This document shows positions 1 through 64,000 of a DNA stretch of 64,000 nt, in pieces. The DNA comes from Thermodesulfobacteriota bacterium (lineage in GTDB: Bacteria; Desulfobacterota; Desulfobacteria; Desulfobacterales; C00003060): the NCBI GenBank assembly GCA_034189385.1, contig JAXHVD010000010.1:32001-96000 (forward strand). The letters run 5' to 3'. The notes under the pieces were generated by a model that was not told the DNA's origin, made no database searches, and saw only the letters and a program-made list of their open reading frames with translations. The translations under genes were made by a program, and so were the position numbers. Position 1 is the first letter of the stretch. Every line of letters starts with the position of its first letter.

Positions 1-1113
1 GTCCAGCCCAACAGAGCACACACTGGTCATGGCCTCAAGTTTTTCCAATGACAAGAACCCCAGGCGGGCGGCCTCCGAGATATTGATGTCTTCGCTCACA
101 GGAATAAAGGCCCCACTCAATCCTCCCACATAAGAACTGGCAAAGGCCCCGCCTTTTTTCACCGCGTCATTGAGAAGGGCCAAGACGGCAGTGGAACCGG
201 GAACGCCGATGCTCACCAGCCCCAGACTTTGAAAGATTTCTCCCACGCTGTCTCCCACATTGGGTGTAGGGGCCAAAGAGAGGTCGGCCACGCCAAAGGG
301 GACGTCCAGCTGCTCGGCCACTTCCCTCCCGATCAGTTCTCCTACACGGGTCACCTTAAAGGCGGTCCTCTTGATGATCTCCGATATTTGTCCCAGTGTG
401 AGGGACGGATTGGCCTCCCGTGCCCGGTCAATGGCCTTTCTCACAACCCCGGGCCCGCTGACGCCCACATTAATCACGGCCCCGGGCTCCCCAACGCCGA
501 GATAGGCCCCGGCCATGAAAGGGATGTCTTGGGGGATGTTGGCGAAAACGCATAGCTTGGCGCAGGCGAGGCCGTCCGATTCGGCTGAATGTTCTGCTGC
601 CGTCTTTATGGCTTTGCCCATGAGATAGACAGCGTCCATATTGATACCGGCCCGGGTGGAAGCCACGTTTACAGAGGCACAGACCCGTTCGGTCTCGGAC
701 AATGCCTGGGGGATGGCTTCAATCAGGGCCAAATCACTCTTGGCGAATCCCTTCTCCACCAGGGCGCTGAACCCACCGATAAAGTCCACACTCACCTCCC
801 GAGCAGACCTGTCCAGGGTTTTGGCAATGCTTACCAGCTGTGCCGACGAAAAGGGGGCCGCGGCTACGGCAATGGGGCTTACGGAGATTCTCTTGTTCAC
901 CACGGGAATGCCATACTTGTCGCCTACGTCATCGCAAATCTGCACCAAGTCCCTGCCCAGTCCACAGATCTTGTCTTGGATCTTTTTCCTAAAAGAGTCC
1001 TCGTCATGGCTGGCGCAATCCAGAAGACTGATCCCCAGCGTGACGGTGCGCACGTCGAGGTGTTCATTTCTTAACATTTCCAAGGTAGAGAGTACTTCCC
1101 TGTCAGTTAGCAT
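1..1113 (-). CDS. UPF0210/DUF711 (PFL-like) family protein, runs off the window edge
   Basis: Not in the ORF track (no stop in window). Manual translation from ATG 1113: MLTDREVLSTLEMLRNEHLDVRTVTLGISL...GIPVVNKRISVSP...PFMAGAYLGVGE...VINVGVSGPGVV...LEKLEAMTSVCSVGLD, the typical motifs of this family. It follows an ACT-domain gene, the usual pairing. Confidence 0.9.
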   Translation of the reverse strand, partial: MLTDREVLSTLEMLRNEHLDVRTVTLGISLLDCASHDEDSFRKKIQDKICGLGRDLVQICDDVGDKYGIPVVNKRISVSPIAVAAAPFSSAQLVSIAKTLDRSAREVSVDFIGGFSALVEKGFAKSDLALIEAIPQALSETERVCASVNVASTRAGINMDAVYLMGKAIKTAAEHSAESDGLACAKLCVFANIPQDIPFMAGAYLGVGEPGAVINVGVSGPGVVRKAIDRAREANPSLTLGQISEIIKRTAFKVTRVGELIGREVAEQLDVPFGVADLSLAPTPNVGDSVGEIFQSLGLVSIGVPGSTAVLALLNDAVKKGGAFASSYVGGLSGAFIPVSEDINISEAARLGFLSLEKLEAMTSVCSVGLD

Positions 1114-1156
1114 GACAATTCCTCTTCATAATAAGGGTTCTCTGGGAGTTTATCGA

Positions 1157-1711
1157 CTACACCCTGTGAATGGCCTCAAAAATATCGCGGTGTTGGAGAC
1201 TCAGGTCCAGTCCCAGCTCTGTGGCCCGCTGCCGAAGGGCCTCCCTGAAGGCCCTGTGGTCTATGTCCGTTGGGATATCCACCTCGTAGATCATGGTGTT
1301 CTGCGTTGGATCGTCTCCTCCGCGGAAGGCCGCCCTGAGGCTCGTGATGTTGCCTCCAAATCGGGCCATCACCTCGGTGATGCCGGAAACCAGGCCCAAG
1401 CGGTCCGGCCCCACGGTGGTCACCACAAAGGGCTCGCTGGCCCTTGGAGCATAGGGTTTGCCGGTGGTCTCAAGGGGCTTCACCATCACGTGAAGTCCGA
1501 GGGGGGTGAGGCCCTCTTCTAGTCGGCAGAGAAGGTCTTCCAGTTGAAGCCCCTCTGGAATGGAGACGATAAAAATGCTCGTAAACTCCGTCTGCAGCAC
1601 GGTCTGCGTCACATCTTCAATATTGCAGCTGTTCTCAAAGAGCACTTTAGAGGCCGTAGCCACAATGCCGGGGCGATCTGTTCCCAGTATAGAGATCACT
1701 ACCTTTGTCAT
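1157..1711 (-). CDS. Tandem ACT-domain protein (GcvR-like)
   Basis: Two ACT motifs (ISILGTDRPGIVA; VTTVGPDRLGLVSGIT). Start moved to MTKVVIS at ATG 1711. Confidence 0.85.
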   Translation of the reverse strand: MTKVVISILGTDRPGIVATASKVLFENSCNIEDVTQTVLQTEFTSIFIVSIPEGLQLEDLLCRLEEGLTPLGLHVMVKPLETTGKPYAPRASEPFVVTTVGPDRLGLVSGITEVMARFGGNITSLRAAFRGGDDPTQNTMIYEVDIPTDIDHRAFREALRQRATELGLDLSLQHRDIFEAIHRV

Positions 1712-1922
1712 AAACCATCTCCTCTCGGCTGGCAAGACGCTGCCAGAGTGCCAAAAGACGCTAGCGTCATCGCCCAGAAAAGTCAATATTGACAAGGGGG
1801 CACAGGTTTTTTTGCAATTTCATCATGACTCCAGGGGACACAAATGATAAAAGCAGGCCTGGTCCTGAACCGGACCACGGCCTCCTGCGCGTTGCCCGGA
1901 ATCGGCCTAAAGGCCCTTTGCT

Positions 1923-2789
1923 ATGTCTGAAGAACGCCCCAAAAAAGAGGAATCAACCCCTGACCGCTTCCGCGAAACCTTGCAGTTTTACTTGATTGAC
2001 TGCAAGACCGCCTTGGGCAAGCTCATCGATATTGTCATCATCTTTTTAAACCTGGTTGTCTGCGCCATTGTGGTCATTGAAACCTACCCTATTTCAGACG
2101 CCGCCAAGGCCTTCCTGTGGAAGGCAGAGGTACTGATAGTATTGTTCTTCATCGTTGAGTACGGAGCAAGGCTCTACGGCGCCAGGAGCAGACTGCAGCA
2201 ACTCAGGGACGTCTACAGCGTTATTGATCTCATAGCCATATTGCCCACCCTTTCTCTGCTCCTGCTTCCGGCCTTGGGCTTGACACAGCACATTGGCTTC
2301 ATCAAGGTGATCAGGGTGTTGAGGGTCTTCAGGATATTCAGGTTCCTGCGATTTACAGCAGACCCGGACTTCTTTTTTGGCAGTATTAACATGGGGCTTC
2401 TAAACGTGATCAGGCTCTTGATCACCATACTGATGATCTTCTTCATTTCTTCAGGGCTCTTCTTTCAGGTGGAAAGCAGCGTGAACCCAAACGTGCGCAC
2501 CTTTGGCGACGCCTTCTACTTCACCGTAGTGGCCCTCACCACCGTCGGCTTTGGAGACATTATCCCCCTTTCCGAGGCAGGCAAATGGGTCACCGTGATC
2601 ATGATCCTCTCAGGGATCATCCTCATCCCCTGGCAGATAAGCCGTATCATCAGGGAATGGATTCACATGGCCTCCAAGAAGGAGAGCGTCTGCCCTGGGT
2701 GCGGTCTCCGATTTCACGACAAGGATGCCTCCCACTGCAAGTCTTGCGGCCATATCATCTTTCAAGAGTACGACGGCGACGGCTACTAG
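1923..2789 (+). CDS. Voltage-gated K+ channel-type ion transporter with C-terminal zinc ribbon
   Basis: Multiple TM segments, S4-like RVLRVFRIFRFLRF, pore TTVGFGD, C-terminal CPGC...CKSC. Confidence 0.9.
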   Translation: MSEERPKKEESTPDRFRETLQFYLIDCKTALGKLIDIVIIFLNLVVCAIVVIETYPISDAAKAFLWKAEVLIVLFFIVEYGARLYGARSRLQQLRDVYSVIDLIAILPTLSLLLLPALGLTQHIGFIKVIRVLRVFRIFRFLRFTADPDFFFGSINMGLLNVIRLLITILMIFFISSGLFFQVESSVNPNVRTFGDAFYFTVVALTTVGFGDIIPLSEAGKWVTVIMILSGIILIPWQISRIIREWIHMASKKESVCPGCGLRFHDKDASHCKSCGHIIFQEYDGDGY

Positions 2790-5700
2790 ATGACCATGAC
2801 AACCACCCTTAGACTCTTTACCAGCAACCGGTTGGAGATTCTGGCTGAGGGATTGGCCGAGATCTTGAAGAGACCCCTTTCATCCCCCCTGGACCAGGAG
2901 ATTATTCTTGTCCAGAGCAAAGGCATGGAGCGCTGGGTGTGCGCTCAACTGGCCAAAGGCCATGGCATCTGCGCAAACTGCAGATTTCCCTTTCCCAATC
3001 GCTTTGTCTATGAAGTCTTTCAAAAGGTCTTTGAAGATCTTCCTAAATGGTCGCCTTTTGACCCAGCAATACTGACCTGGAAGGCCATGAAGCTCCTGCC
3101 GTCTTTGTTCACAAGACCAGGCTTTGAAAGTCTACGTCATTATCTCAAAGGCCCCAAAGAAGAGCTAAAGCGCTTTCAGCTTTGTGAGCGCATTGCAGAC
3201 ACCTTTGACCAGTACCTCCTTTTTCGTCCAGAGATGATTCTCCGATGGGGAGAAAGCAAAGAGGATCACTGGCAGGCTACACTTTGGAGGGCATTGGCAA
3301 AGGGCAATGAAGGCTGGCATCGGCCGGCATTGGCAAAGGCCTTTTTTGAAGCCCTAAAGACCCCTTCCTTCAGGCCAGGGGGTCTGCCCGAAAGGGTCTC
3401 CGTCTTCGGGATATCGGCCCTTCCTCGCTTTCACATGGAGGTCCTTGCCAGCATTTCACGATTTGTTCCGGTGAACCTCTTTCTATTGAATCCCTGCAAA
3501 GAGTACTGGGGAGATATTGTCTCTGACTGGGAGATAGGGCGGACCTTGACGAGAGAAGGGGCTGGAGATTCCAGCGCCGAAGCGCTCCATCTGGAAAAAG
3601 GAAACAGCCTTCTGGCATCCATGGGCAAACTGGGCAGGGATTTCTTCGACATGATACACGACTTTGACTGTGAAGAGATCTCCTCCTTTCAGGATCCTGG
3701 AGGGGGCAGCCTGTTGTCGTCTCTTCAGTCTGACATCCTCCATCTGCAGGAAAGCAGGGCCTCTACAAAAGACAAAAGGGCCATCTCTTGTAATGACATG
3801 TCCATCCAAATCCAGTCCTGTCACAGTCCTATGCGGGAGATAGAAGTCCTTCATGACCATCTGCTTCACATGTTTGAAAAGGATGCCAGCCTACGGCCAA
3901 AGGACGTGCTGGTCATGACGCCCGATATCGACACTTATGCCCCGTACATCCAGGCTGTGTTTGACGTCCAGGCCGATGACGGGAAGCGATTTCCTTACAG
4001 CGTTGCAGATAGAACCGCCAGGAAAGAGAGTAAGCTTGTCGATACCTTCCTTGGCATCCTAGGCCTCTTTGGGAGCCACTTTGGCGTCTCACAGGTCCTC
4101 TCCATTTTGGAGGCCCCGGCAGTACAGCGGAGATTCGGTCTCTTGGAGGTAGACCTTTCCCTTGTCCGCAGGTGGGTCACAGAGACCAGGATCAGATGGG
4201 GAGTGGACAGAGAGGGCCGGGCCCAGTTGGGCCTGCCCGCCCTCTCAGAGAATACCTGGAGGGCGGGCCTGGAAAGGCTGCTACTGGGCTATGCCATGGC
4301 CGGAGAAGGAAGGAGCATTTTTGAAGGTATCCTGCCCTATGATCGTGTGGAAGGCAATGGGGCCCTCATCTTGGGCAAACTTCTCCACTTTGCAGATGAG
4401 CTCTTTGCCTCCGTTCAATCCCTCAACGAACGGCGCACCTTGGAGCAGTGGTCCGAAATGCTCACGGGCCTCCTGGATCGATTTTTCTTACCCGAAGAAG
4501 ACGAAGAACATGAAGCGCAGGTCGTACGGCGCACCCTGAAAGAGCTGGGTGACCTGTCTGGGCCCGACAGGTCGGGTTTCGACGATACCGTGGATTTGTC
4601 AGTCATCAAGTGGTATCTGGCCAGTCGCCTGGAAAGGGAAGGCTTTGGCTTCGGCTTTATTGCCGGCGGCATCACCTTCTGTGCCATGTTGCCCATGAGG
4701 AGCATCCCTTTTAGGATCATCTGCCTTGTAGGGATGAATGGAGATGCCTATCCCAGGCAGTCAAAACCATTGGGGTTTGATTTAATGGCAAAACATCCCA
4801 AGCCAGGGGACCGCTCCCGCCGCAATGATGACAGGTATCTCTTCCTAGAAGCCTTGCTCTCGGCCAGAGAGAGGCTCTACATCAGTTATGTGGGACAAAG
4901 CATCAAGGACAACACCATCATCCCGCCCTCAGTCCTGGTGAGCGAAGTCATGGACTACATCGAGCAAGGCTTTCAGCTCAAGGGGCAAGACATGGCCGAT
5001 CACATCATTACCAGACACCGGCTACAGGCCTTCAGCCCAGCGTATTTCAAGGAAGATGAAAGGCTCTTTAGCTATTCCGAGGCAAACTGTCAGGCCGCCC
5101 AATCTCTTCTGCAACACCGTGAAGAGCCCCGGGCCTTTATCTCCAGAGGCCTTTCGGAGCCAGCTGAGGAGTGGGAAAGAGTTCAGTTGGATGATCTATG
5201 CAGTTTCTTTGGCAATCCAGCCAAGTTCCTCCTCAACAGGCGCCTTGGAATCTATCTTGATACAGCGGCCCCTGTACTTGAAGAACGAGAGTCCTTCCAA
5301 CTCAAGGGGCTTGAAAGGTATCTCCTGGAACAGGGCCTCCTGGAAAAAGGGTTTTCAGGAGGGGACCTCAGAGAACTGGGGCCCCTTATCATGGCCTCTG
5401 GCCAGCTTCCCCACGGGGTGGTGGGAGAATGCGTGTATGAGAAGATCACTCGCGGAGTCGAAAGGTTTCTCCGAAAAACAGAGCCTTACGTCCAAGGTCC
5501 CACTCTCAGGCCCCTTAAAGTAGATCTTGGGCTATCACGCTTCCGCCTCCTTGGAACCATTGGAGGCATCTACCCTGAAAGGGTTGTGCAGTACCGCTAT
5601 GCAAGGGTGAAGGCCAACGATCGTTTGAGATCGTGGATACATCACCTGGTCGTCAATCACCTTCAGGCAGATCATTATCCCAGGACCAGCATACTGGTGG

Positions 5701-6065
5701 GCCTGAGTCCCCAGACTTCAGACCGTAAATGGTCCGCCTGGGAGTATGGCCCTGTGCACAAAAGTGAAGAGATCCTTGTAGACCTACTGGAGACCTACTG
5801 GAAGGGATTAACAGCACCGCTCCATTTCTTACCCGAATCGTCGTGGGCATATGCCCACAGGCGCCTGCAAAAGAAGGCGGCCCCTGAAGAGGCTCTCCAT
5901 CGGGCCCGCAGCCTCTGGGTGGGAAACGATTACAGCCGCGGTGAGGGTGAGGACGCCTATTATCAGATTTGTTTTCGCACCACGGATCCTCTTGACACGG
6001 AATTTGAGCAGCGGGCAGAACAGATCTTTGGCCCCCTTTTGGCGCACCAGAGGGAAGAAAAGTAG
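2790..6065 (+). CDS. recC: Exodeoxyribonuclease V gamma subunit
   Basis: 1091 aa; SNRLEIL, ILVQSKGMERW, CHSPMREIEVLHD, PMRSIPFR, DRSRRNDDRYLFLEALLSAR, PPSVLVSE. Confidence 0.97.
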   Translation: MTMTTTLRLFTSNRLEILAEGLAEILKRPLSSPLDQEIILVQSKGMERWVCAQLAKGHGICANCRFPFPNRFVYEVFQKVFEDLPKWSPFDPAILTWKAMKLLPSLFTRPGFESLRHYLKGPKEELKRFQLCERIADTFDQYLLFRPEMILRWGESKEDHWQATLWRALAKGNEGWHRPALAKAFFEALKTPSFRPGGLPERVSVFGISALPRFHMEVLASISRFVPVNLFLLNPCKEYWGDIVSDWEIGRTLTREGAGDSSAEALHLEKGNSLLASMGKLGRDFFDMIHDFDCEEISSFQDPGGGSLLSSLQSDILHLQESRASTKDKRAISCNDMSIQIQSCHSPMREIEVLHDHLLHMFEKDASLRPKDVLVMTPDIDTYAPYIQAVFDVQADDGKRFPYSVADRTARKESKLVDTFLGILGLFGSHFGVSQVLSILEAPAVQRRFGLLEVDLSLVRRWVTETRIRWGVDREGRAQLGLPALSENTWRAGLERLLLGYAMAGEGRSIFEGILPYDRVEGNGALILGKLLHFADELFASVQSLNERRTLEQWSEMLTGLLDRFFLPEEDEEHEAQVVRRTLKELGDLSGPDRSGFDDTVDLSVIKWYLASRLEREGFGFGFIAGGITFCAMLPMRSIPFRIICLVGMNGDAYPRQSKPLGFDLMAKHPKPGDRSRRNDDRYLFLEALLSARERLYISYVGQSIKDNTIIPPSVLVSEVMDYIEQGFQLKGQDMADHIITRHRLQAFSPAYFKEDERLFSYSEANCQAAQSLLQHREEPRAFISRGLSEPAEEWERVQLDDLCSFFGNPAKFLLNRRLGIYLDTAAPVLEERESFQLKGLERYLLEQGLLEKGFSGGDLRELGPLIMASGQLPHGVVGECVYEKITRGVERFLRKTEPYVQGPTLRPLKVDLGLSRFRLLGTIGGIYPERVVQYRYARVKANDRLRSWIHHLVVNHLQADHYPRTSILVGLSPQTSDRKWSAWEYGPVHKSEEILVDLLETYWKGLTAPLHFLPESSWAYAHRRLQKKAAPEEALHRARSLWVGNDYSRGEGEDAYYQICFRTTDPLDTEFEQRAEQIFGPLLAHQREEK

Positions 6066-6102
6066 TCTATAAAAAAAGCAGCCTAATGCTATTGGACAAA
6101 AA

Positions 6103-9100
6103 ATGACAAGAGCCAAGGAATTTGATCTTCTAAATGCTCCCCTTGAGGGGACCAATCTGATTGAGGCCAGTGCAGGCACGGGAAAAACCTACGCCATTTC
6201 CGGTCTCTTTCTTAGACTGGTGCTGGAAAAGAATCTTTCCGTAAACGAGATACTGGTCGTCACCTTCACAGAGGCGGCCACAGAGGAGCTGAAAGACAGG
6301 ATCCGCACCAAGCTCAGGGAGGCGGCAGAAGCATTCGCAACAGGCCACGGCACAGACCCCTTTGTGGAGGCTCTGAGGACGAAGCACCCACATCGGCACA
6401 TGGCCTATGGACATCTTAGAGAGGCCCTCCGGGCCTTTGATCAAGCCTCCATCTACACCATACACAGTTTCTGCAGGAGGATGCTCTATGAGAATGCCTT
6501 TGAGAGCCGGTGCCTCTTTGATACGGAACTCGTGGCAGACCAGGAAGACCTTAAGAAAGAAGTGGTAGAGGATTTCTGGCGGAGGCATTTCTACGAAGCC
6601 TCCTCCCTTTTTGTCCATTATGCCATCTACCGAAAACTCAGCCCCAAGAGCCTCCTTTTACTCCTGGGCAATAAGATGGCGCAGCCGTATTTGAGGATCA
6701 TTCCTCAGCTCGAGCCTCCTGACTCGTCGCTCCAGCAAAAGGCCTTTCGAGAATCCTTTGAGAGGGTGTGCCAGGCATGGCAAAGGTGGAAGGCTGAAGT
6801 AGCGCAGATTCTAAGGGGCCACAAAGGGCTTAACAGGAATAAGTACAAGAAGACCCATGTTGCCATGCGGCTCCACAAGATGGAGGAGTACTTGGCCAGT
6901 GAAGGCAATGATCCAGTCTTGTTTCAGGGCTTTGAAAAATTCACGTCCAAAGAAATCCAGGGGGCAGCAAAAAAGAACAGTACCCCGCCATTCCATCCCT
7001 TCTTCGATCTCTGCCAAGACCTTATGGAAAAACAAGAAGCCTTGGAGATGGTCTTTGACCAGCGTCTCCTTTGGCTGAAGGCAGAACTGTTCCATTACGC
7101 CCACAGAGAGCTTTCAAGGAGAAAAGAGGAACAAAACGTTCAGTCATTTGATGATCTTTTGTTCAAACTCCACCGCGCCCTAGAGGAAAGGGGAGGGGAT
7201 GAACTGGCAAGGGCCTTGAGGAAAAAATTCAAGGCAGCCTTGATTGACGAATTTCAAGACACGGACCCCATCCAGTACGGCATTTTCAAGAAGGTTTTCC
7301 ATGCTGAAAAGAGCATCCTCTTTCTCATCGGCGATCCCAAACAGGCCATCTACGGCTTCCGGGGCGCTGACATCTTTGCCTACATGGCAGCAGCAGGAGA
7401 CGTGACGCGCCAATACACCCTTGTTGAGAACTGGCGGTCAGAAGCGGCTCTGGTAACTGCGGTAAATGCCGTCTTTTCCAGTGCTGATCAGCCCTTTTTG
7501 TATGACCGGATAGCATTTCAACCCACTTCGCCGGCAACAAGGCAAGAAACGGCGCCCCTTCAGTTGGACGACAAAGGGCAAGGGGCTTTTCAGTTCTGGT
7601 TCTTGACTGCCGATGACGAGACAGGCCCTCCAACACCTATAAGCAAGACACTGGCACGGACAGGCATTTCAAGGGCCGTGGCAGCAGAGATCTCGCGACT
7701 CTTGAGGCTTGGAAGAGATAAGAAGGCCCTCTTGGGAAAGAGACCCCTTGAGGAAGGTGACATGGCCGTCCTAGTCAGGAGGAATGCCGATGCGCTCCTC
7801 ATGCAGGAGGCCCTCTCTGCCCTGCACATCCCCAGCGTGTTGTGCACGACAGGGGACCTCTTTGGTTCCCATGAAGCCATGGAGATGGAGAGGCTTCTCT
7901 CAGCCATTGTGGAACCGAACAGCGACAGACGTCTCAGGGCCGCCCTGGCCACAGATATGATGGGTGTTGGAGGAGAGGGTTTGGAGGGTCTCATGGCCGA
8001 TGAGACGCGATGGGAGACGTGGGTCGTCAAATTTCATAGATATCATGACCTGTGGAATGAACAGGGTTTTATCCAGATGTTTCGACGTCTCCTCATGGAC
8101 GAGGAAGTCCTTGCCCGCCTCATGTCCTTTGACGACGGAGAACGTCGAAATACAAACTTGCTCCATCTTTCAGAGGTCCTACATGAGGCATCTGTGGGGA
8201 AAAAGCTAAGCAGTGCAGGGCTCTTAAAATGGCTCTCCGATCAAAGGGGTGAAGATACGGGGCCCACGGAAGAACACCAGCTGCGCCTGGAAACGGATGA
8301 AAAGGCCGTAAGACTTGTCACCATCCACAAGAGCAAAGGCCTTGAGTACCCCGTGGTCTTTTGCCCCTTTTTGTGGGACGGTTCCAGGGTTGGCCGATCC
8401 AAACAGCCCTTCACGTTCCACGACGAGGGCAACAACATGAAGCTCACCCTGGATCTTGGCTCTTCCGAGATGGATGGGCACCTTATCCTTGCGGAGAAGG
8501 AACAATTAGCTGAAAACCTAAGACTTTTCTATGTGGCCCTCACCAGGGCCAAGAACCGATGTTACGTCGTTTGGGGCCGTGTCAGGGACGCTGAGACCTC
8601 AGCCCCGGCGTATCTCCTTCACCAGCCAAGGCCATGCCCCAGGGAGAATCGAGTCAAGGCCATTGAGGAAAGGTTCAACGGCCTGAGCAATGCCTCTCTC
8701 CTTGCAGAGTTGGAGGCTCTTCAAACGAAGGCCCATGGGGCCATCAGCTTGCGTCCCATGCCTCTTGGGCAAGGAAAGGCCTTCTCTCCAAGGCCTTTTG
8801 GGGAGACAGTAGAACTGACGTGCCGCAGATTCTCGGGAACGATAGATCGCTCCTGGCAGATTTCAAGTTTTTCGTCTCTGGTCTCCGGGCATTCTAAGAG
8901 GGCAGACTGGGCAGACCGCGATCCATCGATTCCGGTCCATGGCCATGACCAGACGGCGATTGAGGCCCCTTCCCTCCAGGAGGAACCTTCAGGTATCTTT
9001 GCCTTCCCCAAGGGGACAAAAGCTGGAACCTGTATGCACCATATATTGGAGCACCTGGATTTTACCCAAGAAGACCCTGCTGAGATGAAGAGCTTGGTCA

Positions 9101-9735
9101 CAGACCACCTCAAAGAATTCGGCTTTGAGCCCACATGGTGCGAAACCCTTTGTACCATGCTTAAAAAGGTGCTTTCCACTCCCCTTGATCCTCTTCGAAA
9201 AAATTTTAAGCTCTCGCGCATTGGCAACAAAGAGCGGCTCAACGAGTTAGAGTTCTACTTCCCGTTACAGTCCATCTCGCCCCAGAAGCTAAGGAGTATC
9301 TTTCAGAAACACGGCCCCCCCGGGCTTCGAGAGGATTTCCCCGAGCATTTAGAGCAATTGCATTTTGCGCCTGTCACGGGGTTCATGAAGGGATTCATGG
9401 ATATGGTCTTTCAATTCCAGGACCGTTTCTTTCTTGTGGACTGGAAGTCCAATCTCCTGGGAACCAAGGTGCAAGACTACGACCAAGAGGCATTGGCTGC
9501 GGTGATGGAAGAGCAATTTTACATCCTTCAGTATCATCTCTATGCCCTTGCCCTGCATCAGTATTTGCGTCTCAGACTAGCCAATTACCGCTATGAAACA
9601 CATTTCGGCGGGGTCTATTACCTATTCCTGAGAGGTATTGACCCTGAAATGGGACCAGACTACGGCATCTACAGGGACAGGCCACGTGAAAAATTGATGG
9701 AGGCCTTGTGTTTAGACCTCCTCAAAACCCCTTGA
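6103..9735 (+). CDS. recB: Exodeoxyribonuclease V beta subunit
   Basis: 1210 aa; Walker A EASAGTGKT, LIDEFQDTD, IGDPKQAIYGFRGAD, TIHKSKGLE, YVALTRA; nuclease GFMD...VDWKSN...QYHLY. Confidence 0.97.
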   Translation: MTRAKEFDLLNAPLEGTNLIEASAGTGKTYAISGLFLRLVLEKNLSVNEILVVTFTEAATEELKDRIRTKLREAAEAFATGHGTDPFVEALRTKHPHRHMAYGHLREALRAFDQASIYTIHSFCRRMLYENAFESRCLFDTELVADQEDLKKEVVEDFWRRHFYEASSLFVHYAIYRKLSPKSLLLLLGNKMAQPYLRIIPQLEPPDSSLQQKAFRESFERVCQAWQRWKAEVAQILRGHKGLNRNKYKKTHVAMRLHKMEEYLASEGNDPVLFQGFEKFTSKEIQGAAKKNSTPPFHPFFDLCQDLMEKQEALEMVFDQRLLWLKAELFHYAHRELSRRKEEQNVQSFDDLLFKLHRALEERGGDELARALRKKFKAALIDEFQDTDPIQYGIFKKVFHAEKSILFLIGDPKQAIYGFRGADIFAYMAAAGDVTRQYTLVENWRSEAALVTAVNAVFSSADQPFLYDRIAFQPTSPATRQETAPLQLDDKGQGAFQFWFLTADDETGPPTPISKTLARTGISRAVAAEISRLLRLGRDKKALLGKRPLEEGDMAVLVRRNADALLMQEALSALHIPSVLCTTGDLFGSHEAMEMERLLSAIVEPNSDRRLRAALATDMMGVGGEGLEGLMADETRWETWVVKFHRYHDLWNEQGFIQMFRRLLMDEEVLARLMSFDDGERRNTNLLHLSEVLHEASVGKKLSSAGLLKWLSDQRGEDTGPTEEHQLRLETDEKAVRLVTIHKSKGLEYPVVFCPFLWDGSRVGRSKQPFTFHDEGNNMKLTLDLGSSEMDGHLILAEKEQLAENLRLFYVALTRAKNRCYVVWGRVRDAETSAPAYLLHQPRPCPRENRVKAIEERFNGLSNASLLAELEALQTKAHGAISLRPMPLGQGKAFSPRPFGETVELTCRRFSGTIDRSWQISSFSSLVSGHSKRADWADRDPSIPVHGHDQTAIEAPSLQEEPSGIFAFPKGTKAGTCMHHILEHLDFTQEDPAEMKSLVTDHLKEFGFEPTWCETLCTMLKKVLSTPLDPLRKNFKLSRIGNKERLNELEFYFPLQSISPQKLRSIFQKHGPPGLREDFPEHLEQLHFAPVTGFMKGFMDMVFQFQDRFFLVDWKSNLLGTKVQDYDQEALAAVMEEQFYILQYHLYALALHQYLRLRLANYRYETHFGGVYYLFLRGIDPEMGPDYGIYRDRPREKLMEALCLDLLKTP

Positions 9736-9915
9736 CGACTCCAGAGGATATAGATATGTTTTCACGACAATAGCCCTGTTCTGCACCCTTCGGACGCTCA
9801 GACTTACTGCCGTGGGGTCACTTTCCTCAACCTCTTTCTCTGTCAGGAGGGGGCGGGCCCTCTGGTTCGGTGTTCCTGTTGGATTTCCTAAGAACGGAAA
9901 AAGGGAGGAAGAGTC

Positions 9916-10212
9916 ATGCTGCGGAAAAACTATTCAAAATCACGTCGGTCGTGCAGGGTCACCTTTGACCTCCCCTCAGAAGTCAATGCAACCAAAGCCT
10001 CTCTGTGTGGTGATTTCAATCATTGGAGTCCGGCCTCACACCCCATGAGTCATCGAAAAGACGGCAGGTTCAGCACCACCATCTCCCTGGAAGCGGGCCA
10101 GACCTACAGGTTCAGGTATCTGCTGGACGGTGAGCGTTGGGAAAACGACTGGGCTGCCGACGGCTATGAGCCCAACACCTTTGGGTCTGAGAATTCGGTC
10201 ATCAAGCTCTAG
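9916..10212 (+). CDS. Isoamylase early-set (CBM48-like) glycogen-binding small protein
   Basis: LCGDFNHW, YRFRYLLDGERWENDWAAD, NTFGSENSVI; RBS GGAGGA upstream. Confidence 0.88.
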   Translation: MLRKNYSKSRRSCRVTFDLPSEVNATKASLCGDFNHWSPASHPMSHRKDGRFSTTISLEAGQTYRFRYLLDGERWENDWAADGYEPNTFGSENSVIKL

Positions 10213-10322
10213 CCCTGGTCCAGAGCCAAGGCTGAGGGTGAGACGTTGGCCTCTTGGGAGAGCAAAGGGGTGCCAGGGCTCCCTGTCTTCTTGAAAACCA
10301 GGAGACAAAGAAACAACGAGTC

Positions 10323-10484
10323 ATGGGCGGTAGGTTTGGCAAATACGGAGATGCAAAACGGAAGGCCTTGATCCGCAAGAATCGCCTCAGGCCTTCGGCC
10401 CCCTGCCAGAAGGTGAAAGGCAACCCTGTGAAGGGGCCCCGCAACAGGAAGGATCCCTCGGGAATCAAGGGCAAACCCTCCTGA
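10323..10484 (+). CDS. Possible small basic hypothetical protein (53 aa)
   Basis: MGGRFGKYGDAKRKALIRKNRLRP...; Lys/Arg-rich ORF filling an intergenic gap; RBS poorly spaced. Confidence 0.3.
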   Translation: MGGRFGKYGDAKRKALIRKNRLRPSAPCQKVKGNPVKGPRNRKDPSGIKGKPS

Positions 10485-10540
10485 GTCCCTCCGGTCTTCT
10501 CCCCGCTCTTTGTCCACTCATGGACCTGTTTACTCAAGGC

Positions 10541-10730
10541 CCGCATGCTTACCAACTGCTTGAAACGACTGTTAAAAATGTCGTAAGGTTTCCAGAAAAG
10601 AGCTGGGCTCTGGTTTGGACCTTTTGATACAATGGGAGCCTCGGGAGGGGGAAATCCCCTTCTCTTCGGCCTCCAATGCCTTTAGCAGCTGTGGCGAGAT
10701 GGTGGGTGGCAGAGGGGGGCGAAACTTGAG
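10541..10730. mobile_element. Non-autonomous repeat, shorter copy of the 34811-35127 element
   Basis: Shares the core CAATGGGAGCCTCGGGAG-GGGAAATCC-CTTCTCTTCGGCCTCCAATGCCTTT and the terminus GCGAAACTTGAG with the 34.8-35.1 kb element; lacks about 90 bp before the terminus. Confidence 0.75.
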
Positions 10731-10763
10731 ATCTTTGTCTTCAGGTGAAAGGAGATAAACGGC

Positions 10764-12164
10764 ATGCACGTAGCGTTGGTTAACACGAACAGGATACGGC
10801 CCCCCATCGCACCCATTGGCATTGACTATGTGGCTGAGGCCCTCAGCAGCGCAGGGCATCAGGTGAAGATCCTGGATCTTTGCTGGGCCGAGGACGGGGA
10901 GTCTGCCATGAGGGACTTCTTTGGTCGGACAAGTGTTGACCTCGTTGGAGTCACCCTGCGCAATACAGATGATTGTGCCTTTGCGAGCCGGGAGTCTTTC
11001 CTTGAACCGTTTTCCAGCATCGTAAAGGCCATTGGCGACTTCACGGACGCCCCGGTGGTGGTGGGCGGCGTGGGCTTTTCGGTAATGCCGGAGCAGGTCC
11101 TGAAACGCTGTGGGGCCTATCTGGGCCTCTGGGGTGAGGGCGAGTTCGGCCTTGTACAGCTAGCAGAGAATATGGAGGGCAAACGGCTGCGGAAAGATGT
11201 GGCCAACTTGATCTGGCGCCACAAAGATACCTGGCGCCACAATCACCTTTCAAGACCTCCCCTTGAAGCCCTTCCCCCCATGAGCCGAATCTGGGTGGAC
11301 AACCGCCGCTATTTCCGTGAAGGGGGGCAAGCAGGCATCGAGACCAAGCGGGGCTGCCCAGGCGATTGCATTTACTGCGCTGATCCTCTGGCCAAAGGAA
11401 AGAGGACACGGACAAGACCTCCCATGGCGGTGGTGGATGAGGTGGAAAGGCTGCTGGACCAAGGGATCGATCATGTGCACACCTGCGATAGCGAGTTCAA
11501 TCTGCCTAAAGAGCATGCCTCCGCCGTATGCGAGGAGATGATCCGCCGTCGCCTTGGTGAGAGATGTCGCTGGTATGCCTACTGCACGCCCCTTGGCTTC
11601 TCTGCAAAGCTTGCAGACCTCATGGCCCGGGCTGGGTGCGCGGGGATCAACTTTGGGGTGGACAGCGGTGACGAGCATATGTTGAGACGACTGAGGCGGG
11701 GGTATCCACCGGAGGCCATCTTGAATGCCGCCCGCGCATGCCAAGGGGCTGGGATAGTGGTCATGTTCGACCTTCTCCTCGGCGCACCTGGTGAGACACG
11801 CGACAGTCTTGTTACCACCATTGAGCTCATGAACAAGGCCGCGCCAGAGAGGGTAGGCGTGGCCATTGGTGTGCGGGTCTATCCTGGAACCCAGCTTGCA
11901 GAACTGGTGATGAGAGAGGGCCTAAAGGAGGGCCTCGTGGGCAAGGGTGACGGAACGGAACCGCTTTTCTTTATGGAGCCCAAGATTGCTCCCGTTGTTT
12001 CTGAACTCCTGGACAGACTCATTGGGGAGGATGAACGGTTTTTCTACATGGACCCCTTGAGGCCGGACAGAAACTACAATTACAGCGCCAACCAACGGCT
12101 GCAGGATGCGATCAAAGAGGGATACAGGGGCGCCTATTGGGACATTCTCAGAAGGTGTGGATGA
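10764..12164 (+). CDS. Cobalamin-dependent radical-SAM-fold methyltransferase, TsrM-like
   Basis: N-terminal B12 domain (PPIAP, LVGVTLRNTD, GGVGFS), CPGDCIYC, HTCDSEFNL, C-terminal NYNY...GYRGAYW; these blocks resemble tryptophan 2-C-methyltransferase TsrM as I recall it. Confidence 0.85.
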   Translation: MHVALVNTNRIRPPIAPIGIDYVAEALSSAGHQVKILDLCWAEDGESAMRDFFGRTSVDLVGVTLRNTDDCAFASRESFLEPFSSIVKAIGDFTDAPVVVGGVGFSVMPEQVLKRCGAYLGLWGEGEFGLVQLAENMEGKRLRKDVANLIWRHKDTWRHNHLSRPPLEALPPMSRIWVDNRRYFREGGQAGIETKRGCPGDCIYCADPLAKGKRTRTRPPMAVVDEVERLLDQGIDHVHTCDSEFNLPKEHASAVCEEMIRRRLGERCRWYAYCTPLGFSAKLADLMARAGCAGINFGVDSGDEHMLRRLRRGYPPEAILNAARACQGAGIVVMFDLLLGAPGETRDSLVTTIELMNKAAPERVGVAIGVRVYPGTQLAELVMREGLKEGLVGKGDGTEPLFFMEPKIAPVVSELLDRLIGEDERFFYMDPLRPDRNYNYSANQRLQDAIKEGYRGAYWDILRRCG

Positions 12165-12179
12165 TTCCGGACCTGTCTC

Positions 12180-13928
12180 TTACCTCCCATTCTTGCCTTC
12201 CACCACATCCACGAAGGGGCGTCTGGGGCGGCGATGAAATGCCCCGCTTTTCAGGCGCCTGAAGTAATCGTCCAGATCCCGTACAGCCAGATGTCCCATG
12301 GCCAGCACGATAAACATGTTGGCCCATAACATCCAGCCCGTGCCAAAATCAGCCAGGGCACCAAGTTCCGTGTTATTCTTCACCAGGAAAGCCCCTACAA
12401 CGGCTAGCAGTAGGAACAGGAGCTTGTAAGGAAGGACCGATTTCTTGCCGAACATGTATATCATGCTTTGCTCGCCATAGTAGCTCCACGAGATCATGGT
12501 GGAGACGGCAAAGAGCCATGCGGCCAGCGTCACCAGCCACTTGCCCAGGCCGGGGAAGGCACGGTCAAAGGCATGACCCGTGAGGGTGGCCCCGGCGAAG
12601 TTGCGAAAGATCCCCTTGACAGGTCGGCCCTCTTTGTCAAGGATCCACTGGAAGCCGGCTGGCACTTCCTCCCATCTTATGGTTTGGGCTCTTCCCAGGG
12701 TATCTCCCTCGAGGGTACCGTACACTCTGACATGGGCCCAATTCCCCTCTTGAGCGACAGGTTTTCTGAGCACAAAGAATACCTGCGTGTTGATCTTCCA
12801 GGTCTCTCCCAAGGGGAGTTCTGGCAAGGCACTCACCTGGTCAGGAGCAATGAGTTCCACCTTGCCTTCCTTTTCCACAAGCCTCACGTCACCCTTCATC
12901 TCACCAAAGGGTCCGCGATTCCAGGTGTGGGTGGACAGGATGACCAGAGCCGTAAGGCTACATATGCAAAGGGTATCAATGAAGGGGCCCATGCCGCCCA
13001 CGATTCCCTCGCGGGCCGATTCATTTGTCTTGGCAGCAGCATGGGCTATGGGTGCAGACCCCAGGCCAGCTTCGTTTGAGAACAGGGCCCGCTTCATGCC
13101 CTGGGCAAAGACGAACCCGAATGTCCCGCCCATAAAAGCACCAGCAGCCTCTGTCTTGCCAAAGGCGCATTTAAAGATCAGGGCCAACATGGACGGGATC
13201 TCCTGCACGTTTACGGCCAAAACAGCCAGGGAAGAGAGCAGATATAGGATGCACATGACTGGGACCAGCCGGGCAGCCACATGGCCAATCCGTTTAATCC
13301 CGCCGACAATGACCAGTCCCACTAGAATGGATAGGACAATGCCTGTTGCTATCTTGGGCGCCCCAAAGTAGTTGAGCGTCAGGTCGGCCACATTCCAGGT
13401 CTGGAACATGTTGCCCCCTGCCATGGTCATGATCAGTGCGGTGATACAGAAAACAGAGCCAATGGTTTTTGCCGCCACCCGGGAGACCCCCCCTTTAGCT
13501 CCCAGGGTCCTGTCAATCACCCACATGGCCCCGCCGTGGGGATCTTCCGGGTCATCCGTATTGCGATACAGCATGGCCAGCGTGATCTCCACGGTCTTGA
13601 GCGCCATTCCCAGAAGCCCCACCACCCACATCCAGAACAGGGCTCCAGGCCCACCCAGGGCGATGGCCACGGCAACCCCGCCGATGTTGCCCAGACCGAT
13701 AGTGGCAGACAACGCAGCAGAGAGGGCCTGGAAATGGTTGATGGCCCCAGGATCATCGGGATTGTCATAGAGACCACGGGTGACGTCCACGCCATGGGAG
13801 AGGACCTTGAACTGGGAAAAGCGGGTCCAAATGGTGAAAAGTGTGCCTGCCCCGAGGAGAACGTAGAGGGTCCAGGGGCCCCAGAGAAAGCCGTTGATGT
13901 GACAGATCGTCTCGATGAACTGTTCCAT
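12180..13928 (-). CDS. Alanine/glycine:cation symporter (AGCS/AlsT family)
   Basis: FQALSAALSATIGLGNIGGVA, GGPGALFWMW, RALFSNEAGLGSAPIAH, PFIDTLCIC, STMISWSYYGE. Confidence 0.92.
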   Translation of the reverse strand: MEQFIETICHINGFLWGPWTLYVLLGAGTLFTIWTRFSQFKVLSHGVDVTRGLYDNPDDPGAINHFQALSAALSATIGLGNIGGVAVAIALGGPGALFWMWVVGLLGMALKTVEITLAMLYRNTDDPEDPHGGAMWVIDRTLGAKGGVSRVAAKTIGSVFCITALIMTMAGGNMFQTWNVADLTLNYFGAPKIATGIVLSILVGLVIVGGIKRIGHVAARLVPVMCILYLLSSLAVLAVNVQEIPSMLALIFKCAFGKTEAAGAFMGGTFGFVFAQGMKRALFSNEAGLGSAPIAHAAAKTNESAREGIVGGMGPFIDTLCICSLTALVILSTHTWNRGPFGEMKGDVRLVEKEGKVELIAPDQVSALPELPLGETWKINTQVFFVLRKPVAQEGNWAHVRVYGTLEGDTLGRAQTIRWEEVPAGFQWILDKEGRPVKGIFRNFAGATLTGHAFDRAFPGLGKWLVTLAAWLFAVSTMISWSYYGEQSMIYMFGKKSVLPYKLLFLLLAVVGAFLVKNNTELGALADFGTGWMLWANMFIVLAMGHLAVRDLDDYFRRLKSGAFHRRPRRPFVDVVEGKNGR

Positions 13929-14122
13929 GGCAGGAAGACTCCTTCCAATCCCTGTGAAAGGGATTCTGGCCGAAAGAGAAGCCCATGGGCACGGACTGTT
14001 GGATGAAAGGACTAACCGGTATCGAGCCCATGAGGCTGATCCAGTAAAAGGCGACCACCCTTGGTGTGCCTCATGTCGAGGCTCCTACTATCCCTCCCAA
14101 GACGCGCCCTCCTGAGTTCTTC

Positions 14123-15019
14123 TCAGGACTGCTCCGTGCACCATGACTCCACATCGTATCCGGTCAATTGTCTGAAACGATTCACGTCATCTTCAAGAAA
14201 GTCTATCAACCTTTGCCTCAGCGTCTCGTCCAACTGAGGTCGTTCTACCTTGTGTGAAAATGACAGGTAAAGCAGGTGGCCCAAGTTCTGTCCCGTCGTG
14301 TGGGGGAGTCGTTCCAGGATATCCTCAGACAAAGAGTCTAACCATGCCGTCCCGTGACGTCTTCGTCTCTTGCCCCTGGATGGGTGTTTGATAAGAGAAA
14401 ACTCCTCACAGTAAAAGGAATCATCGACCTCCAGAAATCGGAAGACACTCTTTAACGTCTCTTCTCGTTGTCTGTACAAATCTTCTTGCGTAATAATCAA
14501 CACATGGGCCTCTGGAAAAGACCTCAAGTACGGCTCCACTTGCATGGCGTAACGGCTCCGACAGACATAGGGGTTGTCGCCCAAATCGGCCAAAGCCTCA
14601 GACAGCGGCCTCTGTTCTCGGCCTACGGCATACTGGTGAACATAATGGGAGAGGATGCGCTCGATGGGGTCCCTGACAATATAGATCACCTTGGCTTCCG
14701 GGACCAACGTGTGTATGCGTTCCGCAACGCCCTGTGAGAAGGGGTAGTTCGCGTAGTTGGGTGAGGACTCCCCATAGATCTTTGCGTCCCCTACAAAGTG
14801 TGACCTGTACCACTCGATGCCTTTGTGCCAGTTGCCTTGGCGGAGAAAGAAATTGAGCTCCTTTTCCTGTGACATGAAGATCTCTGGATGGAGTCCCAGA
14901 TAGTAGTGGAGACTCGTTGTTGCACACTTCATGGCCCCAATCACGATGAGATTGGGTAGATGGTAACATTCCTTTTGGTCCGATACAGGGATGCCGGCTC
15001 CCTCCAATACAGCTGTCAT
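14123..15019 (-). CDS. PAPS-dependent sulfotransferase family protein
   Basis: 5'-PSB loop LPNLIVIGAMKCATTSL, KELNFF, GESSPNY, 3'-PB RDPIERILSHY. Start uncertain (15019 or upstream). Confidence 0.88.
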   Translation of the reverse strand: MTAVLEGAGIPVSDQKECYHLPNLIVIGAMKCATTSLHYYLGLHPEIFMSQEKELNFFLRQGNWHKGIEWYRSHFVGDAKIYGESSPNYANYPFSQGVAERIHTLVPEAKVIYIVRDPIERILSHYVHQYAVGREQRPLSEALADLGDNPYVCRSRYAMQVEPYLRSFPEAHVLIITQEDLYRQREETLKSVFRFLEVDDSFYCEEFSLIKHPSRGKRRRRHGTAWLDSLSEDILERLPHTTGQNLGHLLYLSFSHKVERPQLDETLRQRLIDFLEDDVNRFRQLTGYDVESWCTEQS

Positions 15020-15483
15020 GTGTCTCTCGTAACGGCCCTTTCCGTTTTTCTCCACAAAAGGTCCTTGTCTTTCTCCTCCGGACAGGTCTTTGTCAACTAT
15101 TCTTGCCCAATGGGCCCGATCAACCCTCTTATCAGCATGTCGATTCAGCCATCTACTTGATATGGCAATGTTTGTCAAGATTCTGGTGTCGGAGGGACGG
15201 AGATTTCATAGATCCACCAGGAGCGGGGCCTCCGGCTGCAGCCATCTGCCATCCTCTGCCGTGGCCCACCAGGGGGCTCCCTCATCCCTCATGGTGCCAG
15301 GGCGCCCACTATATGGTGGTCACTTTCACAACGTCCACAACCTGCTGTGGTTTTTTCTTGACAACCCCTGTAACTCCTGATATGGGACAATACATATTTT
15401 TTTCGAAAGCGGAGTCTCAAATCGGATGACAGGCCGATGCATGGGGTCAACGGCACTCACCATGTCCGCAGAAGGTGATCTTT

Positions 15484-15873
15484 ATGAGGGAAGTTGTTGA
15501 GCAAAGACGCCATGCGCGATTTCGGGTCCCCCTGCTCAGCGCCTATGTCATGCTCCCACGTCCCGGGTCCCACTCTCCCATCGTGGGCAGCATTGTCGAC
15601 ATAGGAATGGGGGGCGTCTCATTTTGCTACATTGCCGGGGATGAACGACCTGACGCATCGTCTCACCTGCACATCTTACTGCCGGACAGAAGCTTCCACC
15701 TGGACAGTATGCCTGTCAGAACGGTTTCTTCGGATTTCCAACTGGAAGATCAAACACCTGTGAATGTGGCAGCCAGGCGATGTGGTGTGACATTTGGGGA
15801 GATGACAGATGACCAAAAACTGGATCTTACCTACTTCATCCAAACCCTTACGGCAGCAGACCCTGAAGCGTAG
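15484..15873 (+). CDS. PilZ-domain (c-di-GMP receptor) protein
   Basis: RxxxR motif EQRRHARF and D/NxSxxG-like DIGMGG, followed by CGVTF. Confidence 0.85.
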   Translation: MREVVEQRRHARFRVPLLSAYVMLPRPGSHSPIVGSIVDIGMGGVSFCYIAGDERPDASSHLHILLPDRSFHLDSMPVRTVSSDFQLEDQTPVNVAARRCGVTFGEMTDDQKLDLTYFIQTLTAADPEA

Positions 15874-15885
15874 TCCGCACAAGAG

Positions 15886-16953
15886 CTATGGGCTCATACC
15901 CAGACCCTCATAGAGTCTCTTAAAATCGACCTTCTCTTCAATGAGCTTGATTCCGTAGTACACCTTCTCCTTTTCCCGGAGGCGCAGCTTTCGAGAAAGC
16001 TCTTCCACCTTCTTGGCCACGGAATAGGTGTCATCTCGAACCACCACAATCGGCACACCCCGGACCTCAGCCCTGGAGATCACGATCTCATTGGGGTAGA
16101 GATTTCCAGTAAGAATGAGACATTGGGTGGAGGCCTCGATGGCTGCCAACTGCACGTCTGCACGGTCACCGCCAACGATGACCGCGTTGTTTCTTGCCTT
16201 TCTGATATATTCAAGGGCACGATCCACCTGCATGCTGCCGATTAAAAAGTGCTCAATGAGTCCGTCCAGTTTGTTGCGGCAGCAAAGCACGTCTCCTGCA
16301 AGGGCATCGACAACATCTCCCACCATCACGGCCCCCAGCAACGCATCGTTTGGAAGGACGCCAAGGACGGGAAGGCCCTTTTGTTCCAGGAAGGGAATGA
16401 TCAATGACTCAACCTTATCCAAATAGCCTGCGCGCACCCTGTTCACGATGACGCCCAGGAGCCTTTCTTGGAGGCGTTCGTGGGCAGCCAAGACCGCGTC
16501 CAGATAAAACTCGCCCTCGTAGCTGTCCACGAGAACGGCCTTGGCGTGGAGTCTTTCCACCAGGCGATAGCCCGATATATCCATAGATTTTCCCGACTCA
16601 AGTCTGCCTGCCCCTCCCACAAGGACCACGTCTTTTCCCTTTGAAACCGTTTCAAAGGCCTCCAGGATCTTTTCTTCCAGTCCGGCGCACTCTCCACGGC
16701 ATGATGCGACCATGAGATCGTGGGTCATGACGACAGGGCAAAGGGTTTCCACCGGATCTTTCAGCATGAGGACCCTGTGGATAAACCAGGCATCCTTGTC
16801 AGTGAGCACCCCATTGATCTTGATAGGCAGCCGGCCAAAGGGCTTGAAGTACCCCACCTTGAGACCGTCTTTCATCAACCGCTGCCCAAGCCCCATCACC
16901 GTCAGGTTCTTTCCTGAATATCCCCCCGTAGATCCCACATATAGAGAAATCAT
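15886..16953 (-). CDS. Phosphotransacetylase-N-terminal-like (BioD-like + DRTGG) protein
   Basis: YVGSTGGYSGKN, GYFKP, VIVGGDRADVQLAA, CLILTGNLYP; no Pta catalytic domain. Confidence 0.88.
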   Translation of the reverse strand: MISLYVGSTGGYSGKNLTVMGLGQRLMKDGLKVGYFKPFGRLPIKINGVLTDKDAWFIHRVLMLKDPVETLCPVVMTHDLMVASCRGECAGLEEKILEAFETVSKGKDVVLVGGAGRLESGKSMDISGYRLVERLHAKAVLVDSYEGEFYLDAVLAAHERLQERLLGVIVNRVRAGYLDKVESLIIPFLEQKGLPVLGVLPNDALLGAVMVGDVVDALAGDVLCCRNKLDGLIEHFLIGSMQVDRALEYIRKARNNAVIVGGDRADVQLAAIEASTQCLILTGNLYPNEIVISRAEVRGVPIVVVRDDTYSVAKKVEELSRKLRLREKEKVYYGIKLIEEKVDFKRLYEGLGMSP

Positions 16954-16976
16954 GAGCGTGCTCCCCCCATACCCCC

Positions 16977-19070
16977 TTACTCGTGTATCGTCATCCTCGC
17001 ATCCACAGCCACTGCCCCTTGACCCTCAGGGCATACCAAGAGCGGATTGATATCTCCTTCAATGATCTCTGGAAAATCCATGGCCAGCTGTGAGAGCCGC
17101 AGCAGGGCTTCACGGATCCCCTTGATGTCGGCCGGGGCCTCCCCCCTGACGCCACGCAGGAGCGGGAAGGCCCGGATTTCACGAATCATGGCATCGGCCT
17201 CCTCCACACTGAGCGGCGCGATTCTAAAGGCCACGTCCTTTAGAACCTCCACGTAGATTCCCCCCAGGCCGAACATGACCATAGGGCCAAACTGGATGTC
17301 CCGCGTAATGCCCAGGATGACTTCCTTCCCCTGCGGTATCATTTCTTGAACCATCACCCCGAGGATACGGGCATCAGGTTGCCGCAATTGGATGTTGGCG
17401 GTAATGTCGAAAAAGGCGTCTTCAACCATGGTCTCGTCTTCCAGCTTGACGCGAACTCCTCCCATATCACTCTTGTGAAGCACATCGGGGGAGGCAATTT
17501 TCATGACCACCGGATACCCGATCTCCGAAGCGGCTTCCACGGCTTCCTTTGTGGTCCTGGCGATGCGATTTTCAGGGAGCCTGAATCCATAAGCCTTGAG
17601 GACTTCCCGGGCCTCTTTCTCAATCAGGTCATGCCGGTGCTGCCCGATCACCGAGGAAAAGATCTGGCGCACTCTGCCACTGTCTGCCTCAAAGTGCTGA
17701 TATCGTCTTTCTGGTTCCTCCTGAGCCCTCCGATAGCAAAGCATGGCGTCCAAGGCCGCAATCGCATCTTCCGGATATTCATAACTGGGAATGGCGTGAT
17801 CCTGAAGGATCTTGCGGGCCCCTTTCACCTTCTTTTCACCCATGAATGCCGTCATCACCGGCTTGTCACTATCTTTAGCCAGCCGCACGATCCCTCTGGC
17901 AACGGCATCTGGATCCTGCGCTGCCGTGGGGGCCAAAAGAATCAGGACAGCATGGATAGCGGGGTCTCTCAGGATCACCTCCAGGGTTCTGTCGTACCTT
18001 TCAGCAGAGGCATCCCCTATGATGTCCACCGGATTGTAAACAGAGGCCGTAGGCGGGAGAAAACTTCTGAGCTCATCTGCCGTCTCCTTTCGGATGGGGC
18101 TAAGGTGAAGAGAGCTCTTTTCACAGGCGTCGGCGGCCAAGATACCCGGTCCCCCTGAGTTTGTAATGATCCCGAGACTCGGGCCGTTGGGCAGGGGTTG
18201 GCTGGCAAAGGCCACGGCGTATCGGAAAAGAGACTGCATGGATTCGGCCCTTATGATCCCAGACTGCTTGAAGGCTGCACTGTAGGCATGTTCCGAACCG
18301 GCCAAGGCCCCTGTGTGTGATGAAGCAGCCTTGGCGCCTGCGCTCGTCGTGCCCGACTTGATAATAATGATCGGTTTGTTCTTTGAGACCTGGCGTGCGG
18401 CCTTCATGAAAAGAGGCCCGTCCTCAATGCTCTCCAGATACCCCAGGATCACCCTTGTGTTCTCGTCGTGTTCCATTGAAAGCATGATCTGCGTCTCTGA
18501 GATGTCCATCTTGTTGCCCAGGCTTACGAATCTGGAGAAACCAACATTCTCACCTAAGGCCCAATCTAAGATAGCGACGCACATGGCTCCAGATTGAGAG
18601 AAAAAGCCAATGTGACCATCAAGGGGCATGCCGGCGGCAAAGGAGGCATTGAGGGCGCTCGCTGTATCGATGATGCCCAGACAATTGGGCCCTATCACCC
18701 GAAGACCCAGTTCCCGAGCCCGGACGGCCAAGGCCTCTTCCAAGCGGCCCCCTTCAGGCCCGATCTCCTTGAATCCGGCTGTAATGATCACCACGGAATC
18801 GACCTTCTTCTTGCCGCACTGCTCTATGACCTCCGTGACTGCTGGAGAAGGCAGCGCAACAATGGCCAGATCGATCTGAGAAGGAACGGAGACCAGGTCC
18901 GGGAAGGCCTGGCGCCCCAGGATCTCTTCGGCCTTTGGGTTGATGGGATAGACAGCGCCCTCAAACCCGTAACGCACTATATTGTTTAGAATATCGTAAC
19001 CGATCTTGCCCGGGTTCTGCGAGGCCCCGACAACGGCTATTGAGGAAGGATTGAAAAAATGTTCTAGCAT
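16977..19070 (-). CDS. ADP-forming acyl-CoA synthetase (acetate-CoA ligase), fused alpha/beta
   Basis: CoA-binding PSSIAVVGAS, GPNCLG, SQSGA, phospho-His SSHTGALAG, ATP-grasp HKSDMGGV, DINPL, VDAR. Confidence 0.93.
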   Translation of the reverse strand: MLEHFFNPSSIAVVGASQNPGKIGYDILNNIVRYGFEGAVYPINPKAEEILGRQAFPDLVSVPSQIDLAIVALPSPAVTEVIEQCGKKKVDSVVIITAGFKEIGPEGGRLEEALAVRARELGLRVIGPNCLGIIDTASALNASFAAGMPLDGHIGFFSQSGAMCVAILDWALGENVGFSRFVSLGNKMDISETQIMLSMEHDENTRVILGYLESIEDGPLFMKAARQVSKNKPIIIIKSGTTSAGAKAASSHTGALAGSEHAYSAAFKQSGIIRAESMQSLFRYAVAFASQPLPNGPSLGIITNSGGPGILAADACEKSSLHLSPIRKETADELRSFLPPTASVYNPVDIIGDASAERYDRTLEVILRDPAIHAVLILLAPTAAQDPDAVARGIVRLAKDSDKPVMTAFMGEKKVKGARKILQDHAIPSYEYPEDAIAALDAMLCYRRAQEEPERRYQHFEADSGRVRQIFSSVIGQHRHDLIEKEAREVLKAYGFRLPENRIARTTKEAVEAASEIGYPVVMKIASPDVLHKSDMGGVRVKLEDETMVEDAFFDITANIQLRQPDARILGVMVQEMIPQGKEVILGITRDIQFGPMVMFGLGGIYVEVLKDVAFRIAPLSVEEADAMIREIRAFPLLRGVRGEAPADIKGIREALLRLSQLAMDFPEIIEGDINPLLVCPEGQGAVAVDARMTIHE

Positions 19071-19216
19071 GTAGAGACCTGTTTACCAGTCTGCCATAGT
19101 GAATAGCGGGGCCAAAACGCAAGGGGCACCCACTCCATTTTTATAACATCTTTCTATTCAAAGGCAACACCCAATAGACCGACCTTCACCGTGATCCTCC
19201 TGGAGTCTATTTTCTC

Positions 19217-19246
19217 TTGACCTTACGCCCGTGTCTTTTCTATAAG
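19217..19246 (+). promoter_or_regulatory. Candidate sigma-70 promoter
   Basis: TTGACC-N18-TATAAG ending 10 nt before the GTG at 19257. Confidence 0.5.
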
Positions 19247-19256
19247 GCAAAGCACC

Positions 19257-20540
19257 GTGAATGTCCTGTTGATTGAGATCAATCCATTTGCTCCTGTGTC
19301 TCCACCCATCTCACTAGGATACATAGCAGCCTTTCTGAAATCCAAAGGGTTTGGGGTCAAGATATTGACCCTGGGAGAGGATGCCTCCATCTCCCCTGCA
19401 GGCCTCCAGAAGCTCATTACGAGCTTCCGGCCTGCCCTGGTAGGGTTTTCGGCCTACCAGAGGACCATGCTGTACGTCATCGGCCTTGCCAGATTCATAA
19501 AATCCATAGACAGCGGAATAAAGGTAGCCATTGGTGGTCCTCAAGCCACATTCATGCCATCGGACGGCTTTGCCCAATTGCCCGACATTGACTATGTGTC
19601 TCGATCTGCCGGTGAGCAGACCCTCCTTTGTGTGGCCCGGGCTGTGGAACAGGGGCGGCCCTTTTCAGGCCTCTCCGGCGTCAGCTACAAGAACGATGGT
19701 GGTATCGTCCAAGATACAGAGGAACTTGAGGGTTTTTCCGATCTTGATCAGTATCCCTCCCCTTATCTGTCCGATGTTTTTGACTATTCCAGGATGGGTG
19801 AGGCTATCATGTTGACATCTCGGGGTTGCCCCCACCATTGTATCTATTGTTATACACCCTGTGCCTTTAAGCACAAAGTGATGTTCCATTCCATAGACCG
19901 GGTCCTTGAAGAGATGACATGGATTAGGAAAAAGGGGGTGAAGAGGTTCTGGTTTGCCGACCCCAATATCTCCCATAAGCGGTCCAGGATCGAGGAACTC
20001 CTTGACGGAATCGTGAAGCTGGACCTGGAGGCCCAAATGTGGCTTCAGACCCGGGCGGACCTAGTGGACCTGGAGATGATGAAGAAGATGAAACGGGCAG
20101 GCGTCCGCACCATCGCCTTTGGGTTGGAGTCGGCCTCAGAACGGGTCACTCCAAAGATCGATAAACATCTTTCTATTCAAAAAGTTGTGGAGGCTATCCG
20201 CCTTGCCCAGAGCCAAGACATTGAGGTAGAGCTCTTCACCATGTTCGGCCTGCCTAACGAAACCTTTGAAGACGCCATGAAGACTTTGGCCTTTGTCAAA
20301 GAGAACAACGTCAAGATTATGGGCAATACAAACTCTCAGCAGATGCAGATCTATTTTGGCACGCCCATGGCCAGGCATTATAAAGATTACCATATTCGAC
20401 CCTTGAACACCGAACGGCCTCCGTATATTTCCATCGGATGTCAGTATGAAACGGATCACATGAGCACGGAGGATATTGGCAAGGTCCAAAACCTGTGGCG
20501 TGCCCATTCCCTTGACAGGGGACGGCGTATTGTATCGTAA
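19257..20540 (+). CDS. B12-binding radical SAM protein (class B methyltransferase-like)
   Basis: PPISLGYIAAFL, GGPQATFMP, TSRGCPHHCIYC, FADPN, AFGLES, MFGLPNET. Confidence 0.92.
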   Translation: MNVLLIEINPFAPVSPPISLGYIAAFLKSKGFGVKILTLGEDASISPAGLQKLITSFRPALVGFSAYQRTMLYVIGLARFIKSIDSGIKVAIGGPQATFMPSDGFAQLPDIDYVSRSAGEQTLLCVARAVEQGRPFSGLSGVSYKNDGGIVQDTEELEGFSDLDQYPSPYLSDVFDYSRMGEAIMLTSRGCPHHCIYCYTPCAFKHKVMFHSIDRVLEEMTWIRKKGVKRFWFADPNISHKRSRIEELLDGIVKLDLEAQMWLQTRADLVDLEMMKKMKRAGVRTIAFGLESASERVTPKIDKHLSIQKVVEAIRLAQSQDIEVELFTMFGLPNETFEDAMKTLAFVKENNVKIMGNTNSQQMQIYFGTPMARHYKDYHIRPLNTERPPYISIGCQYETDHMSTEDIGKVQNLWRAHSLDRGRRIVS

Positions 20541-20638
20541 TCATTAAAGATAACTATACTATTTCATTTCAAGAAATCGCCCTGCCCTAAGATGTCGTCT
20601 CCCTAAAGGGCAGGGAACCTTGTTGCGAGAAAGAGGCC

Positions 20639-22192
20639 ATGGACGAAAGAGCCTTACAAAGGATCTTTGTGATCCTAGACAAACAGGAAAAGGAACAGCT
20701 TGAGACCCTTTGCCGCATCCTGTCGGACCTGTTTTTCTATGTGGAACTGACCTCCAATCTCTATATTGTGGCCGAGGATTTGGCCGCGGGCATGCCTCAG
20801 GTAGAACGGATCCAAAAGCAAGTCACGTCCTTTCTCCGGGAAAACCTCTTTGCTCGGCTCTATGTCCATTTCATCCACGGTGCCCCCCAGGGAAACACGG
20901 AACAGATGGATTTCTATTTCCAATATTATTACCAGAACTGGAAGCGGGTAACCATGGAGTTTGATCGGGAGGCCTACATGCACCAGGAAGTACCAAGGCT
21001 CATGTTGCTCCCCCTCATCGCCCCCAGTAGCCACACAAACACTGCCTCCCTTGCGGACCTCCTTGGAACGCTCAAGAGCGCCTTCTTGCTTCCCAGTCTT
21101 TACTTGGATTGGGGCACCTTCCATCAAGCCGCCAACGAAAAGCTCTTGGCCAAGGCGGAGAAAGTTTACTATGGCCCTGGAAACAATAGTGAAAAATCGG
21201 CAATCGTCTGCAGTCTATGTCATGAAAACATCATCCACGAGACCTCGTCCAGATTGGACGCTCATCCGGCGTCCATGACTGAGCCATGCCCTGCCGCCCT
21301 CATTATCACGGCATCTGACGGCATGGTCTACCCTTGTGCCGATGCCTTTGTGAGAAAAAAAAGCCTGGCCAACATCTACGCCGCCCCCCATGTGGATACA
21401 CTCATGGCGCAATACAATGGGTACTTTGATTCTGGGACAGACTGCCAGGCATGCAGGGACCGCGTGGTTGCCGCTTTTTCAGACTTGCCCCTGCCAAAGG
21501 GAGCCACACACGAACTGAGCGATCTGCTTTATCATTTTGGGACGCTGCACCAAGAAGCGCAAAACCATGTCCTGGCCGCAGAGAGGTACGAAAAATCGTT
21601 AAAGCTATCTCCTGCTGAAGAGGCCGTTCCCATCCATTTCAGGCTTGGCCTTAGCTATCTGAACACCGGCCGCTACGATCAGGGCCTTGAATCCTTTGGC
21701 AAAGCCAAAGCCATGTACCAAGATCAATACTACTTTCATTTTTACACGGGGCTGTGCTACTTCGAAAAAGGGGACTACGGTATGGCCCTTGAAAGGTTTT
21801 TAGAAGCCCTGGACATGGATCCCCAACAGGACGATCTGGTCAGGATTCTGATCTACCTGGGAACTTGCTGCAACGGCCTCGGTGACTACGAGCAGGCCAT
21901 CGTTCAGTTGGAGAGGGCAAAGCACGAGGCTGGCCAGGTAAAGGAAATCTATAACGCCCTGGGGTTCTCCTACTTCCAGCTCAAAGATTATGACAAGGCC
22001 ATTGAAAATCTGAAGGTAGCCGTTGAACTGGACCCCTATTCTGCCATAGACTATGCCAGCCTTGGGGCAAACTATCGTGAAAGGGGAGACATGGACATGG
22101 CCGCCGCCATGTACGAGAGGGCCCTGAAACTCGATCCAGACCTAGCCGTTGCGAGGGAAAACTTAGAAAGGTTGAGAGACTACCATGGGTGA
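20639..22192 (+). CDS. TPR protein with central SPASM/twitch-like cysteine motif
   Basis: PCPAALIITASDGMVYPC...LANI...CQAC, then about six TPRs; no CxxxCxxC. Confidence 0.8.
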   Translation: MDERALQRIFVILDKQEKEQLETLCRILSDLFFYVELTSNLYIVAEDLAAGMPQVERIQKQVTSFLRENLFARLYVHFIHGAPQGNTEQMDFYFQYYYQNWKRVTMEFDREAYMHQEVPRLMLLPLIAPSSHTNTASLADLLGTLKSAFLLPSLYLDWGTFHQAANEKLLAKAEKVYYGPGNNSEKSAIVCSLCHENIIHETSSRLDAHPASMTEPCPAALIITASDGMVYPCADAFVRKKSLANIYAAPHVDTLMAQYNGYFDSGTDCQACRDRVVAAFSDLPLPKGATHELSDLLYHFGTLHQEAQNHVLAAERYEKSLKLSPAEEAVPIHFRLGLSYLNTGRYDQGLESFGKAKAMYQDQYYFHFYTGLCYFEKGDYGMALERFLEALDMDPQQDDLVRILIYLGTCCNGLGDYEQAIVQLERAKHEAGQVKEIYNALGFSYFQLKDYDKAIENLKVAVELDPYSAIDYASLGANYRERGDMDMAAAMYERALKLDPDLAVARENLERLRDYHG

Positions 22193-22898
22193 TGACCATC
22201 TCTCGCCTTTGGAGCTTGCCCTCGCTTACCACTTCAAAGACAGGGGGTTCCTTCGCGAAGCCCTGCAACACAGCTCCTATGTCAATGAGCAGCGCGAGGT
22301 CTCCTTAAGAGACAACGAACGCCTTGAGTTTCTGGGAGATGCTGTCCTCGACCTCGTGATTACCCACGTGTTGATGGACCACTTCCCGGAAACCCGTGAA
22401 GGAGACCTGTCGAGAATGCGGGCCACTATCGTCAACGAGTCACGACTGGCTGCGATGGCCCAGGAGCTGGATCTTGGCCGATATCTCCTGCTGGGTAAGG
22501 GCGAGGCATCGAGTAACGGACAAGAAAAAAAGTCCATCCTTTCCAATGCCTTTGAAGCGGTCATTGCGGCAGTCTACCTTGACGGCGACTTCCAAGCGGC
22601 CTTTGAGGTGATTGAGAGACTTTTTTCCGATATTATCAATGGCATCGAGGACAGGCTAGCGGCAGAGGATTTCAAGAGCCGCCTTCAAGAGTTTGTCCAG
22701 TCTCGATTTAAGACCATCCCTCAATACAAGGTGGAGGCTGAAAACGGTCCAGATCATGACAAGACCTTCTTGGTGCGCCTTCATATTGGCAACTTCTTGA
22801 CGACTCGGGGGACAGGCAAGAGCAAAAAAGCCGCAGAGCAGGCTGCGGCGTCCGTAGCCCTTGAGAAACTTCAGGGAAAAGATCAGTCCTATTATTGA
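22185..22898 (+). CDS. rnc: Ribonuclease III
   Basis: NERLEFLGDAVL, AFEAVIAAVYLDG, dsRBD DFKSRLQE...GPDHDKTF...SKKAAEQAAA. Confidence 0.98.
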   Translation: MGDDHLSPLELALAYHFKDRGFLREALQHSSYVNEQREVSLRDNERLEFLGDAVLDLVITHVLMDHFPETREGDLSRMRATIVNESRLAAMAQELDLGRYLLLGKGEASSNGQEKKSILSNAFEAVIAAVYLDGDFQAAFEVIERLFSDIINGIEDRLAAEDFKSRLQEFVQSRFKTIPQYKVEAENGPDHDKTFLVRLHIGNFLTTRGTGKSKKAAEQAAASVALEKLQGKDQSYY

Positions 22899-22959
22899 AA
22901 AGACAGGGTCCTGCACCCCCTTGACCGCCCACCAGGCTGTCAGTGGCCAACCCCGGAAG

Positions 22960-23988
22960 ATGATGCCCAGGCCTTTCATTGTCCCGCTCTTTATCCCTCA
23001 CAGGGGGTGTCCCCACCGTTGCGTATTCTGCAATCAAACTTCCATTACTGGCCTTAAGGACGGCACCCGCTCACAGCAGGAGGTCCGGGACAGGATCACC
23101 CAGTTCCTTGGGTTCCGGGGAGCCCATCGAGGCACCACCGAGGTTGCCTTTTATGGCGGCAATTTTCTCGGGCTCCCCAAGGCTTACAGGAAGCTCCTCT
23201 TGGAAGAAGCTCAGTTCTTTGTCGCAAAGGGCCAGGTAGACGGCATCCGCTTCTCCACCCGGCCAGAGACAGTTACGGCTGCGGCCTTAAAGGAACTGGC
23301 CTCGTACACCATCCGCACCATTGAGGTGGGGGCCCAGTCCATGAATGACACGGTCCTTGCTCTCAGCCAACGGGGCCATACCGGCGCCGACACAAAAAGG
23401 GCCGTTCAGGTCTTAAAGCCTTGTAACGTGCAGGTGGGGCTTCAAATCATGCCCGGCCTCCCAGGGGCCACGGCGGAATCGATCCTTGAGACGGGGCAAC
23501 AGGTGGCGGCCCTAAGGCCTGATTTTGTCCGTATCTATCCCACTGTGGTCGTCAAGAACACGGCCCTTGAGAGGTGGTACGAATCGGGCCGGTTCACCCC
23601 CCTTTCTCTATCAGAGGCCGTAGAGCTAACTAAACGGCTCTATGTTCATTTCAAGGCCGTCGGCATTCCAGTGATCCGCATGGGCTTGCAACCCAGTAGC
23701 AGCTTGCGGGCAAGGGGCCAGGTCGTGGCAGGTCCATTTCATCCGGCCTTTGGGCATCTGGTCCAGTCTGCTCTCTTCTTGGATCTTGCCACCCAGGCCC
23801 TTGCGTCTGAAAAGGGGCTGTCCAGAAGGGTGACAGTGAAGGTCTATCCCTCAGATGTTCCAAAGCTTGTGGGACAAAAAAGGGAAAACATCAGACGGCT
23901 GGTAGCGCGATTTCACCTCGAGAGGCTCCAGGTCCTGCCCGATGTGACGGTTCCGGAAAACACCGTAGAGGTGATCAATAGAACCTAG
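22960..23988 (+). CDS. Radical SAM protein, Elp3/YhcC-like, without an acetyltransferase domain
   Basis: FIPHRGCPHRCVFCNQ, AFYGGNF, RFSTRP, RIYPTVV, VIRMGLQ, AGPFHPAFG. Confidence 0.88.
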   Translation: MMPRPFIVPLFIPHRGCPHRCVFCNQTSITGLKDGTRSQQEVRDRITQFLGFRGAHRGTTEVAFYGGNFLGLPKAYRKLLLEEAQFFVAKGQVDGIRFSTRPETVTAAALKELASYTIRTIEVGAQSMNDTVLALSQRGHTGADTKRAVQVLKPCNVQVGLQIMPGLPGATAESILETGQQVAALRPDFVRIYPTVVVKNTALERWYESGRFTPLSLSEAVELTKRLYVHFKAVGIPVIRMGLQPSSSLRARGQVVAGPFHPAFGHLVQSALFLDLATQALASEKGLSRRVTVKVYPSDVPKLVGQKRENIRRLVARFHLERLQVLPDVTVPENTVEVINRT

Positions 23989-24029
23989 CTTAAAAGGAAG
24001 GCCTCTTTGCCATGATATGGTCCGCCCCG

Positions 24030-24053
24030 ATGGGAGGACGTCCCTCCTCCCAT
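24030..24053. terminator. Hairpin between convergent genes
   Basis: ATGGGAGGA-cgtccc-TCCTCCCAT, perfect 9-bp stem; no clear U-tract. Confidence 0.4.
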
Positions 24054-24089
24054 TGGCGCGCTAGGCAAGGGGTGGGGTGTGATGGAGGG

Positions 24090-24452
24090 TTACCGCCTGC
24101 TTTTTGTGATCATCCAGATCGCGGTGATCTCTTTCTCCGCATTGGTGACAAAGCCCACATGGTCGCCGACCCGAAGATCGCCGCTTGACCCATGGGCTGA
24201 TGTGGCCGTGGCATACGTGACATGAGAGGCCAGTGTATGGAGGGAATCATCTACGACGATCTCGTTTTTCCCTATCCTGTCGATATGTCCCAGTCCATTG
24301 AATTTCTTGGGGTAGTGGGAAGGTAACACCCTTTCTTCTCCGAGATACTCTGCTCCATAGCCCGGACCTGAGTATGGAGCCATGACAACAAGGCCCAAGA
24401 TCAGTCCCAGTCCGATCCCCTTGAAAAGACGCCTTTGTCGTGCGAGAGTCAT
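24090..24452 (-). CDS. PilY2-like small exported protein
   Basis: N-terminal hydrophobic segment, then GHIDRIGKNEIVVDD...LRVGDHVGF...ITAIW; directly after pilY1. Confidence 0.65.
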   Translation of the reverse strand: MTLARQRRLFKGIGLGLILGLVVMAPYSGPGYGAEYLGEERVLPSHYPKKFNGLGHIDRIGKNEIVVDDSLHTLASHVTYATATSAHGSSGDLRVGDHVGFVTNAEKEITAIWMITKSRR

Positions 24453-24489
24453 GAGTTGGTCTCCTTTGCTGTGAGCCCTAAAAGCCGTT

Positions 24490-27400
24490 TCACTGTGTGG
24501 GCTCGTAGTAGTACTCATCTGTTCCGTCTGTCCTTCTTTCTTTCCAGTAGAACACGCCCCTTTCCTCTGCGACCTCAAAAACCGTCTCTGTGGTCCCTGC
24601 AGAGGTGCTGAAGATCTTCATCTCCCTTTCGTCATCAGGCATTCTCACCATGACTGGCGGATAGAGCATCCCTGGAAAATCCATGCCCGTGGGAGGCACC
24701 AGGATGGGATTGCCCTCCCCATCGGTGAGACCGATGTCGATGAGGTCGTTGTCGTCAATGATCCCGTCATCGTTGATGTCAAAGGTGGCTTTGTTCAGCC
24801 GACCGCCGTTGCATGCATCCAGCTCGTGGACCAGGGAGTCGCCCCCACCAGAACAGGGCGACTCATTGGGAACAATAGACAAGGCCACGACCCTTCCGTC
24901 TCTGATCATGAGGTCCCTGATGATCCTTTCTCCAGTCAGGGGAAGATCAAAATACCACCCCGCATGATTTTCAACCGTGCTTGACGGGTTGGGCATGGCG
25001 TTTCCCACATCCAGATCCTCCTCTGTGACCCACACCGCTTCATGGTCGCTCAGGGTCCTCAAATAGTGATCGCCGAGGTACGTTTCGTTCACCACGGTCT
25101 GCTCCACCAGTGAGACGGTGTCCGGCTGGTTGGAGAGCTTAGGGGTCGACCCCCTGTCGAAGGTCCCCAGGTACTCGCTGTGGTCCCCCTTGTCTCCATA
25201 ATCCCATAACCCGAAGAGGGTCTGGGTGCTGACATCTGCCCGATCGGTGTCCCCAAGGAACTTGCCCGTGCCAAATACAACAATATGCCCGTGCCTTTCA
25301 CAGTGTTTCATTACATCGGGCGTCGTGGTGATGGGTTGACCTGGAATCCGAAAGAAGGCCTCCGGGATGCCATTTCCGTCCTTAAAGGCCACGTCCCAAT
25401 TGGCCGGGTCTTCATCGGTAAGATCGAATTTCCACAGATTCCCTTTCAGGTCTCCGGCGTAGGCGTAATCCACGCGGAAGTCCTTGTTCACGTCTATCAG
25501 GGCTGGAGTAGAAAGTCCGTTGTTGCCCGTGGCCAGGGTGTATATCTTCTTTATCACGTTTCCGTATACATCCATGACGTAGAGGATGGCCTCTCCTTCC
25601 ACGCTGTCGTACCCGTTGCCGAATATGATCACCCAGTCGTTGTTCGGGTCATAGGACTTGACAATGTATGGGTAACTGTACGTGTACCCCAGATCGGGCT
25701 CTTCCAGTCCGGCCCCAGGGTATTCCCACAACACCACCGAGCTTGCCACGGCGGCCTCTGCGGTTGATACGTCCACCTGATCAGCATCGGTGATGTCCAG
25801 GGCGAAATAGCCTTTCCCGCCCTTTCCCAATCCTCCCACAAGGAGCGTTCTTCCCTCATTCATGCCGATGGTGACCCTTTTTCTGGCATAGGGGGTGCGA
25901 TCTACGAAAAACCTGTGTTCATAGTCATTGCCCGTGAGCTCCTTTAAGTTCTCAAAAATCAGATGGGGGATGTAGGCAAAGCGCTCTTCTCCGTCCGTGG
26001 CATTGAAGGCGTGCAGCATCCCGTCGTTTCCCCCTGCAATGATGGTGTCTTCTACCAACAGGGGCGCTGAATGGACGATATCGCCCAGTTTCTTGACCCT
26101 GGGCCGAAAACCGTCTATCTCTTCACCCCTCAGGTAGTCCACCATGTTCTCGGCCAGGGTGGAGTCCGCTGCCCAATTGGGGTCCAGAGCCGTCTTCTGT
26201 TCGTCTGTGAGATTGGCAAACCGGAAAGGAACGCCTTCAGATGTGCCGTCGTAGGCCACAATCTTTCGCTGGTCCGGCGCACGGTCCTGGAGTTTGTCAG
26301 AGGCCTTCCATATGATATCGCTTTGTTCTTTGAGGATCTCTCCTGAAACCGGATCTACAGGGTAGGCTGTCACATCCCCTATCCAGCCGTCTGAGACGTA
26401 GCTTGACTGATACAGAATCGTGTTCGTCCCCAACTCCTCTCCATTGACTGTCACAGAGGCACCAGAGGCCATCCTTGAGGCAATGTTCAGCATCACTTGC
26501 TCCAAGGCGCTGATGAGTTCCCCTGGGTCTGACGCACTAAAGAAGAGCCCCCTGCCGTTTACGGCGGCATGCCACAGGTCGTCGATCTTATAGGGACAGC
26601 TGTCGCAACCGGATGTGGGATTGGGCCAAGGGGGGGCGCCGCCGTTCAGCAGGCAGGGGTGATAGGCCGTATAGTCCAAAGAGCCTTGCACCCCAAAAGA
26701 GACCGCATAGGTGACCATATGTTGATGAGAGGCCTTATCGCAAGAGCTGGTAGGGACCACGTCGTCCAGAGAAGAGGCGAGATCCTCTTTATAATACTTC
26801 ATGGCCACATCGGCCAAGGTGTCCGAATAGGAATCCCCGTAAGGTGACCCTGCTGCGCCGTCCTGGTTGCCCACGCCGGGGTTGGACCCGTTCCAATAGC
26901 CGTCGGTCATGGCAATGCAAAAGGAGTGCTGACAGGCCCCTCCCTCTTCATCAGGCATGTAGGGAGAGTCTCCCACGCCGCCAGTGTTTCCATCGTCTTT
27001 GTGAAAATAGCGACCCACGTTCTTCACGGCCAGTCTCAGGGGCGTGCTTCCGTCGGAATCAAGGCCGTACAGGGCGTCAAGGAGGGTGTCTGTTTCATCT
27101 ACGTAGGTCATTCCGCCACTGGCCACGGCCGTGCTTTCAAACATGACGGCATCTGCGCTGGTGCTCGAGCCGGTGCTGGAGCCGTCGCGGTAGACCCGGA
27201 CCTTTCCTGATGTGCCGGCGTCAAAATTAAAGGTCCCCAAAAGGGCCCACTGGCTGTAGTCCTGTTTCTGGTTCTTCCGGACCGAATAGGTGCCGCCGTT
27301 GTGATAGACCTTGTACAGGGCGTTCGTGTCCCTGGTGCTGTAGTAGTCCCACCATGCATAGACGTTGTATTCACCGGCTTCGGGCAGGTTTGGGCTCCAG

Positions 27401-28890
27401 GTGGCATAGCGGCCGCTGTAGCTGGTGTATCTGGAGCTGTTTTTGTATTCGTTATGTGCCCCTGATTCGTACCATCTGCCCCCGTATTCGTAATAGCCGC
27501 TATCCTTGTTGTCCACAATCACAATGGTACTTCCGCCAGGATCCGGCACATTCAACTTGACGGGAAGGACCGGCTGCCTCAGCCCGGAGTTAATACTGTA
27601 GAAGCCGACCTGAACGCCCACCAGGCTCATGATGGCGTGGGAGACAGCGGCCTTGGCCGTCAGCTCCCGCCTGCGGTAAAAGGAGTACCAGTTGGCGAAG
27701 TTTTGAAGGTCCTCGGCGTCTGTCTTGTAGGCGACGAAACTGCCATCATCGTCGAACCATGCGGCCTTGGCAGCGTCGGGGAGCTCATCTACGGGAAAGA
27801 ACTCTCCGCCTTCCACGATCTCATTCTCATTCCTGTCATGGAACCAGTAGTACTTTCTCACGCCCCCCTCAAAGTTGACAAGGAAATACTCTTCTCCGGC
27901 GTCCATCTCGCCGTCTTCGTCCACGTCGTCCCAGGTATAATAGTGGGCGTTCTTGATGCTGACCGTCGCTCCGCTTGTGGGGACAAACTTGATGGAATCC
28001 CCACAGACCCGCTCTTGATTGTTATCGCCCACGTAAGTAAAAATCCCGACGGTCCCGCCAGCGCCTTCCTCAAAGGTATAGGTGCCCAGGGGATACCAGG
28101 TGCCGCCGTTTTCGCGCTGGTTCACATGGACGACGGTGGGGCCCCCCTGATGGAAGATGGTGTAGGGCACGGCCGTGGACCGGTAGTCGTTGCTGAAGTA
28201 CCTGGCATAGACCTCGTACTCTCCACTGGCCAGCGGCGTGTACCAAACAGCGGTCACGTCCTGATCGTTCGCGTCGGTCCAGTAATAGAGGCCATTGTAA
28301 GCCTCTGGGTTTGAGGCCTGGCTCCAGCTCCCGGTGTGCGAGAAGACAGGGTCCTGATCGTCTGCGATGGACTCGCTGCCCACCAGGAAATACTCTGCCG
28401 TCAGGTCAAAGGTCGGGGTGGCGTTGTTCGGGTTGGATCTGGGGTGCGCGGTGTCTGCATCGGGCATGTTCGGCCACGGTTTGTAGTCTGCATGGGGGTG
28501 GTAATAGAGTTTGTTGAAGGCAGACATCTGGGCCTTGATTTTTCCCCTGTCAGCGCCGGATAAGATGGTCCCGTTGCTGCTTCCGGCACTATAATTGTTG
28601 TCTCCGGGGTCATCAAAGAGATACTCGATATCGCCTTCAAACTTGCCGTCTGTTTCTCCCTGTACCATGAACTCCCAGTCCATGCTCCCGGAATTGTCCA
28701 GCACGAACATGATGTTTGGAGGCGCGGCCATGACTTTGGTGTCCATGGGAGCGTCGCTGATGTCCAGGCCTCTTGCTGTTTGAGCAAAGCAGAGCAAGGC
28801 CATGGTCAGCGCTCCTATGCCAAGAAACAGCCCCGGTCTTTCCATTGCCCGGGCCGACCCGTCACCTCGATGGTTTCTATGAATAGACAT
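24490..28890 (-). CDS. pilY1: Type IV pilus tip adhesin PilY1/PilC
   Basis: Signal peptide; vWA-like FVLDNSGSM...TPLR...AMTDG; DDLWHAAVNGRG; beta-propeller LGDIVHSAP, GGNDGMLHAF; Ca loop DVNKDFRVDYAYAGDLKGNLWKFDL; GWYFDL. Confidence 0.93.
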   Translation of the reverse strand: MSIHRNHRGDGSARAMERPGLFLGIGALTMALLCFAQTARGLDISDAPMDTKVMAAPPNIMFVLDNSGSMDWEFMVQGETDGKFEGDIEYLFDDPGDNNYSAGSSNGTILSGADRGKIKAQMSAFNKLYYHPHADYKPWPNMPDADTAHPRSNPNNATPTFDLTAEYFLVGSESIADDQDPVFSHTGSWSQASNPEAYNGLYYWTDANDQDVTAVWYTPLASGEYEVYARYFSNDYRSTAVPYTIFHQGGPTVVHVNQRENGGTWYPLGTYTFEEGAGGTVGIFTYVGDNNQERVCGDSIKFVPTSGATVSIKNAHYYTWDDVDEDGEMDAGEEYFLVNFEGGVRKYYWFHDRNENEIVEGGEFFPVDELPDAAKAAWFDDDGSFVAYKTDAEDLQNFANWYSFYRRRELTAKAAVSHAIMSLVGVQVGFYSINSGLRQPVLPVKLNVPDPGGSTIVIVDNKDSGYYEYGGRWYESGAHNEYKNSSRYTSYSGRYATWSPNLPEAGEYNVYAWWDYYSTRDTNALYKVYHNGGTYSVRKNQKQDYSQWALLGTFNFDAGTSGKVRVYRDGSSTGSSTSADAVMFESTAVASGGMTYVDETDTLLDALYGLDSDGSTPLRLAVKNVGRYFHKDDGNTGGVGDSPYMPDEEGGACQHSFCIAMTDGYWNGSNPGVGNQDGAAGSPYGDSYSDTLADVAMKYYKEDLASSLDDVVPTSSCDKASHQHMVTYAVSFGVQGSLDYTAYHPCLLNGGAPPWPNPTSGCDSCPYKIDDLWHAAVNGRGLFFSASDPGELISALEQVMLNIASRMASGASVTVNGEELGTNTILYQSSYVSDGWIGDVTAYPVDPVSGEILKEQSDIIWKASDKLQDRAPDQRKIVAYDGTSEGVPFRFANLTDEQKTALDPNWAADSTLAENMVDYLRGEEIDGFRPRVKKLGDIVHSAPLLVEDTIIAGGNDGMLHAFNATDGEERFAYIPHLIFENLKELTGNDYEHRFFVDRTPYARKRVTIGMNEGRTLLVGGLGKGGKGYFALDITDADQVDVSTAEAAVASSVVLWEYPGAGLEEPDLGYTYSYPYIVKSYDPNNDWVIIFGNGYDSVEGEAILYVMDVYGNVIKKIYTLATGNNGLSTPALIDVNKDFRVDYAYAGDLKGNLWKFDLTDEDPANWDVAFKDGNGIPEAFFRIPGQPITTTPDVMKHCERHGHIVVFGTGKFLGDTDRADVSTQTLFGLWDYGDKGDHSEYLGTFDRGSTPKLSNQPDTVSLVEQTVVNETYLGDHYLRTLSDHEAVWVTEEDLDVGNAMPNPSSTVENHAGWYFDLPLTGERIIRDLMIRDGRVVALSIVPNESPCSGGGDSLVHELDACNGGRLNKATFDINDDGIIDDNDLIDIGLTDGEGNPILVPPTGMDFPGMLYPPVMVRMPDDEREMKIFSTSAGTTETVFEVAEERGVFYWKERRTDGTDEYYYEPTQ

Positions 28891-28945
28891 GATGAACACC
28901 CCTTTTCTTGATGTTGTGATACCAAAGGCCTTCACGGGACTCCAA

Positions 28946-29497
28946 TCAGTACCGCTTCTTGTAGCCGATCTCGATCATGGCGCTCCCTTTTTCTTTCTCA
29001 GAGCGGCCATAGACGGTGATGGTGTGCACGGCTGTAGCATCCATGCGCGTGCTGCTACCCCCAGAATATCCTTCGTGAATGGCCATGAACCTGGTCTGCC
29101 CGTTGTCATCTAACGGCGCCTCTCCTGAACCGTCCAGGGCAGCATCCCAGTTGTAATCGTTGGTGACATTGTCGGGGTCTGGGAAACCCGACAGATCGTT
29201 CCGAAACCACAGATCGGGTGGTGCTGCAGGGTTGTCAGGATCTGGCTGTCCGTATGGCAGGTCTTGGAGTGCCGCAGAATCATTCTCATCTTCCAGGAGC
29301 TGCGCAGCCAGCATGGCCGCGCCTTCGGCCCGGTAGAAATTCTCTTTGTGCGTCTTATCGTTTGCAGTGACCTCTACCTCAATCGAACTGGTAGTGACGG
29401 CCGCGATGCCGATGAGGCTTGCCAGCATCAAGACCAACATGCCCACGACCATGATGGACCCCTTTTCGTTTTTCAGTATGAAGTGCATCTCTCTCAT
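28946..29497 (-). CDS. pilX: Minor pilin PilX
   Basis: Prepilin leader NEKG|SIMVVGMLV lacking Glu+5 (typical of PilX), FYRAEGA. Confidence 0.85.
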   Translation of the reverse strand: MREMHFILKNEKGSIMVVGMLVLMLASLIGIAAVTTSSIEVEVTANDKTHKENFYRAEGAAMLAAQLLEDENDSAALQDLPYGQPDPDNPAAPPDLWFRNDLSGFPDPDNVTNDYNWDAALDGSGEAPLDDNGQTRFMAIHEGYSGGSSTRMDATAVHTITVYGRSEKEKGSAMIEIGYKKRY

Positions 29498-29526
29498 GGG
29501 AGGCCTCCCCTTCTTATGAGTAATGC

Positions 29527-30042
29527 CTAAACATCGCGAGCCTTTATGAAATCAAGAGCGACCCTTCTCGGGTCCGATGATCTTCCCCACGTCACAATCA
29601 CCCTGATGTTCACCGTGTTGTTGCCCGGAAGCGCCGTGTTCCAGAACACATTGAATGCCCCCCGATGATCAGTGCCTGTAATAGGGTTATTGGGATCGGC
29701 ATGATCGGCCCAACCGGGGTAGAGCACACTGCCGTCATTAGGATCAACGAACCCGTCATTGTTGCCATCATCATCGTTGTCCAATCCAGGGAGCCCGTCA
29801 CCGTTTGTATCTGCCAACAGGGTGTGAAGCACACCCGTGCTTGGATCAATATAGGGGATGAGCATCAAGGACTCTAACCGCTCTTCGGCCAGCGCCACGG
29901 CCCTGGCCTGATCATTTGCCAGGGCGTTGCCCTTGACGGACTTGATCTGCATGGCAGCTACGGCAAGAATACCGATGGCCAGCACAGCCATGGCCACCAT
30001 GACCTCTATAAGGGAAAACCCTTCTTCGTCCTTTGTTTTCAT
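29527..30042 (-). CDS. pilV: Minor pilin PilV
   Basis: G|FSLIEVMVAMAVLAIGILAVAAMQ, C-terminal VIVTW. Confidence 0.88.
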   Translation of the reverse strand: MKTKDEEGFSLIEVMVAMAVLAIGILAVAAMQIKSVKGNALANDQARAVALAEERLESLMLIPYIDPSTGVLHTLLADTNGDGLPGLDNDDDGNNDGFVDPNDGSVLYPGWADHADPNNPITGTDHRGAFNVFWNTALPGNNTVNIRVIVTWGRSSDPRRVALDFIKARDV

Positions 30043-30059
30043 GAATCATCGCCCCGTTT

Positions 30060-31091
30060 TTACAAGTTCCTGCATTTTGCAGTGGTCATCAGAAGCCTCA
30101 TGCGTCGATGGTCGTTGTTGGGATCAGCGTCGGTGTCTGGCGTGATGACCTGATTGCCCACCACAAAGGTGTTCCTCTCCACGATCTTGGTGTCCCAGCG
30201 CGCCGAACGTGCCAGGAGCCAAACACGCACGGCCATGATTCTGGCTACTGGCACATCAGCGATGGCAATTCCGGAAAAGTCCATCAGCATCTGGCCGCCG
30301 ATAGGGCCGTTTCCCCCCACGCCGGGACCGTCATCAGCGTCAATATCGCCATCACTGTCTGTATCTAAGTTGGTGTCCAGATCATTGTCTCCGTCCGAAT
30401 CGATGGCCCAAATCGTTCTCTCGCGCGGCGATCCTGCCGGTGCGTTGACAGCGTCATAGGTATCCAGAAGGCCATCGTTGTTGGCGTCAAAGGCATAGGC
30501 AAACCCGAGGGCCTCCACGTTTTCTGCAACGAACTCTTCTTCTGGCAGGGCTGGGTTTGCCGGGGGGACTGCTGCATCCTGCCTTCTGAGATCCAGGTCA
30601 GGACCCGGGTGGACAGGATCCATGAAACCGTCATTATCAATGTCGAAGAGGGAGTAGGTGATCGTCTCATTGGGATCGTCGGCAACGCCGTCACCGAACT
30701 GGAATTCATCGGCCTCAAGACCCGTATCCACCGTCCCATCGCCGTCGTCATCAATGCCGTTGGTGTCTTCGTCCGTAATGCCGTCCAAATCGTTATCGCG
30801 GCCATCACTCTCTCCGCCGGTGATATCCATGGTAAAGGTAATGGAGGTGGGGGCCGCTGTCTGAATGCCGAAGTTTCCTGAAATGGCCGTATCATAACCA
30901 GCCATGCGGATTTCTCTTCCCATGTAAAACATGGCGGCCTTCAGATTCTGCTGCATGGCCGCCACCTGTTCCTGGGTCACATAGGACTCCTGTTGCGTCC
31001 TGTAGGCCAAGAAGACGCCGCCGGCCACAATGGTGGACATGACCATGGCGATGAGGACCTCTATCAGTGTAAAACCTTGTCTGTTGAGCAT
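30060..31091 (-). CDS. pilW: Minor pilin PilW with Asp-rich inserts
   Basis: QG|FTLIEVLIAM, MQQNLKAAM...REIRMAGY, VAENVEAL, MAVRVWLLARS. Confidence 0.88.
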   Translation of the reverse strand: MLNRQGFTLIEVLIAMVMSTIVAGGVFLAYRTQQESYVTQEQVAAMQQNLKAAMFYMGREIRMAGYDTAISGNFGIQTAAPTSITFTMDITGGESDGRDNDLDGITDEDTNGIDDDGDGTVDTGLEADEFQFGDGVADDPNETITYSLFDIDNDGFMDPVHPGPDLDLRRQDAAVPPANPALPEEEFVAENVEALGFAYAFDANNDGLLDTYDAVNAPAGSPRERTIWAIDSDGDNDLDTNLDTDSDGDIDADDGPGVGGNGPIGGQMLMDFSGIAIADVPVARIMAVRVWLLARSARWDTKIVERNTFVVGNQVITPDTDADPNNDHRRMRLLMTTAKCRNL

Positions 31092-31118
31092 TTGCGACCT
31101 CTTCTTATTGATAGGTTA

Positions 31119-31724
31119 TCACTCATCAAAGGCGCCATCCCAATTTGCGCTGCCGGGGAACCATTTTCTGACGACGATATTCCCATTCGCCCTGGTTCCC
31201 ACTGCATAGGTGTGACGGCTTTGGAGAGGCCCGTTTCTGTTGTTTTCCAAATAGACAAAGCCCGCATTGCATAGCCCCCGGGAATCGAAGACCAGCACGT
31301 TGGAAGGGTACCCGATATCATCAAGGGCGGGAAAGATGCCCCCTCCTGCTGATGCATTGGTGGTAGCGTGACCGTGGCCGTAGTCTATGCTATTCCCGTA
31401 ACCGATGAGTCGCCCCTGCTTCCTCACCGTATCAGTGCCCCCCAATTGAGACGGCATGTCCCACCCATCTCCACCATTGTCAGAACACACAAAGTATCTT
31501 CCTGGAGAGACACTGTTATCAAAGATAATCGCCCAGTCTGAATTCGCTCTAATGGCTCCCAACTTGGTCCATTGCATGCTTGAATACAGATCTGTTGCAG
31601 CCCTCCTGAGCCTGAAGTTGTGCAGCCAGTCCGTAAGGCGGGGGGCGGCAAGATTGGCCACAATGGCCAAGGTGGCCAATGCCACCAGCAGTTCCACCAG
31701 TGTCAATCCAGAATCTTTGCGCAT
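31119..31724 (-). CDS. Minor pilin FimU/FimT (GspH family)
   Basis: SG|LTLVELLVAL, LRRAATDLYS, LVFDSRG. Start set at MRKDSG because the longer ORF start overlaps the sigma-54 promoter. Confidence 0.85.
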   Translation of the reverse strand: MRKDSGLTLVELLVALATLAIVANLAAPRLTDWLHNFRLRRAATDLYSSMQWTKLGAIRANSDWAIIFDNSVSPGRYFVCSDNGGDGWDMPSQLGGTDTVRKQGRLIGYGNSIDYGHGHATTNASAGGGIFPALDDIGYPSNVLVFDSRGLCNAGFVYLENNRNGPLQSRHTYAVGTRANGNIVVRKWFPGSANWDGAFDE

Positions 31725-31758
31725 CGTCCACATATCCTCGTCTGTTATCGCTATCCCG

Positions 31759-31774
31759 AGCAAGTTCTGTGCCA
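31759..31774 (-). promoter_or_regulatory. Sigma-54 (-24/-12) promoter of the minor pilin operon
   Basis: Minus strand TGGCACAGAACTTGCT matches TGGCAC-N5-TTGCW exactly, about 35 nt upstream of the fimU start. Confidence 0.85.
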
Positions 31775-32230
31775 TGCTGCCCGTGCGTGAGCCGAGGGCG
31801 CGGCCTGGTGAGAAAAGGGGGGCGAGAAAAGGGGGGCGCCTCCTGGGTACCAGCTATATCTTACTGTAATAAATAAAACATTTTTAGCGGGCTCCATGAT
31901 GACCAGAAAGGGAGGCCCTAGGCGTAAGATCTCACGACGAGGCTGTCTCCATGGGCCAGAAAGCCATCTATAAAAAAATTTTATAGTGCTGTCATAAAGT
32001 TTTATCCTTCATGTTGAGCCGCCGGCCCCCCAAGGATGAGATCCCTGGAGCCGGGGGGGAAACGAGATCGGGCGTTTCTGGATGCTGGAGACTCCGTGGA
32101 GGAAATCTCCTTTGGCGCTGGCGCACAGGGTCGGGGTATGCTAGGTAGGGTGCCGACAGTGGGCGGTTTACCTGTTCCTTACTGAAGGCCTGTGGAAGCG
32201 TCCGGACTAGCTTTGGGCGGTGCTCTGAAT

Positions 32231-33883
32231 ATGGACGGAAGGGACCTGAAAAGAGAGAGGACCACTTTGGAAAAGGCCCTTCTTACCAAAGAGTTGGATT
32301 TCAGTGCCGCCTATATGACCGCAAGCGACCTGCACGGCCTTCTTAAGAGACATCCTGAGCTCATCCGTCCAAAGACCGTTCAAGCCTTGGAAGGGCTCCT
32401 CAAGGATTCACGATATGCTCCTCAAACGCAATCATTCTTTTTTTACAAAGAGGCCGCCGATGCCTTGGCTTCTATTGTCGTCCATGGCAATGGGAAACCG
32501 AGTACAAACGTTGCGATCTCCGCCTTAAAGCAGTTGCTTGCCACTGCGATCGGCGATTCTAAAAGGGCCTGTGCTGAGGCCTTGGGCTCTCTTCCGGTCT
32601 TTATTGCAGGTCCCAAGAAAAGGCAAGAGGCCGTAGAGGACGTACCCCATGTAACGTGGCAGGCCCTATTGGAACAACGGGGTATCTGCAAGGGCAACGC
32701 CCCCGAGGTGATGGGCAGAAGCCTGGTCCTTTCAACGGATCAAGGGAATCGCCTCTTGGTACTAAAGGTGGCCTTTTCAGAACATCCGGCCCAGTCCATC
32801 TATGAAGAAGCGGTCTGGATGGCACATCTTTCTTCGCAAGGCTATGATTTTCCCGTTAGATTCAATATTCCGAGGGCCATCAGAATGCACGGCAGCTATA
32901 TCTTCGCCTTAGAGGATCTGCCACAAGAAATGTATTCAAGAGGGGCCCTGAATCTGACGGCTCATGCCGTGGGCTTTATTGCCCATCGGGATTACTTCAC
33001 CTATCCCAACGACCATAGGAAAGAAAAACGGCTGACTGAAGAGGAGTTTAGGGAAGTCATGTCCAGAAATGCTTGGCTTTTTGGGAAACTGGCCTCTATG
33101 GGCATTGTCCATTCGGCGCCAATCCCCCTCTTTCACAATCGAGTCCAAAGGACCAGGCGGGCCGATCATGGGCTTTACGAATGGCAACGAGGGGGCAGGC
33201 TGGACAGGTGGCTTGACTCATGCCTCTATCCCAATTTTGGTGTCACAGGCATCAGAGACTTTGAACACCTCGTCGCCTTCAAGGGACCAAGTCGACAGAT
33301 CTACTTTCGTGTCGGCACGCAGATATTGAGCCTGCTCCTTGTCACAGGCAGCTATTTTCGACACAAAGATAGAACAAGAGTGGGACTGGATGACCACGGA
33401 AATCCAGTGGATGCTCGGGACCTTTTTGACAAGCCATTGCTCAGAGACCTTCTTCAGGAAATTTTTCTAAACTATTACAATGGGTTTGTGGGAGAGGCCT
33501 TTGATGGAGGATGTCCCGTAGATGGTGAGGTCATAGCCTGCCGCATGATTGAAGAAATGGGTGTGGACCGCTATATGGAAGAGGTCCTAAGGGTCGTGGA
33601 CCAAAGAGAAATGACAGATGAAGCCTTCAGGGCATTCTTGACCACAAGGGGCTATACAGGGGAACAGGTCCAAGGTTTCACAAAAGGCGTTGAAGACATC
33701 GTCATCTTGAGCGGCCCCCATTTGGGTGGATTCAATGAACGGATCAGTCTGCCCGAGCTCATTGACGCCGTTGGGACCATGTCCGCCCTGTGCATGGTTG
33801 GCAGATACTCCAAGGAAAAGCCTTCTAGTAAGGATCACGCAGAAGGATGTGGGAAGTCCTTAGAACAGCGAAAAGCGTTGTAG
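32231..33883 (+). CDS. SidJ-related pseudokinase
   Basis: Helical N-terminus; LLVLKVA; HSAPIPLFHNRVQRTRRADHGLYEW..GGRLDRWLDSCLYPNFGVTGIRDFEH; GPHLGGFNERISLPEL. Recognised from memory of the SidJ-like family. Alternative start GTG 32192. Confidence 0.8.
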   Translation: MDGRDLKRERTTLEKALLTKELDFSAAYMTASDLHGLLKRHPELIRPKTVQALEGLLKDSRYAPQTQSFFFYKEAADALASIVVHGNGKPSTNVAISALKQLLATAIGDSKRACAEALGSLPVFIAGPKKRQEAVEDVPHVTWQALLEQRGICKGNAPEVMGRSLVLSTDQGNRLLVLKVAFSEHPAQSIYEEAVWMAHLSSQGYDFPVRFNIPRAIRMHGSYIFALEDLPQEMYSRGALNLTAHAVGFIAHRDYFTYPNDHRKEKRLTEEEFREVMSRNAWLFGKLASMGIVHSAPIPLFHNRVQRTRRADHGLYEWQRGGRLDRWLDSCLYPNFGVTGIRDFEHLVAFKGPSRQIYFRVGTQILSLLLVTGSYFRHKDRTRVGLDDHGNPVDARDLFDKPLLRDLLQEIFLNYYNGFVGEAFDGGCPVDGEVIACRMIEEMGVDRYMEEVLRVVDQREMTDEAFRAFLTTRGYTGEQVQGFTKGVEDIVILSGPHLGGFNERISLPELIDAVGTMSALCMVGRYSKEKPSSKDHAEGCGKSLEQRKAL

Positions 33884-34809
33884 CAAAGAGCCGACATGTG
33901 CAGATTGACAAGGAGGCCCTGGCACGATTCTGCCAAAACCTGGTCAATGAGGCCATCACCATTCCCTCTTGGAATAGAAGGTACCATTTTTCCGGGAACA
34001 AAGACGATACCGTCTCCTACCTATTGGTCCTGGACAGCCTGAATTTCTGCTTCTGGCCCAGTTCTGGAAAGGCGAAGTGGAACATCGACTACGGGCAGAA
34101 ACAGCTCTCTGGCTACTATGCCCTGGCAGCCTCTCTCAAAAAGACGTTCAAGTCCGGAATCCCTGTGGGCAAGGCAGACTACCTGAGGGCCCTTACCCTG
34201 GACGAACTAAGAAGGATTCTAGGCGGACAAGGGGAATTGCAACTCATGGAACGTCGTCTACAAATCCTCCACGAACTGGGCCAGGTCTTGATCTCAGATT
34301 TCAGGGGTAAGGCATCCCAGTTGGTCGTCTGTGCTGGCCAATCCGCCATCCGCTTGGCTCGACTGTTGGCCGAGAAACTGACATCATTTCAAGATGTTTC
34401 AAAACATGAGGGGGAGAAGGTCTTCTTCTACAAACGGGCCCAGATATTTGCTGCTGACCTTCACGGCGCATTTGATGGCAAAGACGAGGGGGCCTTTCAG
34501 GACATGGACCAACTCACTGCCTTTGCCGATTACAAACTGCCCCAGGTGCTGCGTCACGCCGGTATCCTTCGATACTCAGGGGCGCTCGTTGAAAAGGTGG
34601 ACCAAGAGGTCCTCCTTGAGCCAGGAAGTCCAGAGGAGGTAGAGATCCGGGCCAACACCATCTGGGCCGTGGAACTTATCCGGCTGGAACTGGAGGGCAT
34701 GGGAAAATCCCTCAGGGCCTTTGAGATCGATTGGCTCCTCTGGAATCTGGGACAAGGATCGGTGTGTAGGATAAAACCCTATCACAAGACAGTGACCATT
34801 TTTTACTGA
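33847..34809 (+). CDS. Queuosine-nucleotide N-glycosylase/hydrolase (queuosine salvage protein, Qng1/DUF2419)
   Basis: VLDSLNFCFW, GYYALAASL, FYKRAQI, LTAFADYKLPQVL, EVEIRA, IDWLLW, PYHKT. Confidence 0.92.
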   Translation: MWEVLRTAKSVVAKSRHVQIDKEALARFCQNLVNEAITIPSWNRRYHFSGNKDDTVSYLLVLDSLNFCFWPSSGKAKWNIDYGQKQLSGYYALAASLKKTFKSGIPVGKADYLRALTLDELRRILGGQGELQLMERRLQILHELGQVLISDFRGKASQLVVCAGQSAIRLARLLAEKLTSFQDVSKHEGEKVFFYKRAQIFAADLHGAFDGKDEGAFQDMDQLTAFADYKLPQVLRHAGILRYSGALVEKVDQEVLLEPGSPEEVEIRANTIWAVELIRLELEGMGKSLRAFEIDWLLWNLGQGSVCRIKPYHKTVTIFY

Positions 34810-34810
34810 T

Positions 34811-35127
34811 ACAAGTTGGCGTCTCAGGGCTAGAAAAGAAGCGCACCCTTATCAACCGTTAGAAATAACTACTAAAAGTGTTCTGAGGTTTCTAGAAAAC
34901 GGAAGAACCCTGCCTTGAACCTTTTTGATGCAATGGGAGCCTCGGGAGAGGGAAATCCGCTTCTCTTCGGCCTCCAATGCCTTTCGTTGCTGCGGGGAGA
35001 TGGTTCGTGGTAATGGCTGTAGGTCTCCGTTCAGCGAATTTCCCACCCCCTCTGTTGCGCATCCCGAGGAGGGATAGAAGTCTTGACAGGCCTACTTTTA
35101 GTGGAAACGAGGGGTGCGAAACTTGAG
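34811..35127. mobile_element. 317-bp non-autonomous insertion with 7-8 bp target-site duplication
   Basis: Flanked by TTACTGAT at 34803-34810 and 35128-35135; ends ACAAGTTGGCG...GCGAAACTTGAG (short inverted CAAGTT/AACTTG); second copy at 10.5-10.7 kb. Confidence 0.85.
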
Positions 35128-35133
35128 TTACTG

Positions 35134-36333
35134 ATGTTCTCATTTGAGGTATTAGCTGAACAAGGAAGGGCCCGGGCCAGCCGCTTGGTCACCCCTCATG
35201 GGCCTATCGACACCCCCTCCTTTGTCCCTGTGGGCACCCAGGGAACCGTCAAGACACTGTCGGGAGAAGATCTTCGTGGGATGGGAAGCCAGGTGGTGAT
35301 CACCAATGCCTACCATCTTCATCTCCAACCGGGCGAGGATGTAATCAAGAGACTTGGAGGGCTCCATGGATTCATGGGATGGGACGGCCCCCTGATGATG
35401 GATTCCGGGGGGTTTCAGATCTTCAGCCTCGGGGCAGGCAAAGAACATGGGGTGGGAAAGATCGCCCCGATCTTTCCGGAAGAGCAAGACCGGGGACGGC
35501 ACCTGCGTCCTGGTAAAGGAAAACGGCTAGTCAAGGTAGACGAGGAAGGGGTGGAATTTGTCTCGTACCTGGACGGCTCCAGACATCGTTTTACGCCCCA
35601 TGGCGTCCTCGAGATAGAGGAGAAGCTAGGGGCCGATATCATTTTAATCCTCGATGAGTGCACCTCTCCTCTCCACGACTACCGGTACACCGAGATGGCC
35701 ATGGAGCGGACCCACCGCTGGGCCCTCCAGGCCCTGGGGGCATTCCAGGGCTCTGGCAATAAAAGACAAGCCCTTTTTGGAATCGTTCAGGGTGGAATGT
35801 ATGAGGACCTGAGGCAAGAAAGTGCCTCCTTTATTGGAGATCAGAATTTCGACGGTTTTGCCATTGGTGGCTCCCTCGGCAGATCCAAGACAGAGATGCA
35901 CCAAGTGTTGGAGTGGGTTGTCCCTCTTCTGCCAGCAGAGAAGCCGCGCCATCTCCTGGGCATTGGCGACATGGACGACATCTTCCAGGTCGTAAACCGT
36001 GGAATCGATCTCTTCGACTGCGTGGCACCGACGCGTATGGCCCGCACGGGAACGGTTTTTTCCAAAGGGGCGAAACGTCATAGAATACATATCCTCAATG
36101 CCCAGTTCAGGGAAGACCGGCGCCCCATTGACGGGACATGCCACTGTCCCACCTGTCGCCACTACTCCAGGGCCTATCTGAGACACCTATTTATCGCCAA
36201 GGAGCTTCTGGGGGTGCGGCTGGCAACGATTCACAATGTCTGGTTCCTTGAATCGCTCATGGGCCAGATCCGAAGTGCTATCAGAGAAGGAAGGCTTGGG
36301 GACCTGGAAAGAGAATGGTGCCCTCAAACCTAG
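35134..36333 (+). CDS. tgt: tRNA-guanine transglycosylase
   Basis: FVPVGTQGTVK, NAYHL, DSGGFQIFSL, LDECT, GIVQGG, AIGGSLG, PRHLLGIG, DLFDCVAPTR, Zn site CHCPTC...HN. Confidence 0.97.
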   Translation: MFSFEVLAEQGRARASRLVTPHGPIDTPSFVPVGTQGTVKTLSGEDLRGMGSQVVITNAYHLHLQPGEDVIKRLGGLHGFMGWDGPLMMDSGGFQIFSLGAGKEHGVGKIAPIFPEEQDRGRHLRPGKGKRLVKVDEEGVEFVSYLDGSRHRFTPHGVLEIEEKLGADIILILDECTSPLHDYRYTEMAMERTHRWALQALGAFQGSGNKRQALFGIVQGGMYEDLRQESASFIGDQNFDGFAIGGSLGRSKTEMHQVLEWVVPLLPAEKPRHLLGIGDMDDIFQVVNRGIDLFDCVAPTRMARTGTVFSKGAKRHRIHILNAQFREDRRPIDGTCHCPTCRHYSRAYLRHLFIAKELLGVRLATIHNVWFLESLMGQIRSAIREGRLGDLEREWCPQT

Positions 36334-36431
36334 TCCCTGGGGTCAGGTGAGATAGGGATCTTTTCGTCCTCCTCGACCCTTGGAGTGTCTCTGCCGGTGT
36401 GTTGCGGGCAACTGCCCTGCCCTGTCGTCCC

Positions 36432-36632
36432 TCAGGTGGATTTGCTCAAGACCTCTCCAACCCTAAAGAGCGTGTCCATCAGATGGCCTATCCGCCTGCG
36501 AAGCTCGACATATCCCTCTGCCGACAGTTCACCATCGCAAGCCCTGAGCGCTCTGATAGCCGCCTCTATCTTCTCGAGCGCCTCACTCTGTTTTGCAGAT
36601 GCCGTCAGAGAGCCATCCTCCTCTTTATCCAA
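36432..36632 (-). CDS. Small hypothetical helical protein
   Basis: 66 aa ORF, TTG start with AGGAG RBS 7 nt upstream; no recognised family. Confidence 0.45.
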   Translation of the reverse strand: MDKEEDGSLTASAKQSEALEKIEAAIRALRACDGELSAEGYVELRRRIGHLMDTLFRVGEVLSKST

Positions 36633-36712
36633 CTGATTTCTCCTCCTGTGGCAAGGCCCTGATCCGCTGCAAGGGCCCCATGAAGACTCCTGGGCCGTGA
36701 CCTTTTCGACCT

Positions 36713-36913
36713 GAGACCTTTGCAGAACCCCTTCTCACTTCATTCTGTGAGCGATTTGACCCATTTTTAGCCTTGCTCGCTAAATCGCAAAAAATCGCCC
36801 TAAGGGCCTCAAACAGTTTGCGATTTGCCCACTAGTGTGGGCCGCTCGCTGTGGCCAAATGGGTACCCCAAATAGCTCACAATTACCGTTCGAAAGAGTT
36901 ATGCAAAGGTCTC
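36713..36913. mobile_element. 201-bp palindromic MITE
   Basis: TIRs GAGACCTTTGCAGAAC / GTTATGCAAAGGTCTC (15/16), flanking direct repeat GACCT, internal inverted arms. Confidence 0.85.
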
Positions 36914-37125
36914 GACCTGCGTGGGGTGTAGTCGAAACGATAGATGGTCGACGGAGAAATGTCAATCGATATTAAACAGTTATGTTTTTTTGCTCGCCAA
37001 GACCGCGCCCCTGGGGCCAAGGGAGGACAGGGCAACACCGCCAGTCCACACAGGCATGTGACGCCCCTTTCAACCCATTTTTGGTTTGCCTAACGGGGCG
37101 CATTCTTATATGAAACAGCTTATTA

Positions 37126-37245
37126 GTGTCCATCCATACATGACATTCTTTGCACGAATAGTGCATCTCCGCGGTGTTGCTCCTGCGGTGAAAACCCTTG
37201 TACGGCCTTGCCTTAGGACAAGATCCACCCTTTCTGGATGGACAC
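37126..37245. mobile_element. 120-bp MITE-like element
   Basis: Perfect 11-bp TIR GTGTCCATCCA / TGGATGGACAC; ends resemble those of 52849-53011. Confidence 0.7.
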
Positions 37246-37395
37246 ACGCGAATGTGTTGTGTCGTCGAAAAAAAACGTTCGTGGAAGGGGATTGATGAGC
37301 TCTTTTTCGCAGGCCTGGGGAAATGACACCTTGATCCAGAAGCCTTTGGGTACGGCGCGGGTGATGTTGGAGACTCTGTTGGAAAGCCGACGGTC

Positions 37396-38058
37396 ATGCG
37401 TTACTATCCTGTAAACTTGGACGTCCGACACAGGGACTGTCTCGTGGTAGGAGGGGGGAGCGTCGCCGAGCGAAAGGTGCGAACCCTCCTTGAATGTGGG
37501 GCCAAGATTACAGTCATTACCCTGGACGCCACCGAACACCTTGAGGCACTAGGGACAAATAGTCATATTTCACTGAGATTCAAGGGGTATCAATCATCTG
37601 ACCTGGACGGAAGGTTTCTTGTCATTGGTGCCACGGACGACGAATTGACGAACCAGACCATCAGCCAGGACGCCGCAGCCCGAGGGATTCTCTGCAATAT
37701 CGCCGACCGTCCTGGAGTCTGCACGTTTGTCCTTCCTGCCATTGCCTGCCAAGGCGACTTGGTCATTGCCATTTCCACCTCAAATAAGAGTCCGGCAGTG
37801 GCAAAGTACATACGGCAAGCCATGGAAAAGGAATTCGGGCCGGAATATGCCGCGCTCTTGAACCTCATGGGAGCCATTCGCCAAAGGTTCATGGCCGAGG
37901 CAAAGAGCCCAGAGGCCCACAAGGAGCTCTTCGGCCGGTTGCTTGATAAGGGGCTTGTGGAAATGATCCGAGAGGATCGCCTTCAAGATGTAGACGCCCT
38001 ACTCAAAGAGGTGTTGGGAAACGGATATACGTGGAAGGATCTAGTGACAAGCCATTGA
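37396..38058 (+). CDS. sirC: Precorrin-2 dehydrogenase / sirohydrochlorin ferrochelatase (SirC/CysG N-terminal type)
   Basis: YYPVNL, LVVGGGSVAERK, VIGATDD, CNIADRP, IAISTSNKSPA. Confidence 0.92.
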   Translation: MRYYPVNLDVRHRDCLVVGGGSVAERKVRTLLECGAKITVITLDATEHLEALGTNSHISLRFKGYQSSDLDGRFLVIGATDDELTNQTISQDAAARGILCNIADRPGVCTFVLPAIACQGDLVIAISTSNKSPAVAKYIRQAMEKEFGPEYAALLNLMGAIRQRFMAEAKSPEAHKELFGRLLDKGLVEMIREDRLQDVDALLKEVLGNGYTWKDLVTSH

Positions 38059-38109
38059 GGCGGTAGCAGCCTTGCTTTGACCTATGCTACTTTTGCGAGG
38101 GGACACGCT

Positions 38110-38898
38110 ATGAATCTTCTCTTTGCCTTAACTATTATCTGTTACCTTGCAAGCTCCCTGGGTTACCAGGGCTATATTCTATTCCAAAAAAGACCTATCC
38201 ACAGAATGGCCAATATCGTCCTGTGGGTTGGATTCTTGTCTCACACAGCGGTCATTGGGTTGCAGTGCGTCGAATCTGGACACATACCGGTTCAGAATCT
38301 CCACGAAACGCTGTCAACCTTTGGATGGGCAGTGGTTGGTGTCTTTCTGGCACTTCAACTGAAGTATCACCTGATGGTCCTGGGAGCCCTCGCGGCACCC
38401 TTGGCCACCCTTGCAGTCGTCATCGCTTCCATGTTGCCCAGGCCACCTGTAGAATTGGCCCCCCTCTTCAAGAGCTTGTGGCGAAGCCTGCACCTCGGGA
38501 CCCTGATTGTGGGAAACGCCGCCTTTGCCATTGCCTGCTCTGCGGGCATCTTGTATCTTATTCAGGAAAGGGCCATAAAAGACAAAAAGCCCGGGTTTTT
38601 CTTTCGCCGACTCCCGTCCCTCAAACTGCTTGACTCCGTGGGCTATGCAAGCCTTATCGTTGGATTTCCCATGCTCACCTTTGGAGTCATCACGGGCGTC
38701 ATCTACGCCCAGATGGTTCGAGGACGATTCTGGAGTTGGGACCCCGGAGAGATCCTCGGGGCCGTGACGTGGCTCGTTTACGCGGTCCTGCTTCACGAAC
38801 GGTTGGCAGTGGGATGGCAGGGAAGAAGGGCCGCCATTATGACGATTGTTGGATTCGCCATACTCCTGCTCACGTCTTTCTTATTCTTCTTGCGTTAG
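38110..38898 (+). CDS. ccsA: CcsA/HemX-like heme-handling membrane protein
   Basis: Multi-TM; RLPSLKLLD, GFPMLT, WWD-domain FWSWDPGE...TWLVY; between sirC and hemA. Confidence 0.85.
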   Translation: MNLLFALTIICYLASSLGYQGYILFQKRPIHRMANIVLWVGFLSHTAVIGLQCVESGHIPVQNLHETLSTFGWAVVGVFLALQLKYHLMVLGALAAPLATLAVVIASMLPRPPVELAPLFKSLWRSLHLGTLIVGNAAFAIACSAGILYLIQERAIKDKKPGFFFRRLPSLKLLDSVGYASLIVGFPMLTFGVITGVIYAQMVRGRFWSWDPGEILGAVTWLVYAVLLHERLAVGWQGRRAAIMTIVGFAILLLTSFLFFLR

Positions 38899-38932
38899 TG
38901 TGGTGGTTGAGGGGCCACTGGAGAGTCGAGGA

Positions 38933-40234
38933 ATGGTTGAAAAAAGGCATATTGTAGTCGTTGGCCTTAATCACAAAACAGCTCCAGTTGAGGTTAGAGA
39001 ACGCCTGGCATTTTCCAGCGAAGACACCCCCCATGTGCTGGAATCCGTATGCCAATGCCCCTCTGTGAACGAAATCCTGCTCTTTTCCACCTGCAACCGT
39101 GTAGAGTTTCTTTTAGCTACCCAGGATGTGGCCAAGGCGGTGGAGGCGGTAAAGGACTTCATGGCCGAGTTTAAGAAGACCCCCCTTCCAAGCTTTGAGG
39201 AATCCCTTTATGTGTACAGTGGCGACCAGGCGATCCGTCACATGTTTAGGGTGGCGTCAAGTCTCGACTCCATGGTGGTGGGAGAACCCCAGATTTTAGG
39301 GCAGGTCAAAGACTGTTACGGCCAGGCCTGTGATCACAGGACCTGTGGCGTGGTCCTGAACAGGCTCATGCACCGAGCTTTTTCTGTGGCCAAACGGGTG
39401 CGCACAGAGACCGGCATCGGCGACCATGCGGTGTCTATCAGCTATGCGGCAGTGGAGCTGGGTCGAAAGATCTTCGGCGAGCTAGAGGAAAAGGCGGTAT
39501 TGCTCATTGGCGCTGGCGAAATGGCAGAGCTTGCTGTTGAGCACCTGGTGAATAATCGGGCCAGGCCCATATTTGTAGCGAACCGGACCTTTGAGCGGGG
39601 ACTTGAGCTGGCTGAAGGTTTCAGGGGAACGGCCATTCGATTCGAAGAGGTCCGTGACTACCTCAAAGAGGTGGACATCGTGATAAGCTCAACGGGGGCA
39701 TCGGACTATATTCTAGTCCGCGACGATTTCAAGGGGCTAATGCGGGCCCGGAAGAATCGACCCCTGTTCTTCATTGACATTGCTGTCCCCCGGGATATCG
39801 ACCCCGAGATCAACCGTATCAACAACGTCTATGTCTATGACATTGATGATCTCAATAACGCCATTCAAGAGAATATAGACGAACGGCAACAGGAAGCTCT
39901 TAGGGGAGAACGCCTTGTCGACGGGGCTGTGATCCAGTTTCGCAGATGGTTCCAGGGCCTCGATGTGGTGCCCACCATTGTGGACCTCCGGGCCAAGGTG
40001 GAGGAGATCAGGCAAAGAGAACTCAAGAAGACCTTTGCAGCCCTCAACTCCGTATCTGAGGAAGACCGGGCAGCCATCGACCGGTTGACTGCAGCCCTGG
40101 TGAACAAGATCCTCCATGACCCTACGATCTTTTTGAAACAGAGCGGCTATAAGGAAAGAAAACCCCTCTATGTGGATATTACCCGCCGCCTCTTTAACCT
40201 GGATGAGGGCAATGGCGGAAAATCCGAGGGGTGA
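38933..40234 (+). CDS. hemA: Glutamyl-tRNA reductase
   Basis: GLNHKTAPVEVRE, STCNRVE, SLDSMVVGEPQILGQ, IGAGEMA, DIAVPRD. Confidence 0.98.
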   Translation: MVEKRHIVVVGLNHKTAPVEVRERLAFSSEDTPHVLESVCQCPSVNEILLFSTCNRVEFLLATQDVAKAVEAVKDFMAEFKKTPLPSFEESLYVYSGDQAIRHMFRVASSLDSMVVGEPQILGQVKDCYGQACDHRTCGVVLNRLMHRAFSVAKRVRTETGIGDHAVSISYAAVELGRKIFGELEEKAVLLIGAGEMAELAVEHLVNNRARPIFVANRTFERGLELAEGFRGTAIRFEEVRDYLKEVDIVISSTGASDYILVRDDFKGLMRARKNRPLFFIDIAVPRDIDPEINRINNVYVYDIDDLNNAIQENIDERQQEALRGERLVDGAVIQFRRWFQGLDVVPTIVDLRAKVEEIRQRELKKTFAALNSVSEEDRAAIDRLTAALVNKILHDPTIFLKQSGYKERKPLYVDITRRLFNLDEGNGGKSEG

Positions 40235-40291
40235 ACTGCAGCCGTGAGAATCACTCATCATGGCCAATAACCCTATGAAAGGAGCTGTGCG

Positions 40292-41233
40292 TTGAAGAAG
40301 AAAATAGCCTTTCTCTTTCCGGGACAGGGTTCGCAGGTGGTGGGTATGGCTCTGGATCTCTATGAGGAATATGACTTTGTCCGCGAGATTTTTGACATGG
40401 TGGATGAGGTGACAAAAAGCCATCTATCCAGACTCTGCTTTAAGGGCCCCATGGAAGAGCTGACCCTTACGGTGAATCTTCAGCCAGCGGTCACAGCGGT
40501 AAATCTGGCATGCCTTGCGGCCCTTCAGAAAGAGGGGGTCGAACCTGCCTTGACGGCCGGCCACAGCCTTGGAGAGTATAGTGCCTTGGCAGCCGCTCAG
40601 GTGACCAGCGCCCTGGACACCTGCAAACTGGTCTTCAAGAGGGGCCACTTGATGCACCGTGAGGCCACCAAGCACGCCGGGGCCATGCATGCCTTGCTGG
40701 GTCTGGATATTGATGCGGTGCGCCATATTGTGCAAGAGGCCAAAGAAAGGGGCGTTGTGGCCGTGGCGAATCATAATACAGATACGCAGATTGTCATTAC
40801 AGGCGCCCCCGACGCCGTGGATCACGCCTCTGCATTGGCAGCAGCCCAAGGAGCCAAGGCCATTCCACTGAAGGTAAGCGGGGCATGGCACAGTGAATTG
40901 ATCCGAGGGGCCGAGAAAGACTTCAAGGCCTTTTTGGAAGAAATCCCCTTCAACGTCCCCAACACGCCCGTGGTCTTCAATGTCACGGCAGATTCCGAAT
41001 CAGACCCGGACAAGATGAAGGAGATCATGGCGAGGCAGCTCTGCAGCCCCGTTCGATGGTATGATTCTGTATGCCACATGCAAGAGCAAGGGGTGGAGGT
41101 TTTTGTAGAAGTGGGCCCCAAAAAGGTATTAAGTGGCCTGCTTCGCAAGATTATCCCTGATACATATGCCCATGAACTGTATAATGTAGACGGGATGAAA
41201 GGACTGGAGCGCTTTTTGAAGGCTGTGACATAG
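40292..41233 (+). CDS. fabD: Malonyl-CoA:ACP transacylase
   Basis: FPGQGSQ, GHSLGEY, VSGAWHS, SPVRW, EVGP. Confidence 0.95.
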   Translation: MKKKIAFLFPGQGSQVVGMALDLYEEYDFVREIFDMVDEVTKSHLSRLCFKGPMEELTLTVNLQPAVTAVNLACLAALQKEGVEPALTAGHSLGEYSALAAAQVTSALDTCKLVFKRGHLMHREATKHAGAMHALLGLDIDAVRHIVQEAKERGVVAVANHNTDTQIVITGAPDAVDHASALAAAQGAKAIPLKVSGAWHSELIRGAEKDFKAFLEEIPFNVPNTPVVFNVTADSESDPDKMKEIMARQLCSPVRWYDSVCHMQEQGVEVFVEVGPKKVLSGLLRKIIPDTYAHELYNVDGMKGLERFLKAVT

Positions 41234-41340
41234 GCCCGGTGGGACGTCTTCTTTCTTCACCAATCAATCCTTTGTTCGCAAGCGGTCATCACAAGGTTCC
41301 GCTAAATGTATGATGAGCGCTTTTGTTGGAGACTGTAGGC

Positions 41341-42024
41341 ATGAATGGAAAAAGGCTGGGAGATCCTTATAAAGACTTTTTGGAAGATATCGCTGGTTTT
41401 TCTTCCGAGAGGACAGAAAAGGAGCCCCCTTCAGCCGTGGTGGCAGAACAAGAAGGGGAGCCGGCTTCTGTTGGTCACCGGGTCAAGATGGTGCGCCAAA
41501 AAAAGGGGCTGACCATAGAAGATGTGGGGCAGCGGACAGGCCTCAGTCCAGCATACCTGGACCAAATCGAGGCAGACGAGGTCTCGCCTCCCTTGGGTGT
41601 GCTGATCAGAATGGCCAAGGCCCTTGACATGAAGCTGGGCCGCTTCATCTCCACTGGCGAGGTAAAGCCCTTTACGGTGGTCCGCAAAGACGAGGGGCGC
41701 ATCATCTCGAGGTACACGTCTGCTCAGGGAGATCAGTACGGCTACACTTATGAATCCCTGGCGCCAGACAAGAAAGATCGACACATGGAGCCCTTCATGA
41801 TCACCCTGGTACCATCAGGGGCAAAGAAGGAGCTTTCCACTCATGCAGGACAGGAGTTCATCCATGTATTGAAAGGGGCCTTGGAGGTCACCTTGAAAGA
41901 CCATCAGGCCGTGCTTTATCCTGGTGACAGCATCTACTTCGACTCCTCAGTACCCCACCTGGTGCGGTGCCACGGCGACGAGGAGACCGTTATCCTGGCC
42001 GTGCTCTATATAACGGACCGATAG
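41341..42024 (+). CDS. XRE-family HTH + cupin transcriptional regulator
   Basis: HTH (GLTIEDVGQRTGLS...IE...SPPLG) and cupin (MEPF, HAGQEFIHV, GDSIYFDSSVPH). Confidence 0.9.
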   Translation: MNGKRLGDPYKDFLEDIAGFSSERTEKEPPSAVVAEQEGEPASVGHRVKMVRQKKGLTIEDVGQRTGLSPAYLDQIEADEVSPPLGVLIRMAKALDMKLGRFISTGEVKPFTVVRKDEGRIISRYTSAQGDQYGYTYESLAPDKKDRHMEPFMITLVPSGAKKELSTHAGQEFIHVLKGALEVTLKDHQAVLYPGDSIYFDSSVPHLVRCHGDEETVILAVLYITDR

Positions 42025-42040
42025 ACCGGACAGCAAAGGC

Positions 42041-42664
42041 TTATCCTTCCTTTTCCAGTAAGATTTCAATCTCCTTGAAGTGCTCCACTGCAAAGGCGGC
42101 CGAAAGCCTCCTATTCTTGTAGGCCACCAACGGAATCCCTGCTGCCCTGGCGGCCAACTCGTCGATCTTGGAGTCGCCAATGTAGATAGCCTCGTGGGGA
42201 GCAAGGTCAAAGTGGCCCAAGATTTTGAGAAGAGACTCAGGATCCGGCTTTGGTCGCTTCACGTCTAGGCTTGACACCACCAGATCAAAATATCCTTCCA
42301 GTCCATGTTCCAATAGAACGCGATGCATGGTATCAGAGCGGTTTGTGGAGATGGCCGTCTTGTGCTGGGGGCGCAAATACTCTAGAAATGCCATCAGGTA
42401 GGGCTCCATGCGCATGGCGGGAATAAAGGGATGATAGCTAATCTCATGACGATAGGCCAGGGCTTGTTCCACCCGCCGATCATCGCGGAAAAGATAGGAA
42501 ACGGACTGGTCGGCCGTGTGCATATGGACATAGTCCGCCTGTTCCCTGTTCATTGGAGGCTTTTTGAAGTGGATCAGTATGTGATTGTAGTAGGCCTCAT
42601 TGGCTCGCCTTGAGTCGAACATCACGCCGTCGCAATCAAAGATGACAAGTTGCACCTGTGCCAT
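42041..42664 (-). CDS. HAD-superfamily hydrolase (phosphoglycolate phosphatase-like)
   Basis: IFDCDGV, STNR, KPDPE, YIGDS..D. Confidence 0.9.
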   Translation of the reverse strand: MAQVQLVIFDCDGVMFDSRRANEAYYNHILIHFKKPPMNREQADYVHMHTADQSVSYLFRDDRRVEQALAYRHEISYHPFIPAMRMEPYLMAFLEYLRPQHKTAISTNRSDTMHRVLLEHGLEGYFDLVVSSLDVKRPKPDPESLLKILGHFDLAPHEAIYIGDSKIDELAARAAGIPLVAYKNRRLSAAFAVEHFKEIEILLEKEG

Positions 42665-42922
42665 AGCCTGACCTTTGTCTCCCACTGCTCCCTCCCCAAC
42701 GCCGCCCTGCCATAACAGGGTATGCTTCAACAGAATCCCTTGGCCTGTTATGTTACTTCTGATATAGAACCTTAGTATCCATTTGACTGCGGAAAATAGT
42801 GGCAGTCACGCCTTGCTGTCAAGGTCCAAATGCGGGCCTTGAGCTGTTCATTGCAGGGCCAATGGTGTGAGGGGTCTTACGCAACGACTGGACTGTCAAC
42901 AGGAGCCGAACAGGAGGTTGCC

Positions 42923-43276
42923 ATGAAGATCCGAACAAAGGTGTGGATCGACGATGATCAAGACAGGGTCGTCTTTGGCAGTGGCAGGGCGCGCATGCTG
43001 GAGGCGATTGACCGTTTGGGGTCCATGAACAAGGCTGCCAAAGAGATGAAGATGTCCTATCGTGCCGTGTGGGGGAGGATCAAATCCACGGAAGAACGGT
43101 TGGGGGCCAAGATCCTGGCTACAAGCCCTGGGGGAGGAAAGCGGCGCGGCTCCATCTTGACGCCCACGGGGAAGAGACTCCTTGAGAAGTATCGACTCCT
43201 AAAAAGGAAGATCGTCATACAAGCCGATCAGGCATTTGAAGAGATCTTCGGGATAACGAGCAGTGATGAAAAGTAA
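42923..43276 (+). CDS. ModE-type winged-helix regulator (DNA-binding domain only)
   Basis: FGSGRARMLEAIDRLGSMNKAAKEMKMSYRAVW; AGGAGG RBS before ATG 42923. Confidence 0.88.
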   Translation: MKIRTKVWIDDDQDRVVFGSGRARMLEAIDRLGSMNKAAKEMKMSYRAVWGRIKSTEERLGAKILATSPGGGKRRGSILTPTGKRLLEKYRLLKRKIVIQADQAFEEIFGITSSDEK

Positions 43277-45200
43277 GAGAAACATATACCTGCAAATGAA
43301 ACCCATGGACGAGGCCTCGGCCCTCTTCTTTGCCCGTTTTGATCTGGAGGGGTGCCTGAAACCTGAGACCATTGCCGTCCAACTGGCGGCTGGCCGGGTC
43401 ACCGCCGAACCGGTCTTCGCCAGGTTGTCCAGCCCGAGTTATCACGCAGCCGCTATGGATGGGATTGCCGTCCGTGCAGAAACGACCTTTGGCACCACGG
43501 TGGACCGGCCCCAAAAGCTCCGTATGGGCGAGGACGCCCACTTCATCAACACGGGACAGATGATGCCGGAGGGGACAGACGCGGTCATCATGATCGAATA
43601 CGTCACGGACCTGGACCAGGAGACGGTCCAGATTGAATCAGGTGCCTATCCTTGGCAGAATGTCCGGAGAGTGGGCGAAGACATTGTGGCCACAGAACTC
43701 ATTCTACCTCAGAACCACCTTATTACGCCCTATGAGATCGGTGCCCTGCTGAACGGAGGCGTTTTCCATGTGAAGGTCAAGGAAAAACCCAGGGTGCTCA
43801 TCATCCCCACCGGTTCGGAACTGCTGGCCCCCCAGGACGTCAAGGGTGATAGACTTCCTCGGGGAAGGGTCATTGAAAGCAATTCCGCCATCCTCGGGGC
43901 CTTGATCCAGACCAGTGGTGGCGAGTATTTGCCCCATCCAATCGTCCCAGACGTCTTTGAAGAGGTCTTGGATGCCGTCGGCAGGGCTGTACACGGCGAT
44001 GCCCATATCGTGATCGTCAGTGCAGGGTCTTCAGCTGGTTCTGAGGATTATACCGCTGGCGTCATGGGCCAGCTAGGAGAAGTCCTCGTACATGGAGTGA
44101 CCATGATGCCTGGGAAACCAACGGTGCTGGGTGCCATCAATAATAGACCTGTCATCGGGAATCCAGGGTACACGGTTTCTGCCATTATGGCCTATGAAAA
44201 GTTTGTCGAGCCCCTCATGTGTCGGATGCTCGGTCTTGAAGCGCCAGTCAAAGAGAAGGCCAAGGTACGGGTAGCCCGGAAGATGGCATCCAAACTCGGC
44301 CTTGACGAATTTGTCCGGGTGAAACTGGGCCGCGTTGGAGACACCCTGGTGGCTTCCTCCCTTCCTAGGGGTGCCGGTTCTGTCACGACACTGACTGAAG
44401 CTGATGGCATCATTCAGATCCCCAGCCACGTGGAAGGGATCCAGGCAGGCGAGGTGGTGGAAGCAGCGCTTCTCAGGAAACGGGCGCATATCGAAAATAC
44501 GGTCGTCGTCGTGGGAAGCCATGACAACACCCTCGATGTCCTGGCCAATCAGATGAGGGTGAAGGATTGTCGTTTCGGCCTCTCTTCAAGTAATGTGGGA
44601 AGCCTCGGGGGACTCATGGCCTTGCGGAACGGGTATTGTCATACCGCAGGCTGCCACCTCCTGGACACGGAGACCGGAATATATAATGTCTCTTATATCA
44701 AGCAATACCTTCCTGCCCTGCGGGTCAGGGTGATCAACTTGGTATATCGTGAGCAGGGGCTCATGGTGTTGCCAGGCAACCCCAAAGGGATCACAGGGAT
44801 AGAGGACCTAGCCAGGGAGGAGATAACCTTTGTGAATCGGCAGGCAGGATCAGGGACTCGGATTCTCCTGGACTATCGGTTGTCAGAGCTCAGGATCAGG
44901 CCAGAGACCATCAAAGGCTATGATCAAGAAGAATTTACCCATATGTCCGTTGCGGTAAATGTCCTCAGCGGCGCAGCAGATGCCGGGCTGGGCATCTATG
45001 CGGCGGCCAAGGCCTTGGGGCTGGACTTTGTCCCCATGGTCACAGAAGAATACGACCTGGTGATCCCAGAGGCATTCTTTGAAGACGAAAAGATCCAGTT
45101 GATGCTCGAGGTCATCCGCTCAAGTGCCTTTAGAGGATATGTCGATCAGATGGGCGGATATGATACCTCAAAGACGGGCACACTCCTTGCCACCCTTTAA
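43266..45200 (+). CDS. moeA: Molybdopterin molybdotransferase MoeA fused to a PBP/LysR-type substrate-binding domain
   Basis: AAMDGIAV, IPTGSEL, GSSAGSED, MPGKP, GNPGY; then GSHD, GSLGGL, NRQAGSGTR. Confidence 0.92.
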   Translation: MKSKRNIYLQMKPMDEASALFFARFDLEGCLKPETIAVQLAAGRVTAEPVFARLSSPSYHAAAMDGIAVRAETTFGTTVDRPQKLRMGEDAHFINTGQMMPEGTDAVIMIEYVTDLDQETVQIESGAYPWQNVRRVGEDIVATELILPQNHLITPYEIGALLNGGVFHVKVKEKPRVLIIPTGSELLAPQDVKGDRLPRGRVIESNSAILGALIQTSGGEYLPHPIVPDVFEEVLDAVGRAVHGDAHIVIVSAGSSAGSEDYTAGVMGQLGEVLVHGVTMMPGKPTVLGAINNRPVIGNPGYTVSAIMAYEKFVEPLMCRMLGLEAPVKEKAKVRVARKMASKLGLDEFVRVKLGRVGDTLVASSLPRGAGSVTTLTEADGIIQIPSHVEGIQAGEVVEAALLRKRAHIENTVVVVGSHDNTLDVLANQMRVKDCRFGLSSSNVGSLGGLMALRNGYCHTAGCHLLDTETGIYNVSYIKQYLPALRVRVINLVYREQGLMVLPGNPKGITGIEDLAREEITFVNRQAGSGTRILLDYRLSELRIRPETIKGYDQEEFTHMSVAVNVLSGAADAGLGIYAAAKALGLDFVPMVTEEYDLVIPEAFFEDEKIQLMLEVIRSSAFRGYVDQMGGYDTSKTGTLLATL

Positions 45201-45264
45201 AGACGGCAAGACCTCCCTCCCCTTGCCTGCCACGGGAGGACCGAAAAACCAAACCGGAAATCAC

Positions 45265-45756
45265 TCAAAGGGAAACCCGCTCGTAGGTTCGGCTTGAGGT
45301 GTCCACAAAGTAGAAGCCAGGAGAGCCGTCTTTTCCCATCACCTCCCCGGGGTTGAGTAAGACCGTCTCCCCCTTTTTATCCAGGCACGCCTCATGTGAG
45401 TGGCCAAAGCATACAAGATCGTATCGACCGGTGGCGGCCAACCCGTCTGCCACCCTTGGGTCGTGCGTAAAGGCCACCTGGAAGCCGTCGAGATTCAGTT
45501 CCCCCAAAAGACCATAGAGCGTGATACGAGAAAGCTCCGTCATGGAGAGCTTGGTCAAAAGGTACTGGTCCCCGTCATTGTTACCAAAGACCCCGTGGAC
45601 TGGAATAGCCGCCTGCTCCAGCTCTTTGAGCATGAATGGAGCCACAAAATCCCCACAGTGAATGATCGCCTCCGCCCCGCGGGCCTTAATCAGTTCTATG
45701 GCCTTGCGGAGGTTCCAGATATGGTCGTGTGTGTCACTCATGACAGAAAGTATCAT
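45265..45756 (-). CDS. YfcE-family metallophosphoesterase
   Basis: SDTHD, HCGD, GNND, FTH, GHSH, NPG. Confidence 0.92.
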   Translation of the reverse strand: MILSVMSDTHDHIWNLRKAIELIKARGAEAIIHCGDFVAPFMLKELEQAAIPVHGVFGNNDGDQYLLTKLSMTELSRITLYGLLGELNLDGFQVAFTHDPRVADGLAATGRYDLVCFGHSHEACLDKKGETVLLNPGEVMGKDGSPGFYFVDTSSRTYERVSL

Positions 45757-46004
45757 TGCCTACCCTCCCTTGGAAAAATGATTTGCCCGAGCCCCTCTTC
45801 GCCATGAGAGGCGACGCAGGCGCAAAGATAATCGCTCTTTAGCAGAACACAACGTGGCAAGAAAGACCTTTTCAGATGCCCTGAAATGGGCCATTCGTGG
45901 CCAAGGGAAAAGACCTGGGACAAGCCCAAGGGCTTTATTCTCTTGACTTGAAGCTGCTGATTCCCTATTCCCATATCATCTACTGATCAACCTGGAGGAA
46001 CACC

Positions 46005-47111
46005 ATGAAAAGCCCTGTGTTTTTTTCAGATCTACGCGCAACGCCGAATCAGAATCTTATGGCGAAGGTGAGAGGCCTCTTGGACGCCGTTGGCTTGGCC
46101 GACAAATTCAAGAAGGGGGCCTTGGTGGCTGTAAAGCTCCATTTTGGAGAGGCGGGAAATACGGCCTACATACGGCCAAACTTTATTCGAGAGATTTGTG
46201 ATAGAATTAAGGAGGTGGGAGGCCGGCCCTTTTTGACTGACGCGAACACCCTCTACGTGGGGAGTCGAAGTGACTCCGTTGACCATCTCATAACGGCCAT
46301 CCAAAACGGCTTTGACTATGCCGTGGTGGGCGCTCCCCTGATCATTGCCGATGGCCTGAGGGGTGGCAACGAGGTAGCTGTCACCGTCGACTTGAAGCGA
46401 TTCAAGCGTGTCTATCTCGGTTCTGAAATTATACGGGCCGATGCCATCGTGAGTGCTGCCCATTTTAAGGGTCATGAGTTGTCGGGATTTGGGGGAACCA
46501 TAAAGAACCTGGGCATGGGATGCGCTTCCCGAAAAGGAAAGCTCGCCCAGCATTCCACAGTCTCACCCAAGGTGAAAAGAAAGAAGTGCGAAGGGTGCGG
46601 CGAGTGTGTGGAATACTGCGCGCAGAAGGCCATTTCCCTGGTGGATGAAAAGGCCAAAATCGACCGCAAAAAGTGCGTGGGATGCGGCGAATGTATCATC
46701 GTCTGCCCCAATCAGGCCATCCAGATCCAATGGAATCAGCAAATTCCGGTATTTCTAGAAAACATGGTGGAGTACACAAAGGGGGTCCTGAAAGGCAAAG
46801 AGGACTCAGCCTGCTTTATCAACTTCATCACCCAGGTGTCACCTGCTTGTGACTGCTATCCCCACAATGATCTCCCTATTGTGGCAGACATCGGCATCGT
46901 TGCCTCAAACGATCCTGTTGCCATTGATCAGGCCTCGGCGGACCTGGTCAACCAGGCACAGGGGCGGGAAGATTCTTGCCTTACCAAGCATTTCAAGCCA
47001 GGAGAGGACAAGTTCCGGGCCCTCTATCCGAACATCGACTGGGAAATTCAGCTTGAATATGCAGAAAAGATTGGACTGGGAACCCGGGCCTACGATCTGA
47101 TCAAGATATAG
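46005..47111 (+). CDS. DUF362 protein with 2x[4Fe-4S] ferredoxin domain
   Basis: VKLHFGE, HFKGH..GFGGTIKNLGMG, CEGCGECVEYC / CVGCGECIIVC, SPACDC, DPVAIDQAS. Confidence 0.9.
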   Translation: MKSPVFFSDLRATPNQNLMAKVRGLLDAVGLADKFKKGALVAVKLHFGEAGNTAYIRPNFIREICDRIKEVGGRPFLTDANTLYVGSRSDSVDHLITAIQNGFDYAVVGAPLIIADGLRGGNEVAVTVDLKRFKRVYLGSEIIRADAIVSAAHFKGHELSGFGGTIKNLGMGCASRKGKLAQHSTVSPKVKRKKCEGCGECVEYCAQKAISLVDEKAKIDRKKCVGCGECIIVCPNQAIQIQWNQQIPVFLENMVEYTKGVLKGKEDSACFINFITQVSPACDCYPHNDLPIVADIGIVASNDPVAIDQASADLVNQAQGREDSCLTKHFKPGEDKFRALYPNIDWEIQLEYAEKIGLGTRAYDLIKI

Positions 47112-47187
47112 CCCTCTGCCTACCCAACCGAGAGAGATCTTTGAGGAGCCCCTTTTCCGGAACCTTGGCTGCTGATGCGAGGGAATC

Positions 47188-47988
47188 TCAATCAGGGAGC
47201 TTGGTCATTCGGGTGGAGCCAAAATATTCTTCGGTCTGGGAAGAGCTAATCCTAGCCAGTTTGTGGGTGACGGATTGAATACGTCTTGCTTCCCTTAGAA
47301 TGATTTCGAGCGTTTCTCGGACCTTCTCTTGATCTTCCGCTTCCAATATCTCGGCAAGTGCAATAATAGACGTCAGTGGGTTGTTGATTTCATGATTGAC
47401 TGTAACGACAACCTCACCGATTGCTGCCAAGCGTTCTTTCTCGATCAGCTTCTTCTGCGCATCTCTTAGTTCTTCCAGCGTTTCCTTAAGGAGTCTATTC
47501 TTCTCCTGCAATTGTCTTTGAAGAAGCATCTTCTCCAGGACGATAGAAATCTGAGTGGAGACAACGGCATAATCCTCATTTTCAACGTCCTTGTATACGT
47601 CCGGCCTCTGATGGCCCAGATTTAACACGCCGAGCAACTCCTCACTTCCCCAAAGTGGCATCGACACGAAGGAGCTGAATCTTCGTTCCTTCCCGGGCCG
47701 GGCTGTGGCCAGGGATTGAAAGATGACAGGCTTCTTCTGCTTAGATACCCAGCTAGAGATGCCCCTGCCCCTGTCAAAGGAAATTTCACCAGCCAGCTCC
47801 ACAATGTCTTCGCCCTTCTGATGGATCACCTCCAGTCGATTGTTCTCGTGACGATATAGGTATAAGGTAGCACTATCAAAAGGCACGGTCTTTTCGAGCA
47901 GATCAAACACGGCATCAAAGGTATCCTCAGTGCCCAAGCCTTTTTGGAGGATGTTAGCAACTTCGCGTAGAAAGTCAGTCCTGACCAT
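47188..47988 (-). CDS. GAF + HisKA protein without HATPase domain
   Basis: GAF (SFVSMPL...LGVLNL), coiled coil, H-box ERLAAIGE...NHEINNPLT; the protein ends about 60 aa later. Confidence 0.85.
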   Translation of the reverse strand: MVRTDFLREVANILQKGLGTEDTFDAVFDLLEKTVPFDSATLYLYRHENNRLEVIHQKGEDIVELAGEISFDRGRGISSWVSKQKKPVIFQSLATARPGKERRFSSFVSMPLWGSEELLGVLNLGHQRPDVYKDVENEDYAVVSTQISIVLEKMLLQRQLQEKNRLLKETLEELRDAQKKLIEKERLAAIGEVVVTVNHEINNPLTSIIALAEILEAEDQEKVRETLEIILREARRIQSVTHKLARISSSQTEEYFGSTRMTKLPD

Positions 47989-48198
47989 GATGAACCACCT
48001 GATAGTCCCCTTCTTAACCTAGGCGCTACACTTCAACCAGAGTGACTAGGACAATGCGCACGATGCTTCTGGCGCAAGAAGTATAGGCTAAAGGGTCCTC
48101 TGTGTCAATGAAAGGAAGCATCTCGAAGCCCATGACAAATCAGAGACTATTGTCGGAAGACATGGTCGGAGACGTGGCCGAGCAGTGGCCTCCCGATT

Positions 48199-48636
48199 TT
48201 ACTTCACAAGCACATCTGGCAGTCGCTCCACAAAGGCTTTGATTTCATCACGGACACGCCGGTAGTACGCCATGGCCTCTTCTTCGTCTCGGGCGCCCTT
48301 TGCGAGCCTTGGCGGGTCATCAAAGCCCACATGGACCACCTTTGTCTGCGCGGGGAATACGGGGCAGGTCTGGTGTGCATGATCACACACCGTGATCACG
48401 TAATCAAAGGGGATGTCCCCCACCTCTTCCACTGACTTGGACCCTTGGCCTGAGATATCGATGCCCACTTCGGCCATGGCTTTGACAGCTCTTGGGTCCA
48501 ATTGGTGGGGATCGACACCTGCCGAGTAAGGTTCAATGACATCCCCTTTGAGATGTCTTGTCCAGGCTTCTCCCATTTGACTCCGACAGGAATTGCCCGT
48601 ACACAAAAAGAGTATCTTAAGCTTCGGTCTGTTCAT
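48199..48636 (-). CDS. arsC: Thioredoxin-coupled arsenate reductase (LMW-PTP fold)
   Basis: CTGNSCRSQM, TVCDHAHQTCP, FDDP, VRDEI. Confidence 0.95.
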   Translation of the reverse strand: MNRPKLKILFLCTGNSCRSQMGEAWTRHLKGDVIEPYSAGVDPHQLDPRAVKAMAEVGIDISGQGSKSVEEVGDIPFDYVITVCDHAHQTCPVFPAQTKVVHVGFDDPPRLAKGARDEEEAMAYYRRVRDEIKAFVERLPDVLVK

Positions 48637-48821
48637 GACTTGTTCCTTTCGCCACTGCGTTGATTACTCAAACCTTGAGTCTTCTTGGCTTCCCCGAAGG
48701 AAACGTCGGCATTCAGGTCCTCTGTTGGATTGATCATGTTTCTCCCCTGATCCAGGCCACCATCAATACAGAGCCAGGCCAGTGTGACGATCTTCCATAG
48801 CCATCACATGATTCGCTATAT

Positions 48822-49529
48822 TCAGGTCAGAAAGAAGGGGTTCACAATAAAATAGATACCCAGAACGCCTATGACTACGCCGGCCCCCTTTCGGAACCAT
48901 CTTCCCGCACCTTGCCAAGAGCTGTTTTCGAGCAACCCTCTCACCGCGGCGCCAGAGCTGCCGGCCAGAACAATGGGCAGACAATGCCCTATGGCAAATA
49001 GCAGGATAAGAAGAAAACCCCAGGCCGTTTTTTGCTGGATGGTGATGATGGCAAGTACGGGAGCGATAAAACCAAAGGTGCAAGAACCGGAAAGAACGCC
49101 ATAGCCGAGGCCGAGGACAAAGGCCCCCCATAGGCCTTTCACAGGAAGGCCATGCAAGAGGCTTCCCGACATGGCGCATTTTTCCACACCAAGCATGCCC
49201 AGGGCCACCCAAGAAAGAACGAGCCCTACCAGGATTTGCCAGTAGTTTCCCACATCGCCCAGCATACGGCCTAGCACGGTACAGATGATGCCGATGGAGG
49301 CTATGGTCATGAAGAGCCCCAGACTAAAGGCCACGGAATAGTAGACTGCCTCCCTTGGCTGCAAGACCCGTTCCTGCCCCCCCACATAAGCCACGATAAG
49401 AGGGATACTCGCCAGATGACACGGGCTGAAGGCTACACTGATCATGCCCCAGAGAAGACAACCCAGGGCTGCAATCAAGGTCCCTCCAGTAATCCACTCA
49501 TTAACGGTCAGGAAGAAAGTCTCTAACAT
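48822..49529 (-). CDS. ccdA: CcdA/DsbD-type transmembrane electron transporter
   Basis: FSPCHLASIP...GSCTFGFIAP; multi-TM. Confidence 0.88.
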   Translation of the reverse strand: MLETFFLTVNEWITGGTLIAALGCLLWGMISVAFSPCHLASIPLIVAYVGGQERVLQPREAVYYSVAFSLGLFMTIASIGIICTVLGRMLGDVGNYWQILVGLVLSWVALGMLGVEKCAMSGSLLHGLPVKGLWGAFVLGLGYGVLSGSCTFGFIAPVLAIITIQQKTAWGFLLILLFAIGHCLPIVLAGSSGAAVRGLLENSSWQGAGRWFRKGAGVVIGVLGIYFIVNPFFLT

Positions 49530-49546
49530 GCGTTCCTATTTTGAAC

Positions 49547-49975
49547 CTAGCGTGTGATGTTTTCCAAAGCATCTTTCACGTCGTTCTTTGCTAGCCGATC
49601 AACTCCCATCTTTGCGAGTTGTCCGATGATGGCCTCTTCACTCATGAAACCCTCGTGGCGGTAAACCTCCTCTCCCTCTTTGTCAAAGAATATCTGCGTG
49701 GGGATGGTTCGGATGGCGTGCCGTTGAGCCTGTTCCCGGTGCTGCCACACGTCTATGAAGACGATGGACGCCTTTGCCTCGTATTGCTTCTTCAGTTTCT
49801 TCAAAACAGGCGCCATCATCTTACAGGGTATGCATTTGTGAGCCCCAAGATCGACCATGGTGACCATGCCCTCGGTGGGTACCCTCGGAAGGGGCTCCCC
49901 TTTGTCTTCAGCCACAGCGCCCGAGACCCAGGCAAACAAAAGAACCAGAATGACCCATCTCGTAAATTGTTTCAT
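49547..49975 (-). CDS. Exported thioredoxin-family protein
   Basis: Signal peptide, DLGAHKCIPCKMM, IPTQIFFD. Confidence 0.88.
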   Translation of the reverse strand: MKQFTRWVILVLLFAWVSGAVAEDKGEPLPRVPTEGMVTMVDLGAHKCIPCKMMAPVLKKLKKQYEAKASIVFIDVWQHREQAQRHAIRTIPTQIFFDKEGEEVYRHEGFMSEEAIIGQLAKMGVDRLAKNDVKDALENITR

Positions 49976-50064
49976 GCAAGCCTTTCTTGACCAGGAGCCT
50001 GCCGACTGGCCCTCGTCAACATGGGATTCTTGTCAGTACAATAATGTCTTTCTCGATCTTACCC

Positions 50065-51264
50065 TCACTGAACAGATACCTTCTGGGGAAACCAATCGGC
50101 AGTCTTGACACAAATCTTCACCAGCAGAAGCATCACGGGGACTTCAATGAGGACCCCCACCACCGTTGCCAGGGCTGCCCCGGAGGAAAGGCCGAAGAGC
50201 ATGGTTGCTGTGGCAATGGCGACCTCGAAATGATTAGAAGCCCCGATCATGGCCGAAGGGGCGGCATCTTCATATCTGAGTCGAATCGCCTTAGACAGAC
50301 CGTAACCCAAGGCGAAGATCAACGTCGTCTGGATGAAGAGCGGAATAGCAATCCAAAGAATGGTAAAAGGGTTGGAAACAATCACGTCCCCCTTGAAAGA
50401 AAAGAGGAGCACCAAAGTGACCAACAAGGCGATAATGGTGATAGGTGTCAGGACGTGGAGGAACTTCTCCTTAAACCATGTCTCTCCGCGAGAACGGATA
50501 AGTAGCTTCCTGGAAAGGTAGCCTGCAACAAGGGGAAGGGCCACGTAGATGGCGATGGAAAGGACCAGGGCCTGCCAAGGAACGGGAAGTCTGCCGACAC
50601 CCAGGAGAAATCCTCCCAGAGGACCGTAGAGAAAAAGCATGGTAAGAGAATTAATGGCCACCATGACCAGGGTGTGCCCATCATTTCCTTTGGCCAGATA
50701 GCCCCAAACCAGCACCATGGCCGTGCACGGGGCAATGCCCAACAGGATACAGCCGGCGAGATAGCTCCGCCAGAGGGGCACCTGTAGCATCTTCATCCCA
50801 TTGACCACAACCACCTTTCCCGCACCGTAACGTGCCCCTTCAGAAAGGCTCAAGCCCAGGGGCATCTTGACGTAGTCCACGGCATCAGGTCCGATAAAGG
50901 CCAAAAATGCCGTGCCGAGAAAAAAGATGGAGATGGCATACATGGTAAAGGGCTTCACCGCCCAATTGACGAATAAGGTGAGGGCTACCGGCTTGATATT
51001 TTTGCCAGCCCTGAGCACCTCTCCGAAGTCGATCTTCACCATGATGGGATACATCATGAAGAATAGACAGATGGCGATGGGGATAGAAACAACAGGGGCG
51101 TCGCCCACGTAGATGGCCAATCCATCCAGATATCGGGCCACCCCCGGAGCCACTTTCCCCAGGACAATGCCTGCAAGAATGCAGAGGACCACCCAAAGGG
51201 TAAGATACTTCTCAAAAAGGCTTAAGCCTTTCTGTTCTTTGGCAACGTGGGCTTCATTTCCCAT
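50065..51264 (-). CDS. acr3: Acr3-family arsenite efflux transporter
   Basis: [55 protein letters not shown]. Confidence 0.96.
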
Positions 51265-51369
51265 GGTTTCACCTTCCCAATAGATCTCGTCAAATCGCAA
51301 AAAGTCCCGTTTGGTCTCTCCGTGGGCATCTCGGCCCCACAACCCCCGCGGAACCTTCGTGGATAGGCA

Positions 51370-52119
51370 CTACGCCAAGAGGTTCCAGATCATCTTCATT
51401 GCAATTCCCAACAGGACAACGCCGATGACCAGTTTTACTTGTTTCCGCTTGAGTTTTTCTGTCACGAGCCATGCGCCTGCGACGGCTCCCAGGGCCGATC
51501 CCATGGCGGTAAAACCCAAAAGCGGGATCTCCATGTGGCCAAGGGAGGCATGGCCTAAGAACCCCGAAAAGGACGAAAAAATCACAATGAAAGCGGTCGT
51601 GGCAGCGGCCTTCTTGGGGTTGAAGCCCAGCCAAACAAGGACCGGGACGATGAAATTGCCGCCGCCCACGCCTAAGAGTCCCCCCAAAAAACCGGCCAGG
51701 GCACCGACTGACAGGCCATAGACCAGTTGCGTGGCCTTTGGGCCCTCGCCTTCCTTTTTTTCAGATTCATAGAAGAGCATCATCCCAGCAGCGAAAAGCA
51801 AGAATCCCACAAAGAGCCACATCAGTAGCTGCTGGTCCAACCCCCGGCTCACGTAAGCCCCCACCGGTGAGAGCACGGTGGCAACGGTGAGGATGGGAAG
51901 GGCCACCTTCCACATCACCAGTCGGTTTTTTATGAACCGATAAGAAGCACAGGTCATGGCAATGGAGTTGAGAAGCAAGGCCGTGGACATGGCCACATGC
52001 ACATCGATTCCCAGGGCAATGAATATGGGAATCAGGATGAACGCTGCGCCCACCCCTGAAACGGTGAGCAGGGTCGTCAACAGGAGGGTTATGACTCCAG
52101 CTAGGGCAGCAATTCCCAC
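51370..52119 (-). CDS. TauE/SafE-family sulfite/anion exporter
   Basis: Two repeats GVGAAFILIP / GLLGVGGGNFIVP; multi-TM. Confidence 0.88.
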   Translation of the reverse strand: MGIAALAGVITLLLTTLLTVSGVGAAFILIPIFIALGIDVHVAMSTALLLNSIAMTCASYRFIKNRLVMWKVALPILTVATVLSPVGAYVSRGLDQQLLMWLFVGFLLFAAGMMLFYESEKKEGEGPKATQLVYGLSVGALAGFLGGLLGVGGGNFIVPVLVWLGFNPKKAAATTAFIVIFSSFSGFLGHASLGHMEIPLLGFTAMGSALGAVAGAWLVTEKLKRKQVKLVIGVVLLGIAMKMIWNLLA

Positions 52120-52164
52120 GACAACGCTCTCTTTGGCGGCCTCTCTGCCGTCTCTAAAGGCCCG

Positions 52165-52779
52165 CTATTCTTCATACCCCGAGCACGGGATGCACATATG
52201 CTTGTTACCCACAAGACGTAAATAGGCTATGGAAACCATCTCGCCACAGCTATCACAGGGCTTAAGCCCCATGATCTCGCCAAAATCCTCCCAAGGGTGG
52301 GACTTGATCTCACCGATAGTGAGGACCTCATCTTCTGGGGCATCCCACACGATATGGACCATCTCCCAGGCCTCTTTTTGAGGGATCTCCGTAGGCGGTA
52401 CGCCCAGGCCACGCTTTTGCATGAAGGCAGACTCGGCAATGCGCTTGTGCCGTCCAGGCTTATAAGAAACCCGTACGGCCCGCTCGGTCCTTTTGTCAAT
52501 CAAGGTAAAGGCCAGTTTTCCCCAGCCAGCCTTCTCAAGGTTGGCCTTTCCAAAGGTGCAGCCCGTGGCGTACTGCACCCCATCGGCAAAGCACTGGGCC
52601 CCATGATTGTTTCCGATCTCCACAATGCAGTGGAGGTCAGCAGAGGAGCCCGCTCGATCCACGCCCAGCTCTCGCAGTCCTGCCAGACCAGCCCGCACCC
52701 CCACTGCGCTTGCCCAGCATATGTGACCGTGAAACTTGAATGCATCGGTCAACATCTGCTTGTCATGAGCCATTGTCAT
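52165..52779 (-). CDS. FmdE-family zinc protein with C-terminal zinc finger
   Basis: FHGHICW, CFADGVQYATGCTFGK, WGKLAFT, CDSCGE...CIPC. The longer ORF start lies in a MITE. Confidence 0.88.
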   Translation of the reverse strand: MTMAHDKQMLTDAFKFHGHICWASAVGVRAGLAGLRELGVDRAGSSADLHCIVEIGNNHGAQCFADGVQYATGCTFGKANLEKAGWGKLAFTLIDKRTERAVRVSYKPGRHKRIAESAFMQKRGLGVPPTEIPQKEAWEMVHIVWDAPEDEVLTIGEIKSHPWEDFGEIMGLKPCDSCGEMVSIAYLRLVGNKHMCIPCSGYEE

Positions 52780-52848
52780 TTCCCCTTTCTTCTTGTTCGC
52801 CTGGAGGGCCTTGCCTTCCAATGACGGATCTTCAATCCATGAAACGCT

Positions 52849-53011
52849 AGTGCCCATCTACGAAAGGCCAAGAACGAAGGCGCACTGGCGTCAGTTTTCA
52901 ATTCAGTCCCGACGAGTCGGGATTCGCAAGGTCTAGAAAATCAAGGGATTTCGCGGAGTCCCGACGGGTCGGGACGAGATTGTGGAAAAGGGCCATTTAT
53001 GGATGTAAACT
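52849..53011. mobile_element. 163-bp MITE-like element inside the ars operon
   Basis: Degenerate TIR AGTGCCCATCTACGAAAGGCC / GGCCATTTATGGATGTAAACT (14/21); two internal GTCCCGAC-NN-GTCGGGA hairpins. Confidence 0.7.
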
Positions 53012-53244
53012 CAGCCTTTGATCCATTTCAATATCTCGTCTTTCTTGGGGACCTTTCCCGCACATTTCACCTCGCCGTCAACGACCACAGCCGGGGTGCC
53101 AAATACCCCGTGGGTGGCGATCTTCATGATGTCAGTCACCTTCTCAATGTTGGCATCCACGCCGGTCTCGGCCACTGCGGCGGCCGCATTCTTTTTCGTC
53201 TGTTCACACTTCGGGCAACCTGGCCCCAATACCTTTATTTCCAT
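53011..53244 (-). CDS. Small redox-active disulfide protein (MTH895/ArsE-type thioredoxin)
   Basis: MEIKVLGPGCPKC...GVFGTPAVVVDGEVK. Confidence 0.92.
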   Translation of the reverse strand: MEIKVLGPGCPKCEQTKKNAAAAVAETGVDANIEKVTDIMKIATHGVFGTPAVVVDGEVKCAGKVPKKDEILKWIKG

Positions 53245-53269
53245 TTTGTGCCTCCTATTTGCTCCAGCA

Positions 53270-53764
53270 CTAGACGCCTTCACGGAACCACCCCTTAATC
53301 CTGGTCTTAGTGGCAACGTTGCCCACAGAGACCACCTTTCCATTCACAACCAAGGCAGGGGTGCCTATCACACCGTAACTGGCAATCACCTTCATGTCCC
53401 TTACATGTTCTATGGCTGCGGCAAGGCCCATCTCTGCCGCCACCTCCATGACGTCTCTCTCCAGCCCTTCGCACCGGGCACATCCAGGCCCCAGAATCTT
53501 AATCTCCAGCCCCTCGGAGGTCTCTTCTTCATACGGCCTTCCGAGCAACTTGTTGAACTCCCGTAGAAGGGCTTTTCCATACGCTTCCTTCGAGGCCGCC
53601 GGGACATAGTTCTTCTTAGAAACCCGTCTCATTAACTCCGCCCGCACTTCCCTCTCGGAACGATGAGCCCATTCTGCTGCCATCTCTTCCATGACCTGTT
53701 TCAGGCCGATCATGCCGACTGATTGCTGATTGACTCTCATCTGTGTTACATCTTCCTGGGACAT
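53270..53764 (-). CDS. MTH895-type thioredoxin with N-terminal extension
   Basis: About 85 aa extra N-terminal region, then IKILGPGCARC...GVIGTPALVVNG. Confidence 0.88.
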   Translation of the reverse strand: MSQEDVTQMRVNQQSVGMIGLKQVMEEMAAEWAHRSEREVRAELMRRVSKKNYVPAASKEAYGKALLREFNKLLGRPYEEETSEGLEIKILGPGCARCEGLERDVMEVAAEMGLAAAIEHVRDMKVIASYGVIGTPALVVNGKVVSVGNVATKTRIKGWFREGV

Positions 53765-53773
53765 AGTTCTTCC

Positions 53774-54877
53774 TTAGACAACCACGTTAAAGAGATAACC
53801 CACCAGCAAGATTCCGCACCCGACCACGCAGATAAACGCACCGATAAGCCGAGGTTTCAGAACTTTTCTGAGGATCACCATCTCAGGCAGCGAAAGGGCG
53901 ATCACGCTCATCATGAAGGCGAGCACTGTGCCGAGTGCGGCCCCCTTTCCAAGAAGGGCTTCCACCACCGGGATGATGCCCGCGGCATTAGAATACATGG
54001 GCACCCCGATAACGACAGCCAGCGGCACGGACCACCAGACCCCTTTGCCCATAACAGAGGCCATGAAGCTCTCCGGTACGTAGCCGTGTATGCCGGCACC
54101 AACGGCAATGCCCAGCAGGACATAGATCCAGATCCGACCAACAATCTCCTTCACTGCATCCCAGCCATACATCATCCGGTCATGCCAAGAGAGTCTTTCC
54201 TCCTGGGCCTGAATCACGCCGCCTTCCAATCCTGCGACCCATTCTTCAACATGTCTTTCCAGGCGCAGGCGACCGATAAGCCAGCCGGAAACAATGGCAA
54301 TAGTAAGCCCTGTACCCATGTAGAGGGCGGCCACCTTCCAGCCAAGGAGTCCGTAAAGCAGACCCAGGGCGATTTCGTTGACCATGGGAGCAGAGATGAG
54401 GAATGAAAAGGTCACCCCCAACGGCACCCCTGCGGTGACAAATCCGATAAATAGAGGCACAGCAGAGCAGGAACAAAAGGGGGTCACAATGCCGAGAAGG
54501 GCCGCCAGGGTATTGCCCACAAACTCCGTTTTTCCCGATAAGATGTCCCTGGTCTTTTCCGGCGTAAAGAAGCTGCGTACTATTCCTACGCTAAAGACAA
54601 CCAAGACGAGAAGCATCATGACCTTGGGCGTGTCGTAGAAGAAGAATTCCACGGCAGCGGCCATGTGGCTACCCGGACTGAGCCTGAAAACCGAGTATGT
54701 AATAAAGGCCGCAAGCAGAGACAGTCTGCCGTAAATCACCCACCACACAAAGAGGGTGATGGCACCAAGTCCCAAGTAGAAGACCTTTTCCCTCTTAAGA
54801 CCTGATGGGGTCTTCCCCTGGGCTTCGGCACAGGCACACGAACCATTGGCAACCGGTTTCACAGCACGCACTGTCAT
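53774..54877 (-). CDS. arsP: ArsP/DUF318-family permease
   Basis: FFYDTPK, TPFCSCSAVPLF, SAPMVNE, GVPMYSNAAG, ALSLPE. Confidence 0.9.
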   Translation of the reverse strand: MTVRAVKPVANGSCACAEAQGKTPSGLKREKVFYLGLGAITLFVWWVIYGRLSLLAAFITYSVFRLSPGSHMAAAVEFFFYDTPKVMMLLVLVVFSVGIVRSFFTPEKTRDILSGKTEFVGNTLAALLGIVTPFCSCSAVPLFIGFVTAGVPLGVTFSFLISAPMVNEIALGLLYGLLGWKVAALYMGTGLTIAIVSGWLIGRLRLERHVEEWVAGLEGGVIQAQEERLSWHDRMMYGWDAVKEIVGRIWIYVLLGIAVGAGIHGYVPESFMASVMGKGVWWSVPLAVVIGVPMYSNAAGIIPVVEALLGKGAALGTVLAFMMSVIALSLPEMVILRKVLKPRLIGAFICVVGCGILLVGYLFNVVV

Positions 54878-54943
54878 GGCGCCTCACCATGTGGCGAGAC
54901 CCTGTCCGTTGACCAGGACGGATAGCGCTTGAAAGCCATAGCA

Positions 54944-54963
54944 ATATTCCTATTTAGCTATAG
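54944..54963. promoter_or_regulatory. Candidate ArsR operator upstream of arsP
   Basis: ATATTCC-N6-GCTATAG; degenerate version of the palindrome in front of arsR. Confidence 0.45.
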
Positions 54964-54980
54964 ATTAAGGACAAAAAAAA

Positions 54981-55328
54981 TTATTTCCTGCAAATCTCTT
55001 CTCGTCGAATTGATGGAAGTTCTTCTACGATGTCAGCGATCTCTGCATCATCTTCCAGCCAGTGCCTCAAATTGCCCAGCAGGTTGGCCACATAGGGACT
55101 GGCGCTTCCGTCCGTGAGTCCGTAGTTGACCCACATGCCCTCTTTCTGAGACGTAATAATGCCTGCATCTTCGAGTATTTTAAGATGCTTAGACACGCTG
55201 GGCTGCGCTATCTTGAGAGCAGCCCGCATCTCGCATACACACATGACCTTGTGTTGCAACATCTTTACAATTCTTACCCTGTTGGGATCGGACAGGGCCT
55301 TCATGACCCTGATAAAATCTCTCATCAT
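54981..55328 (-). CDS. arsR: ArsR/SmtB-family repressor
   Basis: KALSDPNRVRI, MCVCE, AQPSVSKHL, GMWVNY. Confidence 0.95.
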   Translation of the reverse strand: MMRDFIRVMKALSDPNRVRIVKMLQHKVMCVCEMRAALKIAQPSVSKHLKILEDAGIITSQKEGMWVNYGLTDGSASPYVANLLGNLRHWLEDDAEIADIVEELPSIRREEICRK

Positions 55329-55339
55329 ACATTCCAGAT

Positions 55340-55359
55340 ATATGCCTTTTTGGGAATAT
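55340..55359. promoter_or_regulatory. Candidate ArsR operator upstream of arsR
   Basis: ATATGCC-N6-GGAATAT near-perfect palindrome 11 nt from the arsR start. Confidence 0.6.
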
Positions 55360-55447
55360 ACCCCCTTTGCTTTGCATTGTCAATTAAATTTTCGCGCTCG
55401 AAGAAAAATGGATACCGCCCAGAAAGGTTTTCTCAAGACGTCAAAGG

Positions 55448-55609
55448 TGATGAAATCGAAAAAAGTCGAAAAAGACCTCTTTTTGTCATTCCGGCGAAAG
55501 CCTGTCGAGAGCCTCAAGGCCGAACGGCCGGAATCCAGTCCTTTCAACAACTTCTGGATGCCGGATCAAGTCCGGCATGACGACTGAAAGACCTTTTACG
55601 AGTCTGTCA
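55448..55609. repeat. Nested palindromic repeat / MITE
   Basis: Outer degenerate TIR (14/20); inner GTCATTCCGGC...GCCGGAATCCAG...CTGGATGCCGGATCAAGTCCGGCATGAC; 26-bp insert in the first loop. Confidence 0.75.
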
Positions 55610-55642
55610 ACGGTGAAATGATGATCGGGGGGCAGGCGGAGA

Positions 55643-55903
55643 CTATTCTAAGCTATCTTTGAAGGTCTGCCAGCCGATAAGCATATCGGCCATATGGTGA
55701 TAGACGGTGCGCGTTTCTGGACTCACGCACCCCAGCTTCTTGATGGCTTGCTTGGCCCGTTTCTCAAGGAGGTCTATCTTTTGGTCGCCCTCCTTAACCT
55801 GGGCACTCACGTCCTCATTATTGTCCATTCGCCCTTTGAGCCGCGTGGCCAAGGCCTTGGCATCTGAAAGCTCTTTCAAGAGTTGACTCGTAGCGTCATC
55901 CAT
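55643..55903 (-). CDS. Hypothetical helical protein (86 aa)
   Basis: GAGGAG RBS before ATG 55903; last gene of the glucan operon. Confidence 0.7.
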   Translation of the reverse strand: MDDATSQLLKELSDAKALATRLKGRMDNNEDVSAQVKEGDQKIDLLEKRAKQAIKKLGCVSPETRTVYHHMADMLIGWQTFKDSLE

Positions 55904-55934
55904 GGACACAGCACTCCTCTCGGCGGTATGAAAT

Positions 55935-56789
55935 CTAGCTCTTGGAGCCGAAAAAGTCGTCAAGGTATATGACATTTCCTTCGGTCTTCATTGAGCCTGA
56001 TGGCTGATTAACGGTCTTAGACTTTGTGATCCCTTCAATGACTCTTTGCAGTTCGGGATTATCATCTACAAAACGTTGGATCTGTCTTGCCAACTGCATC
56101 CACCCCTTCTCCAGTTCAGTAGTGTCAATCTGAAACCCTCCAAGGTTGGCCAACACAGTGCCCATTCGAGAAAGAAGCCGAAGGTGGGTCCCCTGGACAT
56201 AGAAAGGGCAATGCCCCCACAGACTCATCCCTTGGATGCCCGCGGACTTCGCCTCCTGCATGATGAGGGAATGAATGGCACCAGGCCCTTCATAGTCAAT
56301 GGGAATGACATCGTTTTGCTCCAAGCGTTTTAAAAGCTCCGGGCTTGAGGCAAGACCTGAAATAATAGCGTCCGTATGGACCACCTTATCCTGTAGCCCC
56401 CCGAGGCTAATGATGAGGCTCACCTCTAATTGCCGGCAAAGAGACAACACCTTGTCAACAAACAGGTCCCAACGAAAGTGGGGTTCATGGGCTTTGAACA
56501 AAATGAGGCTCGTCTCCATTTGCTCCTGGGGTACAGCGTAAAAAACTGCTTCTGGAAACGAAACCTCATGAAGCCGGCCACGTTGTATCTTCACAGTGGG
56601 CCGAATATCATCAAACCGACAGAAGGCGTTGAGATTGATGCTTGCAAACCGCGTGGCCCCAAGCGTTTGTATTAGGAAATCAAGCAACCCCACTGCCACA
56701 TTGCCGCCATTGGGCCATCCCTCAAACCCAAGGACGAGGATGGGGGCGCTCAGTTCAGGCATATGCTCTATGACGATTTCTTCCTTCAC
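55935..56789 (-). CDS. PAC2-family (proteasome assembly chaperone-like) protein
   Basis: LVLGFEGWPNGG, RPTV, EPHFRW, ISLGG, YEGPGAI, SLWGHCPFYV. Confidence 0.88.
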   Translation of the reverse strand: MKEEIVIEHMPELSAPILVLGFEGWPNGGNVAVGLLDFLIQTLGATRFASINLNAFCRFDDIRPTVKIQRGRLHEVSFPEAVFYAVPQEQMETSLILFKAHEPHFRWDLFVDKVLSLCRQLEVSLIISLGGLQDKVVHTDAIISGLASSPELLKRLEQNDVIPIDYEGPGAIHSLIMQEAKSAGIQGMSLWGHCPFYVQGTHLRLLSRMGTVLANLGGFQIDTTELEKGWMQLARQIQRFVDDNPELQRVIEGITKSKTVNQPSGSMKTEGNVIYLDDFFGSKS

Positions 56790-56820
56790 AACACCAGTTT
56801 CTCAGATCAACGAGGGCATG

Positions 56821-58029
56821 TCAAGAATGGGGGCTTGAAGCCATCTTGTCCATTGCCCTGTCTAGGAGGGCGTAGACTTGTTCTAGTTCGTCAAAGGAGC
56901 GATGGACCCATCGGCTTCCCCAATAGAAGTTGCAACTTGTCTCTGCCACCAACATGTGATCATAGGCGGCAATGATCATGTGACGGACTTCCTCTGGATT
57001 GTCAGTGGCCTGCCCCCTTTCATCAAAGGTCCTCTTTGCCTGGTGGTAGTAGGCACTGGCCTCCCTTATGGCGTCCCAACCCTTTTTCTGGAGGAGCGAC
57101 CCCGTCCATTGGGCGAAATCGCCCCCCCAATGGTGCCCTGTATTCCAGGCCCCTCGATGGACCTCCACCTCTTCAGAAGGGGGATACATGTCCAGGTATT
57201 TGCTTATTCTGATAGGGGCGAAACCAAGGGTCCCTTCGCGGTACCTGTTCAAAATGGGATGATAAAAACAGCCCCAGAAGCCACTTTCCACATGGGTGGT
57301 GCGGAACCACCCGCCATTTTCGCCATCAGTCCAGGTGGTCACCAGGGCTGGAAAGTCGCAGTGCTTTGTCCTTTCATAGAGCTCATGCTGAAACCAGCCA
57401 GGATCGAGGCCCGATTCCTGGGCGTCCGAAAGCTCCCGATCCCGAGGAACGACGATGATCTCTTCTCCATCGTAACGGGCTACGTACGGTCGATACCGCA
57501 ACTCTTCCCAGCGCATCTCACGCTTCGGCTTGATGTACCAGCAATCAACGATGACATACTTATAGCCGTGGCGTTTCAACATGGGGATCATCTCCATGCA
57601 AAAACCCATCTCAGGAGGCCAGAAACCCTGGAATCTGTCACGACCCAGAAGATGTTGTCCCAAGCCGATCCACCAGGCGGTCTGTGCATCCCAGTCAGCA
57701 GGCGGGGTCAATGGATAGACGGGATGGTAGAGGCCAGTGCCTACAAATTCGATGCTGGACCGCTTGTAGCGATTGAGAAAATCGTCAATATCCACAACAT
57801 CAGCAAAGGTCTCCCTCACGGCAGGATCTTCGAGCTGCTTCAGGAGGGTTCCGGAAAAGCTCATGTGGAGCCCAGCAACATCTTCATACCCTTCCAGCAT
57901 ACGCGTGGGCCGATCATAACACCAAAGGATCTGCCTCGCCTCCCACCGTTCCTCTGAATTGTGCAAGGCAATAAGATTGCCTAGGGGCTGATGCATGTTC
58001 AGGCCCAGTGCGTGGTAGACTTCAGGCAT
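56821..58029 (-). CDS. Glycoside hydrolase family 57 protein
   Basis: NMHQP, YHPVYPL, FWPPEM (nucleophile), TDGEN (acid/base), AETSCNFYW. Confidence 0.88.
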   Translation of the reverse strand: MPEVYHALGLNMHQPLGNLIALHNSEERWEARQILWCYDRPTRMLEGYEDVAGLHMSFSGTLLKQLEDPAVRETFADVVDIDDFLNRYKRSSIEFVGTGLYHPVYPLTPPADWDAQTAWWIGLGQHLLGRDRFQGFWPPEMGFCMEMIPMLKRHGYKYVIVDCWYIKPKREMRWEELRYRPYVARYDGEEIIVVPRDRELSDAQESGLDPGWFQHELYERTKHCDFPALVTTWTDGENGGWFRTTHVESGFWGCFYHPILNRYREGTLGFAPIRISKYLDMYPPSEEVEVHRGAWNTGHHWGGDFAQWTGSLLQKKGWDAIREASAYYHQAKRTFDERGQATDNPEEVRHMIIAAYDHMLVAETSCNFYWGSRWVHRSFDELEQVYALLDRAMDKMASSPHS

Positions 58030-58064
58030 AAAAGACTCCTCATCCTTGTCAGAAGGTTGAAGAC

Positions 58065-59540
58065 CTATTCTTTGATATAGTTGTAGATGTTCAGGTAGTG
58101 TCGTCCAGGATGGTTCCAGGAGTAGTCGTACCTCATCCCATTGGCCATCAGTTCTCGAAAAAACTGAGGGTAGTCATGCCATAGGCCGATGGCCCTTTTC
58201 ATTGCAGATTTGAGACCTTCGTTGTCAAAATCATTGAACACATACCCATTGCGCTCGTGATAAGCTTTTGAGGCATAATCAGCGTCAAACACGGTGTCTG
58301 CCAATCCCCCAACACCCCGAACAATAGGAACCGTGCCATATTTCATGGCGATCATCTGTGTGAGACCACAGGGCTCAAAGGCGCTTGGCACGACAATCAT
58401 ATCGGCGCCCGCATATATGAGATGAGCCAATTCCTCATCATAGCCAATCTCAAGATGGCAATCTGGATTATCATTCAAGTGGTGCTTCAGTTCCAAAAAA
58501 TCGTTGTTGGTACCAGGATCGGAACTTGAGCCCAGTAGCACAAACTGGCAGCCCTTTTCCAAGGCATAGAAAATCCCGTGCCGTATCAGCCCCACCCCTT
58601 TTTGATGATCTAACCGGCTGATCACGGCAATCATCGGTTTGAAGCCCTGATTCATCCACAGTCTGTTTCGGAGAGTCTCCTTGTTCTTATACTTGTCGTG
58701 AAGCGTTTCTATGGTGTACTGACATGATATGTGGGGATCGATCTCAGGGTTCCATACATTGTAATCCACACCGTTTAAAACCCCTCCAAACTTCACGCCG
58801 TGAACATGCAAGGTGCGTTGCAGACCATAACCCAGATCCGAGTACTTTATCTCCTCTGCATAACGGGGAGAGACAGTGGTCACAAAGTTGGAGTAAACGA
58901 TCCCCCCTTTCATGAGATTGATGGCCCTGTGATTGAAGTTGTCCTGGAGCCGCTCCTGAGTCATGTAATGGGCAGGATTCAGGCCCACCTGTCGAAGGGT
59001 CTGTTCTCCCGTCACCCCCTGGTGCTTGAGGTTGTGCAGCGTGTAGCAAACCCTGGGATGAGTCATCCCCATAGGTTTATAAAGATCAAAGAGAAGCACT
59101 GGTGCCAGAGCCGTCTGCCAATCGTGACAGTGGATGACTTCAGGATGCTTGTTTGCCTTCAGCATAAACTCCAGTGCTGCCCTGGAGAAGAAGGCGAAAC
59201 GTTCAGGGTCGTCGTTATGGCCGTAAAATGTCCCCCGGTTGAAGAAGTGATGAGAGGAGTGTGTGTCGATGAAAAAACACTTGAGACCATCCACAAAGCC
59301 GAAGTACACATCGCAATGCACGCGTTGGTCATGGTAGGGGACCCAGAGATCGCTGTAGGTTCTATGGAGATTCCAGATCCGGTCATAGCGCATGCAATCG
59401 TATTTAGGCAAAATGACCTCTACTGCATTGCCCCGTGTGGCCATCTCACGGGAGAGCCCCTGGACCACGTCTCCCAGGCCGCCTACCTTGGCCACCGGGG
59501 CACACTCTGGGGTGATCATCACGATGTACATGCTGCTCAT
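58065..59540 (-). CDS. glgA: Glycogen synthase
   Basis: AKVGGLGDV, HCHDWQT, SRLDHQKG, PSAFEPCGLTQM, GGLADTV. Confidence 0.96.
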   Translation of the reverse strand: MSSMYIVMITPECAPVAKVGGLGDVVQGLSREMATRGNAVEVILPKYDCMRYDRIWNLHRTYSDLWVPYHDQRVHCDVYFGFVDGLKCFFIDTHSSHHFFNRGTFYGHNDDPERFAFFSRAALEFMLKANKHPEVIHCHDWQTALAPVLLFDLYKPMGMTHPRVCYTLHNLKHQGVTGEQTLRQVGLNPAHYMTQERLQDNFNHRAINLMKGGIVYSNFVTTVSPRYAEEIKYSDLGYGLQRTLHVHGVKFGGVLNGVDYNVWNPEIDPHISCQYTIETLHDKYKNKETLRNRLWMNQGFKPMIAVISRLDHQKGVGLIRHGIFYALEKGCQFVLLGSSSDPGTNNDFLELKHHLNDNPDCHLEIGYDEELAHLIYAGADMIVVPSAFEPCGLTQMIAMKYGTVPIVRGVGGLADTVFDADYASKAYHERNGYVFNDFDNEGLKSAMKRAIGLWHDYPQFFRELMANGMRYDYSWNHPGRHYLNIYNYIKE

Positions 59541-59625
59541 TCCTGGCTGCGAAATTCCAGTCTCTCCCTCCCCAAGTGGAAGGGGCCGGGGGAGTCAGAG
59601 ACTGCTTTGCTTGAACCATCTTGTT

Positions 59626-61233
59626 TCATGTAAGATTAGAGCTGGCTGAAGCTTCATAAAATGAGCGGTAGTCGATCTGTGGAAAGATGTTATTCTGGTC
59701 CTCAATCAAAGAGAGCCATTTCTCATCAATACTGTAGCTTTGAATTTGATCTCTTAGCTTACCCAGACGCGAGAGGTGGGTCTTCGTCCGTAGGGTTCCA
59801 TATTCTGCCATGTCACCTCTGTTGATCATGAAGGCCCAATCACTGGCTTGCGCCACCAGGAGCTCCCTTGCCGCTTGTTTCAGCGCCCTGAGCTGCAGAC
59901 CACGGGCTTGGGGATAATCCCTTGCCAGCCTTTCCATAGAGCGTGCTCCTTTATGGAGCTGGGGATAGATCCAGTCGTTTTTCCCGTTAAGCCACGTTTC
60001 ATGAAACCCTCTGTCTCCCCAACTTGAAGAAGAGGGGGCTGCAACCTGATTTTTGGGGTACTCCTCGAGATATTCAGAAAAGGTAATGAGCCTAAGTGTT
60101 TCTTGCTCCCCACTGACTTTTCGAAGTAAATGATCAAGCCAGCGCGGCCCCTCGAACCACCAGTGGCCCAAGAGTTCCGCGTCGTAGGGTGCTACGATGA
60201 CAGGCTTGCGATCCATCACAGAAGCCAGGTATTCAATCTGTCTTTCCCTGTTGAACATGAAATTGCCCGCATGGATCTCAGTCTTTTTCTCAGCCCACTC
60301 AGGAACGTATACTTCTTTGTGATTGTTCTTTCCCGTAATGCGGAAATACTTGAAACCCGTGTCTACCCGAATGCCGTCACTGTGAATATAGGGTCTGATG
60401 TAATCAAGATCGAGGTCATAGGCAATGTCGCGATAGAACTCCCGGTAGTCATAGTCCCCGGGATAGCCTTCCGTACAACTCCAAACTTGCTTCGATGATT
60501 CGGGGTCCCGCCCAAAGGCAGCCACCCCTGACGGACAAAGGATGGGGCCGTAGACGCCATATCTCGGCCTTGACGCAGCACGGGTAATCCCATGGGTTTC
60601 TAGAATCGTGTAGCGGATACCCTGTTCGCTAAGAAGTTCGTCAACGCCAGGATAGTAACCGCATTCGGGCAACCAGAATCCTTTGGGCCTGCAACCAAAT
60701 GCATGCCTGTAATCTTCGATACCTGTTCGAATCTGTGATCGGACAGCAGATGGGTTGACAGAAAGCAGGGGTAGATAACCGTGCGTGGCAGCGCTCGCTA
60801 TGATTTCTACCTGTCCGAGTTCCTGCAAGCCTTTAAATACCTGGACCAGATTCTGATCATAGCGGTTGAGAAATGCTTCTCGTACATTCAAAAGGCGGTT
60901 GTAGTACATATGGGCCAGGGCGTTGAACTGGGGTTCGGATCTGGTTCGCTTGACCTCTTTTTCGCCCAGTTCTATGAGCCGGTTGAGCTTGTTCATGTAG
61001 CGGGACTGCAAAAAGGGATCAGCAAGCATGGAGGTCAGCGTGGGGGTCATGGACAAGGTCAATCGAAAACCGATCCCGTCCTCCAGGAGGCGCTCCAGAA
61101 CGGAAAGCAAGGGGATATAGGTATCGGTGATGGCCTCAAAGAGCCAGTTCTCTTCTAGGGCATCCCTATATTCAGGATGTCTCACAAAGGGAAGATGGGC
61201 ATGAAGGACGATGGCCAAATAACCCTTTTCCAT
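59626..61233 (-). CDS. GH57 1,4-alpha-glucan branching enzyme (DUF1957)
   Basis: VLHAHLPFV, ATHGYLPL, FWLPECGY, YDAELLGHWWFEG, AQASDWAF. Confidence 0.93.
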   Translation of the reverse strand: MEKGYLAIVLHAHLPFVRHPEYRDALEENWLFEAITDTYIPLLSVLERLLEDGIGFRLTLSMTPTLTSMLADPFLQSRYMNKLNRLIELGEKEVKRTRSEPQFNALAHMYYNRLLNVREAFLNRYDQNLVQVFKGLQELGQVEIIASAATHGYLPLLSVNPSAVRSQIRTGIEDYRHAFGCRPKGFWLPECGYYPGVDELLSEQGIRYTILETHGITRAASRPRYGVYGPILCPSGVAAFGRDPESSKQVWSCTEGYPGDYDYREFYRDIAYDLDLDYIRPYIHSDGIRVDTGFKYFRITGKNNHKEVYVPEWAEKKTEIHAGNFMFNRERQIEYLASVMDRKPVIVAPYDAELLGHWWFEGPRWLDHLLRKVSGEQETLRLITFSEYLEEYPKNQVAAPSSSSWGDRGFHETWLNGKNDWIYPQLHKGARSMERLARDYPQARGLQLRALKQAARELLVAQASDWAFMINRGDMAEYGTLRTKTHLSRLGKLRDQIQSYSIDEKWLSLIEDQNNIFPQIDYRSFYEASASSNLT

Positions 61234-61268
61234 ATTCGACTCTAACCCGGACAAGGCCGAATGATGAC

Positions 61269-62090
61269 TTACCTGTCAGCCGAGTCCTTCTCTTTTCGTG
61301 GAGACGCGCCCCCTTGCGAAGACAGGCCAAGGGTGAACTCCTTTTCGCTCATGTCGGTAAGATCAACACCAGCACCTTCTTCAGATGGGCCTTGAACCCC
61401 TTGGGCAAATGGAACCTGTGGCCGGGCCAAGTCTGTCCCCTGAAAGCTTCTCACCTTGCCGGAGCCTTCTCTGGGAAGGTCTGACCCTGGCCCTGCTCGC
61501 CTTGGCTGAACCGGACTGTCACTGCGTGGGCCTCCATCGGCTTCCATGTCGGACACACCCTGCTTCGGACTCCCCTGCACCACCATGTCCGCCTCATCCC
61601 CTTGGGGGGCAGGCCCCACACGAGGCACCTCTACAACATTGGACCGGGCTATGGGATAGAAGCTCCCTTCTTCACTTCTGAATCCCAATTCAACAAGGTA
61701 TGCGTTGCCGGGACTCCAGAGATGGATATACCGACTCCTCGATTCAAGATCGATATCCACATCAAAGGCGTGGGTTGCATTGCCGCCATGAGAAGCCATG
61801 CTGGTGACACCATAACACCTCAAGACGGCCCTGGATCGTCCGTAGTCCTTATGGGGCCTGTCTCTCACCGTCTTGAGTCTCTCTGAGGCGACCTCCCAGT
61901 AGACATGGATCAAGTAGGGATCAACGGCCACTGCCACTACTATTGTTTCGCCGTATGAGTTATTTGCAGCCGCGGGTGGCTCGTGAAAAGCATAGAGGTC
62001 CTCAACGGTCTTACCCGCCGATTCTTCAGCCCTTTTCTGTGTCCAGGCTTTTGCCTTGGACAGACTTGGTTTTTCAACCTTTTGCGTCAC
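61269..62090 (-). CDS. DUF4912-domain protein
   Basis: YGET...VDPYLIHVYWE...YLVELG...IARSN; usual neighbour of GH57 branching enzyme. Confidence 0.85.
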   Translation of the reverse strand: MTQKVEKPSLSKAKAWTQKRAEESAGKTVEDLYAFHEPPAAANNSYGETIVVAVAVDPYLIHVYWEVASERLKTVRDRPHKDYGRSRAVLRCYGVTSMASHGGNATHAFDVDIDLESRSRYIHLWSPGNAYLVELGFRSEEGSFYPIARSNVVEVPRVGPAPQGDEADMVVQGSPKQGVSDMEADGGPRSDSPVQPRRAGPGSDLPREGSGKVRSFQGTDLARPQVPFAQGVQGPSEEGAGVDLTDMSEKEFTLGLSSQGGASPRKEKDSADR

Positions 62091-62199
62091 GGAAACGCTG
62101 TCTTCCCATAGCTTTGTGAAGTGACTTCTGCTATTTTACCATGTGGCTTTTTTCATTGATGCTACAGGAAATGGAGACAAAACACAACCGCCGCGGGCG

Positions 62200-63504
62200 T
62201 TAATCCTGCAAAACCCTGTCCCTTGCCGTCATGAGAATGATCCCCTGGCCCGGTCTCAATTCATATGAGAACGGCGTGGGGATGTAATCCATGGAATCTT
62301 CCGGAGAAAGGTCAACAAGAGGGGCCCCAGCCTGAACAAGCCCATGGAGGTCTTCTACCCAGAAATGCTGTCTGTTGTGTGCGTCCTTGTTGAGGATGAT
62401 AAGTGACTCTTCTTGTGTCGTGGTGGAGGCTTTCCACATGAGCAACACATTCGGGTTGCCGTGGTTTAGCATCTCCGTAGGAGCCTCCTCTTGAAACACC
62501 GGATGCTCGGCCTTGATTTGGTTTACTCTCTTTAGAAAAGAGGTGAGATCAATGTCTGTTATCTCCCAGTCTGACGGCCTTGTGTTCACGACGTGGAGTT
62601 TTTTGCGAAAACCAAACTCAAAGCCCATGGGCATCATCACACCGGCCGAAAAAAGCGCTGAGAAAAAATAGCGCTGCTTGAGTCCTTCCAAGTTCCCGTT
62701 GACTTCTTCGCAAAGCCTGACCGTATCGTGGCTTTCCGGAAAGCCAATGGACGGGGCAACATCCCGCGTGAGGGCATATTGCTTCATGAGCCAGTGGCTA
62801 TTGAAATCCCACCACTTGGAGCTGTTGAATATGTAATCGAAACCGGCCTTGGCGGTTTCTCTCGTCTGGTCTGGCTGGCATCCCAGGGTCTCTGCAAAGA
62901 AAAGGATATCTGGATCGGCCTCTTTTGTCTCACCGATGAGTCTTTCCCACATACTCTTGGGCACTTGATAGGCTGCGTCGCACCGAAATCCCTTAAAGCC
63001 CAGGCCGGTCAAGAATCTTATGACATTTAGATAGAACTCAACGAGCCCTTGCTTATCTCCCATGGCCCTGTGATCAAACTTTGCCAGATCTTTCCAGACC
63101 ACCTTCTTCCCGTTCTCTTTACAAAAGGGGTGAACCACTTTCCCTTTGCCGTCCCATGCATACCATTCGGGGTGTAATGTAATGAGCTCTGAATCTATGG
63201 AAGAGTGGTTTATCACCAGGTCCACCATCAACTTGATGCCCAGTTCTTCTGCCTTGGCGGCCATCTCCTTTACTTGTTCTTCAGGTGTCCTTTTGCTCCC
63301 TTTATCAACCAGAACAGGGTTGAAGGAAAAATAGTCTCTGATCGCGTAGACACTCCCCGACCTGCCTGGCAAGTGAATGGGGTTGACAAAGACCCAGTTG
63401 AACCCCATCTCAGACGCCCTCAACAGGTGCTTCTCCCAATCTGAAAACCTTCCGGCCAACAAGGGGAACAAGTTGTAGATGATCATCTTCTCCGGTCGTT
63501 TCAT
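62200..63504 (-). CDS. GH13 alpha-amylase-family enzyme
   Basis: DLVINH, GFRCDAAY, FFAETL, ESHDT; catalytic triad intact. Confidence 0.9.
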   Translation of the reverse strand: MKRPEKMIIYNLFPLLAGRFSDWEKHLLRASEMGFNWVFVNPIHLPGRSGSVYAIRDYFSFNPVLVDKGSKRTPEEQVKEMAAKAEELGIKLMVDLVINHSSIDSELITLHPEWYAWDGKGKVVHPFCKENGKKVVWKDLAKFDHRAMGDKQGLVEFYLNVIRFLTGLGFKGFRCDAAYQVPKSMWERLIGETKEADPDILFFAETLGCQPDQTRETAKAGFDYIFNSSKWWDFNSHWLMKQYALTRDVAPSIGFPESHDTVRLCEEVNGNLEGLKQRYFFSALFSAGVMMPMGFEFGFRKKLHVVNTRPSDWEITDIDLTSFLKRVNQIKAEHPVFQEEAPTEMLNHGNPNVLLMWKASTTTQEESLIILNKDAHNRQHFWVEDLHGLVQAGAPLVDLSPEDSMDYIPTPFSYELRPGQGIILMTARDRVLQD

Positions 63505-63541
63505 GTTTTGTCTTCTTCCGTTTTTTGAGCCAACTCTATAT

Positions 63542-63737
63542 CGGGCTGTTGCCCAAATCTCTTTTACCTTGTTCTGAGACGTTTTTTGACAAATCTAAGG
63601 CTTGCTCCAGGCGCTTTCAAAACTCGCCCTTCAAGCTCAAGCACTTGAAATCGCTTGTCTTGCGCATCGCCAAGATTTGTCGGCAAAAAACGCCCCAACG
63701 AACCGGTCAAAGAGATTGCGGTTTGGGCAACATCCCG
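63542..63737. mobile_element. 196-bp palindromic MITE
   Basis: TIRs CGGGCTGTTGCCCAAA / TTTGGGCAACATCCCG (15/16), flanking direct repeat TATAT, internal inverted arms. Confidence 0.85.
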
Positions 63738-63809
63738 TATATGACCTGACCACTCATGCCCTCGTGAGAAATATCGGGCAGGACCTCTTAAACAGGACAG
63801 CCCTCGGTT

Positions 63810-64000
63810 TTACGGACCGATGATCTCCCTGAGCCTGTTGCGCGCTTCTTTGAGAAGCGTAGGTGGTTCTGGCCACTGTTCCAATATGATGGAGCCTGAA
63901 AAGCCCCGCTCCTTCATGCGCTCGATAAACCCCTCTATGCCCGAAACGTCTTCCTTTGACGGGCCCGTGAAGAGTACCTGGTGACTGTCACGGTCTCCAT
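63810..64000 (-). CDS. C-terminus of a probable sugar-phosphate isomerase/epimerase (TIM barrel) protein
   Basis: Manual translation GDRDSHQVLFTG...RGFSGSIILEQWP...EIIGP*; 5' part lies outside the window. Confidence 0.65.
   Translation of the reverse strand, partial: GDRDSHQVLFTGPSKEDVSGIEGFIERMKERGFSGSIILEQWPEPPTLLKEARNRLREIIGP

Follow-up and report, generated by a model that had tools for sequence, protein, structure and literature searches.

A qng1-tgt2 gene pair as a possible second route to queuosine tRNA in a queuosine-making lineage of the Desulfobacterota

The window analysed here (the whole stretch of 64,000 nucleotides) contains the gene of a Qng1 hydrolase followed by that of a tRNA-guanine transglycosylase (TGT2), and this qng1-tgt2 pair is probably a horizontally acquired, co-translated two-gene unit in a queuosine-making lineage of the Desulfobacterota. 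Judging by homology and synteny, the pair probably provides a second, direct route to queuosine-modified tRNA (Q-tRNA) in an organism that makes queuosine itself. Such a direct queuine shortcut is so far shown only in organisms unable to make queuosine. Surveys, in the portions of PMC11130926 and PMC11570991 available to us, use the presence of genes to divide bacteria into those that make queuosine de novo and those that salvage it, and describe direct queuine insertion for host-dependent organisms without synthesis. A lineage with both routes would fall outside this scheme and suggests that queuine makers may also be recyclers or competitors in sediments. Coexistence of the shortcut with de novo synthesis was not found in the literature, where an earlier mention of qng1-tgt clustering or of Deltaproteobacteria with two tgt genes is possible; as both TGTs of this genome are annotated as TIGR00430, such pairs are easily missed.

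Organisation of the locus

The qng1 gene (33847..34809, plus strand) encodes a protein of 320 amino acids, and tgt2 (35134..36333, plus strand) encodes a short-loop bacterial tRNA-guanine(34) transglycosylase of 399 amino acids, the second TGT of the genome. An in-frame TTG at 35083 is a possible alternative start of tgt2, which would add 17 residues. The stop codon of qng1 and the start codon of tgt2 overlap in 10 of the 18 genus relatives in which the genes are paired, at the place where the window has a dispersed non-coding, MITE-like repeat (34810..35127, no strand). On either side of the repeat lies one copy of a 7-bp duplication (34803-34809 and 35128-35134), which preserves both the qng1 stop and the tgt2 start. 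The repeat has 19 matches of at least 200 nt, itself included, among 80 hits over 28 contigs, and in two close relatives its left end reads exactly as the inverted right end of the window copy. No Rfam family was matched in 31700-37500, indicating that no preQ1 riboswitch is located there, and promoter- and terminator-like sites near the pair were found at no more than chance level.

The Qng1 hydrolase

The identity of the gene starting at 33847, as proposed in the initial annotation, was confirmed by a full-length match to PF10343 (294 bits against a gathering cut-off of 25) and by the match to the Qng1 structure of Sphaerobacter thermophilus (E 7e-94). Sixteen of the 17 named active-site residues, the roles of which are given in the consulted part of PMC9881137, are identical, the exception being W94, replaced by Tyr; equivalents of D231, K199, D69, N72, D207, D298, W302 and the C-terminal Y323 are retained. 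At D206, named once in PMC9881137, Ala is found, and Asp sits at the 207 position. The prediction that this enzyme releases queuine from Q-5'-monophosphate or from queuosine is well supported by homology, and a possible recycling of Q-5'MP out of tRNA decay by Qng1 is mentioned in the same paper. The protein is a full-length homologue of S. thermophilus Qng1 and human QNG1 (PMC9881137; PDB 7u07, 7uk3), but S. thermophilus is described there as lacking the de novo genes, which the present host possesses.

The second tRNA-guanine transglycosylase

TGT2 scored 480 bits against TIGR00430 (cut-off 307), was closer to bacterial (348 bits) than to eukaryotic (245 bits) structures and is 44% identical to the canonical paralog encoded on contig C1. 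Its AlphaFold model (pLDDT 90) matched the fold of the Z. mobilis TGT over 366 residues with a Z-score of 52.9 and an rmsd of 1.5 A; fold searches with the model confirmed the TGT fold, and an ESM Atlas search returned TGT clusters only. The catalytic residues D90, D174 and D295, including the equivalent of the nucleophile Asp280, are present, and the Cys3His zinc site (C336, C338, C341 and H367) is intact. In fold, catalytic Asp residues, zinc site and Cys158, TGT2 resembles the canonical bacterial TGTs of Z. mobilis and E. coli (TIGR00430), from which it differs in a 30-residue insert, the HLLGIG motif, a shorter pocket loop and the lack of Glu235, as well as in its neighbour, which is qng1 instead of queA. 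An archaeosine TGT (TIGR00432, 143 bits against a cut-off of 350), DpdA (NF041059, 24 bits against 200) and a eukaryotic QTRT1-type enzyme (Cys, not Val, at position 158) were rejected as identities of TGT2. No inactive QTRT2-like partner was detected: the search of the genome (E 1e-3) found only two TGT homologues, and catalytic motifs are present in each.

The motifs listed in the initial annotation were all located: DEC (35653..35661, plus strand; C176 is the equivalent of Cys158), the pocket loop AIGGSLGRS (35860..35886, plus strand; one residue shorter than GGL[AS]VGE), HLLGIG in place of YLMGVG (35950..35967, plus strand) and the insert of residues 101-130 (35434..35523, plus strand) 3' of DSGGFQIFSLG. 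Among 121 TGT2 sequences (that of the window and its 120 best homologues, motifs being counted by pattern), SLG occurred in 119, with one PLG and one mis-match besides, LLGIG in 111 and LDECTS in 115, so that these motifs are not due to chance. In a comparison of 139 rows the short loop, the His and the long insert occurred together in 37, while GGxxxGE, Tyr and a short linker occurred together in 67, the other 35 being mixed or of other kinds.

The start of the insert is conserved in the clade, and its residues 109-126 are of low confidence in the model. The insert is basic and clade-specific, and the position of Lys264 is occupied by Asp/Glu, which would agree with an enzyme that differs from the canonical TGT1 in its target or base, for example by acting on a subset of GUN tRNAs or on another RNA, or by inserting epoxyqueuine or some queuine derivative; the insert would then guide the choice of RNA. 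We consider this improbable: T300, R301, R304 and K40, which we take to match anticodon-binding residues, are kept, and the DpdA and archaeosine TGT models scored far below their cut-offs.

The substrate pocket

The pocket loop of eukaryotic TGTs is full-length. In TGT2 the stretch from GG to EM comprises 11 residues, against 12 in Z. mobilis, so the register at position 233 is set by the placement of the gap. Three of five pairwise alignments put the gap at Leu231 and pair Leu248 with Val233, as do the profile search, the profile-profile alignment and MAFFT; the Gly proposed for this position by the initial annotation (Gly249) was obtained only in the two pairwise alignments to chains that themselves have Gly at 233. 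Glu235 has no acidic partner in either register. The canonical preQ1-type motifs GGL[AS]VGE and YLMGVG are absent, replaced by GGSLGRS and HLLGIG, and the preQ1-type Cys158 is present as C176.

The pocket appears to differ from the canonical one by a one-residue deletion together with the loss of Glu235, and not by a eukaryote-like Val-to-Gly swap, as had been suggested. Eukaryotic TGTs have Val at 158 and Gly at 233 (PMC3660597), and Gly at 233 and Leu at 158 are assigned to BL-TGTs in the accessible text of PMC12301720. In the part of PMC3660597 that was available, Val233Gly on its own was insufficient for a queuine-inserting enzyme, the conversion by Val233Gly/Cys158Val failed, and Cys158 is said to favour preQ1. 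The TGT of B. henselae uses both bases, and pocket motifs are misleading there (PMC11570991).

Because Cys158 is kept, TGT2 may also accept preQ1. Together with the Leu opposite Val233, this would be compatible with TGT2 being a redundant inserter of preQ1 or preQ0, with Qng1 only clearing Q nucleotides, or supplying an indirect route by way of a queuine lyase that escaped recognition, and with a pairing that goes back to the donor; we regard this explanation as unlikely, Glu235, which supports the preQ1 peptide flip, being missing.

Queuosine biosynthesis in the host genome

A direct-salvage organism would be devoid of queCDEF, queA and queG/H, whereas this genome (90% complete, contamination 4.2%) contains a complete set of the known queuosine synthesis genes, with queE-queC, queD, queF, queG and queA on contigs C1, C12, C34 and C64. 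QueE is a best match of 267 bits, below the cut-off of 300, and its gene adjoins queC. The canonical TGT, with GGLSVGE and YVMGVG, is encoded on C1 after queA, and tRNAs with all four GUN anticodons are present. The initial annotation had rightly noted that the window is free of que genes, and the de novo genes escaped it since they are located elsewhere; a second tgt, for which it recommended a search, is present as this canonical gene. Of the two-step salvage that it proposed, the gene pair stands, but the host does not depend on salvage: with the de novo genes and the canonical queA-tgt, qng1-tgt2 would be an accessory second route.

No match to QPTR, QueT or the QueK family was found in the 90% complete genome; importers span many families, according to the portion of PMC11130926 consulted, and their absence is therefore weak evidence for an internal source of queuine. 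A QueL candidate from TIGR01212 proved to be MnmL/YtqA, with no match to any queuine lyase structure. Of eight short motif-bearing ORFs one is QueE, and the three that were scanned are two NrdG2 and one weak PA0069-type; that no QueL was identified among these may speak against a TGT2 inserting only preQ1 beside a queuine lyase fed by Qng1.

Distribution and evolution

TGT2 was found in 20 of 36 relatives in the genus, directly 3' of qng1 in 18 of the 20, and was missing in 16, several of them 91-98% complete. Among the 20, a second tgt beside queA was found in 17, QueF in 19, and QueG or QueH in 17. QueG scored above the cut-off in only 5 of the 36, but a genus lacking the last de novo step was ruled out, as QueH is present in 25 others.

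Of 400 other genomes of the phylum, 12 encode TGT2-like proteins and all 12 also have a canonical-scoring TGT; where TGT2 occurs in near-complete genomes of the phylum, it is kept beside a canonical enzyme. Six of the 12 have a GG[YF]LG variant and no Qng1 match. Both observations would suit a TGT2 that differs from TGT1 in target or base. TGT2 is absent from 19 of the 25 sampled phylum genomes that encode Qng1, and each of these 19 has queA and a canonical-scoring TGT, which shows that the Qng1-TGT2 link is not obligatory and counts in favour of a redundant preQ1 enzyme. The same holds for an Acidobacteriota importer encoded beside qng1, which carried preQ0/preQ1 as reported in the available part of PMC11130926. 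At 45 metagenome Qng1 loci a TGT2-like gene was nearby in 21 and a canonical TGT in none, while 11 had no tgt despite 1.4 kb or more downstream. No transporter, kinase or other partner recurred over 52 loci (28 representatives scanned, many with flanks of only 1.5 kb), which does not speak for a different target.

In three other genomes the TGT2-type enzyme is the sole TGT found, contrary to what a divergent target would lead one to expect. Two of these, of completeness not given, have no QueA match, which is at odds with preQ1 insertion; the third, an Acetothermia genome, has one, in keeping with preQ1 insertion.

An origin of TGT1 and TGT2 by duplication was rejected (AU p 5.9e-6). A plasmid origin was likewise discarded, as all 72 matches in the plasmid collection were below 60% identity, with none above 46% among the 25 listed. 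In the tree TGT2 and Chlamydiae-labelled TGTs lie on the same side of a 100/99 split from canonical TGTs, and TGT2 forms a separate branch within a wider short-loop group.

The pair might also have no function at present, either as a passenger that is decaying or has recently arrived or as an artefact of binning, given its patchy occurrence, the split of tgt2 in two in one relative (G002), the junction repeat and the contamination of the genome. This is very improbable: both genes are under purifying selection (dN/dS 0.13-0.23 against three close relatives), the tgt2 frame is intact in 19 of the 20 relatives, 17 of which have two TGTs, the GC3 of the pair (0.62-0.63) is like that of queA, tgt1 and hemA (0.60-0.63), and the same genes flank the pair in close metagenome relatives. 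Purifying selection and the retained coupling with qng1 are also hardly expected of a redundant copy.

Proposed route and comparison with known systems

In the direct route favoured here, Qng1 would free queuine from Q-5'-monophosphate or queuosine, and TGT2 would exchange G34 of GUN-anticodon tRNAs for it, bypassing preQ1 synthesis, QueA and QueG/QueH, while the canonical queA-tgt route would be active in parallel. Queuine insertion, the part of the initially proposed pairing that we infer, is suggested by the synteny, the stop/start overlap and the Chlamydiae-like loop and tree position. The least certain step is the source of queuine, which might be mainly the cell's own tRNA turnover, as no known importer was found, or else uptake via an unrecognised carrier. 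A possible extra benefit would be the clearing of free queuine, which inhibits bacterial TGT in vitro (PMC3660597, in the part seen). A closed intracellular loop in these presumably free-living anaerobes, in which queuosine is made via TGT1 and recovered from degraded tRNA via Qng1 and a queuine-inserting TGT2, is put forward tentatively. If it operates, the SAM- and cobalamin/Fe-S-dependent late steps would be spared, TGT1 would not be blocked by free queuine, and TGT1 and TGT2 would represent the first case of a bacterium in which the work is divided by base between two active tRNA-34 transglycosylases. TGT1 and TGT2, in one cell, both with Cys158 and with different loops, make a natural pair for asking what enables queuine insertion by a bacterial-type TGT after the failed Val233Gly/Cys158Val conversion (PMC3660597).

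The closest parallel is with Chlamydiae. The TGT of C. trachomatis inserts queuine, its GGSLG being modelled 4.0 A from the base (PMC11570991), and its direct salvage (Yuan et al. 2019) is summarised in the consulted parts of PMC11570991 and PMC12301720. Chlamydiae-labelled TGTs, with which the comparison was made in place of the C. trachomatis sequence itself, share with TGT2 a short loop of the form GGS[LM]G, the HLLGIG motif and an insert that follows DSGGFQ; the short loop and HLLGIG occur in all eight aligned Chlamydiae- or Babeliales-labelled sequences. They are only 41-45% identical to TGT2, with FDSSYP instead of FDCVAP, and Leu (DEL) occupies position 158 in 119 of 119 Chlamydiae-like homologues of P0193, where TGT2 has DEC. 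In C. trachomatis the bacterial TGT is combined with QPTR/YhhQ, whereas here the partner is Qng1 and the host has retained the de novo pathway together with QueA, QueG and a canonical TGT.

The eukaryotic QTRT1/QTRT2 and QNG1 follow the same two-step logic, from Q nucleotide to queuine to tRNA, but the eukaryotic TGT has Val158 and Gly233 (PMC3660597, available part), a full-length loop and a second subunit. In two-tgt genomes with DpdA, as described in the accessible text of PMC5699537, a second TGT-family gene is likewise present in addition to the main one. Chloropicon algae, in the portion of PMC12301720 consulted, have eTGT, BL-TGT, QNG1, QueA and QueG, with two routes predicted in separate compartments, and, unlike the present host, no listed preQ synthesis genes.

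Identity and upkeep of the two genes

The qng1 gene (33847-34809, plus strand) encodes an intact protein of 320 aa, and its identification in the initial annotation is borne out by a PF10343 match of 294 bits, by a full-length match to the S. thermophilus Qng1 structures (E 7e-94) and by identity at 16 of the 17 active-site residues named in the consulted text of PMC9881137, W94 being replaced by Tyr. The tgt2 gene (35134-36333, plus strand, 399 aa) is likewise intact, carries all of the motifs originally quoted for it, and encodes a bacterial TGT according to a profile search (TIGR00430, 480 bits); its confident predicted structure (pLDDT 90) matches Z. mobilis TGT with a Z of 52.9 and an rmsd of 1.5 A. 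The DpdA and archaeosine TGT models scored far below cut-off on TGT2, and it is unlikely that TGT2 acts on another target. Genomes with two tgt genes are mentioned in the consulted part of PMC5699537 only for DpdA.

The 324-nt spacer between the genes is a dispersed, hairpin-rich repeat of about 318 bp (34810-35127). Its ends are inverted repeats of 8 bp, and it is flanked by a target duplication of 7 bp that preserves the stop and start codons. It has 80 matches on 28 contigs, 19 of them of at least 200 nt, and is a later insertion into the stop/start overlap seen in relatives. Other, unrelated insertions occur at this junction in relatives. Both genes are under selection, with crude pairwise dN/dS estimates against three close metagenome relatives of 0.17-0.23 (qng1) and 0.13-0.15 (tgt2), and their GC3 is that of resident genes. 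The qng1-tgt2 unit is a real feature; that it is a passenger is very improbable.

The start of qng1 is overlapped by a gene for a SidJ-related pseudokinase (32192-33883, plus strand; NF033874, 681 bits), which also occurs near qng1 or tgt2 in G021 (locus L045, convergent) and G392 (L119), and which probably lies outside the unit because it is absent at most loci. Judged by translation, a run of ORFs on the minus strand (24490-31775) resembles minor pilins of type IV pili and includes a PilY1-like product of 1481 aa.

Coexistence with de novo synthesis

The initial annotation had drawn a salvage route leading from Q-nucleotide via queuine to tRNA, and the content of the genome alters this story: qng1-tgt2 coexists with full queuosine synthesis. 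The que genes and the other tgt sought elsewhere in the genome were found as queE-queC (contig C64; QueE is the best match yet below cut-off), queD and queF (C34), queG (C12) and, on C1, queA with the canonical tgt1 directly downstream, whose product is 44% identical to TGT2 and reads GGLSVGE and YVMGVG. The genome has each of the tRNAs specific to Asp, Asn, His and Tyr, and no QueH, QPTR, QueT or QueK family member was found in this genome, which is 90.4% complete and 4.2% contaminated.

Pocket loop and ancestry of TGT2

The TGT2 loop (AIGGSLGRS) counts 11 residues between GG and EM inclusive versus 12 in Z. mobilis, indicating a deletion. The gap falls at Leu231 (Z. mobilis numbering), with Leu248 of TGT2 opposite Val233, in three of the five displayed pairwise alignments, the profile search, the MAFFT alignment and a profile-profile alignment of 41 short-loop with 42 canonical TGT sequences. 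The Gly first proposed at position 233, which PMC12301720, as far as consulted, assigns to the Chlamydia-like group, was recovered only in the other two pairwise alignments, both to chains themselves bearing Gly there. Whichever register is adopted, the TGT2 sequence certainly has a shorter loop and has lost Glu235. According to the consulted sections of PMC3660597, Glu235 assists the peptide flip at Leu231/Ala232, the Val233Gly change is not enough by itself for queuine insertion, Cys158 favours preQ1, and bacterial TGT is inhibited by queuine. The equivalent of Cys158 is kept in TGT2, and a redundant, preQ1-only TGT2 is conceivable on this count, if rather unlikely.

The short loop, the His of HLLGIG and the long insert co-occur, all three being found in 37 of 139 alignment rows (canonical trio in 67, mixed or other in 35). 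This trio marks one side of a well-supported tree split (SH 99 in the first tree, 100/99 in a later one), the groups having been named only after the first tree had been seen. On the short-loop side are the GGALE enzyme of Nocardia, sequences from Woesearchaeota, Aenigmarchaeota and Chloroflexota, and seven Chlamydiae-labelled proteins. The latter, like one Babeliales protein, have GG-S[LM]G and HLLGIG in the register of TGT2, whereas they read DEL at 158, where TGT2 keeps Cys; of the Chlamydiae-like homologues found with P0193, 119 of 119 read DEL. The TGT of C. trachomatis inserts queuine, as stated in the text seen of PMC11570991, and the comparison made here is with Chlamydiae-labelled proteins other than that enzyme. 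The supplement of that paper, in the part consulted, models the GGSLG loop of Anaplasma at 4.0 A from queuine, and Val220 of GGLAVG at less than 1 A.

A tree uniting the TGT1 and TGT2 groups was rejected by an AU test, chosen after the first tree was seen (p 5.9e-6), which rules out TGT2 as a duplicate of TGT1 and implies that it was acquired. Sequences close to TGT2 bear the labels Desulfobacterales, Desulfobacteria or Deltaproteobacteria, consistent with the anaerobe supposed at the outset; the nearest ones beyond its own group are labelled Bipolaricaulota and Thermotogota.

Proposed function

The reading we favour, and consider moderately probable as a whole, is that Qng1 releases queuine, TGT2 inserts it (perhaps also preQ1) and the cell's own tRNA decay provides the feed. 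By homology, Qng1 would free queuine from Q-5'-monophosphate; the loop and clade of TGT2 suggest insertion at G34. The weakest step is the presumed source, tRNA decay, a substrate route for QNG1 that is suggested in the consulted text of PMC9881137. No importer recurs beside qng1-tgt2 among the neighbour genes of the surveyed loci, but importers are spread over many families (PMC11130926).

Both protein families and the direct queuine route have been described before, and so has the GGSLG loop. Literature searches showed no account of qng1-tgt as a unit in a genome with the complete de novo pathway; a prior mention is possible.

Distribution and linkage

Since the surveyed genomes are related, the following counts are not independent. 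Among 36 genus relatives, TGT2 occurs in 20 and Qng1 in 22, and tight linkage is conserved: qng1 lies directly upstream of tgt2 in 18 of the 20, the other two loci being cut by contig ends or lacking a qng1 match. Stop and start codons overlap in ten of the paired loci, and spacers of 111-364 nt separate the genes in eight. A second tgt stands beside queA in 17 of the 20 (one a fragment), its type being assigned by score and position, with the motif read in two; the three without it are genomes 52-76% complete. QueF is present in 19 of the 20, and QueG or QueH in 17. Across all 36, QueG (above cut-off in five) and QueH (25) never occur together. At L048 (G002:C6:1200-2320) tgt2 is in two pieces, a pseudogene or an assembly error.

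Of the 24 genomes belonging to other families in the order, one has the pair. In 400 other genomes of the phylum, Qng1 was above cut-off in 25 (leaving out one weaker match), a TGT2-like gene was present in 12, always with a canonical-scoring TGT, and both in six (adjacent in four). Against a strict link, Qng1 occurs without TGT2 in 19 of the 25, and six of the 12 TGT2-like genomes, one family with an aromatic GG[YF]LG loop (L182-L187) and a canonical TGT as well, have no Qng1 match. Thirteen of those 19 (within L102-L126) fall in one supported Qng1 clade. A TGT2-like gene lies near 21 of 45 metagenome Qng1 loci; of the others, 11 have none within at least 1.4 kb downstream, 12 are cut short and one has no usable match.

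The qng1-tgt order is the same in one Acetothermia and one Woesearchaeota genome. In the Acetothermia, Woesearchaeota and Thermotogae genomes the TGT2 type is the only TGT found, two of the three having no QueA match. The Woesearchaeota-labelled contig (L017:4075-6194) combines this gene order, a sole TGT and no QueA match, a sign that an archaeon may salvage queuine directly; queA-queH-tgt is described for DPANN archaea in the text seen of PMC8204110.

A different second TGT is encoded in three further genomes from this order, G050, G051 and G040 (L090:4048-5253, L091:4033-5172 and L092:2414-3532). It reads GGVSVGEG, YLMGVG and DECVE and stands on a long branch of its own within the canonical TGTs; the two loci scanned have no neighbour genes in common.
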